Assembly: GCA_044225505.1 (NCBI GenBank)
Contig: JBGAIN010000042.1
Span: 1-49,821 of the forward strand
Direction: 5' to 3'
Source of the DNA: Limisphaerales bacterium
GTDB taxonomy: Bacteria; Verrucomicrobiota; Verrucomicrobiia; Limisphaerales; SIBE01
DNA: 49,821 bases
This document shows, piece after piece, positions 1-49,821 of this stretch. Below the pieces are notes generated by a model. That model saw nothing but the letters and a program-made list of their open reading frames with translations. It was not told where the DNA came from and did not search any database. Both the position numbers and the translations under genes were made by a program. How positions within the stretch are numbered: position 1 is the first letter of the stretch; every line of letters begins with the position of its first letter.

Positions 1-1
1 C

Positions 2-262
2 GCGACGGGCCGCTATTATCTTTATTCCGGACGGGAAGCTGGCGACCGGAGCGATGGTGTCTTTCTTCGGGATCTCCGCGACGGGACCACTCGGACCTTA
101 GTCGAACCCACCCAAGATCGCTCTTTCAGTATTCCGCGTTTTTACGGAGACTCAGTGATTTACGTCCATAGCAGCGCAATTTGGCGAATCCAGCTGGATG
201 GCGCGCGCCAGGAGCGACTGTGTGGAACCGGTGACGGGGTGGCGCCCAACGCCCAACCCTAA
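2..262 (+). CDS. 3' end of a gene entering from the left edge; TolB/PD40-like beta-propeller C-terminus
   Basis: Frame 2 is open from base 2 to TAA at 260-262: ...GRYYLYSG...VFLRDLRDGTTRTLVE...PRFYGDSVIYV...IWRIQLDG..., which resembles propeller blades. Confidence 0.5.
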   Translation, partial: ATGRYYLYSGREAGDRSDGVFLRDLRDGTTRTLVEPTQDRSFSIPRFYGDSVIYVHSSAIWRIQLDGARQERLCGTGDGVAPNAQP

Positions 263-396
263 CTATCGATCGCGAGCCGCCGTGGGCACCTTCGGAAGCG
301 GGACGAACCGGAAATCAGGGCTTGCAATCAGCTTCGGGTTCGTTATTTTTCGCTCCCTCTCGCGTCAGACGATTGAGAGCGGTAGGTGTTCTATTT

Positions 397-954
397 ATGG
401 CAACAGCAAACGATATTCGGAAAGGCATGGCAATTAATTACAATGGCGAAGTCGCCGTTGTCCTGGACAGTCAGCACCGCACCCCTGGCAACCTGCGTGC
501 CTTCGTGCAAGCCACCCTCCGCAGCATTCGGACGGGTAAGTCTTCCGATGTTCGCTTCAGCTCCACGGAAAAGATCGAAGTGGTGCCGATGATGACCCGA
601 AAGATGGAGTTCAGCTACAAAGATGGTGAAGACTACGTCTTTTCGGACCCCGACACCTACGAGACGATCAACTTGCCCCCGGAAATCGTGGGCGAGGGCA
701 AGAACTACCTCGTCGAGAACGCTCATGTCACCGTGACGTTCGTAGAGGAGAAGGCCGTGCAGGTGGAATTGCCCTCTAGCGTTGTTCTGACGGTGACCGA
801 TGCGCCGGAAGGGATTCGTGGGGATTCGGCTAACAACGTGCAAAAGACGGTCACGTTGGAAACCGGCATCACGGTCCAAGCGCCTCTTTTTATCAAGACC
901 GGGGAAAAGGTGAAGGTTGACACCCGCTCCGGCAAATACATGGAACGAGCCTAA
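397..954 (+). CDS. efp: Translation elongation factor P
   Basis: ATG at 397 gives MATANDIRKGM...; HRTPGNLRAFVQ loop; C-terminal K.VTLETG...VQAPLFIKTGEKVKVDTRSGKYMERA signature. Confidence 0.97.
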   Translation: MATANDIRKGMAINYNGEVAVVLDSQHRTPGNLRAFVQATLRSIRTGKSSDVRFSSTEKIEVVPMMTRKMEFSYKDGEDYVFSDPDTYETINLPPEIVGEGKNYLVENAHVTVTFVEEKAVQVELPSSVVLTVTDAPEGIRGDSANNVQKTVTLETGITVQAPLFIKTGEKVKVDTRSGKYMERA

Positions 955-1078
955 AGGCTCCTCCGTGATTTTCGGCATCGCCGTTTCTTAGCGGTCGCCA
1001 CACTAGGCCCAACCCAGCGTTGGCGTTGGGAGCCTCTTGGTTTTCGTCAAACGCCGGCGCCTAACGTTGTCCGTTGAT

Positions 1079-2128
1079 TCAGGTTGGAGGCGCGACCAAG
1101 GGTGGGCGCACTTTGAACTTCTTCGCCAGAGCGAGGGCACTGCTCAGGGATTGAACCCCATCCGTACAGGTAGGATGGGATAAACAAGCTGCGGCCAGGC
1201 AAACCCCCGTGAATAGGCAACGGGTAAGGTCCCACTCTTCATGGAGCCCCATCAGAACCCCAGCACAGAACGCATCGCCCGCCCCGGCTGTGCCCGCGAT
1301 ATACTTGGCCGGAACGGTGAGTGACGATTGCCAAAAGTCCTCGCCTTTGCGCGTGCGTGCGAATGCGCCTTCGGGAAAGTGAATGACGACGAGGTCTTGG
1401 ACGCCATGCTGCAGGAGGGCGCCCGCGGCGTGACGGAGAGAGACAGTGTCAAGCCGCCCGTCATCTTCTCTCACCTTGAAGCCGGTGGTTCGTCCCGCCT
1501 CGATCTCGTTGAGAATACAATAGTCCGTGTGCTGCAGTGCGGGAGTCACGACGCGAGTGAAGCGATCGCTATTCTCGCTGACCACATCGACGCTGGTCTT
1601 GAGTCCGGCTTTTCGGGCACTGGCCAAGAGGCGGGCCGCCTTCGTTCCAAATTGTTTGTCGGTTTCGTCCAGGGCGTCCAAGAGCAACAGGTAGCCCAGA
1701 TGAAAAATCTTCGCCTTGGACTTGGCGAAATCGATATCACTCCCATCCCACAAGACATTGGCGCCGCGGTTATGAAAAAAGGTTCTTCGCCCGTGGGCGA
1801 GCTCGGTCATGACATCGGTGTAAGAAGTGGGGGCCTTGGGAGTCGTTTGGAGATACCGCGTGTCGATTCCGTGCTTCTTACAATTGGCAATGATGCTTTC
1901 GCCGAGCGGGTCTTTTCCGACGAGCCCAGCGGCTGAGAGAGGAAATGAGACCCCCACGTGCGCAAGGTCTATCAGCACGTTATAGGGAGCGCCGCCGGTG
2001 CCTTGTGTTTGCTCACGGATGTTGGCGAGTTGTTCCGGTTGTGGGTAAGAATCGATCATCTTGACCTGGTCGATGATCCAATTCCCACCAGCTAGGAGAC
2101 CGTTACGTTGAGGAGCTTTCTTCTTCAT
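1079..2128 (-). CDS. PfkB/ribokinase-family carbohydrate kinase
   Basis: GGAPYNV N-terminal motif, NEIE motif and anion-hole GAGDAF; start taken at MKKKAP (2128). Confidence 0.9.
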   Translation of the reverse strand: MKKKAPQRNGLLAGGNWIIDQVKMIDSYPQPEQLANIREQTQGTGGAPYNVLIDLAHVGVSFPLSAAGLVGKDPLGESIIANCKKHGIDTRYLQTTPKAPTSYTDVMTELAHGRRTFFHNRGANVLWDGSDIDFAKSKAKIFHLGYLLLLDALDETDKQFGTKAARLLASARKAGLKTSVDVVSENSDRFTRVVTPALQHTDYCILNEIEAGRTTGFKVREDDGRLDTVSLRHAAGALLQHGVQDLVVIHFPEGAFARTRKGEDFWQSSLTVPAKYIAGTAGAGDAFCAGVLMGLHEEWDLTRCLFTGVCLAAACLSHPTCTDGVQSLSSALALAKKFKVRPPLVAPPT

Positions 2129-2312
2129 TCGGGCAAATCGTGTGCCGCACCCTTGGACAGGAGGGTATTGCGGTTGACTCCAATAATGGAACAATGCCGT
2201 CTCTGCTCAAGTAAATTTACGGCTCGAGATTGGTTGGCGGGTGGCAACGTTACCCATTGCATTCAGGTCGCCAAGGGCAAAACGGCCGATGCGGCTGGCG
2301 CTTGGGCTCCAC

Positions 2313-3554
2313 TCACTGAGCGGAGAGCTGCTCTCTTAAGCTCTTGTCGCGCTCGATAATCCGCTGCTTCAGGCGCTTTACTTCGAATTTGTTCCGAATG
2401 GCTTCCCAGCGGCTCGATTCCGCGAGCGCAGGCTGAATGGCTGCGGCATAAGAGTCGATCCTTGCCAGAATGGCATCTAACTTGAATACCGAGCGGTAAA
2501 GTTGGGCGAGCCTCTCTGTATACTGTCGCTGGCCTTCCTTTGTCTCCATCACGGCCAGGGCTACCGCCCCTTCCATGCGAGGCACAATGGGACAATGCGG
2601 ATCGACCCTCCCGGTGCCGAACATTTGATCCATCCCAGTCGGAATAAAGACGAGTTTATTGGAACTTAGATCATGGAAGACGCGATAGTTATTTCGGTTC
2701 ATCGCGTACCCATCCCAGTGGCAGGTGATTACCTCCATGGCCAGGAATGAGAGAAAGCGATCCATATCGACAACTTCTCGGAGACGGCGGAATCTTTCGG
2801 CACGATTCGAGACGGCCAGGGCGGCGGTGACCGCTTTCAGTGCGGAATCATCCGCGCGGTTATCCCCACTGTTGATGATCAACGAATCGACAACGTCATT
2901 GTTTCCGTGGCTCTCATAGAGATTGCCGTCGGTGCGCTGAAAGTAGCGACTCAGGAATTGCTTGTTATAACCCTCCGTTAAAACGTAGAGACCGAGGTCA
3001 CGGTCATTCAGCGTGACTGTCGCATGGCCCGCGCGGGGGACGGGCACCCCGGCAGCTTCGAAAAGCTCGCGACTGATCTTCTCCGAGAGGTAGGAGAGAT
3101 CTTGAACGGAGTTATTCAACGAGATTCGCCGCAGGCCATGGAACATCTGCTCCGCGCCTTCCCCGTCAAACTTGAGCGTGAAACTGGGGGTTTGGCCAAC
3201 CGGTCGGAAGCTGCCGAACCAGCCTTTGAGATGCACGCTGACATTCGTATAGACTTTGTCGCCTTCGTGAACCATGGCTGGCGTGCTCGGTCGAGGTTGT
3301 CCATCTCCGAACCCCGTGCTTTGCAGAATCTCCATGCCCGCTGCAGGAACCTGGATGGTGATCCGCGGGACGAACTCTCCAGCGAAGAGATCAGGGTTGG
3401 CGGACGCGCCAGCGCGTCTTGCCGGTTGGCGATTAGCCAGAAACCACCAAGCGCCGATCGACAACGCGATCACGAACAGCCAACGACCCGCGGTTCGGCG
3501 TCGTTTAGGCCGCGCGTAGGCACTCAGGAGTGGCGGGATCTGATCGGATTCCAT
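2313..3554 (-). CDS. CotH-family protein kinase with an N-terminal membrane anchor
   Basis: HLKG..GSFRP, LNNSVQD.SYLSE, LGLYVLTE, HWDGY..NRNNY motifs; hydrophobic helix WLFVIALSIGAWWFL. Confidence 0.85.
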   Translation of the reverse strand: MESDQIPPLLSAYARPKRRRTAGRWLFVIALSIGAWWFLANRQPARRAGASANPDLFAGEFVPRITIQVPAAGMEILQSTGFGDGQPRPSTPAMVHEGDKVYTNVSVHLKGWFGSFRPVGQTPSFTLKFDGEGAEQMFHGLRRISLNNSVQDLSYLSEKISRELFEAAGVPVPRAGHATVTLNDRDLGLYVLTEGYNKQFLSRYFQRTDGNLYESHGNNDVVDSLIINSGDNRADDSALKAVTAALAVSNRAERFRRLREVVDMDRFLSFLAMEVITCHWDGYAMNRNNYRVFHDLSSNKLVFIPTGMDQMFGTGRVDPHCPIVPRMEGAVALAVMETKEGQRQYTERLAQLYRSVFKLDAILARIDSYAAAIQPALAESSRWEAIRNKFEVKRLKQRIIERDKSLREQLSAQ

Positions 3555-3665
3555 AGGCAACGCGAACTCGGCTCCGGTGACGAGAGGTCCTTCAGCAATG
3601 GAAAATCACCCAGTCGCTCGAGCGACGCGCGAATGGCTTTCATAACTGGAGCCGGAATCAATCCC

Positions 3666-6218
3666 TCACTGAGGAATGGCGCGATAGAACCGCCAGTTTG
3701 GCCCTGGGGCCGTATCCTGCAATCGTACGGGCGCGTTGGTGATTGAGAAATCCCCGAGGCTGCTCCAGGACTGCAAGTCTGACGAGAATTCGATCCGCCC
3801 GGTGGATTCTGGAGGACCCGCGATATCGATGTTCACGCGCCGGGGAAAAGTGGTTCGTGTCAGATTCAATTGCAGGAGTGAGGAATACGCTGCCGTCAGG
3901 TGAAGCGTGCGAATAGCCGCGCGCCCGTTCGCATCCCGGCCCAGCCAACGGACAACGTAGAGGTCATCGACATCCGGTGTAAAGGCCGGATCCCGAACCG
4001 ACGCGGACCACGATTGGGTGGCCGAAGTCGCTGGGCATCGGATTAGCGTCCAGCTCCAAGAGATGGTGTTGCTCCCCGCGACGCCCAAGTGTCGGGTGAC
4101 GCCGGCGCTGGCACTGGCGGGATCGACGATGGGCATGTCCGGCACCGGCAAGAAACCTTTGCGGATCACTTGGCTTAGAGGGTCGGTGACATAGATGTTG
4201 CCGGAGTTATCCACGGCGACACCGGACGGGGCGGTAAATTGGGCGGAACTGCCTGTTCCATCGGTGTTGCCTGGCAAGCCGGGTGATCCGGCGAGTGTGG
4301 TTACGCTACCCCGCGGGGTGATGCGACGCAAAACGCTATTCCCGGAATCGGTAACGTAAAGATTGTTTTCGGAATCGAACGACAGCCCGACAGGATAAGT
4401 AAACCGCGCGGCCGCCCCGGTGCCATCCACGATTCCAGCCTTGCCCGCCGTCCCCGCGAATGTGGTGACCACGCCGTCCGGGTAGATCTTTCGAATCGTT
4501 TGGTTCCCATCGTCCGCGACGAATACATTGCCTTTGGCGTCCACGGCGATTCCTTCCGGGGCAAAAAAGGTCGCGCTCAACCCTGTGCCATCCGCGCTGC
4601 CCGAAGTGCCCGCTTTGCCTGCGAGCGTCGAGACAACTCCGGCGGGCGTGACCTTTCGGATGACATGATTTCCGGTATCAGAAACGTAGAGAACACCCGC
4701 GGCGTCGAGAGCGATCCGAAAAGGGCGGTTGAAGCGGGCGGCCGCGCCCGTTCCGTCCGCGCTGCCGGAAGTTCCGGCCAGACCCGCAAGTGTCGTGACC
4801 GTGCCGTCGGCGGTGATCTGTCGGATAGTGTGGTTGGCTGCATCCGCCACGTAAACCACGCCATTGTTCACGGCCACGCCCAAGGGTTCGGCGAACCGCG
4901 CGATCGAGCCTTTGCCATCCTGACTTCCCGTGGCCGCGGCGAGCCCTGCTAGCGTAACGACCTCATCATTGGCGATCTTGCGGACCACAACATTGACCGC
5001 ATCGACAACATAGAGAGTCCCGTCGCGATCTACCGCGACATCTTGGGGGTTGTGGAAGCGCGCGGCAGTGCGGTTTCCGTCATTACTACCAATCTCAGGC
5101 GTCGAACCGACAAACGACGTCACCACTCCAGCCGCGGAAACCTTTCGCACGGTATGATTGTAAGCATCTGCCACCAGCAGATCATCCCCCGTCAAGACCA
5201 CGCCAAGCGGATAGTTGAATTTTGCGGCGCGTCCGGTGCCGTCATCGCTTCCGGCGGTTCCAGGCGTGCCCGCCAAGGTGGTCACCACACCGTCCGGCGT
5301 GATGATCCGGATGGCGTGATTAAAGAAATCGGTGACGTAGAGCTTACCGCCAGATCCCAAGGCAATCCCGCCTGGAACGTTGAACCGAGCCGCCGTCCCC
5401 GTGCCATCCGTCGACCCCGCCGTGCCAGCGAGACCGGCCAGAGTCGTTACCGCGCCGGCGGGCGTGATTTTTCGGATGGCATGATTTCCACCATCGGCGA
5501 CATAGACGATGCCGGCATTATCAATGATGAGGTCCTGGGGATAGTTAAACCGGGCGGCCGTTCCGAGGCTATCCACGCTTCCCGAAGTCCCGGGCAAGCC
5601 CGCTAAGGTCGTGACGACTCCATCAGCCGTGATCTTTCGGATGGCGTGGTTGTAGGTATCCGCAACATAAAGCGTTCCGTCGCGATCGAGTTTTAGGTTG
5701 ACGGGATAGTTAAACCGGGCGCTCGCCCCCGTCCCATCCACGATCCCAGTGGTTCCGGGTTGTCCCGCCAAGGTAGTCACGGCGCCGTCCGCGGTTATTC
5801 GGCGGATTGTATGGCTATAACTATCCGCGACGTAAAGATTCCCGGCTCCATCGATAGCGACCCCTTGAGGTCCGGTGAATCGCGCATTAGCGCCCGTGCC
5901 GTCCGTGTCGCCAGGGTGAGACGCCAAGCCTGCCACCGTCGTGACTATGCCCGCGGGGCTGACCTTGCGAATGATATGGTTGTTGGAGTCGGCGACAAAA
6001 ACGTTGCCAGCATTATCCACAGCCAAACCGGACGGCGCATTAAATCGAGCGTCGCGTCCTCCGCCGTCGGATGTCCCTGCGCCTTTCTCTCGGATTCCCG
6101 CATAGGTGATGAAAGTGTGGGGCTCGTAGGTGATCTGGGCGTGCAATGGCCGGGCAAAGAAAGCAGCGGCCAAAAGGGCCGTGATTCCCCATGAAACTAC
6201 AAAGCGTCCTTTGTTCAT
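3666..6218 (-). CDS. Secreted NHL-repeat beta-propeller protein with a C-terminal FYR-type domain
   Basis: Signal peptide; about 12 repeats of G.GA.ARF..P.G.A.D..G.LYVAD..N..IRKIT..G.VTTLAG; ends ...SSDLQSW...RFYRAIPQ. Confidence 0.9.
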   Translation of the reverse strand: MNKGRFVVSWGITALLAAAFFARPLHAQITYEPHTFITYAGIREKGAGTSDGGGRDARFNAPSGLAVDNAGNVFVADSNNHIIRKVSPAGIVTTVAGLASHPGDTDGTGANARFTGPQGVAIDGAGNLYVADSYSHTIRRITADGAVTTLAGQPGTTGIVDGTGASARFNYPVNLKLDRDGTLYVADTYNHAIRKITADGVVTTLAGLPGTSGSVDSLGTAARFNYPQDLIIDNAGIVYVADGGNHAIRKITPAGAVTTLAGLAGTAGSTDGTGTAARFNVPGGIALGSGGKLYVTDFFNHAIRIITPDGVVTTLAGTPGTAGSDDGTGRAAKFNYPLGVVLTGDDLLVADAYNHTVRKVSAAGVVTSFVGSTPEIGSNDGNRTAARFHNPQDVAVDRDGTLYVVDAVNVVVRKIANDEVVTLAGLAAATGSQDGKGSIARFAEPLGVAVNNGVVYVADAANHTIRQITADGTVTTLAGLAGTSGSADGTGAAARFNRPFRIALDAAGVLYVSDTGNHVIRKVTPAGVVSTLAGKAGTSGSADGTGLSATFFAPEGIAVDAKGNVFVADDGNQTIRKIYPDGVVTTFAGTAGKAGIVDGTGAAARFTYPVGLSFDSENNLYVTDSGNSVLRRITPRGSVTTLAGSPGLPGNTDGTGSSAQFTAPSGVAVDNSGNIYVTDPLSQVIRKGFLPVPDMPIVDPASASAGVTRHLGVAGSNTISWSWTLIRCPATSATQSWSASVRDPAFTPDVDDLYVVRWLGRDANGRAAIRTLHLTAAYSSLLQLNLTRTTFPRRVNIDIAGPPESTGRIEFSSDLQSWSSLGDFSITNAPVRLQDTAPGPNWRFYRAIPQ

Positions 6219-6512
6219 TCGTTGTGCGATGCTTATTTATCGAGAATTCTCGGGAAGGGAAGCAGCATCAGTGCCTGGCGTGCCATGCATCGACGATTCT
6301 CGAGCCCCCAAACCACTTGTCGTGTGCCACACCCGTTTCGGGCCACATTGGGGTTGGATGGCGGCGGGGTTGGCAAGAACTTGAGCAGTTCCGAAGGGTC
6401 GAATGCGTCAAGATCACGCATCCAACCGTGGTCCATCCACCGTCCATCGTGAGGGAGCGGAACGTCTCGCGAGCGTGTCGGGGCACCTGACTGGCTCTTT
6501 TTGGCGATGGAC

Positions 6513-6764
6513 CTAGTGTGCCGTCCCCGAATTCCGTAAGCTATCGCGGCCAGGAGTTTTGCCTCGTCCGCAAGGCGCGAGTGAGGCGCATCCCCGTCGC
6601 GGACGGGCAAAAAAACTGCTGCCCAAAGGGTTGCGCTGAAAACGGGTCCTGGCTTCGTTGCTCCTCGGTCGGAGAGCACTGCGGCAATCCTCCGTCGTCA
6701 CACCTCGCCGGGAACCCATTTTGAGCGCAACTAAAGCCTGCGGAATTAGGCGACAGCACACTGG
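6513..6764. mobile_element. MITE-like non-autonomous element (~252 bp) with ~24-bp imperfect terminal inverted repeats
   Basis: Left end CTAGTGTGCCGTCCCCGAATTCCG matches the reverse complement of the right end, CCAGTGTGCTGTCGCCTAATTCCG, at 20/24. No transposase is present. The left end recurs at 30670-30720. Confidence 0.7.
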
Positions 6765-6935
6765 CGCTATCGAGCGATATCCGCGGATCGCTCCCGGTCC
6801 TGGGCCGTTCGGAGCAAATTGCTCCGATTCAGATGGAAATGGGGGGGAATTGGAGTTGGAACCAAATTGTCACCAAAGTTTAGGGGCCGGGGGAAATGGG
6901 GATCTCAAGGTAAACCCAAGCGCCGGAACTTCCTT

Positions 6936-6984
6936 TGATCCTCCAGTGATCCTCCAGTGATCCTCCAGTGATCCTCCAGTGATC
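6936..6984. repeat. Perfect 11-bp tandem repeat (TGATCCTCCAG) x4.5
   Basis: Read directly from the sequence. Confidence 0.95.
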
Positions 6985-7526
6985 GCAGAAGATAGGTTGG
7001 AGCCACCATGGAGCGTTTCAGGGCCGACTGTGAAGGCAGTTCCGGTCGGCTGCCAGTGTGTACCGAGGCTGTTTCCTTTCTCGTTCGCCTTTCCGCTCTT
7101 AGCCCAGGCAAGTTCAAGCGCCCGCAGGGGATGGAAGCATGCAGAGGGTGCTTGGGCCGGGGTACATGGCCTCTAACGCGTTGATCCGCAATTGTCACCG
7201 ACAGATCCAGGGCACGCCAAGGGTGCTGCGCTCAAGCTTTTCCGGCACGGTGCGGCCTGAACGGAGCTTACTCCCCATTCGCTACCTTCAACTCCTGGCA
7301 CACCCCCTCAAAACCAAGGACCAATCTCAGGTTCTTGGTCACTGACAACGTGTTGCAGCGCCACATCAGCTCGTTGATCCGCCAAAACCATGGGCCTGCA
7401 TCGGTGTTGACTTTGATCCGGAAGCGCGTTGGATGGAGGTGCAAAAGCACTCAATGGGTTAAGACGGCGAGTGGGCGAACTTTGGGGGAGACCTGTTGCG
7501 ATGCGAGAATGATTTCAGCGTAGCCC

Positions 7527-9227
7527 ATGAAGAACTTAAGGTCGATCCTCTTCACTCGGTTTTGCCGTTGGTGGTTCGCTTGCCCTTTGGCGTTGACGGC
7601 GCATCTCGCTGTCTTTGGCGCCTCCGCCCAGACGAACCAGGACCGTTTCGTCTGGGTGTTTGGCTGGGGGTTGGAAAGCTCCCGGGACACTGCGGCTATC
7701 ACCAATCTGTTGGAGACCGCGGCGCGCTCCGGACTGAATGGGGCGGTGCTTTCAGCCAATCTGGACACGTTGTGCAAGCAATCCCCGGCGTATTTGTCCC
7801 ATCTTCAGGCCGTAAAAACGACGTGCGACAATCTTGGGTTGGAGTTGATTCCAAGTGTCTTTTCGGTCGGATACGGCGGCGGTATACTCTCGCACAATCG
7901 GCATTTGGCCGAGGGCCTGCCCGTCAGGGATGCGACGTTCGTGGTGCATGGGAACGAAGCTCGGTTTGAACCGGATCATCCGGTGACGATCGTCAACGGG
8001 TCGTTTGAAGAATTTAAGGGGAACCAGTTTCCGGGATTCGGTTTCCACGACAGTCCGGGCGTCATCAGCCACGTCGACACAAATACAGTCCATAGCGGGC
8101 GGGCGGCGCTCCGTCTCGAGGGGTTTCAGACCGATCGCTATGGGCATGGCAGGATTATGCAGAAGGTCTCGGTGCAACCGCAGCGTTGTTATCGCATGAG
8201 CCTTTGGGTGAAGACGGAAGGGCTGCAGCCGGCTACGGCGTTTCGGGTGACGGTCTTGGCCGGTGACCGCGAGCTGGCGCCGCGGACGTTCCCGGTCAAG
8301 GCGACGTCGGATTGGCAAAAGTTGACCTTGCTGGTGAACAGCCTCGAGTTCGATTCGATGAATGTCTACGCAGGGGTCTGGGAAGGAAAAGAGGGGCGGG
8401 TGTGGTGGGATGACTGGTTTATCGAGGAGGTAGGGCCGATCAATGCGTTACGTCGGCCGGGAACGCCATTGACGGTGCGGAGCGAAGATCGGTCGACGAC
8501 TTACCAGGAGGGGCGGGACTACGAAGTGTTTGCCTCTCCAGAGTTCAGCCATTATCGATTGGACCAGCCAAATCCCCCCATTCGACTGCGGCCGGGAGGT
8601 CCGATTCACGAGGGAGATCGGCTTCGAGTGAGTTGGTTTCATCCGATGCTCATCCACGATTCCCAAGTGACCGTCTGTATGGCCGAAAGCCAACTCGACG
8701 AGATATTCGATCACGAAGCGCGGCTGCTGGCGGAGCAGCTCCATCCCCGAAAGATCCTGTTGAATATGGATGAAGTCAGACTGGGTGGAACCTGCGAGAA
8801 ATGCCGCGACAAAAACATGGCTGAGTTACTGGGAGGGTGTATCGGGCGTCAGGTCGACGCTCTCCGACGGTATAGTCCCGAGGCCCGGATCTATATCTGG
8901 TCAGACATGTTGGATCCGAATCACAACGCGCGCGGCCAGTACTATCTGGTGCGAGGAGACTTTACCGGTTCGTGGAACTACGTCCCGAAGGACCTAATCG
9001 TGACGGTTTGGGGAGGGGCGCCGCGAGAACAGAGTTTACGCTTTTTTGCCGATCACGGATTCCAAACCCTCGTGGCCTGTTATTACGATGCGGATGATTT
9101 GAACGAAGTGATAGGCTGGCAGGCATTAGCGGGCAAGGTGCCCAACGTGCGCGGTATGATGTACACTCCCTGGTTGAAGAAATACGATTTACTGCCTGAC
9201 TTTGGGAAGCTTCTCCGTGTAAAATAA
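7527..9227 (+). CDS. Secreted putative glycoside hydrolase (GH20-like TIM barrel) with an inserted CBM4/9-like domain
   Basis: Signal peptide; NGSFE...YRMSLWVKTE...VWWDD CBM pattern; NMDEVR and IWSDML resemble the GH20 DE catalytic pair region. Confidence 0.55.
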   Translation: MKNLRSILFTRFCRWWFACPLALTAHLAVFGASAQTNQDRFVWVFGWGLESSRDTAAITNLLETAARSGLNGAVLSANLDTLCKQSPAYLSHLQAVKTTCDNLGLELIPSVFSVGYGGGILSHNRHLAEGLPVRDATFVVHGNEARFEPDHPVTIVNGSFEEFKGNQFPGFGFHDSPGVISHVDTNTVHSGRAALRLEGFQTDRYGHGRIMQKVSVQPQRCYRMSLWVKTEGLQPATAFRVTVLAGDRELAPRTFPVKATSDWQKLTLLVNSLEFDSMNVYAGVWEGKEGRVWWDDWFIEEVGPINALRRPGTPLTVRSEDRSTTYQEGRDYEVFASPEFSHYRLDQPNPPIRLRPGGPIHEGDRLRVSWFHPMLIHDSQVTVCMAESQLDEIFDHEARLLAEQLHPRKILLNMDEVRLGGTCEKCRDKNMAELLGGCIGRQVDALRRYSPEARIYIWSDMLDPNHNARGQYYLVRGDFTGSWNYVPKDLIVTVWGGAPREQSLRFFADHGFQTLVACYYDADDLNEVIGWQALAGKVPNVRGMMYTPWLKKYDLLPDFGKLLRVK

Positions 9228-9235
9228 AGAAACCC

Positions 9236-10156
9236 ATGAAACTTTGGACGCAATCATTGATTCTTCTCTCATTCTGCATTGGGAGTGCCTGGGCCCAGCC
9301 ATCGCCATCGAATGCCAGTGGCGCTGGAGTCGTCGCCAGCGGCGCCAAGCTGGAAAAGCTATCGGGCGAATTTGAGTTTACCGAAGGGCCAACATCAGAC
9401 GCCGCGGGCAATGTGTTTTTCACAGATCAACCGAACGATCGCATCATGAAATGGAGCGTCGACGGACAGCTGTCGACCTATCTCCATCCCGCGGGTCGGG
9501 CCAACGGGATGTACTTCGATGAAGGAGGCAACCTCATCGCGTGCGCGGATGAAAAGACGGAACTGTGGTCGATTGCAAAAGATAAGAAGATCACGATCCT
9601 GGCGAAGGAATTCAATGGAAAGATGCTGAACGGGCCCAACGACGTCTGGTTCCGGCAAGGGGGCGGACTTTACTTCACCGATCCATTCTACAAACGGCCG
9701 TGGTGGAACTATGAAAAAATGCCGCAAGACGGCCAGCACGTTTACTATCTCGCCGCGGACCGAGCCAAGCTACGACGGGTCGCGGATGACCTCACCCAGC
9801 CGAACGGGATCATCGGTTCCCCAGATGGTCAGCTGCTTTATGTGTCCGACATCGGCGCTCGCAAGACGTATCGCTATCATATTCAACCGGACGGTTCTTT
9901 AGGGAGCAAGAAACTGTTCTGCGAACTTGGCTCCGACGGCATGACTCTAGACAGTGCTGGCAACGTTTATCTCACGGGCAAGGGCGTGACCGTGTTTAAC
10001 CCTGCTGGGAAACAAATCGATCACATCGATGTGCCTGAGCCTTGGACTGCCAATGTTTCCTTCGGCGGGAAGGAGCGGGAAACCTTGTTTATCACCGCAA
10101 GCAAAGGGCTCTACTCGATTCGCGTAAACGTGCGCGGAGCCAAAGCTTCGAAGTAA
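9236..10156 (+). CDS. SMP-30/gluconolactonase/LRE family protein, secreted
   Basis: FTEGP, GPNDV, YFTDP, QPNGI, SDGMTLD motifs; signal peptide. Confidence 0.92.
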   Translation: MKLWTQSLILLSFCIGSAWAQPSPSNASGAGVVASGAKLEKLSGEFEFTEGPTSDAAGNVFFTDQPNDRIMKWSVDGQLSTYLHPAGRANGMYFDEGGNLIACADEKTELWSIAKDKKITILAKEFNGKMLNGPNDVWFRQGGGLYFTDPFYKRPWWNYEKMPQDGQHVYYLAADRAKLRRVADDLTQPNGIIGSPDGQLLYVSDIGARKTYRYHIQPDGSLGSKKLFCELGSDGMTLDSAGNVYLTGKGVTVFNPAGKQIDHIDVPEPWTANVSFGGKERETLFITASKGLYSIRVNVRGAKASK

Positions 10157-10309
10157 TCGAGGGCGGGTGCACTCCGCGGAGCACTGGAAGCGGGAGTTTT
10201 CTAACCAGCCCGCGACGTGGCTCCGTGATTCCCAGACCGCTGGCGAATGCGTTTTGCAGGCCAGGCCAAATTCCTCGCCGCAAAGTTTGCCGAATCAGGC
10301 GGACGATTC

Positions 10310-11110
10310 CTAGAGCGGCACGTCTGTGCGCTGTCGCTTGGCGAACGTTCGGCGCTGGGAGTAACCGACGCTCTGAGCGAGCTCCATCGCTTCCTTGAAA
10401 TTTAAGCCGACCTCCTCGGGGGCGTGGGCGTCGGAGCCAAACGTTATGGGGACACCTAAATCCTTCGCCATTTGCAGAATCTTACGACTGGGATAGATCT
10501 CCCGACATTCTTTACGCAAGCCCGCGGTGTTGATTTCGATGGCGGTATCGGACTGCTTGGCCGCGGCGAGGAACGCTTTGAAAAGCGCACTGCAATCTTG
10601 AGTGGGTATAAAGCAGAACTTCTTGGCGAGGTCAGCATGGCCGATGGTATCGAACAACTTCGATTCTGCTGCCATGGTTAGCCGCTGAAAATAGACCGTC
10701 CAGACCTCAAAGGGGTCCCGCTCACGCCATTGCGACAACTTCTTGGGATTGTCCAAATCCCAGGTCTCCGAAACATAGTGGACCGAGCCGATGAAATAGT
10801 CCCAAGGGTGCCGAGCCGCGAGACGGCGGATCCAGTCTTCCTGTCCGGGCATGTAGTCCACTTCCAGAGCTAAGCGGATAGTCAGGTTGGGAAACTCCTT
10901 CTGAGCGCGGCGGACTTTGCCGACATATTCATCCAACTGGTCGTCCCGCATCCGCCAGTCGTCAAAATCGTCGCGCGCCATGGGCGAGTGGTCGGAGAAT
11001 CCAATTTCGCTCAAGCCGAGGCGCGACGCTTGGGCGGCATAGTCGACCGGTTCGCCGACGGCATGGCGGCAAAGCGGCGTGTGCATGTGATAATCAGCCG
11101 GTTGCGACAT
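10310..11110 (-). CDS. hisK: Histidinol-phosphatase, PHP (HisJ/HisK) family
   Basis: DYHMHTPLC.HA, GFSDH, GSVH, GHADL, EINTAG, GSDAH motifs; start at MSQPADYH. Confidence 0.8.
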   Translation of the reverse strand: MSQPADYHMHTPLCRHAVGEPVDYAAQASRLGLSEIGFSDHSPMARDDFDDWRMRDDQLDEYVGKVRRAQKEFPNLTIRLALEVDYMPGQEDWIRRLAARHPWDYFIGSVHYVSETWDLDNPKKLSQWRERDPFEVWTVYFQRLTMAAESKLFDTIGHADLAKKFCFIPTQDCSALFKAFLAAAKQSDTAIEINTAGLRKECREIYPSRKILQMAKDLGVPITFGSDAHAPEEVGLNFKEAMELAQSVGYSQRRTFAKRQRTDVPL

Positions 11111-11270
11111 GCCAGGAAAAGTAATAGGCGGGACGCACGTCGGCAAGGTCATTCCCGAGTAACGGACCCAGCCGGGCGAGATGGCTGAGCTCGAGGAAGC
11201 AGGGGAATCAGGAACCATGAGACGAATGAGCATTGACTTCGCATATCGATTTGCGAGCAATTAGATTCAT

Positions 11271-12059
11271 ATGATCGCGCTAGCGAAGTTGGCCGGCATT
11301 AGCACAAGGTTTCACAAACGAGTTGTCGTGGCATTGGGCAGGCTCGGGAGAACATCGAGCCGAGGTTTACGCGCCACCGCGTCGTTTGCGACTCTGCTGG
11401 CGGCCTTGGCCTGGACAGGTTGCCAGCGATCTTCGGATATCCCTGAGCCCGCAGCGCTGCCGGTGGTGGATGTTGCGCAGACTCGCGCCGCGGCAGAGCA
11501 GGGGCAACCGGACGCGCAAAAGTTGTTAGGGGATTTGTACGCTGCCGGGCGGGGCGTCACGCAGGATTTCCGACAGGCTTTGGCCTGGTATACCAAGGCG
11601 GCCGGGCAGGGAAATGCAGGAGCGCAGAATAGTCTGGGCGAACTGATCGAGGCAGGGCAGGGCGGGAAACCGAGCTATACGGACGCGGCGGAGTGGTATC
11701 GCAAAGCAGCAGAGAAAGGGAGCGCATCGGCCGAGTATAATCTGGCAGTACTCTACACGTTTGGCCGAGGCGTAAAAATGAATGAGAAAGAGGCGGTTCA
11801 ATGGTATCAGAAAGCTGCCAACCATGGCCATGCGTTGGCTCAATTTAACCTTGGACAACGGTATCGCTTAGGCCAAGGGGTGGAGAAAGATCTGGCAGAA
11901 GCATTTAAGTGGTTAAGTCTCGCGGCTAAGGAAGTCGCCGATTCCGGAAAACTCCGAGACGAAGTTAAGTCGGAGCTTTCGCGAGATCAGCTGGCTGAAG
12001 GGCGTCGGCGGATTGAAGCGTTCAAGGTTCATGAGCCGAGTCCGACACCCAAGCTGTGA
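11271..12059 (+). CDS. Sel1-like repeat protein, possibly a lipoprotein
   Basis: Four repeats of AQ..LG.LY..G.GV..D...A..WY.KAA..G; LAWTGC lipobox-like motif; start uncertain. Confidence 0.85.
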   Translation: MIALAKLAGISTRFHKRVVVALGRLGRTSSRGLRATASFATLLAALAWTGCQRSSDIPEPAALPVVDVAQTRAAAEQGQPDAQKLLGDLYAAGRGVTQDFRQALAWYTKAAGQGNAGAQNSLGELIEAGQGGKPSYTDAAEWYRKAAEKGSASAEYNLAVLYTFGRGVKMNEKEAVQWYQKAANHGHALAQFNLGQRYRLGQGVEKDLAEAFKWLSLAAKEVADSGKLRDEVKSELSRDQLAEGRRRIEAFKVHEPSPTPKL

Positions 12060-12245
12060 GGTCCGCGTTCAGCGACTGAGCCGCTTGATTGTGCGAGACG
12101 ATAGCTCGCACGAAGAGGAGTATCGTAGACGGCGGACAGGTGACAGTCCTGTGACTTCTCAATGCACAGGATTGCAATTAGCGACCGTAACGTTTAACTT
12201 CAGATCACTGGTTCGTTTAGTTGAGGTTTTCGTCGGCAAGCGCAT

Positions 12246-13125
12246 ATGAAAAATCTTATGACCTACGGCAGTCGGCTCCATTGTCCGAGCGACTCAGCAT
12301 CCCAGGTCCGACGGTCGTCTTTAGCGCATCACGGGTTCACCCTGATCGAATTGCTGGTGGTTATCGCCATTATCGCAATTCTCGCGGGAATGCTCCTGCC
12401 CGCACTCAGCAAAGCCAAAGAGAAAGGGCGAAGTGCTCGCTGCATGAGTAACCTGCGACAAATCGGCATTGCCGGCACCATGTATGCCGACGAAAATAAT
12501 GACCGCTATTTTTACCTGGGTGACTCCTCGGTTCCCAACAACGGCCAGTGGACGTCGAATCCGAATTCGACTGCGCAATTGTCCCCGTTCCACGACTTGG
12601 CCTACTGGGGGATCGGCTACCAGAACTACATTGGCAAATCCAAACATGTATTCCGTTGTCCAAGCGCTAAGATCGTCGATGAATGGCGCGAGAATGGGCT
12701 GAGGTATCCGCACGATTTCTGGCTCGATTCCCAGTTACGGGATGTCTAAATACCTGATCGCTCCCTACGATTCCAAAATGGGCAAAGGACCGCTGAAAGT
12801 TAGTGCTTACAAAAGTCCCCAGACGACCATTTTCTGTCAGGATGCTGCGGAATCGTGCATGGAAGGCGAAGATGACAGCATCGGATTGTTTCCAGGCCGA
12901 ACTCAGATCCTCACTCAATGGATAGGGCAACCGCCGAACAGCGGCGGGTTAGGCGCTGAGCTTTACCAAAAGTATCAGTTCCAATGGGAATGGTATCGGC
13001 ATAGCAAATCCTGCAATACGCTATGGGTTGGCGGGCACGTCTCGCCCGTCAAATTCAAAGCTTACAACCAGGGTTTGGACTACCGCTGTTACACTGGTGA
13101 TGTTCCCCTGGAGCAACCTCGTTAA
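12246..13125 (+). pseudogene. Prepilin-type N-terminal cleavage / DUF1559-like protein with an H-X9-DG-like C-terminus, split by a +1 frameshift near 12730
   Basis: [30 protein letters not shown]...CMSNLRQIG lies in ORF 12246-12749. RHSKSCNTLWVGGHV lies in ORF 12742-13125. Removing one C from TCCCAG joins them ([10 protein letters not shown]). May be a sequencing error. Confidence 0.8.
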
Positions 13126-13144
13126 TTCACACAACACTTCTCCC

Positions 13145-13516
13145 ATGACGTCACAGTCTTTGATGGTGCTCACCGCCTGCCTGGCCCTTGCTCTAGGTTC
13201 CGGTTGCGGAAAGAAGGCGGATCCAGAAGTCCTCGCGGTGGAACAGGTCCCAGCCACGGTGGAGAATGCCTTTAAAGGTGCGGATGGCGAACTCAAGAAT
13301 ACGGCGACCGAAGTCGTGAATGCCATTCAAGGAAAAGATGAGCCGAAAGCAATGATGGATTTGCAAGCCCTGTTTGCCCGTCCGGACCTGACCCCGGAGC
13401 AACGCGAGGTCGCGAGTCGCTCAATGATATCGCTGAATCAGAAACTTCGGGCCGCCGCGGCCCAGGGAGACCAGCGGGCCGCCGAGGCGTTGCAGATCTA
13501 CAATTCCCGAAAATAG
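13145..13516 (+). CDS. Small lipoprotein downstream of the DUF1559-like gene
   Basis: MTSQSLMVLTACLALALGSGC lipobox-type signal; helical mature part. Confidence 0.75.
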   Translation: MTSQSLMVLTACLALALGSGCGKKADPEVLAVEQVPATVENAFKGADGELKNTATEVVNAIQGKDEPKAMMDLQALFARPDLTPEQREVASRSMISLNQKLRAAAAQGDQRAAEALQIYNSRK

Positions 13517-13551
13517 CGTTTCGGAGCCCGACCAGACGCTCGAGACGGCTG

Positions 13552-15336
13552 CTAACGTTCAAACTCGAGCCAGCCAAACCGTTCCGGCGTGTGAAAAGTT
13601 TGGTTTCGAGTCGGGCTCCAGGCCATCGACGCTCGGTGTTCGCGATCACAACGGAACAGGTTGATTCGCCAGCGAACTCCAGGGTGCGGCGGCGACGAAG
13701 CCAACGACGCGATAGGGATTCGGACTTCCGCACGCCAGACGCCTCTCTGATGATCCACCGTCGTCCGCACGTCCCAGTGGCTTTGCCAGTCAAACTCCTT
13801 CTCGGGAAGACGCACCATCAAGTCAAGCCACTCGCCGTTTGGAGCGACCTCGAATTCTCCATAATGGTTCAATCGTTGCGGATCCGGGGCAATAAATGCT
13901 TCCACAACATCCTTCTCCCAGAGCCCGACCCGCTTCTTTGAACGGTCGGCCGGTTCGAAAACGGTCAGCTTCGAGAACGGCGCCTCGTAACCGAGGTAGA
14001 GATACCGTTCCGACCAGAGCGCACGGACGGCAGTGCTAAGTTCCGGATGCGGGCGGATATTATCCGTCTGGTATTCGATGCGCACGGGACGCGCGAGATT
14101 CCAGGAGGGATTCGAGAGATGACCGTCCGGCTCGAAGTCGGATGGCGTGCGCGCCGCGCGCGTCACAGGAAGCGGCATGGACCTGGCCAGCAGTCGTTGG
14201 GCATTGTCGAAGTAGATCTTGCGGAGCACTGACACGGGCAAACCAATGCCGCTGATCGTCCAATCGCCCTGGATCGGGGTCATATGGGCGAAGTTCCGAT
14301 CGTTTGTCTCGAGCCAGCGCCAGTGCTTACTATAAAAATCAACCGCGTCCTCGTCTGTCGGAGCTGGACCTTTTCCCCCCGATCCTAAGGTGAGCTGCCC
14401 GTAAACTTGGAAGTCAGTTGCAAAAAGGATGCGATCCTGATGCTTGAGAAAAAGCTCGCGAACCGCGGCGGGTGGTTGACGTCCGATTTCCGGGATCCGC
14501 GCGGCCAAGTCGGCGTTCATATTCGGGTATCGGTCTAACTGTCGGCCCACCCAGTCAAGGTCTTCGGCATTATTCGCGAAATGCACACAGACAAACGTGG
14601 TCTTGGGATGACGCTCAATAACGCGATTCAGCGCGGCGAGGAGTTCCTCGCGCGGCGGATAAAGATTGGGATCACCAAACCACCACTGGCGATGGTCTTG
14701 CAGTTCAGCCCAGCGCTCATTCTTATCGTCATACGGCATCCAAAATGCTCGAGGATCCGCGACGTGAATGGAAACCGGCATTCCCAACTCGCCACATCGC
14801 GTCCAAACCGGATCCAGCTTGGGATCGTCAATCTTCAAAAGTCGACCTGCCTTGTCGCGGAGAACGAGACCTAGACGCTTAAACTCCTTCAATCCAGCGG
14901 CTCCGAGACGATGACCTTCTTCGACTTGACGCACGGCGCGCTCCGAGAATTCCGGTTCATCCCAGCCCGCATAATCCAGGTTCATGTAGTGAAGGATCCG
15001 ATCAGGAAACAAGCGGTCGGCCACCTCCTTGTTGCGTTCAAAGGCGGAAGGTTCTGCATTTGTCCGAGTGACTGTTCCGCCGCTTAAGTTAACAACGATG
15101 CCGAGCCCAGTGGCATCCATGACCTTGATGGCGCGTGCCAGACGTTCAGGGTTGCACTCGAGATGCTGATGCAAGTCCACCAAACGATGCTCGTTTCTCC
15201 ATTGAGCGGCGTCAGCTGGCGTCTGAGAAACTAGAGAGGATGCAGCCATGACGTCACAATTTGGAGTGGCCAGGTAACCGGCGGCAAGGACTGATGCACA
15301 CCACGGTAGCTTCTTCATGAGGGGGGCTTTAGCCAT
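13552..15336 (-). CDS. Secreted amidohydrolase_2 family protein fused to a C-terminal CBM9-like/DOMON-like sugar-binding domain
   Basis: DLHQH, GLKEFK, IHVADP, FATD motifs; C-terminal VRALWS...LYLG...DVVEAFI...EFEVAP.G...W.AEVRIP...WRINLFR; start at 15336 or 15318. Confidence 0.8.
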   Translation of the reverse strand: MAKAPLMKKLPWCASVLAAGYLATPNCDVMAASSLVSQTPADAAQWRNEHRLVDLHQHLECNPERLARAIKVMDATGLGIVVNLSGGTVTRTNAEPSAFERNKEVADRLFPDRILHYMNLDYAGWDEPEFSERAVRQVEEGHRLGAAGLKEFKRLGLVLRDKAGRLLKIDDPKLDPVWTRCGELGMPVSIHVADPRAFWMPYDDKNERWAELQDHRQWWFGDPNLYPPREELLAALNRVIERHPKTTFVCVHFANNAEDLDWVGRQLDRYPNMNADLAARIPEIGRQPPAAVRELFLKHQDRILFATDFQVYGQLTLGSGGKGPAPTDEDAVDFYSKHWRWLETNDRNFAHMTPIQGDWTISGIGLPVSVLRKIYFDNAQRLLARSMPLPVTRAARTPSDFEPDGHLSNPSWNLARPVRIEYQTDNIRPHPELSTAVRALWSERYLYLGYEAPFSKLTVFEPADRSKKRVGLWEKDVVEAFIAPDPQRLNHYGEFEVAPNGEWLDLMVRLPEKEFDWQSHWDVRTTVDHQRGVWRAEVRIPIASLASSPPHPGVRWRINLFRCDREHRASMAWSPTRNQTFHTPERFGWLEFER

Positions 15337-15483
15337 AAACCAACCTAAGTTCAAGCGATGGTCCGGGTTCCGTTCGGCGCGGCGCGAGGATCGTTCCGGT
15401 GCTGTAATTTGCTTCGCGGAGAGTCCTTCGTGTATCGAGACGTAGCGCACTGCGGAGCCGTCCACCCATGCGGTAGTGCGGCT

Positions 15484-15990
15484 TTATTCGCGTTGGTAAC
15501 GAAATGGACGACTAAAGCGAAACAATTGCTCGATCCGTCGAGCGCGAGCCGTCTGTTCGGTTCCAGCAGATCGGAGGGGCCCTAGAATTGACGCCGATGC
15601 TGCGTCCAGATACTGCGCGACGGCACGCTGCTGTTCCTGTTCGTCTTGATGTTCTTCGCGAATCAAAGCGAGCTCTCCAGCGTCGAGCCAAAATCCACCG
15701 CAGTTCGGACACTCGTCGACTTCGACCCGGCGCCGTGGACTGTAGAAATGGCGCATCATGACAATCCCGTCGCAGCGAGGACAAAAGCGGCGCTGGGACG
15801 GATCGATCACGACATCGGGTTGCCGTTTCACATTGATCAACATTTCCCCGGAGAGTTCGTGAGGCTGATCGAGCTTCTGCAGTTCAAAGATGTCAAACCA
15901 CATTCCGCCGCAACCGCTGACGCAGGCATCTACGGTGATATCACCGGCTTGGATAGGCGTAAGAACATTGGCACAAACTGGGCATTTCAT
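15484..15990 (-). CDS. zf-TFIIB-like tandem zinc-ribbon protein
   Basis: Two units: CPVC...C..GCGGMWFD..EL and CPRC...CPNCGGFWLDAGEL; start at MKCPVC. Confidence 0.85.
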   Translation of the reverse strand: MKCPVCANVLTPIQAGDITVDACVSGCGGMWFDIFELQKLDQPHELSGEMLINVKRQPDVVIDPSQRRFCPRCDGIVMMRHFYSPRRRVEVDECPNCGGFWLDAGELALIREEHQDEQEQQRAVAQYLDAASASILGPLRSAGTEQTARARRIEQLFRFSRPFRYQRE

Positions 15991-16004
15991 CGTTCCCCTT
16001 CGTT

Positions 16005-16496
16005 TCAATCGTTTTTCTTGTCGCCGTGGCAGATCATATCGATCACAACCGCGCTCGCCAAGATGAGAACATCGTCCTGACCGTCCGAAATGTCGACTCC
16101 GTAAGTATCGGCAAAACTGAACCACTTCTTCGAGACTCGCCCGACGATCGAACTGCCGCGGAAGAAATCGTACTCAAGGTCCAGAAAGCTCCCTTTGGCT
16201 TCGAGATCATCAGGCCCTGGGACGTCGACCGTAAAACGGCAGTGCAACAGCGTGAAGATCTTCTTCTTCACCACGGCTGCCAGGTGCCCATTCCGATAAA
16301 TCTCGTAGGTCGGACCCCAGGCGAGCAGTTTCTGCCGGATAAACGCGAGTTCATTGCGCGCCATGTCCTGGAAGGAGAGTTTGTCACCGAAACTGAGAGC
16401 TTTGCCATCCACGAAATAGATTTGTTCGCCTTGCTCATTGCGGATAAGGAAGTCGTCTCCCCAGGAAAACAGCTTCTGTTTCATGATGTATCGCAT
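16005..16496 (-). CDS. LURP-one-related/scramblase-like (YxjI-type) protein
   Basis: MRYIMKQKLFSWGDDF.I...VDGK.LSFG...SKKWFS..DTYGVDI pattern. Confidence 0.88.
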   Translation of the reverse strand: MRYIMKQKLFSWGDDFLIRNEQGEQIYFVDGKALSFGDKLSFQDMARNELAFIRQKLLAWGPTYEIYRNGHLAAVVKKKIFTLLHCRFTVDVPGPDDLEAKGSFLDLEYDFFRGSSIVGRVSKKWFSFADTYGVDISDGQDDVLILASAVVIDMICHGDKKND

Positions 16497-16701
16497 GCGG
16501 TAACCGTAAATTATCTCTTCGACAGAGCAAGAGCGACGTGGCACAAACTACTGGCTGGGTCTGATTCCGACGAAGGTCGCCGTGAAACAGACTGCTTCGG
16601 ATAATGACGTCAACTCTCTTCGCTATTCCTCGGTCCGCGGGCAATTTTACTGTCCTGGGCGGAAGAAAGCGGTTTTGGCCTGTCGAACAATACGTCGAGC
16701 G

Positions 16702-18000
16702 ATGATCACGTCATTCCCGAGGATGCAGTGGATCCAGCAGAAATATCCGGACCTCCCCAGGATTGATCTTGTTCGGGCTGTTCACCAGGAGCTGGCGGCC
16801 ATCGAAAAGCAGCTTCGACCAGGCCAACGAGTAGCGGTCGCGGTTGGAAGCCGAGGTATTCAAGAGTTAGAAACCGTGGTACGGACCGTTGTTCAACATT
16901 TGAGAGGCATTGGCACCCAGCCATTCATCCTGCCGGCCATGGGCAGCCATGGCGGCGCGACGCCGGAGGGGCAAACGGCGGTTTTGGCCGAGTATGGCAT
17001 CACCGCGGAGAGTTTGGGCGTTCCTATCGAAGCGAGCGTGGAAGTGCAACAGATTGGCCTAACACCGGAGAACGTCGATGTCCATTGCAGCGTCGAAGCG
17101 CTCAAAGCGGACGCTATCGTGCTCGTTAATCGGATCAAACCGCACACGGATTTTGTTGGTAACCTTGGGAGCGGCATCTTGAAGATGTTGGTCATCGGGT
17201 TGGGCAAACGCACCGGAGCCACTTGTTTTCACATCGCTGCGACGCGATTCGGGTATGAGCCGATGCTGAGAAGCTTGGCCAAAGTGATTCTACAAACCGC
17301 CCCCATTCTCTGCGGAATTGGACTGATCGAGGACCAACGTCATCAAATCGTTCGCATCGCTTCCCTTCCGGCCGAGAAGCTCGAAGCCACGGAAGAGTCT
17401 CTCTTTCAAGAGGCGAAACGGTTGATGCCTAAATTGCCGTTTGACGATATCGACCTTCTGATTATCGATCGGATAGGGAAAAACATCAGCGGAGCTGGAA
17501 TGGACCCGAACGTGACCGGCCGCGGCGTGCAAGGTTACCTCTCGTCGTTAGATCAGCGCAATCTTCCCGCGCCGAGGATCAAACGTGTTTTCGTACGGGA
17601 TCTGACGCCCGAGACGCACGGAAATGCAATCGGGATAGGCTTTGCCGACATTACCACGACGCGCGCGGTCAAGGCGATCGACTTGCGCGTCACCTATGTC
17701 AACGCCCTTACTTCGCTCACTCCGCAGAGCGTGAAAATCCCCATTCATTTTGACACAGACCGTGAAGCGCTGACGCGTGTCCTGGAGTCTTTGGCCCTTG
17801 ACCGCGTCGAAGACGCCCGAGTCGTTCGCATTCTCGACACACTGACTCTCGAGAACGCGCAAGTCTCGGAGAACTTCGCTCCGTTATGGAAACTACGCCG
17901 TGACCTGGTTACCTTCGGCTCGCCGTGCGAGATGGCGTTCGATGCGAGCGACAACCTTTTGCCCATTGACAATTTCCGATCGAACCACCGACATGTCTGA
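16702..18000 (+). CDS. LarA-like (lactate racemase N-terminal domain) protein, putative alpha-hydroxy-acid racemase/epimerase
   Basis: AVGSRGI, PAMGSHGGATPEGQ, NRIKPHT, GKNISGAGMDPNV motifs; start at MITSFP. Confidence 0.75.
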   Translation: MITSFPRMQWIQQKYPDLPRIDLVRAVHQELAAIEKQLRPGQRVAVAVGSRGIQELETVVRTVVQHLRGIGTQPFILPAMGSHGGATPEGQTAVLAEYGITAESLGVPIEASVEVQQIGLTPENVDVHCSVEALKADAIVLVNRIKPHTDFVGNLGSGILKMLVIGLGKRTGATCFHIAATRFGYEPMLRSLAKVILQTAPILCGIGLIEDQRHQIVRIASLPAEKLEATEESLFQEAKRLMPKLPFDDIDLLIIDRIGKNISGAGMDPNVTGRGVQGYLSSLDQRNLPAPRIKRVFVRDLTPETHGNAIGIGFADITTTRAVKAIDLRVTYVNALTSLTPQSVKIPIHFDTDREALTRVLESLALDRVEDARVVRILDTLTLENAQVSENFAPLWKLRRDLVTFGSPCEMAFDASDNLLPIDNFRSNHRHV

Positions 18001-18430
18001 GACTTTACCACCAACGCCCGAAGCTGTGGAACGTTTGTTTCCGTTTGTCCTACGCGCGCGAATCCTGCTCGTGGGACGGGAAACTCTGCACCGAAGCAAG
18101 AGCAAGCTGCATTTCGTGCTCATAACGACGGACCTTTCCGAGAATAGTCGTAAAGAGATTCTGGTGCGCTTTGCCCATTATCCGGTGGTCCAGCTCTACA
18201 CGTCGGACCAGTTGCAGAAGTTCTTTGGAATCCAAGGTGCGAAAGTGATCGGTTTTAGAAAGTCGAGCCTGGCTCAGTCTATCTTTGGCCATCTGAAGCC
18301 ATTTCGACTGAACGAGCCAATGCCGGTGGCGTCGAAGCCAGATCCCGTTGCCCTAAAAGAACACGTTTCTCCACCTCCCGCGATTCCTGGAAAAGGAAGC
18401 GGCCTCGGCCCAAGCGGTTCTTCTCTGTGA
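17993..18430 (+). CDS. L7Ae/L30e-like (YlxQ/YbxF-type) putative RNA-binding protein
   Basis: RARILLVGRE...LHFVLITTDLSENSRKE...YTSDQL..FFG...KVIGF...LAQSI resembles the L7Ae pattern; overlaps the upstream gene by 8 nt. Confidence 0.6.
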   Translation: MSETLPPTPEAVERLFPFVLRARILLVGRETLHRSKSKLHFVLITTDLSENSRKEILVRFAHYPVVQLYTSDQLQKFFGIQGAKVIGFRKSSLAQSIFGHLKPFRLNEPMPVASKPDPVALKEHVSPPPAIPGKGSGLGPSGSSL

Positions 18431-18463
18431 CATTGAGAACAGGACTGGTCCGCGGCATTCCGC

Positions 18464-21442
18464 TTGCCCTGGCGTGATCCTGTTTTTACGCTCTTGCGCG
18501 TGTCGACCCAAGTTCCAGCGCGAGAAGCGATCGTGCCGCTTTGCGAGGCCGTGCGGCTTCGAGCGGAAAAAGTAACTTTGCCCAGTCATCCTCGGCCAAT
18601 ACGCGCCGACCTGCCCGTGCTGCTCTTGCTCGCAGCGGGCAAAGGGACTCGTTTCGGGCAGGAGCCCAAGTGCGCTCAGTTAGTTAACGGGGTACCTCTC
18701 GCTCGACATACGATCGAGGCGTTTCACTGCTTTAGCCCATCCGCGGTGATCGCCGTTGTGGGTTATCGACACCAGCAAGTTTCGGCCGCTCTGGGAATGG
18801 ACAACGTGTTTGTCCGGTCGGACAACTCGGCCGGCGGAACAGCTTTTGCCGCTTACGAGGCATTCAGCCTGCCAGATCTCGAACAGGAAAACCCGGTGGT
18901 GATCCTGACGATGGGAGATCGGGTGGTCCCAGAGTCCATTCTGCGTCGCCTTTTTGACACACATTTGGCCGCCCCGCGCGAAGCGGACGTGACATTCCTG
19001 ACTGCCGTTTACGAGGCGCCAAAGAATCGCGGCAAGGGGCGGATTATCCGGGATGCCCATGGAAAAGTCGTTGGTATCATCGAACAGCAAGACATCGATG
19101 CGATTCAGGATAGCAAAGTCCGATCCTCGCTGGACGAATTGACGGAAGGGAATTGTCCGCTCTACGCGATTCGCGCGCGGATCCTGCGGCGTTGTTTAGA
19201 GAATCTCTCGAATGACAACGCTCAGCGGCAGTACTATCTCACGGACGTGGTGGAGGCAATTCGCAAGGAAGGCGGTGAAATTCGGACCCTGACCACGAAG
19301 GTGAAGGATGTCGAGTATGACCTTCTTTGTTCCGACGTGACCCGGCCGATGGATCTGGCATTGCTGGAGGGGGTCCTTAAATCGGTGCCCTCGACGAATC
19401 GAAGCGGTGCTCCTGGAGTCGACAATGCGGCGACTCTCATCCGAACGGCGCGACCCTCAGCTCAGACGGCTTCCATCGCCGAGCAATTGGAAGAATTGCA
19501 GGAGGCGGGGCGCAAGCTTGGATTCAAATCGGATGAAGCCGTGGCAATTGGGGTTTCTGGTGGGCGCTTGCGGATTGCGTTTATGCATCCGGATATGGGA
19601 CGGTTTTTCGGTCCGGCCTGGCAGATGCCTACCGGGGCAGCCGACGCCTCTGGGCGCGAACAGATCGTTGTTATGATGCAGCGTTCCGAGGATCGACGCA
19701 TCCACTTGGAACCGACTCGGCCTGAATTTCAAGAGAAGGTTTCGTCGATTTCAGCGGACATCGATTGCATGTATCCGGGTAGCGACGTGGGGGATTGGTA
19801 TAGCTACGAAGGGTTTGGCACTCGCATGGCGGAAAACCTTTTATTGTCGCTCGGCTATTTCACGGAGGAGGAAGTGCAGCGGCGCCGTGAGCACGGGCAG
19901 CCGCTACCCCCGGCATCGCTTTGGGTCAGTACGAGCATGAGGCGACCGTTTTCTCTTGTCGGTAATGCGATTGCCTCCATGAGGACCGTCCGTTCCGGAA
20001 CGCTTGGAGCAAAGGTTCAGGCTTCTTTAGGGCGCGACCATTTCACTGGTCTTCGCATCGTTTCCGCTGGAAATATTCCACGAGGCGGTTTTTCAAGCTC
20101 GTCCGCGGTGACGGTTGCGGCCAAAAACGCCATCAACGCCCTATTTGGCTTGAATATACCAGACGACATGCTGGTGCACCTCTCTTGCCAGGCGGAATAT
20201 GGGACGGGCGTGCGCGCTGGGTCATTGGACCAGGCGACTGAGCAAAAGGGCCGCGCGGGTCAGGGCACGTTGCTGTCTTCCAATCCGCGAGATAATTACC
20301 GGATTCTTGGGACGTATCCCGTCCCAGGCGATCGAATTCAGCTTTTGTTCCCTTTTTCGGTGGATCGAGATCGGCTGGCGTGGCGCTGGTCTGGAGGGGT
20401 CTATGGTGAGAAACCTGGAGCCACTCTGCAAACAACTGGCGAAACGCGCAAAATGACAGGCAAAGCTGCCGAGTTGGCTGCGGTGCTCCTGGCACTCCCA
20501 GTGGACCAAGACTTCTTCCAACCGCTGGAGACAGAGCTCGTGACGGCTGGGAGATTGGGCCTGGCCAAACGCCGCTGGGTGTGCGACGTGTTGCGCGGCC
20601 TTCCCTTACTCATTACCCGAGAAGAATTGCGGCAACGTCTGGAAGATAAACGGCCGTGGTACGTGGATCAGTTGGCTGACTCCGAGAAGGTCAGCGTTGG
20701 GGTAGCAGAGCAAAAGGCGAAGGTGGCTTTTGAGAGCTTACTCGCGGGCTGGCATGATCCCCTTTATCGGCGGTGCACAGCTTCAGGGAGTTCTGTGACC
20801 GAGACGGGTGTCCCCTTGCGAGCGATCGTTGGCTACCTTTTTGCTGAAGTGGCGAAAAACTTTCGACTCATTCATGCTCCAGATCAATGGATCGATTGGG
20901 TGACCCGATCACAATGGGGGGATCGCTGTTTCCAGATCGACCCGTTGTCACTTCCGACATTGGATGCGATGAGCGAGGCTCTGCCTTGGGAAAAGGATTT
21001 GCGCGGACCTGTTCTGCTAGACCGATGGCTGGCCGAATTCAATGCGCAGCCGTTCGATTTCAATCGGGGGTTGGATGACGCGTCACTCGCTTCCGATCCG
21101 CCTCCAGAGATTGAGTTCTGGGAGGGCACTAATTTCTTCCGTGGTTTAGCCCTGATCGACCTCGCGGAAGCGATGTTGAAGCGGGCGTTTGGCGCTCACG
21201 CGGTCGCTGTCCGCGTAAATGCGGCCGGCCAAGGAGACTTCTTTCAGGTTCACGTTGATAAGAGTCAAGCGGACCTTGGGCAAGTAAAGGAGTTCATCCG
21301 ACGGGCGTTTTACAGGCGCTTTGAGCTGACGCCCGAACAGGAGTTCGTTGAAGTTCACCCGGGCGGAGGCGCGATCGGCGTGCAGTTAGAGCGTTTTGAT
21401 CAAGTCGGCGATTTGATCCGGGCGCTGCGCCGGGTCCGATAA
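18464..21442 (+). CDS. Bifunctional GlmU-like sugar-1-phosphate nucleotidyltransferase / GHMP (galactokinase-like) kinase fusion
   Basis: N-terminal LAAGKGTRF..PK and NDNAQRQYYLTD. C-terminal GRLRIAFMHPD, IPRGGFSSSSA, EYGTGVRAGSLDQ and RVNAAGQG. Start uncertain (TTG at 18464 or 18578). Confidence 0.8.
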   Translation: MPWRDPVFTLLRVSTQVPAREAIVPLCEAVRLRAEKVTLPSHPRPIRADLPVLLLLAAGKGTRFGQEPKCAQLVNGVPLARHTIEAFHCFSPSAVIAVVGYRHQQVSAALGMDNVFVRSDNSAGGTAFAAYEAFSLPDLEQENPVVILTMGDRVVPESILRRLFDTHLAAPREADVTFLTAVYEAPKNRGKGRIIRDAHGKVVGIIEQQDIDAIQDSKVRSSLDELTEGNCPLYAIRARILRRCLENLSNDNAQRQYYLTDVVEAIRKEGGEIRTLTTKVKDVEYDLLCSDVTRPMDLALLEGVLKSVPSTNRSGAPGVDNAATLIRTARPSAQTASIAEQLEELQEAGRKLGFKSDEAVAIGVSGGRLRIAFMHPDMGRFFGPAWQMPTGAADASGREQIVVMMQRSEDRRIHLEPTRPEFQEKVSSISADIDCMYPGSDVGDWYSYEGFGTRMAENLLLSLGYFTEEEVQRRREHGQPLPPASLWVSTSMRRPFSLVGNAIASMRTVRSGTLGAKVQASLGRDHFTGLRIVSAGNIPRGGFSSSSAVTVAAKNAINALFGLNIPDDMLVHLSCQAEYGTGVRAGSLDQATEQKGRAGQGTLLSSNPRDNYRILGTYPVPGDRIQLLFPFSVDRDRLAWRWSGGVYGEKPGATLQTTGETRKMTGKAAELAAVLLALPVDQDFFQPLETELVTAGRLGLAKRRWVCDVLRGLPLLITREELRQRLEDKRPWYVDQLADSEKVSVGVAEQKAKVAFESLLAGWHDPLYRRCTASGSSVTETGVPLRAIVGYLFAEVAKNFRLIHAPDQWIDWVTRSQWGDRCFQIDPLSLPTLDAMSEALPWEKDLRGPVLLDRWLAEFNAQPFDFNRGLDDASLASDPPPEIEFWEGTNFFRGLALIDLAEAMLKRAFGAHAVAVRVNAAGQGDFFQVHVDKSQADLGQVKEFIRRAFYRRFELTPEQEFVEVHPGGGAIGVQLERFDQVGDLIRALRRVR

Positions 21443-22075
21443 CTATTTCGGCAGTAGAGTCATCAAGTCCGAATGAGGGCGAGCAATGACGTGCGCGGCA
21501 ATTAGTTTGCCTAGATTGCGGACTGCGGCGGCGCCCGCGTCGACGGCAGCTTGGACGGCGGCCACGTCTCCGCGGATCATTACGGTCACATAGGCAGCAC
21601 CAATCTTCTCTTTGCCCACCAGGGTGACATTGGCAGCCTTCAACATGACATCTGTGGCTTCGAGTAGGGCTGTTAAACCTTGGGTTTCGAGGATACCCAA
21701 GGCGAGCTGATTCTCATTCATAGCGTTGTTTGAAGTTTGCAGGAAGTCCGTGGCGAGGAACTGATCACGGCCTCCATAGAGGGCGTTTTGTGCGTTTGGA
21801 AATCTTAGAAGAGTGCCCAGATTCGGCTCGGGACTGGGTAAACAATGAGTCACGACATTGCAGCCGAGCTCCTGAGCTCGGTTTTCTGCTGTCGCCAAGG
21901 AGGCTTGAACTGCGGCGACCGATCCTGAGACGCGGATTTGTAGATTCTCATTTCCAGTGGTCTCGAATCCAAGCAGGCCGACGTCAGCCGCTTTCAACAT
22001 GGCGTCAGCGACGAGCGCCGTGATGCTGAGAAATGCAATTTCAACAAGCCCTAGAGCTGCCGCTTCCGAGTTCAA
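21443..22075 (-). CDS. Bacterial microcompartment shell protein with two tandem BMC domains
   Basis: Domain 1: ALGLVE...[10 protein letters not shown]...[10 protein letters not shown]. Domain 2: ALGILET.G...DVMLKAANV...[15 protein letters not shown]...AHVIARPH. Confidence 0.93.
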
Positions 22076-22086
22076 ATGATTGCAGG

Positions 22087-23136
22087 TTAGCGATTCTGAA
22101 GTTGGCGAATGACTTCTTTGGCAATGGCCTCAGCATCTAAACCAATCTTGGAAGGCACCGCTGCGAGCGATTCACGGCCCTCCGTAAGGGCAGTGTCGCG
22201 GCGGTTTGCGCACAGCGTGCGACAGGCCGAGGCAGCCTCGGAAAACCCACACTCTGTGAGGAGGCAAGCGATTTTGGAGCGAATGTCCTCGAGGTCGGAT
22301 TTCTCCTGCGGTGAGAGCAGTTGCCGAGTCGTCCCCAAATTGAAACCTCGCAAGGACATCCCAGCGCGGAAACCTTCCGGAAAGTTCGTTCCGAACAGCA
22401 TCGCGTTGATCAGGTCTAGCAGTTTGAATTGCACCCGTTTAGCTTCCTTAAGATTCCCTTGCTGGAAATCGCGATAGAGTTTCATGACCACCTCGGGCAC
22501 CACGCCAGAAGTCGCGATCGTGCCGCCGTCACCTCCCATGAGCAAGGTCGGGAAGAGAATCTCTTCACAGCCGATCAGACAGCTGAATTCAGGCCGTTGC
22601 CCTTTAATGGCGTGGAGCGTGTTGAGGAATCGCGGAAAATCACGACTGCTGTCTTTGACTCCGACGATCCGAGGGCAATCCAAAGCCAACCGGGTCAGGA
22701 CCGGCACGCTAATTTCATTCGAGAATTGCGGTATGTTGTAGAGAACGATGTCGATAGGCGATCTTCTGGCCAATTCCCGGAAGAAATGCTCGATGCTCTC
22801 CTGGCTGACTTTGTAATAGTAAGGTCCAGTTACGGAGACGGCGGTGCATCCTAAATCGGCATAGAAACGGCAAGCCTCGAGAATCATTGTTAAGTTTGAC
22901 TCCGCGGCTCCCGCCAGAATCGGCACGCGTCCGCGTGTCTCTTCCGCGACGATTTGAATGACTCGTTTGCGTTCCTCGAAACTTAGGCGAATAAATTCCC
23001 CGGTACTGCCGTTTGGGTAAAGTCCGCTGACGCCTTTCTCGATCAGCCAGGAGATCAAGCGGCGCAGTTCTCCTTCATCAATGCTACCGTCCTCGCGGAA
23101 GGGGACCAAGTTGGGCGTATAGATGCCTCGGATCAT
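22087..23136 (-). CDS. DapA/NanA-family class I aldolase with a C-terminal extension resembling an encapsulation peptide
   Basis: NGSTGEF, YNIPQ and Schiff-base GVKDSS motifs; tail ...[17 protein letters not shown]; start ATG 23136 or TTG 23151. Confidence 0.88.
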
Positions 23137-23352
23137 AGGCCGGTCATGCAATGGAGCGTTCGGTTCGTACCACGAGTTTGTTGTAACGGGATCGCCTGGC
23201 GAGCGAAAGCATATTTCGAGATCGGATTTATGGCGCTCTGGATGTGCCAGGGTGAATCTGGGACGGATGGAGGGAATTCCGCACTTCAGCGCACTTCGAT
23301 GGTGCGTTTATCCGCGGTCCGCTATATCGTCGACCCGATAAATCCAACGCGC

Positions 23353-24351
23353 GTGAAAAGCATTGTTACCTTGTGTTCGGATATACGAGTTATTGTGACT
23401 CTAATCCTGTTTGCGGTCGTCGGTTGCGGGTCCGGCCCGCAAAGCAGCAGTGGTACCGGGCCCGCCCCGACGACAGCACCGGCGAGCCAATACAAGTTTG
23501 TCGTCATTACCCACGCCTCCGCGGTTCCGTTCTTTGTCCCCGTGCGCAAGGGCGTGGAGGAAGCGGGGAAACTCATTGGTGCCGACGTATCGTTTACAGG
23601 CCCACCCGATTTTAACGTGGCGCGACAGATCGAAGTGATCAAAGCGGCAATTGCTGCTCATGTGGATGGCATCGGGACGACGTTGCCGAATCCTGACGCC
23701 TTCAACGATGTAGTGGCAGAGGCGCTCGGCCAAGGGATTCCCATCGTCGCACTCAACGCCGATGCCCCGAGCAGCCGTCGTTTGGCCTACATTGGGCAGG
23801 GCAATTTCGAAGCCGGGCGCTCGATGGGACGAGAGATTGTCAAGCTCCTGCCAGACGGTGGCCAGGTCTTGCTTTGCACGCACACGGCTGGGGCATTCAA
23901 TCTGGAGGAGAGGCTCCGCGGCATTCGTGATGCCCTTCAACAACACGGGAAGTTCACGCCGCAAGTGATTGCCACGACGACGGACCTGGTAAAAGCGACA
24001 TCTCTTATCGGTAGTTATTATCAAGGTCATCCGGAAACCAAAGGCTTCTTCGGGGTTGACGACATCACGGGTTCGGCGATTGCCCAGGTGCTCGATCGCG
24101 AAAAACTCAAGGGAAAGGTGCTCGGGGGCGGGTTTGACTTGGTTCCAGACGTCATGGCGGCCATTAAAGCGGGAGTAATGCAGTTCACCATTGACCAGCA
24201 ACCTTACTTGCAGGGGTTCAACACCGTTATGCAGCTTTATCTTCTGAAGAAGTATGGGCTGGCTCCGACGGACATTAACACCGGCGTCGCTCCCGTGACA
24301 TCGGCCAATGTGGAAGCGGTGATGAAGCTAGCCGAGCAAGGCTATCGTTGA
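23353..24351 (+). CDS. Sugar ABC transporter substrate-binding lipoprotein (RbsB-like)
   Basis: VVGC lipobox; FF..V.KG...A, YIGQGNFEAG, GGFD, TIDQQPYLQG motifs; start uncertain (GTG 23353 chosen). Confidence 0.9.
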   Translation: MKSIVTLCSDIRVIVTLILFAVVGCGSGPQSSSGTGPAPTTAPASQYKFVVITHASAVPFFVPVRKGVEEAGKLIGADVSFTGPPDFNVARQIEVIKAAIAAHVDGIGTTLPNPDAFNDVVAEALGQGIPIVALNADAPSSRRLAYIGQGNFEAGRSMGREIVKLLPDGGQVLLCTHTAGAFNLEERLRGIRDALQQHGKFTPQVIATTTDLVKATSLIGSYYQGHPETKGFFGVDDITGSAIAQVLDREKLKGKVLGGGFDLVPDVMAAIKAGVMQFTIDQQPYLQGFNTVMQLYLLKKYGLAPTDINTGVAPVTSANVEAVMKLAEQGYR

Positions 24352-24367
24352 ACTTCACTGGGACACC

Positions 24368-25864
24368 TTGCTTTCTGTTCATCAGCTCAGCAAACGGTTT
24401 GCCCGCGTCCAGGCATTGCGAGAGGTCTCTCTTCGTTGGGAGGCTGGGAAGGTCTACGGATTAGCCGGTGAGAACGGGGCTGGGAAATCGACTCTGATCA
24501 AGATCGTGTCGGGCGTTCACGCACCGGACAGCGGTGACATGCAGTGGCAAGACGCTCGGTTTGCACCGCGCTCAGCCCGAGCGGCCGAGGCGGCAGGAAT
24601 CCAGGTGTTTCACCAGGAGATCCCCATCTGTCCGAATCTTTCCGTGGCGGCCAATGTCTTTCTGGGCCCTCGACAGCCTGGGCATACCATCTTCCCTCAG
24701 TGGGCCAAGCTTGAGGAGAAATGCATGCTGCTCTATCGAGAGCTCCTGGGTATCGAGATGGATGTGCGTCGAGTTATGCGCGATTGCACGGCGGCAGAGC
24801 GTCAGTTGGCACTGCTCGTCAGAGTGCTTTCGCGACGCGCGCGCTTGATCATTCTGGATGAGCCGACGACAGCGCTGACATCACCCGAAGTTGATAGGCT
24901 TTTTGAAGTAATCCGGCGATTGCGAGATCAGGGGGTGACGTTTGTTTTTGTGAGCCACCTGTTGGATGAATTGGTCGAGCTTTGCGACGAAATCCACGTG
25001 CTGCGCGACGGCGCTAGGGTTGGCCACTTACACCGAACGGAGTTTGATAGATCCACTTTGGCAAACTTGATCGCAGGACGCTGTTTGGAAGAACGAAGGT
25101 CAAAGAGCGCAGTGACGGGTAACGGAGTCAAACTTGAGGTCAAAGGTCTCGCGCGTGCCGGAGAGTTTGCCGATGTTTCTTTTAAAGTGTCCGCGGGTGA
25201 AATCCTGGGGATCACCGGACTGCAAGGTTCGGGGCGGTCTGCCGTGGCTCGAGCGCTATTTGCCGCCCCGGCTGCAACGTCAGGAGAAGTGTTCTTGGAG
25301 GGTCGGCAATTGCACTTACAAGAGTCTCGCGATGCCATTCGGGCCCGCATCGGTTATGTGCCCGAAGATCGAAAATCACTTGGGCTTTTTCGCCAGTTGG
25401 ACGTTCAAACGAACCTCGGCGTGACGCGGGTTGCCTCGTTATCCAAGTGGGGTTGGTTAAGTCGTCACCGGCTCCGGCAACTGGCCGAAAGCATGCGGGA
25501 GCGACTCCATATCAAAATGCCCAGCCAAGATGCGCCGGTGACGAGCCTGAGCGGCGGGAATCAGCAGAAAGTCCTGTTGGCGCGGTGGTTCGCGATCGAT
25601 CCTCAAGTGTTGGTGATGAATGAGCCAACTCGAGGCGTGGATGTCGGGGCAAAAGACGAAATCTGTCAGTTGCTGCGCTCGATGGCAGAAGGCGGGGTTG
25701 CGTTTGTCCTGGCGTCGTCGGATTTGGATGAAGTATTGGCGCTGGCAGATCGCATTCTCGTGATGCGCCGCGGACGAATCACCGCGGAGTTTACCCGGGC
25801 GCAAGCGACGAAGGCAGCTCTAATCCATGCCGCCGCATCGGAACTGACCAAGTCCAATGTCTGA
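24368..25864 (+). CDS. Sugar ABC transporter ATP-binding protein (RbsA/MglA-like, two NBDs)
   Basis: GENGAGKST, LDEPT, VPEDRK, LSGGNQQKV, EPTRGVDVGAK motifs. Confidence 0.95.
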   Translation: MLSVHQLSKRFARVQALREVSLRWEAGKVYGLAGENGAGKSTLIKIVSGVHAPDSGDMQWQDARFAPRSARAAEAAGIQVFHQEIPICPNLSVAANVFLGPRQPGHTIFPQWAKLEEKCMLLYRELLGIEMDVRRVMRDCTAAERQLALLVRVLSRRARLIILDEPTTALTSPEVDRLFEVIRRLRDQGVTFVFVSHLLDELVELCDEIHVLRDGARVGHLHRTEFDRSTLANLIAGRCLEERRSKSAVTGNGVKLEVKGLARAGEFADVSFKVSAGEILGITGLQGSGRSAVARALFAAPAATSGEVFLEGRQLHLQESRDAIRARIGYVPEDRKSLGLFRQLDVQTNLGVTRVASLSKWGWLSRHRLRQLAESMRERLHIKMPSQDAPVTSLSGGNQQKVLLARWFAIDPQVLVMNEPTRGVDVGAKDEICQLLRSMAEGGVAFVLASSDLDEVLALADRILVMRRGRITAEFTRAQATKAALIHAAASELTKSNV

Positions 25865-26834
25865 AACCAATCCTCAAAAAGTTCTTCGCTCTGCCCAGTT
25901 CCGCGATCTGGGAGTTTTGATCGCAGCGTTGGCAATTGGTGGCTTCTTTAGCATCTTCGCGCCTGCGTTTTTGACGTCCTACAATCTGCTAAACCTGCTG
26001 CGCCAGACGTCGGAGCTCGGGATCATCGCCATGGCCATGACGATTCTCATCATTTCCGGAGAGTTCGACCTTTCGGTTGGAGCGATCTATGCAGTGACCG
26101 CGGTGGTTACTGGATTCCTCTTCAAATCGTTCGGAGTGAACATTTGGCTCGCGGCGTCGGCCGGAGTGGGCGTGGCCCTTGTCCTCGGAGGGGTAAACGG
26201 TTGGCTTATTACCCGGGCGCGCATGAATTCCTTTATCGCGACGCTCGCGACGATGATGGTCTACCGGGGAATTGCCATGGTGGTTTCGAGAGGCCAACCG
26301 ATCTCGGGCTTTCCTGATCTCGCGTTTTTCGAGATCTTAGGCCGGTCTAGGCTGTTAGGTTCCATTCCCGTGCCTGTGCTATGGCTGGCGGTGACGGCGT
26401 TGATCTTTTATGTCTTGCTGCACCGAACCGTCTTTGGGGTTTATGTGTTTGCCACAGGAGACAACCGAGAGGCGGCGGGCCTGGCGGGGATTCAAACCCA
26501 AAGAGTCAAATGCATTAACTTCGTCATCACGGCTGCGGCAGCGAGTTTGGCCAGCTTGATCTCACTCGGCTACCTGAAAACAGTTACGCCAACTCAGGGG
26601 ACGGGAATGGAATTGGAGGCGATCGCGGCCTCTGTCATCGGCGGAACTGGAATGCGCGGCGGGGTGGGGAGCATCGGCGGGGCATTTCTCGGCGCCTTCA
26701 TCATGGCTGAGGTCCGGACGGGCCTTGTCTTGATGGGGACCGATGCTTACATCCAGGATGCGTGCGTTGGGCTGATTATTGCGATCGCGGTCATTCTCAA
26801 TCTTCGGATCAGTGGCCAAAAAGAATCCGCGTGA
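25857..26834 (+). CDS. Sugar ABC transporter permease (RbsC-like)
   Basis: GEFDLSVG, SFIATLA, A.GDNREAA.LAGI, ELEAIAASVIGGT motifs. Confidence 0.95.
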   Translation: MSETNPQKVLRSAQFRDLGVLIAALAIGGFFSIFAPAFLTSYNLLNLLRQTSELGIIAMAMTILIISGEFDLSVGAIYAVTAVVTGFLFKSFGVNIWLAASAGVGVALVLGGVNGWLITRARMNSFIATLATMMVYRGIAMVVSRGQPISGFPDLAFFEILGRSRLLGSIPVPVLWLAVTALIFYVLLHRTVFGVYVFATGDNREAAGLAGIQTQRVKCINFVITAAAASLASLISLGYLKTVTPTQGTGMELEAIAASVIGGTGMRGGVGSIGGAFLGAFIMAEVRTGLVLMGTDAYIQDACVGLIIAIAVILNLRISGQKESA

Positions 26835-26882
26835 TTTTGCTCGTTGGGGAGGGCCTTCTGGTGCCGAACAAGCAGTCCGATG

Positions 26883-27611
26883 CTAGGGTTTGCCTTTCGG
26901 GAAGAGTTGAACCGCCTTGGTTTCGACTGAAGGAGCCCAAATCCGGACGTTATCGACTCGGCCCGTATCATCGAAGGACCCGAATCCAACGAAGCCCGAG
27001 TCGAGCGTGGTGTCGTGAGCAACCATGATCGGAGTATCCAGGTGATCGAAGTAAACGCGAATGGAGCCATCTGCCACTTTCCGTTCAAGGCGCACTTTGT
27101 GCCAGATGTTGAGTCCCCAATTCACACCGCGGGTAGTTTGCTCGGCGATTTTCGTGCGAGGTTGACTATTGACGATGAAGATATTGTGAGCGTGATCATC
27201 CGCGGCGGTAGCGAGGTGTGTGTAGTAGAACTTGTTTGCCGCTTGAAACCCGAAGAAGATGCACATGTCGCGATGCCCATATTCTTTGCCGGTCTGCATT
27301 AGATCGGCCTCCAGGATAAAGTCTCGCAACACTTTGTCTTTGATCAGCGCGATGTTGAACGGGGAACGGACCGGAGGCTCGTATTTGCTCTGGGCGACAA
27401 GTTCGAGGCCAGCGTTGTTCGCTTCGCTGGTAATTTTCCAAGCCGCTCGATCGGACAGCTGAAAGCCATCCAGAGTGGCCCCGTGGTCGAAAGACTCTTC
27501 GTAAACCAGTTGATAGCCCGTTGGTATGCCTTCGGCCGCGGCGCCATGGACGGAGTGGTGGCCGAAAGCTGTGCCCAAGACTCCAAGCAACAAACTGGCA
27601 AATGCTCTCAT
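26883..27611 (-). CDS. Secreted concanavalin-A-like (DUF1080-related fold) hypothetical protein
   Basis: Signal peptide MRAFASLLLG...; DFILEADL, WHKVRLER, GFVGFGSFDD...DNVRIW beta-sandwich pattern. Confidence 0.6.
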   Translation of the reverse strand: MRAFASLLLGVLGTAFGHHSVHGAAAEGIPTGYQLVYEESFDHGATLDGFQLSDRAAWKITSEANNAGLELVAQSKYEPPVRSPFNIALIKDKVLRDFILEADLMQTGKEYGHRDMCIFFGFQAANKFYYTHLATAADDHAHNIFIVNSQPRTKIAEQTTRGVNWGLNIWHKVRLERKVADGSIRVYFDHLDTPIMVAHDTTLDSGFVGFGSFDDTGRVDNVRIWAPSVETKAVQLFPKGKP

Positions 27612-27696
27612 AGCTGCACAAGATTCGCCTCTGAATCGAATTTCGTCTCCGAGCGAGTTGGCCCTGGACGGCCTGGGTCTTGAAAGGCAATGGATC

Positions 27697-29154
27697 CTAA
27701 ACTTTCGTCGGGACCACAAAAGGCTCTCGGTAATTCCGCGTGAGCAACGCATTGGCCTTTGGCTGATCCAGGAACTTCTCGGTTTGCGGATCCATTCGCA
27801 GCACCGGGCCGATCGTGGCTTTGGTTTCATTCAGGTCCACGCCATTGGCTGCGAGATGTTCGACCATGCGCTCAAATGTCGGTGTGGCATCGCGGGAACC
27901 TTTAATCTTCTCGCGAACTTCATTCGAGGATTCCTGCTGGCCTAACCGGTAGGAGATGTTTCCGGTGTGACAAAGCGCGCTGGAGAGGTGGCCTTGGAGA
28001 ATGTCAGCTTTCAAATCGGACGATTTCCGAGACCGGACGCCTTTCAGGAAGTTGGCGTAATGATCTTGAGCGCCTTCGAATTGACGAACCTGCTGCTCGT
28101 CTTTGTCGTAAGCGATGGCCTTGCTATAGTTGGGGACAACGACGGTTCCGCCTTCACAGTGAATGATCACCGCGACACTTCCGCCGCGCAGTTTGTCCAT
28201 GGCATCGGAGCCGGTGCGTTCCGGCAGCCCGCGCACTTCGAAAATGAGGGGAGCACCTGGATAATCGTGAAACACGATTTGCGTGTTCGGAGTCTCCCCA
28301 TCGTCGACATAGCCAAAGCGGCCACCGACACTACACACCTGCGGCGACAACGCCTGCGCCCCCAGGAACCACCGCGCAATATCCATCTGATGAATTCCCT
28401 GGTTTCCCAAATCGCCGTTGCCGGTCGCCCACACCCAGTGCCAATCGTAATGAAGACGACTTCGGGTCAGGGGCAGCTTGGGGGCTGGTCCACACCACAA
28501 ATCGTAATCGATGTTCGCCGGGATCGATTGCGGTCCATCCACCTTGCCGATACTCTTGCGGCGTTTGTAGCAAAGCCCGCGGGCAATAAGGATTTTTCCC
28601 AAGTGCCCTTCGCGAACCCATTCAACGGCTTCCTGGATGCCGCTGCTCGAGCGAGATTGGGTTCCAGCCTGGACGATGCGCTGATGCTTGCGCGCGGCTT
28701 CGACCGCTTGACGGCCTTCCCAGACATTATGCGAGATCGGTTTTTCAACGTAGACGTCTTTGCCAGCTTGGCAGGCCCAAACGGTTGCCAGGGAGTGCCA
28801 GTGATTCGGTGTGGCAATGGAAATCGCATCCACATTCTTATTTTCGAGCAACTGCCTCAAATCTGTGTAGGCTGCAACCTCTTCATTTTGCTCGTTCGAC
28901 GTCTTCAACGCCTTGGCGAGAATGTCCTTGTCTACGTCGCAGAGGGCGACGATCCGGACCTTCTCACCTTTCTTCCGCAATTCGCGATAGCCATGAATAT
29001 GATCCGAGCCTCTCCCGCCGAAACCAACGACTCCGATGCGGATGTCTTCATTGGCTCCAGCTACTTGGGCCCAATGCCGGGCCGGGAGGGCTAAAGCAGC
29101 CGTTGATGCGAGGATCGAGCGTTGCAGGAACGAGCGGCGATTCATCTGTTTCAT
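27697..29154 (-). CDS. Tat-exported Gfo/Idh/MocA family oxidoreductase
   Basis: NRRSFL twin-arginine signal; GVVGFGGRG, IATPNHWH, KDVYVEKP, GTQSRS, NQGIHQMD motifs. Confidence 0.93.
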   Translation of the reverse strand: MKQMNRRSFLQRSILASTAALALPARHWAQVAGANEDIRIGVVGFGGRGSDHIHGYRELRKKGEKVRIVALCDVDKDILAKALKTSNEQNEEVAAYTDLRQLLENKNVDAISIATPNHWHSLATVWACQAGKDVYVEKPISHNVWEGRQAVEAARKHQRIVQAGTQSRSSSGIQEAVEWVREGHLGKILIARGLCYKRRKSIGKVDGPQSIPANIDYDLWCGPAPKLPLTRSRLHYDWHWVWATGNGDLGNQGIHQMDIARWFLGAQALSPQVCSVGGRFGYVDDGETPNTQIVFHDYPGAPLIFEVRGLPERTGSDAMDKLRGGSVAVIIHCEGGTVVVPNYSKAIAYDKDEQQVRQFEGAQDHYANFLKGVRSRKSSDLKADILQGHLSSALCHTGNISYRLGQQESSNEVREKIKGSRDATPTFERMVEHLAANGVDLNETKATIGPVLRMDPQTEKFLDQPKANALLTRNYREPFVVPTKV

Positions 29155-29191
29155 AGGATTCGTGAACTTAGGCGCGATGCTCAGGACGGCA

Positions 29192-30241
29192 TCACTTTTG
29201 CGCTTTGGAATTGGAGGGAACAGTCTCTTTCAAGTAACGATCATATTGGCCGGCGACATCCGCTTGCTTTTCGTCACCGTCATGGAGGAAGAAACGATAG
29301 CGGAAGGTGATGCTTGCCCCGTTTGGAACGGTCAAGTTCCCGGTTCCCGCCGCACTCTTTTCAAAGTCGTGAACTCCAAACGGGTTGGCCGCAAATAGGC
29401 CGTAGTCTCGCACATGCCACCACGTCGGATGCCGCGGGTTGCTCGGGTGATCGAAAATGGCGACACCGACAATCTTACCTTCGACCGGGCCGTAATAATC
29501 GCACCATTTGGCGCGTTTCCCCCACGTGGCGTTATCCCGGACACCTTCGCTATTCACGATGTGGCCTGCACCCGGCTTGTTCTTCGGCAGGGTCAACCGC
29601 ATGGACTCTGCCAAACGAATCGCCATTGTCCCTTCTTTAGTGTCGCCGAAAGTGATAGCCCCCTCAGAAGCTCGCACCGTGATCTCGAAATCAAAGAGTC
29701 TTTGGTCCGAACGATTGTAGAAGCGAAATGTTCTCTCGTCGGTACAGACCGTCCTACCATCCTTCGCGACCAGTTTATTCAAACTCCGCACCATTCCGAC
29801 CTCAGGCCCCGACTGGATCAGCAGGAACTTCTCGTGGACGGTCTTGCCGGCTTTGTCGCTTTCAGACCAAAAGTCCTGGCCGTTGATGTCGCCGTGTGCA
29901 TACCAGATGGACCGGTGATGAGGATGATCGTGATCTTCGCCTGGGGTATCTCGCATCGGCCAGTTCCGCGTCATCGGCACCCCGGAGGGACCCAATACCG
30001 GGTAGAGAAACGGCTTAGGGACGTCCTGATAAAAGTATTCCGCGAACGGCTGACCGCCGATTTCAATCACGAGTTTCCCACCTTTATCTAAAATGTTGAC
30101 CCCGCCCTCTTTGACGTTGGACTGGGCGGAGACCCGCGCCGGTTTAACGTCCAGTTGCCGAGCGCCCTGAGCGACAAGCGGAATCGAGGCGGTGGCAACA
30201 AGAACTCCAATCAGCCAGCCGAGAGCTTCCTTCTGGGTCAT
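29192..30241 (-). CDS. Secreted DUF6807/'PmoA-family' beta-sandwich protein (not a methane monooxygenase)
   Basis: KPFLYP, DHPHHRSIW, FGDTKEG..AIR, DHPSN...WHVRDYGLFAANPFG motifs; signal peptide. Confidence 0.8.
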   Translation of the reverse strand: MTQKEALGWLIGVLVATASIPLVAQGARQLDVKPARVSAQSNVKEGGVNILDKGGKLVIEIGGQPFAEYFYQDVPKPFLYPVLGPSGVPMTRNWPMRDTPGEDHDHPHHRSIWYAHGDINGQDFWSESDKAGKTVHEKFLLIQSGPEVGMVRSLNKLVAKDGRTVCTDERTFRFYNRSDQRLFDFEITVRASEGAITFGDTKEGTMAIRLAESMRLTLPKNKPGAGHIVNSEGVRDNATWGKRAKWCDYYGPVEGKIVGVAIFDHPSNPRHPTWWHVRDYGLFAANPFGVHDFEKSAAGTGNLTVPNGASITFRYRFFLHDGDEKQADVAGQYDRYLKETVPSNSKAQK

Positions 30242-30452
30242 GCGTCACCAGTTGTATCGAGGCGAGATAGCCTCGGTCAAGGAAAAGACCGGCCCAGCTG
30301 AGTAGAAAGCGCAGGTTCGTCGAGAACGTGAAGTCGTCGGGCGCAATTCTCCCTCGTCGAGCTCTGGGGGATCGTATGTTCAAGAAGGATGCCGCTTCGT
30401 TTCCACGGTCACGATCCCGCGGCGCAGAGACGCTCCTGATCCGGACCAACCG

Positions 30453-30562
30453 CGGTGCAACGCCCCTGCATTCCCGGTGCAACGCCGCACATTGAACGGC
30501 TTTGCACCGGCCTTGGACCGACCTTGCACCGGCTTTGCACCGGCTTTGCACCGGCTTTGCCT
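30453..30562. repeat. 11-bp-period array: six CGGCTTTGCAC-like units (30497-30562) preceded by in-phase inverted-core units CGGTGCAACGC
   Basis: Units start at 30497, 30508, 30519, 30530, 30541 and 30552. CGGTGCAA at 30453 and 30475 is the reverse complement of TTGCACCG. Confidence 0.85.
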
Positions 30563-30669
30563 CGAACCAACCTGGGCGTGACTCGACGCATCTGCCTCGG
30601 GAACTTGGATTCGAGTCCCACGCTCGCCTTCCTTAGTCCAATCCGCAAGTGCCGATCGGATCGCTCCTA

Positions 30670-30720
30670 TAGCGTGCTGTCCCCTAATTCGGTTAGCTTT
30701 CGCGGCCAGGAGTTTTGCCT
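30670..30720. repeat. Partial copy (left end) of the MITE-like element at 6513
   Basis: 45/51 identity to 6514-6564; no matching right end seen. Confidence 0.8.
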
Positions 30721-30866
30721 GGCGACGGCGCATCGGAGGGAACTCTTTTGGAAACGGACTGGACATAATTGCCAACACGAGTACAGGTAACGAGTTCCCA
30801 GTCCGTTTGCGGGCGCTTTATGGGCGTGAACCGCACAGTGCGTCAACATCAGTAACTTCAATTATT

Positions 30867-32586
30867 ATGACTACCACAGCCTTCGGTCGGGGCTCCTTAT
30901 TCGTCTCGGCAGTGGCCGGTGAAACACCCGGTAACCGGTTCTCGTTCTTAGGATTAGGTTTGGCCGCGTTCCTAGTGATATCCAGTGGGACGCTCAGCGC
31001 GCAATTCGTCCCGGGCGGCATTGAACAGGTTAACTTGACACGTCTCGTGCCGGACACAGCAGTTTACAATACCGGGGACACCCCTAACTTCGACAACTGG
31101 GAGCCTTATTCCAGCGTTCTCGGCACCAACACGTTCCTTTTGATAATGAATACCTTCGCTGAAGGGGCGAGCGATAGCCAACGGTTTGCCCTGGTTTTCC
31201 AGCCGGCGAACGAGGTTCGAATGCTTTGGGCGATGCCTTGGACGAGATGCCGGAAACCGGTCAGCGGAGTGATTAATGCCTTCTGCCAGGATGGTAACCC
31301 CCGGTCGCGTGGCCGGAGATATCGCCCTGCGCCGGGCCAATTTCATGACGGGCGCTGAGGCTTCACCAATGCCACCCCGGGTTTAACACCGACGGTCGCT
31401 GGGATTTGGGCTTGGAACGGCAGCCGGACAGCCGGTTTGGCACCGTTCAGACGTTTTCGCTCGATGCTTCGTCTCTGACTCAAACGGCCAAGAGTCATGC
31501 TCTGGACGCAGTTAATGGACGACTGACGAATGGCGTGGCTGACAACCTTCAAAGCACGCGCTTTGGCGGCGACATGGCTGCTCTCGACAACGGGAATTTT
31601 GTGGTCGCGGTGGAAGATCGATCGAAGTTGCGTAATCCGGATGGCAATGCGGCGGTGGCGGTCGTATCCGCCGGACGGCTCGATCGTCAAAGAGAGTTTC
31701 GTGGTCGCCAATGGCGATCTATGGTCGAACGTCGCCGCCTTCAAGGGAGGGTTCGCCGTGCGCGTGGCGGGTATCATCTACTTTTGACAACACTGGAAAC
31801 CCGAAAGGCCAGGCGGATCAAGCGGATTCGGGGCTCGGGTTTGAAGGTGGGCGCGGTGACGATACTCGAATTGCCGGCCACATTAATTCGCCGTACGTGT
31901 ATTTGGCTGGAGCCACTGCGGACGGCGGTGAGAGTGCCATCTCATTAGCGGTTTGGGATTCTCGCGATCAGAAACTCGTGGTGGCCGGCAAGGTAAGCGA
32001 ATTTGAAGGGTCGTTTGCTCGGGCTGCCTTAGCCGTGGATGCGCTCGATCGCGTGACGGTGGCCTTCGATGCCAAACCTACCGATTTCGAATCCAGTCAA
32101 GTCGGGTTACGAGTTCTCGCTCTGGATGCGGCGGGGAAGAAACTGACGCCTTTGACGGATAGCTTTTTCCCCTTTATCAACCACGCAAAAACGGGGGGAG
32201 TTGAATCAGGAATTCCTACGGTGTCCATGACAACCCGGCAGATCTTAGTTGCGGCCAAAGGAACCATTAACCTGGCGAACAAACCGGACGCGGTTGCTGA
32301 TTCTTTTCCACGCACGACGGTGTATACATTGTTGGCACACCCTGCGCCTAAGGATGACCCGACGCCTGCGGTGGGCGACGGCGCAAACGCTCTTTCGTTG
32401 ACCGGGATTGCAGTCCGTGGGCAACAGGCGACGCTGACATGGATCGGTGGCGCAGCTCCATTCACGCTGCAAAAGCGTACCACGGTGACCGAGGCGTGGA
32501 CCGACGTAACGACCGGCATTGCCACTCGGCAAACAAGTGTGGTGGCCGATGCTCAGGCGAGCTTCTTCCGGATCGTTGGCAAGTAG
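30867..32586 (+). pseudogene. Secreted hypothetical protein with a C-terminal FFR-type domain, disrupted by multiple indels at ~31200-31790
   Basis: A coherent protein continues across ORFs 30807-31358, 31406-31948, 31530-31787 and 31711-32586; ends LTW.GG..PFTLQ...W.DV...ASFFRIVGK. Confidence 0.7.
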
Positions 32587-32674
32587 CCAGGGTTGCTCAG
32601 GTAGTTGCGGATGAGGCAGGTGACGAGTCCGTTGGGCTCTCTCATCAAGCGTTGGACGACAAAGCGCCGAGCCA

Positions 32675-32713
32675 AACCGGGCGGAGACCCCCTGCCTGGG
32701 GTTCCGCCCGGTT
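32675..32713. terminator. Strong hairpin between convergent genes, probably a bidirectional terminator
   Basis: AACCGGGCGGA-G-ACCCC / GGGGT-TCCGCCCGGTT, a 16-bp stem with one bulge. Confidence 0.65.
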
Positions 32714-32758
32714 CTCTGGTGTTCGGAGACGCCTGCCTTTGCACCGCTCGAATGCAGT

Positions 32759-34995
32759 CTATTGCTTGACGCGATAGAACGTCGCTGCGCTTGTCGGACG
32801 GACGATCGCTGGGGAGGTGGCGTCGGCAACATCGGTGAAAGCTCCATCGACCGAGGTGGCTGCCTGCAACGTGCCCGAAGACCAGGTGAGAACCACACCT
32901 GCCGGTGCCAGGGAAATACTCAGCTTCACTGCGCCGAAATGATCGAACACCTGATCCGCGGCGAGAGCCTTGTTGTAGAAGGCGACTTCATCGATGGCGC
33001 CGTCGTAAGGATTGTAGGCACTCTCATGCCAGCCAAAGTCGACGGTCCCATCGGAACGACTCGGATTATAAGCATCGTAGACCGTAGCGGCCTGGAGCTC
33101 CCCATTGATGTAGAGTGAGAACAGATTCTCCGCCGTTCGCGTGATCACGATGTGATACCATGTCCCCGAGGAGATGGTCACCTTGTTCGNNNNNNNNNNN
33201 NNNNNNNNNNNNNNNNNNNNNNATAGAGCCACTGAGCGGTCCAATTGTCGTTGAAGAGCACCAGCGCAAAAGTATGGTTGGGTTGCTGATACAACCTCCA
33301 GCCTGTCGGACCTGAACCTTCTGCAGCCAGCGGCGAGCGGTAGTCGTCCGAGAACCCTCCGAGGGAGGACGGCTTCAGCCAGGCTTCAACGGTGAACGGC
33401 CCGTGGGGGTTCAGTTCCAGCGCGTAAGGGACCGAAACATGTGCTCCGTTGGACACGGACAGACACACGTCCGACTCCTTGGGGACGCCGGTCGGTGCTT
33501 GAAACGTGAACGAAGCCGAGTCTTTGCCGGACTTAAAGGTTCCGTTAAAACTGCCGACGGCATCCACCGCCACGTCGCTGCCCGACGATTCGTTCAGGCG
33601 CCAGTAAGCAATAGGTCCGTCTTTCAGAACTTTGGCGGCGTATCCGGTCATAGGGACCGATACAGAACGCTCGATCACCGTGAGCGCAGCAGGCTCGCTT
33701 TCAATGGAGTTCCATGGGTTGGTTACGCGGACGGTAAACGTGGCTCCGTCGTCACTCTGGTTGACGGCGGCCAGCCAGAGCGTGGCGTTCGTGGCCCCGG
33801 CGATGGGAGCCCCGTTTTTCGACCACTGATACCCGGTGATCGGTAACGCTCCTCCCACATCCGGCCAGAGGGCAACCGCGCTTCCTACTTCGCGAGTGAC
33901 AGAGGCCGGACTGGCATTGAGGACTAGGTCGGTTTTGACACTCAGTGTGGCGGATTGGCTGGTTGCCGATCCGATCGTGTTCGTGATTTTTGCCAGATAA
34001 CTGGAACCGTTGTCCGAATCTGTTGGGGTCACGACAAGCGTGTCGTTCGTCGCGCCAGCGATGGGCGCTCCATTCTTGAACCACTGGAACGTGAAAGGAG
34101 CCGTTCCATCCACTCCGACCACAAACTTGGCAATGCGTCCGGCGTAGACGGTAGTATCGGTGGGGTTCCCCGTCACCGTGGGAGGGACGGTCACCACGCG
34201 AAAACTCGTCTGGCCCACCTTAAAATGCTGGGCGATCTGCTCGGGACTGAGAACCGTGCCATAGAAGGCGGCTTCATCCACATTGCCGTCAAATCCCCAG
34301 TCGCCCGCTTTTGATCCTCCAATCGTGAGGGGACGATCCGGATTGGGGGCATAGTCTGTCACCGTGCTGGACGCGACTAAAGTCGCGTTGACATAGAACT
34401 TGAGATTACTGCCGTCGAACGTCATCGCCAGATAGAACCACTCGTTCTTGACAATGCTAGTTGGCGCTTGCAGCCAAATTCCTCCGCCTTTCATCACCAA
34501 GACCCAAGGAGAGGAGTCGCCAGTCGTTCCAAGCTGATAAAAAAACCAGCCAGGTGCTCCTCCGTCCCAACCGCCGAAACTTCCAAACGGACAGCGAGAA
34601 TCTTCTCCAAAACTAAGGGCTCTCACCCAAACCTCAGCCGAAAAGTTTGCGGCTGGATTAAGTTCCGCCGCGTAGGGCACCTCTGCCGAAGAGCCACTTC
34701 CGTTTTTCGATTTGAAATAACCCGAATTGACCTCGATGCCAGGGAGTTCCAGGGTGGGATACAAACCGTCCTCCGTGTAGTTGTATGTGCCGGCGTAAGC
34801 CGCGGTCGCACTGCTATCTTCCAGGGTGCTCGCTCCGGCCGCTTCTTCCAATCGGTAGTAGGCTAACGGCTGATCCGCCAACACCGTGTCTTTGTAGCTG
34901 GCTCCGCAAACATCCTGGTGGATACCCAGTCCGCAAGCGGCCGCACTGAATAGGAGAGGGAATACTGTTCTGATAGGGAAGTTCCTCGTTTTCAT
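32759..34995 (-). CDS. Secreted LamG/concanavalin-like and immunoglobulin-domain protein, spanning the N gap at 33190-33222
   Basis: Two LamG units (PLAYYRL.E...DEAAFY and PIAYWRLNE...DEVAFY), two Ig units (F/YQW.KNGAPIAGATN), C-terminal LTWSSGTLQAA...TFYRVKQ. The frame offset arises only at the N run. Confidence 0.85.
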
Positions 34996-35220
34996 TTGTG
35001 TTATTACGTCCATGCGGCCCGCGCGTGTTTGTGCTTATCCCAAGACCCCCTGGCGCCACGGCCGCAAGAACCTTGATCTTACCTCGTTGCGGAATTCTGC
35101 CCAGCCGGTGAGCGCAAGTATTTTCCCAACTAACGGGAGCTATTAACTTGGGCGTCCGCGAGAGGCCGCGAGACCACACCCGAACGCTATGGAACAACGA
35201 AGGGGCAGATTAACCGTGTT

Positions 35221-35856
35221 TCACCAATTGCTGATGTGATAGGATTGTCCGTTCGCCCGCAGTTCCATCCAAAGGTCGAAGCGCCCCGGGTTATGCTCCG
35301 CTGGGGCAGTTGCGTAACGCCACGGCGTTAATACAAAGTCGTCGGCTAAATCGTCTGGTATCTCTGCCGGCACGACGGAAACGAGCAAAAGAACGCCATT
35401 CTCCTCCCGGAACGAAACAGGAGCCTGCTGCAGAAAGTTGGTCGGCCAAGTCGGAAACTGAGTCGTGTTCGAGAACGACGTCAGACCAAAAGACTTCTGC
35501 AATGTTTCCAGGCTCAGCGGTTGCTTCGTTGTGGGAAGACCGAACCAACGCTCGTCTGGATGCCAGCGTGTGCCAGCCAGCTCATAGTAAAGTGGATTCA
35601 GAGTCGCCCAATCGAGCTTTTGGGTGGCAGCGTTTGGTGGGTAAAAACCGAGCTGAGCGCGGTACGTTTCAATGGCCCGGACGAGTTGATCGCGATGGGC
35701 TTGTAGCATTGCCAGGTAATGCGGAAGCATGGCCTCGACGCGCTGGCGATGCCGCGCCGGAGCGGCGACGCGATAGCCGAGAAATACAACCAGAGCGAAG
35801 CCGAACGCCATGGCGATCACCAGCCCGGAGGCACGCGAAGAGAATGGGCGACTCAT
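35221..35856 (-). CDS. GspG/pseudopilin-like protein
   Basis: N-terminal TM helix, L..AIETYRAQLGFYPP, PWRY, NPGRFDLW, C-terminal ISNW. Confidence 0.6.
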   Translation of the reverse strand: MSRPFSSRASGLVIAMAFGFALVVFLGYRVAAPARHRQRVEAMLPHYLAMLQAHRDQLVRAIETYRAQLGFYPPNAATQKLDWATLNPLYYELAGTRWHPDERWFGLPTTKQPLSLETLQKSFGLTSFSNTTQFPTWPTNFLQQAPVSFREENGVLLLVSVVPAEIPDDLADDFVLTPWRYATAPAEHNPGRFDLWMELRANGQSYHISNW

Positions 35857-35976
35857 GATTGAATGAACTGGAACGTGCGGCAGAGGTGGTGTGCGCGTCA
35901 ATCGTTTCCGTTCGAGTCCAGGCGGTTGTTGGGGAGGCGCGAGGGGCAAGGTCGAATCGAGCACGATGCCACGATC

Positions 35977-36034
35977 TGTGAAACGTTCACACATATAGCT
36001 TGACGCGGAAGGCTCCATGTGTGAACGTCTCACA
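35977..36034. promoter_or_regulatory. Pair of inverted pseudo-palindromic operators (TGTGA-N5-TCACA) flanking a TTGACG -35 box upstream of the BlaI-like gene
   Basis: The reverse complement of 35977-35994 (TGTGAAACGTTCACACAT) matches 36017-36034 (ATGTGTGAACGTCTCACA) at 17/18; TTGACG at 36000-36005. Confidence 0.7.
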
Positions 36035-36041
36035 CATCCTC

Positions 36042-36419
36042 ATGGAACCTCTGAATCAAAACGAGCTGGAAGCCCTCCGCATCCTTTGGGAGTGCGGCGA
36101 ATCCAAACCGGCAGAAATCCAGAGCCGCTTTTCTTGGCCGATCGAAAACGGCACGCTTCGATCGGTGCTCGTGAATCTGGTCGAAAAGGAGCAGGTGATC
36201 CGTCGTTTACAGGGCAAAGCGTATTTCTATGCGGCGCGCGTTCCCAAAGAGACCTTGTTGCAAGGCATGATGCGCATGCTGGCCCGCGTGTTTGCCGGGG
36301 GCTCGCCGCAGCAGTTGGTCGCACAGTTGGTGGAGAGCGGCGATTTGAAGGCCTCCGATCTGCAAGCGTTGCGCGCGATTGCCGCTGGCACAACAAAACC
36401 TCGCAAGCCTAAAGTATGA
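36042..36419 (+). CDS. BlaI/MecI/CopY family transcriptional repressor
   Basis: LNQNELEALRILW...TLRSVL.NLVEK...GKAYFY...VFAGGS..LVAQLV; ATGA overlap with the next gene. Confidence 0.92.
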   Translation: MEPLNQNELEALRILWECGESKPAEIQSRFSWPIENGTLRSVLVNLVEKEQVIRRLQGKAYFYAARVPKETLLQGMMRMLARVFAGGSPQQLVAQLVESGDLKASDLQALRAIAAGTTKPRKPKV

Positions 36420-38974
36420 AAGCGATCTTCCTTTTGAGCCCGGTCATGCTCTTGCTCTTGAAATGGAGTTTGCTCCTGGGGGTCGGCTGGGTCGGGCAAG
36501 CTCTGCTGCGGAGTCAACACCCACGAGCTCGGCTGGTGCTTTGGCGGATCGTGCTGACGGCGAGTTGCCTCCTGCCGTTCTGGAGTTGGATACCGGCGAC
36601 CAGCGTTCAGATTCCAGTAGCTGTCGAGGCAGAATGGGGACAACTGCCGGTGCAATTTTCGAAGGCAGAAGTCATGGAGTCCGCATCTCCGGCGCCCGCC
36701 CAACAAGACACTCCGAAAGTTGCCGCGTCCATCGGGATCGACCGGCAGGACGCGTCCGCAGTTCCACACGCACGATCTGATTCGATGGATGGAGTGAGGT
36801 TGCTCGGCTGGTTCTGGGCGGCGGGTGTGTTGCTCACCGCGATCAAGCTTCTGATCGCTGGGGTTCAGCTGAGGCGGTTGCGGGCGTCGGCGACACCGGG
36901 CAGTTCGCTGCAGCAGGCGATTGTGAACGAGATCGCTGCGGAGTTCCGGCTACGCTCTAGAGTGGGGGTTTTCCAAGGAACCGGGTTCCGATCGCCTTTT
37001 GTATGCGGGATAATCCGTCCGGCGGTGATGCTGCCGCGTGACTTGACTCTTTCGGAGAACAAGCTGCGGGCACTGCTGCGGCACGAATTGGCGCATGTGT
37101 GTCAGCGGGATGTGCTCTGGCATCTGGGCTGGAAAATGTGCTGCGCGGTGGGTTGGTTTCATCCGTTGATCTGGGGGGTGCCAAAAGCGCATCAAACGGC
37201 GTTCGAAGAGGCGGCTGATCGCATGGCTTCGGGTGACGGGGAAAGTCGGGCGGACTATGCACGCCTGCTCGCGGAGATGGGCCTCCGTGCGGCCGGCGTG
37301 CCGGTGAAAGAGACGGGGTTGGCTTTGCACGCGACATCGCAATTAGCGCAGCGCCTGCAACGGTTGCTTCACGAGCCATTGGGAATGTGGAGTTGGCGAC
37401 GGGCATTCGGAATGTATCTCTGCGTTACGGTGATCGCTTGGATTGCCTCCAGTTGGAGTCTGGTCGAACGTTCTGCCCTCGGCGCTCCGGCTTCAGCTCG
37501 CGCCGGCGCTTCGGGAACCCGGATCTTGCGGATCGTGGTGCAGGACGAGCAAGGCCGGCCGGTGGAGGGCGCCACCGTCNNNNNNNNNNNNNNNNNNNNN
37601 NNNNNNNNNNNNNNNNNNNNNTGGGATCGCGCCACTCGCCCGACCCTGACCACGGATATAGAAGGGGTGGCCGAGTTGCCTTATCCCATCGTCGCCATGC
37701 CGAAGGAGAAGCTTCTCACTGGCGAGATCAGTTTCATGGTCAAACACCCGGAGTACTGTCCGACGACCGAGCATATCGCAGTGGATCATCCGGGGCCGAT
37801 CACGATGCACCGTGGCTTGACCTTGGAAGTGTCTGGGGTTTTTGGGCCGAATTCAGAACCTGTAATGGACCTGCAGCTAAATTTGAGCGGCGAGCCGGCG
37901 GTATTGTGGATCACCAACGCGGTCGGACATCGGATATGCCACCAGGTCTCACGCGGCGGACACGTGTTGCAGGCCATGGGACGATTGGGATCGGGCCAGC
38001 TCGTTTATAGTGACGGAGTGGACTTTACGAGTGAGCCAGGGCAGAACGACGATGTGCTCCGGGGCCTGGATCTGACGGAGAGCCAAGGGAAAATCTCGGC
38101 CCGCAGAAACACCGCGAATATGACGCTGTCGCGGGAAGGCGGAGACATTCGCGCGGCGGGACCTGAGCGGGGGTTCCACTTAACGTTGGTCATGCGGCCA
38201 GGGATCCGCCTGGAAGGTCGCCTGGACAAGGCGGTGTTGCGCCCCGTGAAGCAAGGACGGGTCGTGATTAGCGTCCGGTCGAAACAGTTCCCGGCGTATT
38301 TAGTGCCCGAAGAAGGAGGCGATTTATATTGGCGCTATGGCCGATTCCAATTCTGGACGAGTTATCGTCCGATTGCTGAAGATGGGACCTTTGTTTTCGA
38401 ATCGATACCTCCCGGGGAAGTAGATGTTCTCGTGCACGGCGAGGGTTTTGCATCGCGGAATGGGGGTAAGGCCCACAACCGTCCCGTCAACTCGAGTCCA
38501 TTGGTGATCGGCGTGCCGCAAGCATTTGAGCTGCATGAACCGGTGACCCAAATTCAAGTCGAGACAGAAGCGACCGCAACCATTGATGTCGTTGTGAAGA
38601 CCCAGAAGGGCGAACCCGTCTCGGGCGCACAGGTGTCGACTTGGCCAAACGTGATGCGGCTGCAAACGGGAATATTCGGTGGTGTCAATCACTCCAGTGA
38701 GACTTCATTTCGAGAAGTTGAGTCGTTATCCGATATGTCCGAGTTTTACACGGGGCGGACGGATTCGAAAGGGCACGTCGTTTTGCGCAACGTGCCAGCG
38801 GTGGCCCGCGTTCTTGACGTAGAACATCCGGAATTTGAGGTCCCATTGCCTGTGCCAAAGGGGCAAGGAATGCAGGATCGATCGGTTCGATTTCGTTTGG
38901 AACCTGGGAAACTCACGGCCCTGGCCATTGTTGTGCAGCGCAAAGGGCGAGAGTTTTTGGGAGACGCAAAATAG
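36416..38974 (+). CDS. M56 (BlaR1-like) metallopeptidase/sensor with C-terminal carboxypeptidase-regulatory-like domains
   Basis: TM helices, SPFVCGIIRP, HELAH zinc motif, WFHPLIW, E.AAD; V.DEQGRPVEGATV-type repeats; N gap at 37580-37621. Confidence 0.9.
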   Translation: MKAIFLLSPVMLLLLKWSLLLGVGWVGQALLRSQHPRARLVLWRIVLTASCLLPFWSWIPATSVQIPVAVEAEWGQLPVQFSKAEVMESASPAPAQQDTPKVAASIGIDRQDASAVPHARSDSMDGVRLLGWFWAAGVLLTAIKLLIAGVQLRRLRASATPGSSLQQAIVNEIAAEFRLRSRVGVFQGTGFRSPFVCGIIRPAVMLPRDLTLSENKLRALLRHELAHVCQRDVLWHLGWKMCCAVGWFHPLIWGVPKAHQTAFEEAADRMASGDGESRADYARLLAEMGLRAAGVPVKETGLALHATSQLAQRLQRLLHEPLGMWSWRRAFGMYLCVTVIAWIASSWSLVERSALGAPASARAGASGTRILRIVVQDEQGRPVEGATVXXXXXXXXXXXXXXWDRATRPTLTTDIEGVAELPYPIVAMPKEKLLTGEISFMVKHPEYCPTTEHIAVDHPGPITMHRGLTLEVSGVFGPNSEPVMDLQLNLSGEPAVLWITNAVGHRICHQVSRGGHVLQAMGRLGSGQLVYSDGVDFTSEPGQNDDVLRGLDLTESQGKISARRNTANMTLSREGGDIRAAGPERGFHLTLVMRPGIRLEGRLDKAVLRPVKQGRVVISVRSKQFPAYLVPEEGGDLYWRYGRFQFWTSYRPIAEDGTFVFESIPPGEVDVLVHGEGFASRNGGKAHNRPVNSSPLVIGVPQAFELHEPVTQIQVETEATATIDVVVKTQKGEPVSGAQVSTWPNVMRLQTGIFGGVNHSSETSFREVESLSDMSEFYTGRTDSKGHVVLRNVPAVARVLDVEHPEFEVPLPVPKGQGMQDRSVRFRLEPGKLTALAIVVQRKGREFLGDAK

Positions 38975-39245
38975 CTAACCATTTTAATATCGGGCGCGCG
39001 TGGGCCGCCCAGGATCAGTTGCACAATTTTATGAGGCGTAGGTCCCGGCGTGCTAACCCTGGAGACGCGGGCTGTGTCTATAGTCCGGTTTGCCATTCCG
39101 GATTGGAAGCGCGGTTTTGGACAACGGACTCGTGGTGGAACGGTTCTGAAACGCCGAGACTTGGGCTTTGAATCTCGCGACAGATACCGCTTGAGTCTGG
39201 ATAAAAGTAACTTCGAGATTTCTACTCCAGGCTATCGGAAGACGC

Positions 39246-39273
39246 TTGACTTTGCGGGGCATATCCCTAGTCT
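39246..39273 (+). promoter_or_regulatory. Putative sigma70 promoter of the ilv leader
   Basis: TTGACT-N16-TAGTCT. Confidence 0.5.
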
Positions 39274-39281
39274 TCGCCGCG

Positions 39282-39356
39282 ATGATGCTGAGTGGACAAG
39301 TCGTCGTATCGGTTACCGCCCTGGTAGGCGGTGCCGTGGCTTCTTGTCGCCTCTGA
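39282..39356 (+). CDS. ilvB attenuator leader peptide MMLSGQVVVSVTALVGGAVASCRL
   Basis: 24 codons with 6 Val (including GTC GTC GTA) and 3 Leu, immediately before a terminator and ilvB. Confidence 0.8.
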   Translation: MMLSGQVVVSVTALVGGAVASCRL

Positions 39357-39372
39357 TCAAAAAGATTTCGAC

Positions 39373-39412
39373 AAAAACCCACGGCCGCAACCCGGTCGTG
39401 GGTTTTTTGTTT
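39373..39412 (+). terminator. Attenuator (intrinsic terminator) of the ilvB leader
   Basis: CCCACGGCCG / CGGTCGTGGG stem followed by TTTTTTGTTT; GCCGTGG in the leader is complementary to the 5' arm (antiterminator). Confidence 0.85.
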
Positions 39413-39446
39413 GCCCGCGATCATCGGCCCCCATATAAGGACAAAA

Positions 39447-41309
39447 ATGAGCACAAATACTCCGAGGGCGCAGAGCAAAGCCCCCGCCACTGCTGAGCGT
39501 AGTGAAGTTGGACAACCGATGTTGGGTAGCGACATCTTGGTTGCGTGTTTGGAACGTGAAGGAGTGGAAGTTATCTTTGCTTACCCGGGCGGCGCCAGCA
39601 TGGAGATTCACCAGGCGCTGACGCGCTCGAAGATTCGAACGATTTTGCCGCGGCACGAGCAGGGCGGAGCGTTTGCTGCGGAAGGCTACGCCCGAGCCTC
39701 GGGCAAGGTCGGAGTTTGCATGGCGACGAGCGGCCCAGGCGCCACGAACCTGGTGTCCGGGATCGCCGATGCCTATATGGACTCCATTCCACTTGTGGCT
39801 ATCACCGGTCAGGTTCCGCAAGCGATGATTGGTAAAGGCGCCTTCCAGGAGACCGACATCTTTGGGGTCACCTTGCCCATCGTGAAACACAGTTATCTGG
39901 TCACGGACATCAACGATATTCCGAGGATTGTTAAAGAGGCCTTCTATATTGCGAGCACGGGGCGGCCAGGCCCGGTGATTATTGACGTGCCGAAAAACGT
40001 GCAGCAAGCGCGCACGCAACCGGTGTTCCCCAAGGAAGTGCACCTTCGGGGGTATTCGCCCGAGAAGAAAGCCGATGATCTTGCCCTAAATGAGATTATT
40101 GGGCTGATTGAGAAATCGGAACGGCCGGTCCTCTACATTGGCGGTGGCATTATTAGCAGCAACGCTTCCAATGAATTGCGCCAATTTGCAGAAGCGACTG
40201 GGATCCCTGTGGTCTCAACGATCATGGGTTGCGGGGCATTTCCTGAAACTCATCCTTTGTCCTTGCGCTGGTTAGGGATGCATGGCACGGCCTATGGTAA
40301 CTGGGCCGTCAGCGGCGAATTTCAAAAGCAAGGTGAGCAGATGGTTCAGTTGGCTGCCGGAGCAGATCTTTTGCTGGCCTTTGGCGTTCGATTCGACGAC
40401 CGCGTGACGGGCAAAGTCGATAAGTTCTGCGAGCACGGCACCATTGTGCATATCGATATCGACGCATCCGAAATCAACAAGAACAAGCCCGCCAACTTGC
40501 CGATCATCAGCGATATCAAGGACGCTTTGGTTAAGTTAAATTCCCTTGTGGCAGCGCGGCCAATCAAGAAGAAGTTCGATCTCTGGCATAAGCAAATCGC
40601 GGTTTGGAAGGAGAAGGCGCCTTTGAGGTATGCGGTGACCGAAGAAGTCCTCCGCTCGCAGCACGTGCGCGATTTTATGGGAGGCGATGCTAGCCAGGTT
40701 ATTCTGCCGCAAATGGCGATCGAAGCTCTCTATGAGCTGACTCGAGGGGAGGCCATCATTACCACCGGCGTGGGCCAACATCAGATGTGGAGCGGGCAAT
40801 TTTACAAATACAAATTCCCACGGCAATTGCTGACGAGCGCCGGATTGGGGGCCATGGGCTACGGATACCCGGCTGCGATTGGGGCTAAGGTGGCGTGTCC
40901 GGACCGCCAGGTGATCGATATTGACGGCGATGGTTCGTTCTTAATGAATGTTCAAGAGTTGGCCACCGCGCACATCGAAAAGATCGCCGCTAAAGCAATG
41001 ATCTTGAACAATCAACACTTGGGTATGGTGGTGCAGTGGGAGGACCGTTTCTATCAGGGGAACCGAGGACACACTTATTTGGGTGATCCGGGCAATATGA
41101 AGCAGATCTATCCTGATTACATCGCGATGGCCAAGAGCTTCAACATCCCGTGTGAGCGCGTCATCTATAAAAAAGACCTCCGCGCTGCCATCCAGCGCAT
41201 GTTGGATTCGGACCAACCTTACTTGCTCGACGTGATCGTCCCCTATACGGAACACGTTCTGCCATTCATTCCCGCCGGCCGGACGGTGCGAGAAATGATC
41301 TATCAGTAG
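39447..41309 (+). CDS. ilvB: Acetolactate synthase large subunit (biosynthetic)
   Basis: [45 protein letters not shown] motifs; AAGGA SD before the ATG at 39447. Confidence 0.96.
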
Positions 41310-41418
41310 GCAGGGTTGTCGCGCTCTCATCGCCTCCCGTTCAATCTCAAACGGATCTCGTCCTTGGATCAATTGGTCAGGGACGGGATTCCCGTGAGGC
41401 CGGTGAGGAGTCCATTTT

Positions 41419-42447
41419 ATGTCGTCACCCGCTCGTGTAGCAGTGGTTGGAACGGGTTCGCTTGGCAAAGAGCATGCCCGAATCTACGCGGAACTTGCCG
41501 CCGCCGGCTTGGTCCGGTTCGTTGGTGTATTTGACGTATCGCAAGAGGCCGCACAGCGGGTTGCGGAGCGACATCGGGTCCAAGCTTTCGCTTCGATTGA
41601 GGAACTTGCGGTGGCAAGTGATGCGCTGAGCGTCGTCACACCAACTTCAACTCATTTTACCCTGGCAAAAACCCTTTTGGCCCAAGGGAAGCATCTACTT
41701 GTCGAAAAGCCAATGACCGATAGCGCGGCGCAAGCGGCGGAGCTTGTGCAACTAGCTCAACAGAAAGCGTGCATTCTGCAGGTGGGTCATGTCGAACGGT
41801 TCAATCCAGTGTTTAAGTACCTGGAAAGCGCGGCGGCGCGCCCGCGATTTATCGAAACGCATCGACTTTCGCCGTATCCAGCCAGGAGCACGGACATCGG
41901 AGTCGTGCTGGATCTAATGATTCACGACTTGGATGTGGTGCTGGCATTCGTAAAGTCGCCTCTGACGCAGGTAGATGCGGTGGGGATTCCAGTGCTGAGT
42001 GCGACCGAAGATATCGCCAACGCCCGCCTTCGGTTTGCCGACGGTTGCGTCGCCAATCTGACAGCGAGCCGAGTCAGTCCCGAACGGATGCGAAAGATTC
42101 GGGTTTTCAGTGCGGGTCCAGAAACCAGTTACATTTCATTGGATTCTCGCGCGCAGGAAGGGTTCATCTATCGCATCGCACGCGATGGGGAAGAGGAATC
42201 ATCGTTGCTGCGGAAGCTGTTAGCCTCCAAAGATTCCACGGTCGTGAGCCAATTCGGCGGTAAGCGGATCGTGAGGGAGCCAGTGCCGATTGCCAAGGAA
42301 GAGCCGCTGAAAGTGGAACTGCAGAGCTTGTGCAGTGTGTCTCCGAGCGAAGGCTCCATTAGTGAGTGGGCCAAGCGGAGCTGGACGTTGCCTTTGAGAT
42401 TACGCGCGGCAAATCGGCCATCAACCGCTAACGCAGCTCTTGGATAA
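41419..42447 (+). CDS. Gfo/Idh/MocA oxidoreductase, GnnA-like (putative UDP-GlcNAc 3-dehydrogenase); 3' end probably corrupted by indels
   Basis: GTGSLGKEH, LVEKP, VGHVERFNP, VVLDLMIHDLD, DIANARL, ANLTASRVS motifs; directly upstream of lpxB. Confidence 0.8.
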   Translation: MSSPARVAVVGTGSLGKEHARIYAELAAAGLVRFVGVFDVSQEAAQRVAERHRVQAFASIEELAVASDALSVVTPTSTHFTLAKTLLAQGKHLLVEKPMTDSAAQAAELVQLAQQKACILQVGHVERFNPVFKYLESAAARPRFIETHRLSPYPARSTDIGVVLDLMIHDLDVVLAFVKSPLTQVDAVGIPVLSATEDIANARLRFADGCVANLTASRVSPERMRKIRVFSAGPETSYISLDSRAQEGFIYRIARDGEEESSLLRKLLASKDSTVVSQFGGKRIVREPVPIAKEEPLKVELQSLCSVSPSEGSISEWAKRSWTLPLRLRAANRPSTANAALG

Positions 42448-42496
42448 TCCCAAGCGCAGGGGCTGGCGCCCACAATGGAGAGCCCAGTGAGCTCGT

Positions 42497-43732
42497 ATGG
42501 TGCCCAAATCATTCATGTTGGTGGCGGGTGAACCCAGTGGCGACCTTTTGGGCGCAGAACTGGTGACAGCGTTACGGGCACACCTTACCGCGAATCCCTC
42601 GTGGCCTGGTGATGACTATCAGCCGCGGCACACGAGTCTTGCACCGACGTTTTTCGGGGCGGGGGGGCCTGCCATGGAACGAGCGGGAGTCCAACTGAGC
42701 GTGGACATGACACAACACGCGGTCGTCGGGCTGTGGGAGGTGCTTAAGAAATACAGGCAATTCCGCCGACTGTTCCAGCAGCTACTCAAGCAAGCCTTTC
42801 GAGAGCTGCCGGATGTTTTGATTTGTATCGATTTCTCAGGATTTAACCTCCGTTTTGCCCGAGCGGTGCGCGCCCAAGTGCGAAACTCCGCCGGGGCATT
42901 TGGCAACTGGCGCCCTCGAATTGTGCAGTACGTTTCGCCGCAGGTGTGGGCTTCCCGAGCTCGACGTGCGGAATCGTTGGCTCGGGATTTCGATCTTCTC
43001 TTGAGCGTCATCCCGTTCGAGCGGGACTGGTACGCAGCACACCAACCCCAATTGGCCGTGGAATTCGTGGGGCATCCCCTCGTTGATCGACTGGCCGGAG
43101 CGGATCTGGCAAATCGGAAGGCCGACTCTCAAAGCCAGACTTCTGCGCCCCTCCTGCTCTTGTTGCCAGGGAGCCGGGTGGGAGAACTGCGCCGGCATTT
43201 ACCGGCTATGCTCGAGGCTTTCCGGAGGGTCAAGGCATCCGCGCCAGAATTGGACGGGGTGATGGTTTTGCCCAGCGAGCAGCTGTTGACATTGGCTCGA
43301 ACTTTCGGCTTGCCCGACACCCTGAGGGTTGTGGTTGGCAATTTGCCGAACTACCTGGCGCGGGCGGATATTGCCCTCGCATCGACCGGCACCGTAACAT
43401 TGGAGTGTGCTTTCTACGGAGTGCCGACCGTGGCCCTTTACCGCACCTCCTGGACTACCTACCAGATCGCGAAGCATCTGGTTCAAGTGAAGCATCTGGC
43501 CATGCCCAATTTGCTGGCTCGCGAGACGGTTTTCCCGGAGTTCATCCAGAACGCGGCAAGTCCCGAGAATTTGAGTCGGGCGGTGTTGGATCTATGGCGA
43601 AATCCGGGCGAACGCCTTCGGATTCGAGAGCGTTTGGCGAATGTCGTTCAGACGCTCGGGACAGCTGGCGCCAGTGATCGCGCGGCTGCGGCTGTGCTCG
43701 CGCTATTGGGAAATTCCCAGCCTCGAATTTGA
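42497..43732 (+). CDS. lpxB: Lipid-A-disaccharide synthase
   Basis: AGEPSGDLLGA, IDFSGFN, YVSPQVWA, FVGHPL, LPGSR..E, GTVTLE, MPNLLA...PEFIQ motifs. Confidence 0.96.
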   Translation: MVPKSFMLVAGEPSGDLLGAELVTALRAHLTANPSWPGDDYQPRHTSLAPTFFGAGGPAMERAGVQLSVDMTQHAVVGLWEVLKKYRQFRRLFQQLLKQAFRELPDVLICIDFSGFNLRFARAVRAQVRNSAGAFGNWRPRIVQYVSPQVWASRARRAESLARDFDLLLSVIPFERDWYAAHQPQLAVEFVGHPLVDRLAGADLANRKADSQSQTSAPLLLLLPGSRVGELRRHLPAMLEAFRRVKASAPELDGVMVLPSEQLLTLARTFGLPDTLRVVVGNLPNYLARADIALASTGTVTLECAFYGVPTVALYRTSWTTYQIAKHLVQVKHLAMPNLLARETVFPEFIQNAASPENLSRAVLDLWRNPGERLRIRERLANVVQTLGTAGASDRAAAAVLALLGNSQPRI

Positions 43733-43807
43733 GTTTGATCCCCCTTGAAAGGAGCTGTTCGAGGAATGAAAAGGGTGCATTCACCCTGGCTCAGCGACCT
43801 TAATTTC

Positions 43808-43836
43808 TTGACATAAGCACGTCTTGTTGTTTCAAT
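43808..43836 (+). promoter_or_regulatory. Putative sigma70 promoter of the giant LEPR-xLL gene
   Basis: TTGACA-N17-TTCAAT, 12 nt before the ATG at 43849. Confidence 0.55.
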
Positions 43837-43848
43837 GCGCGCACCCGT

Positions 43849-46800
43849 ATGGCGAAGGGTGACGTGGATTTTCGGCTAGAAGCGCTTGAACCAAGATTGC
43901 TGCTTTCGGCAGACCTTGGGTCCATTTCGTCCCTTTCAGCTCAACCCCAAAACGCCGAGTACACCGCCGTGGTGTCGACGTTAGACGCGACCGTTCAAAC
44001 GGTCGCTGCGATCTCCAGCGACAGTGCTGAAGGTCAGCTCCAGGACATCTTTGGGGACCTGGCGGACGACGGTGAAGATTTGGTCGTCACTGAGGAAGAT
44101 TCCGGGGCTGTTACTGAGGAAAATTCCGGTCAAAAATCAGATGCTGAAAGAGAAGTTTTACAGCCATCCGGAGCGGTAACGGAAGTGGTCCTCGCGGAGA
44201 TTTCCGAACCAGCTTTGGTCGTCGCTGAAACGCAGACGGAGGCCTCTGAAACTCCAAGTACTTTGAGTGCTTCTGGCGTGGATTCGGGAGTGACATTGAC
44301 CGTTGCTCCACCCCCCGCGGCCGATGTGATTTCGACGTCAGAGATTTTAACGGAAACGTTGCATTCGGCGAACGCACCGCCCGTTTTGGAGAGTGCAAAG
44401 GAAGCAACTTCGCTAATTCTCGGAGCAGGCGAAGTGCTTGGTGGTAAAGGCTCTCCGAATTTGGATGTAGATAACAAGGCAGGGTTGGTAAGCCCAGGCT
44501 TCTCTCCTGGTGTTCTTAACGTCAATAACTACACGCAAGGACCTGATGCGTCCGAACTGATTGAAATTAACGGCTGGAATGCAACAAATACCCCCGTTGT
44601 TTACGATCAGATTATAGCTTCTGGCAACGTCACCCTCGATGGCACTTTAAAGATCAAATTGACCGGATTTACCCCCGTCGCCGGACAAACCTTTTCGATC
44701 GTTAAATGGGGCGGAGTTCGCGTCGGAGAATTTGCCAATTATCTTGGGACGACAATACCGGGAAATAACCAACTCGCTTTGGTGCCCGAATATGACGACG
44801 CAACCAAGGAACTCCGGTTGCGAGTGGTCAATACCGAGGCTGTCGCGGTCGAGGTAGAACGGGCACTGCGTGACGTGGCCGATCTCGCGGGCAATCTCCT
44901 CAACCTCTCCCTGCCCGGCGCAACGACGCTTCCTCTCATTGGCAGCAAGATCAAAGATATCCTCGACGCCAAGAAAATGGTGGAAGACACGATCAAGGCA
45001 AAGATCCTCGCTTTGATCGGGAGCATCCCGAGCCAGGCCCAGGTCACCAAAGAGATCGAGAACCTGGAAGGTCAGACCTTCGGAAACTTCAGCGTCACGG
45101 TTCAATCGGTGCTCGGACATTATAGCAAACCTTCCGACCCCAACATTTTCTACTCTTGGGACGTTAAGATCACATTGAAGGAAAACGACCTGACTGATTT
45201 GCTGGCCACGGGGCTGAACACCGTTTTTGATTTTCTGTTTGGGGCCGGATCGAAAGTGACCCTTGAGAATACCTTGGAGTTGGACTTCTCCTTCGGCTAC
45301 GACGACAACGATGGAAATGTTCTGACTCCGAATGCGTTCGTAGACCTGCGATCGATCACACCACGGACCAAGGCAGTCGCTGCGAATTTAAACCCCCTCC
45401 AATTCGCGCCTGGCTGGTTGACCGGGAATCCGTTGACCAACATTGCTGCCACCGCTTCCATCACGTTCGAAGCTTTCATTAAGTTTACGCCCGATCCGAA
45501 CGTGTTCCCGGGCGGACATTGGCTGTCCACTCAGCCGGCGACGCTGCCGAGCCTGGCTAATTTTACTCACACCCAAGGATCTTCCTTGGACGCGACGATT
45601 GTTCTGAACGCCTCCTTGAACGACCCGAACAATCTCTGGGCTCCCTTTACGTTCGCGAAGTATACCGGCACCCATACCTTGCATATCGTCGACCTGGACC
45701 TATTCGACAACGTAAAACCGGATGTGACCCTGATCGTGGATGGGGACCTCCTGGTTTTCGGCCAGAAGCTGACCGGTGTGTTTACGTTCAAGAAATCTGG
45801 CGCATCGACCGACATTGCGATCGACGCTGTCATCTCCAATCTGGAGTTGAAGCTTACGGTCGGAGTTGGCCCCGAATTGCGTATCTTGAAAGCTACCGGA
45901 ACGGGCAACTTCCTGATGAAGGCTAACGGAGACCTTGCTGGAATCGCTTCTCTGACCATCGCGCCTGGAAACGGACCTCAGATTCCCAATATTGACGACT
46001 TTTCCGGAACCTTCACCTTGACGTTCAACGGAGCCAACACGGCGAGCAACGTTCCTTTACCCAACAATCAGTCCGTCATCATCCCCGGCGGTGGCCCCTA
46101 CTATCGGATCGATGGTCAAAACGTGACCCTGGATTTGGGAATCCCCGACATCGTGCTGCATGCGACGAAATTCACGTTCGAGCCGATCGACACCACTCCA
46201 GGTAATCCTAATGATAACCAGCAGGATGTCGTCGTCGCGGTGCAGGGGCTCTCTTTTGACTTCACCCTCCCGGGAAACAACAAGCTCGTCTCACTGAGCA
46301 ACGGCACGGGAGTTCTGCTCCTCACCCGTATTGGGGCCGAGTCCGGCATGGTCCTCGACATCACCTCCGCAACGGTCACCGTCGATATTTTTGGCATTGC
46401 AGGCTTAACCGGCCAGTTCAGTGCGGCGCTGAACGATTTTACTCAGCCAATCAATCGGCCTGTCAAAGTCCTCGGAGTTAATAAAGTCCTGAATTTGCCC
46501 GCCGGGAAGTATTTGCGGGTCGAGGCTAAGAGTGCAGCTCTCAGCTTATTAGCTGGCCAGATCGGTAACGCGCTCCAGGTTTCGGGCAACTTCGCCTTTG
46601 AACAGCACGAGACGGTAGCGGACGGGAAGTTTGTGACCGTGGCTTTCAGCCAGGCGCACTTGCCATTCCTGGACGGCGGGGCTCAGCAAGTGCTCATTTT
46701 GGATAACATCAATGGCATTTTCGTCAGTAACGAAAAGGGCATTGCGGGCCAAGCGACCGTCAACAACTTCCAATTCGGTGTTCCAGGCGCGATCGGGTTT

Positions 46801-49800
46801 ACCACGAATCCCCAGAGCGATGTCAGTTTGCAGATCAATACGACAGATGAAGTAGTGCAGAAGACCATTCAACTCGGCGGGCAATCCGTGGTCCTCAATG
46901 TGGACACCGGCCCTTTTATTCGGTTCCGAATGCTCAAGGTCAACCTGACCATCGCAAACTTCAACGTCATCACTGGCGACTTTGGTTTTGAACAGCGCCA
47001 AGCGGCATCTGGCCAACAGATGATCACAGTCGCGGCTCGCGATGTGCAGTTCAACCTTGGCCCGGTTGCGCCGCTCTTCAACATCCGCGATGGCAATGGA
47101 TTGTTCGTCATTAGTAACGGGCAATTCGCCGGTGCGGCGCAGGTCATCCTGGACGTGGCCCAGGCACCTTGGCTGACGATTGACGACGGCGATCCAGACC
47201 CTGGGATAAAGCTCGGATTTGACTTCAACAATAACGCCGTCACGGCAATCGACGAAGTTTTTGACTTTAGCGGAGCGGCTTTTTCGGGGTCGAGTGGTCC
47301 AGGGACGCTGAATGTCCGTTCGGGCGGGGGCAATGTGGCATTGGCTAGTGTTGGTGTCGGACTAGCAGCGCCTCCCTCGATTCCCGTGCCTGGAATGGGG
47401 CAGGTCCCACTCCAGGTGCCTGCCGGCGAGTTCTTCGAGGTTAAGGGTCCCGTAAATATTTCGTTTGGGGCTGGGGGCGGCTCGCAAAAGCTCAGCGGCC
47501 TTTTCACTTTTACCAATGTCGACTCTGGCGGGCAGAAATTTGTCGGCGTGAAGGCCGAGGAGTTGACCTTAAAACTGAAAGCGGGCAGTACCGAAGTGAT
47601 TGCATTCCGCGATGGGACAGGTCAATTCGCGTTCTTCAATGACGGCATGGGCGGAACGGCGACGCTCGATTTTGAGGTCGGCATCGTGAACGTGGGCGGC
47701 GACATCTCGTTGCAGGTCAATACGACCAACCACAATATCCTGGCGACTCAAGGCGGGTATAATATCAATCTTCCCGGCTCCAACTATCTAAAGGTGTTGG
47801 TGAATGGATTCATCGCTGTCGGGCCTGGATCGTTTCCGTTCAATTTCACGATCGACGTCAATTTTGCGTCGAATGAGGTCTTCTTCCGGCAGACGCCTAG
47901 TGATTTCTTGGTCAAGGTTGACTCAAATGGCACGATTATCTTTGGAACGTTACCCGCCTTACCGCAGTTTGCACAGGTGGGCGAAGGTGAGTTCCTACCG
48001 TTAATCAAGCAGCTGATCAATTGGTTGGATCAATTCCGGGAGTCGTCCGTCTTCGATGTGTCCGTGCCGTTTACCGGCGGAACGACCTTGGGCGAAGTGT
48101 TTGATTACGCCCAGTGGTTTATCTCCAATGTCTACCCCAAAGTGGCGAGCGTCGAGTTGAGGTCGGTCGCGGCTTACCGGGATGGGGCTGGGAATCCGCT
48201 CCCCGTCGGTCAATTGCCGCTCGGTGGGAGTTACGCGGCATTCACCTTCAACTTGCAGATCGATACTTTCAAGGCCGGGAGCAACGAGCCCAAAGCGATT
48301 TCTATCATCGCGGGCAGTTTCAACAGTGCGGCCCAATTGGTGTCGAACTTAAACGGTCAAGTGAGTGCCCAGACCGGCGGGAAAGTGGTGGTGCGGTTGA
48401 ATAAGGAAGGCCAGCCTGTCCTGGCCCTCAGCGACAACGAAATTCAGAAGCACTCCACTTTGATTCTGACTTTCACGGGAGCGAATCATCCGATGACAGC
48501 GTTGGGCTTCTCCAATAACCAACGAGCGATTGAAGTAGAACGAGCGGCTTTGGGCGATATGATTCAAGCCGTTGGTGTGGCCTTAGGACTGAGTCCGCCG
48601 CCGTATGATCCCAACAAGAAAGTCATCACTTTCCCCGTCAATATCACCCAGAATATCCCTGGCCTAAATATTCCTCTGCAGTTTGGAGAAAGTCTTGGTT
48701 TGATTGCCGAAGCCACTCTTACAGGCAATCTTTCAGCCTCCGCGAACCTTAACCTGGGAATGACTCTCGGGTTTGACTTCAGTGCGGTTGAAGTGCCGAT
48801 GATTGTCACTTCGCCACTCGTCCCGATTCCTTCCAACGGTCGGCTTTCCGCGAACGCTCACTTTGACATCTTCTTGAACGGCGATCCAGCACCCATTGGG
48901 ATCGATCTGATCGCGGGAGATACGCTAGGCTTTACCCGAATGGAGCAGTTGATCAATTATATCAACTCCAGATTCGCAGCCAAAACCTACCTCGGACAAG
49001 CCCTTAGCAATTGGATCATCGCCCGGAAAGGTGACCAGAGCATTGTCTTCTCCGCTCTGCAGGAAGATCGAGACGGGGATAAGCACTTCGACAAGGTTAA
49101 CGAAGACGTCAATAAGAACAACAAGCTGGATCCAGGCGAAGACTTGGATGGGGACAACCATCTTGACTTGAACGAGGACGTCAATGCCAATCATATGCTG
49201 GACCTCGGCGAGGATATCGACGGGGACGGATTATTGGATCAGGGGGAGGACTTAAACGGAGACAACGTTTTCGAGAATCGCCTCGGGATCATTAACCTCA
49301 TCGTGATGGCTGCCGAAACGACTAACCCTGCGGCCACGGAACTTGGCGTTGGCACCGAAGCGATGACGATCCTGAGCAAGAATTACTTGGTCAGCTCGGC
49401 TAAGTCATCGCTCAAGGGGCTGTTTATCGATACGCCCCACTTTGATGCCACATTGACGATCAACGGTTCCGCGACTGGCAAATTGCGAATCGGCTTTATT
49501 GAGGTCGATGTAAAGCCTGGGACCCAGTTCGGCACCACCCCGCCGATCCACCTGGCGCTGGATATCAAGAACGGCTCGACAGGTCAGACCCGGTTTTACA
49601 TTCCGGAACTCATGAAAGGGTTGGCCTCTCTCGACGATTTAGTCGCCAACCTCACTTTGACCGGAGGTTTCTCCGCAAGCCTGAAGCTCGGCTTAGACCC
49701 AGCTCTTGGCATTCTCCTTCCGGGAGACGCTAACATCGGGATTATGATCCCCGACATTACCGACCTGACCATCAGCTCGGAACCTTACGCCCCAGGAAAA

Positions 49801-49821
49801 ACGGGCATCTTTCTGACTTAC
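43849..49821 (+). CDS. Giant LEPR-xLL domain surface/secreted protein, partial (at least 1,991 aa, continues past the window)
   Basis: MAKGDVDFRLEALEPRLLLSADLG start. Frame 1 had no stop in the segments I translated, and the ORF track lists no terminated ORF in this frame. Contains a VSPGFSPG beta-helix-like unit, beta-rich repeats and acidic Ca-binding-like repeats. Confidence 0.88.
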   Translation, partial: MAKGDVDFRLEALEPRLLLSADLGSISSLSAQPQNAEYTAVVSTLDATVQTVAAISSDSAEGQLQDIFGDLADDGEDLVVTEEDSGAVTEENSGQKSDAEREVLQPSGAVTEVVLAEISEPALVVAETQTEASETPSTLSASGVDSGVTLTVAPPPAADVISTSEILTETLHSANAPPVLESAKEATSLILGAGEVLGGKGSPNLDVDNKAGLVSPGFSPGVLNVNNYTQGPDASELIEINGWNATNTPVVYDQIIASGNVTLDGTLKIKLTGFTPVAGQTFSIVKWGGVRVGEFANYLGTTIPGNNQLALVPEYDDATKELRLRVVNTEAVAVEVERALRDVADLAGNLLNLSLPGATTLPLIGSKIKDILDAKKMVEDTIKAKILALIGSIPSQAQVTKEIENLEGQTFGNFSVTVQSVLGHYSKPSDPNIFYSWDVKITLKENDLTDLLATGLNTVFDFLFGAGSKVTLENTLELDFSFGYDDNDGNVLTPNAFVDLRSITPRTKAVAANLNPLQFAPGWLTGNPLTNIAATASITFEAFIKFTPDPNVFPGGHWLSTQPATLPSLANFTHTQGSSLDATIVLNASLNDPNNLWAPFTFAKYTGTHTLHIVDLDLFDNVKPDVTLIVDGDLLVFGQKLTGVFTFKKSGASTDIAIDAVISNLELKLTVGVGPELRILKATGTGNFLMKANGDLAGIASLTIAPGNGPQIPNIDDFSGTFTLTFNGANTASNVPLPNNQSVIIPGGGPYYRIDGQNVTLDLGIPDIVLHATKFTFEPIDTTPGNPNDNQQDVVVAVQGLSFDFTLPGNNKLVSLSNGTGVLLLTRIGAESGMVLDITSATVTVDIFGIAGLTGQFSAALNDFTQPINRPVKVLGVNKVLNLPAGKYLRVEAKSAALSLLAGQIGNALQVSGNFAFEQHETVADGKFVTVAFSQAHLPFLDGGAQQVLILDNINGIFVSNEKGIAGQATVNNFQFGVPGAIGFTTNPQSDVSLQINTTDEVVQKTIQLGGQSVVLNVDTGPFIRFRMLKVNLTIANFNVITGDFGFEQRQAASGQQMITVAARDVQFNLGPVAPLFNIRDGNGLFVISNGQFAGAAQVILDVAQAPWLTIDDGDPDPGIKLGFDFNNNAVTAIDEVFDFSGAAFSGSSGPGTLNVRSGGGNVALASVGVGLAAPPSIPVPGMGQVPLQVPAGEFFEVKGPVNISFGAGGGSQKLSGLFTFTNVDSGGQKFVGVKAEELTLKLKAGSTEVIAFRDGTGQFAFFNDGMGGTATLDFEVGIVNVGGDISLQVNTTNHNILATQGGYNINLPGSNYLKVLVNGFIAVGPGSFPFNFTIDVNFASNEVFFRQTPSDFLVKVDSNGTIIFGTLPALPQFAQVGEGEFLPLIKQLINWLDQFRESSVFDVSVPFTGGTTLGEVFDYAQWFISNVYPKVASVELRSVAAYRDGAGNPLPVGQLPLGGSYAAFTFNLQIDTFKAGSNEPKAISIIAGSFNSAAQLVSNLNGQVSAQTGGKVVVRLNKEGQPVLALSDNEIQKHSTLILTFTGANHPMTALGFSNNQRAIEVERAALGDMIQAVGVALGLSPPPYDPNKKVITFPVNITQNIPGLNIPLQFGESLGLIAEATLTGNLSASANLNLGMTLGFDFSAVEVPMIVTSPLVPIPSNGRLSANAHFDIFLNGDPAPIGIDLIAGDTLGFTRMEQLINYINSRFAAKTYLGQALSNWIIARKGDQSIVFSALQEDRDGDKHFDKVNEDVNKNNKLDPGEDLDGDNHLDLNEDVNANHMLDLGEDIDGDGLLDQGEDLNGDNVFENRLGIINLIVMAAETTNPAATELGVGTEAMTILSKNYLVSSAKSSLKGLFIDTPHFDATLTINGSATGKLRIGFIEVDVKPGTQFGTTPPIHLALDIKNGSTGQTRFYIPELMKGLASLDDLVANLTLTGGFSASLKLGLDPALGILLPGDANIGIMIPDITDLTISSEPYAPGKTGIFLTY
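49063..49281 (+). repeat. Six 12-13 aa ED.[DN]G[DN]..LD repeats inside the giant protein
   Basis: EDRDGDKHFDKVN-EDVNKNNKLDPG-EDLDGDNHLDLN-EDVNANHMLDLG-EDIDGDGLLDQG-EDLNGDNVFENR. Confidence 0.85.

Follow-up and report, generated by a model that had tools for sequence, protein, structure and literature searches.

A class I aldolase gene paired with a tandem BMC shell gene

The window, meaning the whole 49,821-nucleotide stretch analyzed here, covers positions 1 to 49,821 of the forward strand of contig JBGAIN010000042.1 in assembly GCA_044225505.1, from a Limisphaerales bacterium. The nearest relatives of the window are labeled Verrucomicrobiota. On the reverse strand, a gene for a class I aldolase of the DHDPS/NAL family is followed by a gene for a tandem BMC-domain shell protein (BMC-T). 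The aldolase lies in a 354-aa open reading frame at 22087 to 23151, which opens at an upstream in-frame TTG at 23151 and supplies the residue numbering used throughout. Because homologues begin at M6 of this frame (MIRGIY), the gene start was placed at 23136, and the gene encodes 349 aa. The features of the pair are as follows.

22087..23136, reverse strand: aldolase gene, DHDPS/NAL family class I (PF00701), 349 aa from the ATG at 23136
22276..23133, reverse strand: catalytic TIM-barrel domain (PF00701 match) with K166, Y138, and T50, and with F143 at the position of the DapA Arg
22222..22266, reverse strand: Cys triad C296-x4-C301-x8-C310, IAC[IL]L..CG[FY].EAA..C, directly after the DHDPS fold
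22141..22221, reverse strand: variable linker with abundant P, S, A, G, and R, residues 311-337, delimited from alignment columns and pLDDT
22090..22140, reverse strand: C-terminal helix of 17 residues, candidate encapsulation peptide, placed from the structural model and the conserved core
22076..22086, reverse strand: spacer of 11 bases separating the aldolase stop from the BMC-T start, read from the sequence
21443..22075, reverse strand: BMC-T shell protein gene, 210 aa, two PF00936 domains

The aldolase stop codon (TAA, 22087-22089) and the BMC-T start codon (TTG at 22075) are thus 11 bases apart, as a preliminary description of the locus had it, and no terminator-like site was found between the two genes. 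This spacing implies that the aldolase and BMC-T would be co-transcribed. Metatranscriptome contigs from four runs, compared with positions 21000-23700, include identical pieces of 151 to 225 bases within the aldolase gene (X15, X16, X17) and one identical piece of 158 bases within the BMC-T gene (X18), none of them spanning the junction between the genes. As DNA carry-over is possible, these pieces are at most a weak hint that the pair is expressed.

The aldolase is distinct from DapA

The Pfam model of the DHDPS family (PF00701) matches residues 7-292 with 192.5 bits against a curated cut-off of 22.1, and residues 293-354 have no Pfam match. The motifs named in the preliminary description (GSTGE, KDSS, and YNIPQFS) are present in the translation as NGSTGEF, GVKDSS, and LYNIPQFS. 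The closest solved structure is Escherichia coli YagE (PDB 2v8z and 3n2x), at 140 bits and with low identity. The Schiff-base lysine K166 (in GVKDSS), Y138 (in LYNIPQFS), and T50 (in GSTGE) each face an identical residue in the alignment with YagE, and their columns are invariant in an alignment of 18 aldolase sequences (A1), in which F143 is nearly invariant. The protein is accordingly a class I enzyme of the DHDPS/NAL family with the expected catalytic residues. YagE, a keto-deoxy-sugar-acid aldolase, has the same fold and the aligned catalytic Lys, Tyr, and GxxGE, whereas its sequence is only distantly alike and it has neither a C-terminal extension past the fold nor a BMC association. Indeed, no PDB homologue aligns past query residue 294, leaving residues 295-354 without a structural counterpart among them. 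The AlphaFold2 model of the aldolase has a mean pLDDT of 77.1.

The general match to the DHDPS fold, together with the annotation of homologues as such by some sources, could suggest a true DapA (4-hydroxy-tetrahydrodipicolinate synthase) acting in lysine and peptidoglycan synthesis. The aldolase scores only 154.5 bits on the DapA equivalog model TIGR00674, for which the cut-off is 206.15, and its score is under every other NCBIfam equivalog cut-off as well. In DapA, the Arg that follows the Y-N-x-P motif binds aspartate semialdehyde; the window enzyme has F143 (YNIPQFS) where DapA has this Arg. Furthermore, a second DHDPS gene, on contig C322, has a stronger match (297 bits), carries the Arg (YSIPGRCG), and lies between dapB and dapF; it is the true dapA of the genome. 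The window aldolase is not DapA, as the preliminary description had proposed, and a role in lysine synthesis has next to no probability.

The pair as a probable satellite of a PVM microcompartment locus

The PVM microcompartment is an organelle of Planctomycetes and Verrucomicrobia that digests fucose- and rhamnose-rich algal and plant polysaccharides. To our knowledge, a class II sugar-phosphate aldolase is its only recognized aldehyde-generating enzyme. A complete PVM locus is present in this genome on contig C310, at approximately 72.7 to 80.2 kb, where genes for PduL, three BMC-H, acetate kinase, three BMC-P, aldehyde dehydrogenase, a class II aldolase (PF00596), and an LDH-like protein are found. 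This composition agrees with the descriptions of the PVM type in PMC4207490 and PMC8217296, the former of which describes lactaldehyde as the aldehyde of the organelle. The aldolase/BMC-T pair is on another contig (C102), and no BMC-P or further BMC-H gene was found in the window, so that the core enzymes and vertex proteins are encoded elsewhere, as had been anticipated. Satellite BMC loci, as defined by Sutter et al. 2021 (PMC8217296), lie away from a main locus that carries BMC-H and BMC-P and contain shell genes, with or without enzymes; the aldolase/BMC-T pair falls within this category.

The same study (PMC8217296) describes comparable satellites. The EutABC plus EutL "EUT modules" beside HO/SPU loci are likewise distal from the main locus, likewise join a trimeric shell protein to an enzyme of the signature type, and are likewise read there as a functional extension through which the main organelle gains a further substrate; they differ from the window pair in enzyme family, in shell-protein clade, and in the host BMC type, which is PVM here. 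The tree file of that study also contains a tandem BMC-T clade, "T_pvm" / Ts_mud, made up of PVM satellites of approximately 202-233 aa from Planctomycetes. Compared by description rather than by sequence, members of this clade and the window BMC-T are both tandem PF00936 proteins encoded away from the PVM main locus, whereas the listed entries are from Planctomycetes and the nearest relatives of the window are labeled Verrucomicrobiota.

Conservation of the gene pair

PF00936 matches the 210-aa BMC-T protein twice (141.3 bits in total); domain 1 (21830-22057) is diverged, and domain 2 (21476-21703) is canonical. Across 18 BMC-T orthologues (alignment A2), mean identity is 75% and domain 2 is nearly invariant. 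In this genome, the window BMC-T is the only tandem BMC gene that was found.

Pairing of the two genes is conserved among the orthologues of the aldolase, a set of 88 loci with 87 complete proteins. By tblastn, a same-strand BMC-T lies directly downstream of the aldolase in 40 of 78 informative loci, and the addition of L095, L096, and the window itself brings the count to 43 of 88. In those 40 loci, the BMC-T match begins a median of 12.5 bases from the aldolase stop (range, -15 to 114). In at least eight genomes with a tailed aldolase, the BMC domains number only three and are all single, and BMC-T is therefore not obligatory.

The C-terminal tail as a candidate encapsulation peptide

Past the DHDPS fold, the aldolase continues into the extension of cysteines, linker, and helix that the preliminary description had noticed, and the helix maps exactly to 22090-22140. 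The Cys triad is invariant in all 18 sequences of A1 and visible in most orthologue tails. The linker varies in length, has no conserved columns in A1, and is modeled by AlphaFold2 with a pLDDT below 50 at residues 314-338. It is followed by a helix at residues 340-352 (block pLDDT of approximately 83) with a core, [LIV][DN]V[DE]xIVREV[MI]xxL, that is conserved among orthologues. Encapsulation peptides are defined in PMC4594438 as helices of 15-20 aa joined by a poorly conserved linker and occurring only on BMC-associated homologues; the window enzyme has a short helix and an unconserved linker, and the extension goes largely with BMC-associated homologues. The conserved Cys triad, the disordered linker, and the terminal helix together are, as judged from sequence and model, a putative encapsulation-peptide architecture.

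Of 79 complete orthologues (L010-L089), 69 have the hydrophobic spacing PhiPhi-x-x-PhiPhi-x-x-Phi within their last 28 residues, compared with 401 of 5633 C-termini of the genome's long open reading frames (7.1%) and 321 of 7900 shuffled tails (4.1%). The spacing is also present in known cargo types of the same genome, at the N-termini of the aldehyde dehydrogenase and PduL and at the C-terminus of the class II aldolase. The amphipathicity of the tail is modest: the hydrophobic moment of the window helix (muH 0.47) is reached by 8.6% of shuffles, and for 76 tails the corresponding share has a median of 7.6%. The moment is a weak stand-alone discriminator, and the aldehyde dehydrogenase and PduL peptides of this genome score below the window tail.

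The class II aldolase of the main locus provides the nearest parallel, as its encapsulation peptide is described in PMC4594438 as C-terminal on an aldolase that would likewise release lactaldehyde. Both there and in the window tail, a poorly conserved linker of 23-81 residues leads into a helix of approximately 17 residues, and the two tails occur in the same genome, in association with the same organelle type, and with the same hydrophobic spacing. In addition, the class II aldolase of this genome has a Cys-rich stretch ahead of the linker and helix at its C-terminus. The enzymes themselves differ, in that the class II aldolase is metal dependent and acts on sugar phosphates, whereas the window enzyme is an unrelated class I Schiff-base TIM barrel that would act on a nonphosphorylated keto-deoxy acid and is encoded outside the main locus. 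The tails also have no detectable sequence similarity: BLASTP of the last 60 residues of the one against the last 60 of the other gave no alignment at E <= 100. Published encapsulation peptides of different enzymes share no sequence either (PMC4594438). An 18-column HMM of the helix core, built from 76 tails and run against 77,787 stop-to-stop open reading frames of this genome, did not place the aldehyde dehydrogenase, PduL, or class II aldolase peptides among its top 25 matches; this search has no discriminating power, with even the window's own tail reaching only 12.6 bits (E = 0.22). Complex prediction with three BMC-T copies and tail residues 290-354, run without controls, gave a score of 0.00 and no verdict, and it speaks neither for nor against docking of the tail. 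A further class I aldolase with an encapsulation peptide is DeoC, the signature enzyme of the SPU microcompartment (PMC11585597), which differs in its family (PF01791), its phosphorylated substrate, and its BMC type.

Co-occurrence of the tail with BMC genes

The preliminary description asked whether homologues have the tail only in genomes that encode a BMC, and the tail proves to be less common where BMC genes are lacking. The tail is kept in 83 of the 87 complete orthologues. Where a tailed orthologue is not paired with a shell gene, BMC domains are nonetheless found in 33 of 34 genomes, against a background of 65 of 301 genomes (22%) in a sample of the phylum. The exception is the tailed L026 in G309, a metagenome-assembled genome of unstated completeness, where BMC matches were absent. 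Within the phylum sample, seven of the eight genomes that carry an orthologue also have BMC domains, and the eighth (G249, 99% complete) has an orthologue that is tail-less. In total, four orthologues are tail-less (L029, L041, L062, and L090). Two of these are in genomes in which no BMC domain was found (G249 and G301), while the genomes of L041 and L062 do carry BMC-H genes; the Cys triad is absent from L029 and L090. On a quick maximum-likelihood tree (SH-aLRT support only), with tail states judged by eye, each of the four is nested inside tailed clades, and the four are therefore secondary losses. No out-of-frame remnant of the helix was found downstream of any of them. Distant homologues in G297 and G174 are also without the extension.

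It could be argued that the enzyme is cytosolic, that the extension serves oligomerization, regulation, or metal or redox sensing through its Cys triad, and that the neighboring BMC-T gene reflects only shared regulation with deoxy-sugar catabolism. Such an explanation would accommodate an invariant Cys triad that is no described part of encapsulation peptides, a hydrophobic moment that is not outstanding, the two tail-less orthologues that persist in BMC-bearing genomes, and the roughly half of orthologues that do not lie beside any shell gene. It is difficult to reconcile with the near-universal retention of the tail and the enrichment of BMC domains even in genomes where the tailed copy is unpaired, or with the loss of the tail, Cys triad included, in the two genomes in which no BMC domain was found. 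Furthermore, the layout of linker and helix and the hydrophobic pattern equal those of the genome's known cargo types, and in 40 loci the stop codon of the aldolase is closely linked to the start codon of a shell gene. We consider a purely cytosolic enzyme improbable and treat the tail as a candidate encapsulation peptide, through which the aldolase would be physically packaged.

Pathway context and substrate

The preliminary description also proposed a nonphosphorylative entry role for the aldolase, and the neighborhoods of the orthologues support it. Among the 88 loci, neighbors include a short-chain dehydrogenase (SDR; 25 loci), an enolase-superfamily dehydratase (14), an Amidohydro_2 lactonase (9), and an SMP-30 lactonase (8), as well as the RhaT transporter (6), a GH78 rhamnosidase (6), and LutA/B-like genes (7), with RhaT or GH78 in 10. 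Of these loci, 37 have one or more of the four oxidative-route genes, 16 have at least two, and the other 51 have none of the four within 6 kb. One locus (L040) shows the order SDR, dehydratase, lactonase, aldolase, BMC-T. Genes for the presumed upstream steps lie away from the pair in this genome, where only weak, dispersed homologues of them were found (SDR, 39% on C153; Amidohydro_2, 45% on C166; MR_MLE, 28% on C40). Taken together, the orthologue neighbors point to a nonphosphorylative deoxy-hexose route that would end in pyruvate and lactaldehyde inside the organelle.

A precedent for the chemistry is FucH, which we take to be a member of the DHDPS/NAL family. Cleavage of L-KDF by an aldolase to pyruvate and L-lactaldehyde is an established route (PMC11199699, citing Watanabe 2020). 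As described in PMC11199699, FucH and the proposed reaction are alike in converting a keto-deoxy-6-deoxyhexonate to pyruvate and L-lactaldehyde through a lysine Schiff base, and the dehydrogenase, lactonase, and dehydratase steps of the FucH route are the same kinds of enzymes as the orthologue neighbors. The likeness to the window enzyme is one of description, not of sequence, and the account of FucH in PMC11199699 reports neither a targeting tail nor a shell gene.

The substrate of a packaged aldolase could also be a different one, for example, 2-keto-3-deoxy-galactonate or -gluconate or a 2-keto-3-deoxy-pentonate, from which glyceraldehyde or glycolaldehyde would be released for the aldehyde dehydrogenase of the organelle. 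YagE, the closest structure, is deposited as a 2-keto-3-deoxy-galactonate aldolase, and several homologues bear the JGI name 2-dehydro-3-deoxy-D-pentonate aldolase; identity to YagE is low, however, and such source-given names are automatic. The dehydratase found beside 14 orthologues passes the NCBIfam cut-off for D-galactonate dehydratase (329.2 against 311) and fails those for L-rhamnonate and L-fuconate dehydratases, and the neighboring SDR and lactonase are under the NCBIfam cut-offs for the L-fucose pathway. The window itself contains a monosaccharide ABC transporter, divergent from the aldolase, that is of a generic type, its binding protein scoring 66 bits on a rhamnose model with a cut-off of 342. 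What speaks for a deoxy-sugar instead is the presence of RhaT, GH78, and lactate-utilization-like genes next to orthologues and a host organelle that has been characterized for lactaldehyde (PMC4207490). We regard these other substrates as rather unlikely, and 2-keto-3-deoxy-L-rhamnonate and/or 2-keto-3-deoxy-L-fuconate, cleaved to pyruvate and L-lactaldehyde, would be the most likely ones.

A proposed second route into the PVM organelle

The explanation that we favor, with moderate confidence, is that the two genes form a satellite operon serving the PVM organelle, from which a tailed 2-keto-3-deoxy-sugar-acid aldolase would be packaged and an accessory BMC-T made with it. From the comparisons above we infer what the enzyme cleaves, that it is encapsulated, and what BMC-T does. 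The Cys triad, the flexible linker, and the terminal helix could act together as the encapsulation peptide, and the aldehyde would be released within the shell, where the CoA-acylating aldehyde dehydrogenase, PduL, and the LDH-like enzyme could process it. The window aldolase would thereby parallel the class II fuculose/rhamnulose-phosphate aldolase of the main locus. BMC-T would serve the shell as an accessory pseudohexameric tile, produced together with its aldolase cargo, and may offer a pore fit for the keto-deoxy acid and pyruvate. The pair thus probably gives the fucose/rhamnose organelle a second intake route for deoxy-sugars.

It can more tentatively be speculated that the pair is a portable plug-in that switches the PVM organelle from sugar phosphates to nonphosphorylated keto-deoxy sugar acids, with BMC-T as a dedicated gate for the acid substrate and pyruvate. 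In this doubtful extension of the proposal, the Cys triad, mirrored by the Cys-rich stretch before the tail of the class II aldolase, would represent an undescribed metal- or redox-dependent cargo-docking element common to both aldehyde-releasing enzymes.

In the literature searched, no publication connecting a PF00701/DHDPS-type aldolase with the PVM organelle was found, and the PVM text of Supplementary Data 2 in PMC8217296 is silent on any PF00701 enzyme. A PF00701 gene next to T_pvm may already appear in the PVM locus drawings of Sutter et al. 2021 or in Supplementary Data 3 and 5 of that study, in which case only the interpretation given here would be new.

If the proposal is correct, an ATP-independent oxidative route would also end inside the PVM organelle, through a second, unrelated tailed aldolase that occurs widely in the Planctomycetes and Verrucomicrobia phyla, often together with a shell tile of its own. 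Pathway reconstructions from metagenomes, in which such genes are now called DapA or NanA, would change accordingly. The tail would be a new natural encapsulation tag, available with its shell protein as a cargo-plus-tile pair for engineering, and the locus would present a concrete case for how satellite loci alter the permeability of a shell.

The gene pair and its surroundings

The pair consists of a DHDPS/NAL-type aldolase gene and a BMC-T shell gene of a bacterial microcompartment (BMC), placed in the window with its convergent neighbor as follows.

22087-23136 (-): aldolase gene, upstream member of the pair, with a PF00701 match
22222-22266 (-): invariant Cys triad of the aldolase, C-x4-C-x8-C, ahead of the linker
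21443-22075 (-): BMC-T gene, downstream member of the pair, with two PF00936 BMC domains
18464-21442 (+): 992-aa nucleotidyltransferase-kinase fusion, with a MobA/GlmU-like domain (residues 54-181) and a GHMP-kinase domain (residues 521-591)

The two genes are tightly coupled: 11 bases separate the TAA stop of the aldolase from the TTG start of BMC-T, as the preliminary description had it, and no terminator-like site was found between them. An in-frame TTG at 23151, upstream of 23136, is an alternative aldolase start, and residues are numbered here in the resulting 354-aa frame. In a Pfam profile search, PF00701 (DHDPS family) covers residues 7-292 (192.5 bits), while residues 293-354 match no family. 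The translation contains the motifs GSTGE, KDSS, and YNIPQFS, as well as the stretch with Cys and, after it, the 15-residue segment read earlier from the DNA.

A generic monosaccharide ABC transporter adjoins the pair and is divergently transcribed. The fusion gene is convergent with BMC-T, with zero intergenic bases between the two; it could encode a sugar-1-kinase/nucleotide-sugar pyrophosphorylase. Its counterpart in the close relative L012 (69% identity) occupies the same position, and it is absent from all other loci of the best 80 of 149 relatives. Further along, a LarA-like protein (16582-18000, (+)) passes the NCBIfam model "nickel pincer cofactor-dependent isomerase, group 22" (479.7 versus a cut-off of 400). 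Short contigs X15-X18, from four metatranscriptome libraries of three studies (sludge, wastewater or biofilm), are identical to parts of both pair genes, within 21794-21951 and 22549-23073, and the whole stretch is present in DNA runs labeled activated-sludge or bioreactor metagenomes.

Enzyme family

The aldolase falls under every NCBIfam equivalog cut-off, scoring 154.5 bits against 206.15 for the dapA model and 157.5 against 281 for NF003164, which has the lower cut-off of the N-acetylneuraminate lyase models. Among solved structures, E. coli YagE matches best (140 bits); it is a keto-deoxy-sugar-acid aldolase, and the Schiff-base lysine K166, Y138, and T50 align with it. The Arg that follows YNxP in DapA is replaced by Phe, which upholds the earlier remark on YNIPQFS, and a stronger DHDPS gene (297 bits) carrying that Arg lies between dapB and dapF on another contig, C322. 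The sub-cut-off score, the Phe for Arg, and this separate gene rule out a DapA identity, and sequence comparison assigns the enzyme to the DHDPS/NAL kind.

The dapA on C322 (locus L099, 1453-2301, (-)) has an odd 3' end: the DHDPS profile is matched only up to position 261 (of 289), and the final ~20 residues look unlike DapA, which may reflect a frameshift or assembly error.

The C-terminal tail

The best 120 clusters listed in a large protein collection (75-100% identity to the aldolase) are all 321-374 residues long, so the C-terminal extension characterizes the family. Eighteen sequences from these clusters were aligned: the catalytic part is ~77% identical, C296, C301, and C310 are invariant, and the triad is followed by a stretch of variable length without consensus and then by a conserved terminal helix. 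The AlphaFold2 model (mean pLDDT 77.1) places residues 314-338 below 50 and gives a confident helix at 340-352. The tail fits the definition of encapsulation peptides given in PMC4594438, namely helical segments of 15-20 residues that follow a poorly conserved linker and are found on BMC-associated homologues only, and a putative targeting role can be assigned to it.

Taken alone, the hydrophobic moment of the tail is unremarkable. The spacing PhiPhi-x-x-PhiPhi-x-x-Phi occurs within the final 28 residues in 69/79 complete orthologs (the cut protein L057 left out), compared with 401/5633 C-termini of this genome's long ORFs and 321/7900 shuffled tails. The N-termini of this genome's aldehyde dehydrogenase and PduL and the C-terminus of its class II aldolase show this spacing too. 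The latter resembles the DHDPS-type aldolase in the order of Cys stretch, linker, and helix as well, with C-x2-C-x11-C (locus L009, about 10100-10180 (+)) at the same pre-linker position. L029 and L090, orthologs in genomes without BMC genes, have neither triad nor helix.

Conservation of pair and tail

A one-genome-per-species scan, from which the best 80 of 149 relatives were kept, and seven more orthologs from a phylum sample gave 88 loci including the window. By tblastn, 40 of the 78 loci with enough downstream sequence have BMC-T immediately after the aldolase and in the same orientation (median offset, 12.5 bases); L095, L096, and the window bring the total to 43/88. BMC-T is frequent beside the aldolase and not required. 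The canonical helix is present in 79 of the 87 complete proteins; four have a shorter variant (L053, L054, L067, L077) and four no tail (L029, L041, L062, L090). No out-of-frame helix remnant was found after these last four, which a quick maximum-likelihood tree (L057 left out) places separately within tailed clades (SH-aLRT 86-98), read here as at least four tail losses.

One Verrucomicrobiia MAG, G314, has three tailed paralogs on three contigs (L048, L071, L087) and only three single BMC domains found. Eight Verrucomicrobia-type pairs (L011, L015, L025, L031, L035, L036, L039, L069) come from MAGs labeled Bifidobacterium/Bifidobacteriaceae, Bacteroidota, Ignavibacteriae or Dongiaceae; as the proteins nest among Verrucomicrobiota, these labels are probably binning or labeling errors rather than transfers.

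Tail and BMC genes go together, as the preliminary description would predict, in counts that are descriptive and carry no statistical test because the genomes are relatives. Of the 34 genomes searched whose tailed aldolase does not adjoin a shell gene, 33 have BMC domains, against a background of 65/301 genomes in the phylum sample; the one without them, G309, is a MAG for which no completeness is given. The 34 represent 33 of 38 unpaired loci plus L047 (32 genomes, eight with only three single BMC domains), and L017 and L021; L087 was left out, its assembly being that of L048 and L071. Orthologs at ≥58% identity occur in eight genomes of the phylum sample. BMC domains were found in seven of these; the remaining one, G249 (99% complete), is without them and its ortholog is tail-less. 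Among genomes of other tail-less orthologs, that of L029 has no BMC domain and those of L041 and L062 have three each.

The organelle and the candidate substrate

The main BMC locus expected outside the window, with core enzymes and BMC-P, was found on contig C310, in the order PduL, BMC-H, BMC-H, acetate kinase, BMC-H, BMC-P, aldehyde dehydrogenase, BMC-P, BMC-P, class II aldolase, LDH/MDH-like gene, unknown 432-aa gene, HAD hydrolase. This is the composition of the Planctomycetes/Verrucomicrobia-type (PVM) BMC as given in Axen et al. 2014 (PMC4207490) and Sutter et al. 2021 (PMC8217296). Five BMC-domain matches occur in the genome: three fall on the BMC-H genes of C310 and two on the protein encoded in the window, which is thus the genome's only BMC-T.

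Genes near the 88 orthologs (clustered ORFs within 6 kb)
SDR dehydrogenase: 25/88 loci
Enolase-superfamily dehydratase: 14/88 loci
Amidohydro_2 lactonase: 9/88 loci
SMP-30-type lactonase: 8/88 loci
LutA/B-like gene: 7/88 loci
RhaT: 6/88 loci
GH78 rhamnosidase: 6/88 loci

Judged by gene content, these neighborhoods are organized as in a non-phosphorylative sugar route. Within 6 kb, at least one of four oxidative-route genes occurs at 37/88 loci, at least two at 16/88, and none at 51/88; L040 has the order SDR, dehydratase, lactonase, aldolase, BMC-T. In the L-fucose route of this kind described in PMC11199699, the final aldolase step yields pyruvate and L-lactaldehyde, and lactaldehyde is the aldehyde given for the PVM organelle in PMC4207490. 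Against a firm substrate call, the neighboring dehydratase scores best as D-galactonate dehydratase, some sources name homologues pentonate aldolases, the 51 loci have none of the four oxidative genes, the candidate upstream enzymes of this genome are weak homologues dispersed over other contigs, and the pair's immediate neighbors are the generic transporter and the fusion. Rhamnose isomerase is also encoded, so an oxidative route would add an entry and not be the sole one.

Downstream of the pair, six loci (L016, L019, L022, L023, L028, L042) have a block in common that includes an MFS transporter, an enolase-type dehydratase, unknown proteins of ~412 and ~873 aa, and a long ORF in which PF00701 matches a second time, weakly (1.1e-11); these ORF calls may be chimeric.

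Relation to known satellites

BMC-T satellites of PVM loci are already cataloged, as "T_pvm" entries of ~202-233 aa in the supplement tree of Sutter et al. 2021 (PMC8217296), a paper that also discusses satellite enzyme-plus-tile modules for ethanolamine. Its supplement mentions a PF00701 aldolase only for the uncharacterized MUF2 type; the PVM text there does not mention PF00701, and the locus drawings may show the gene. A full-text literature search found no paper naming a DHDPS-type aldolase as PVM cargo.

The observation in the preliminary description is real, and its interpretation passed every in silico test that it had proposed. From these sequence comparisons, we read the pair as providing the PVM organelle with a second signature aldolase, of class I and with a putative encapsulation tail, together with an accessory shell tile. 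What would be new relative to known satellites is a class I aldolase that brings its own putative encapsulation tail to this organelle.
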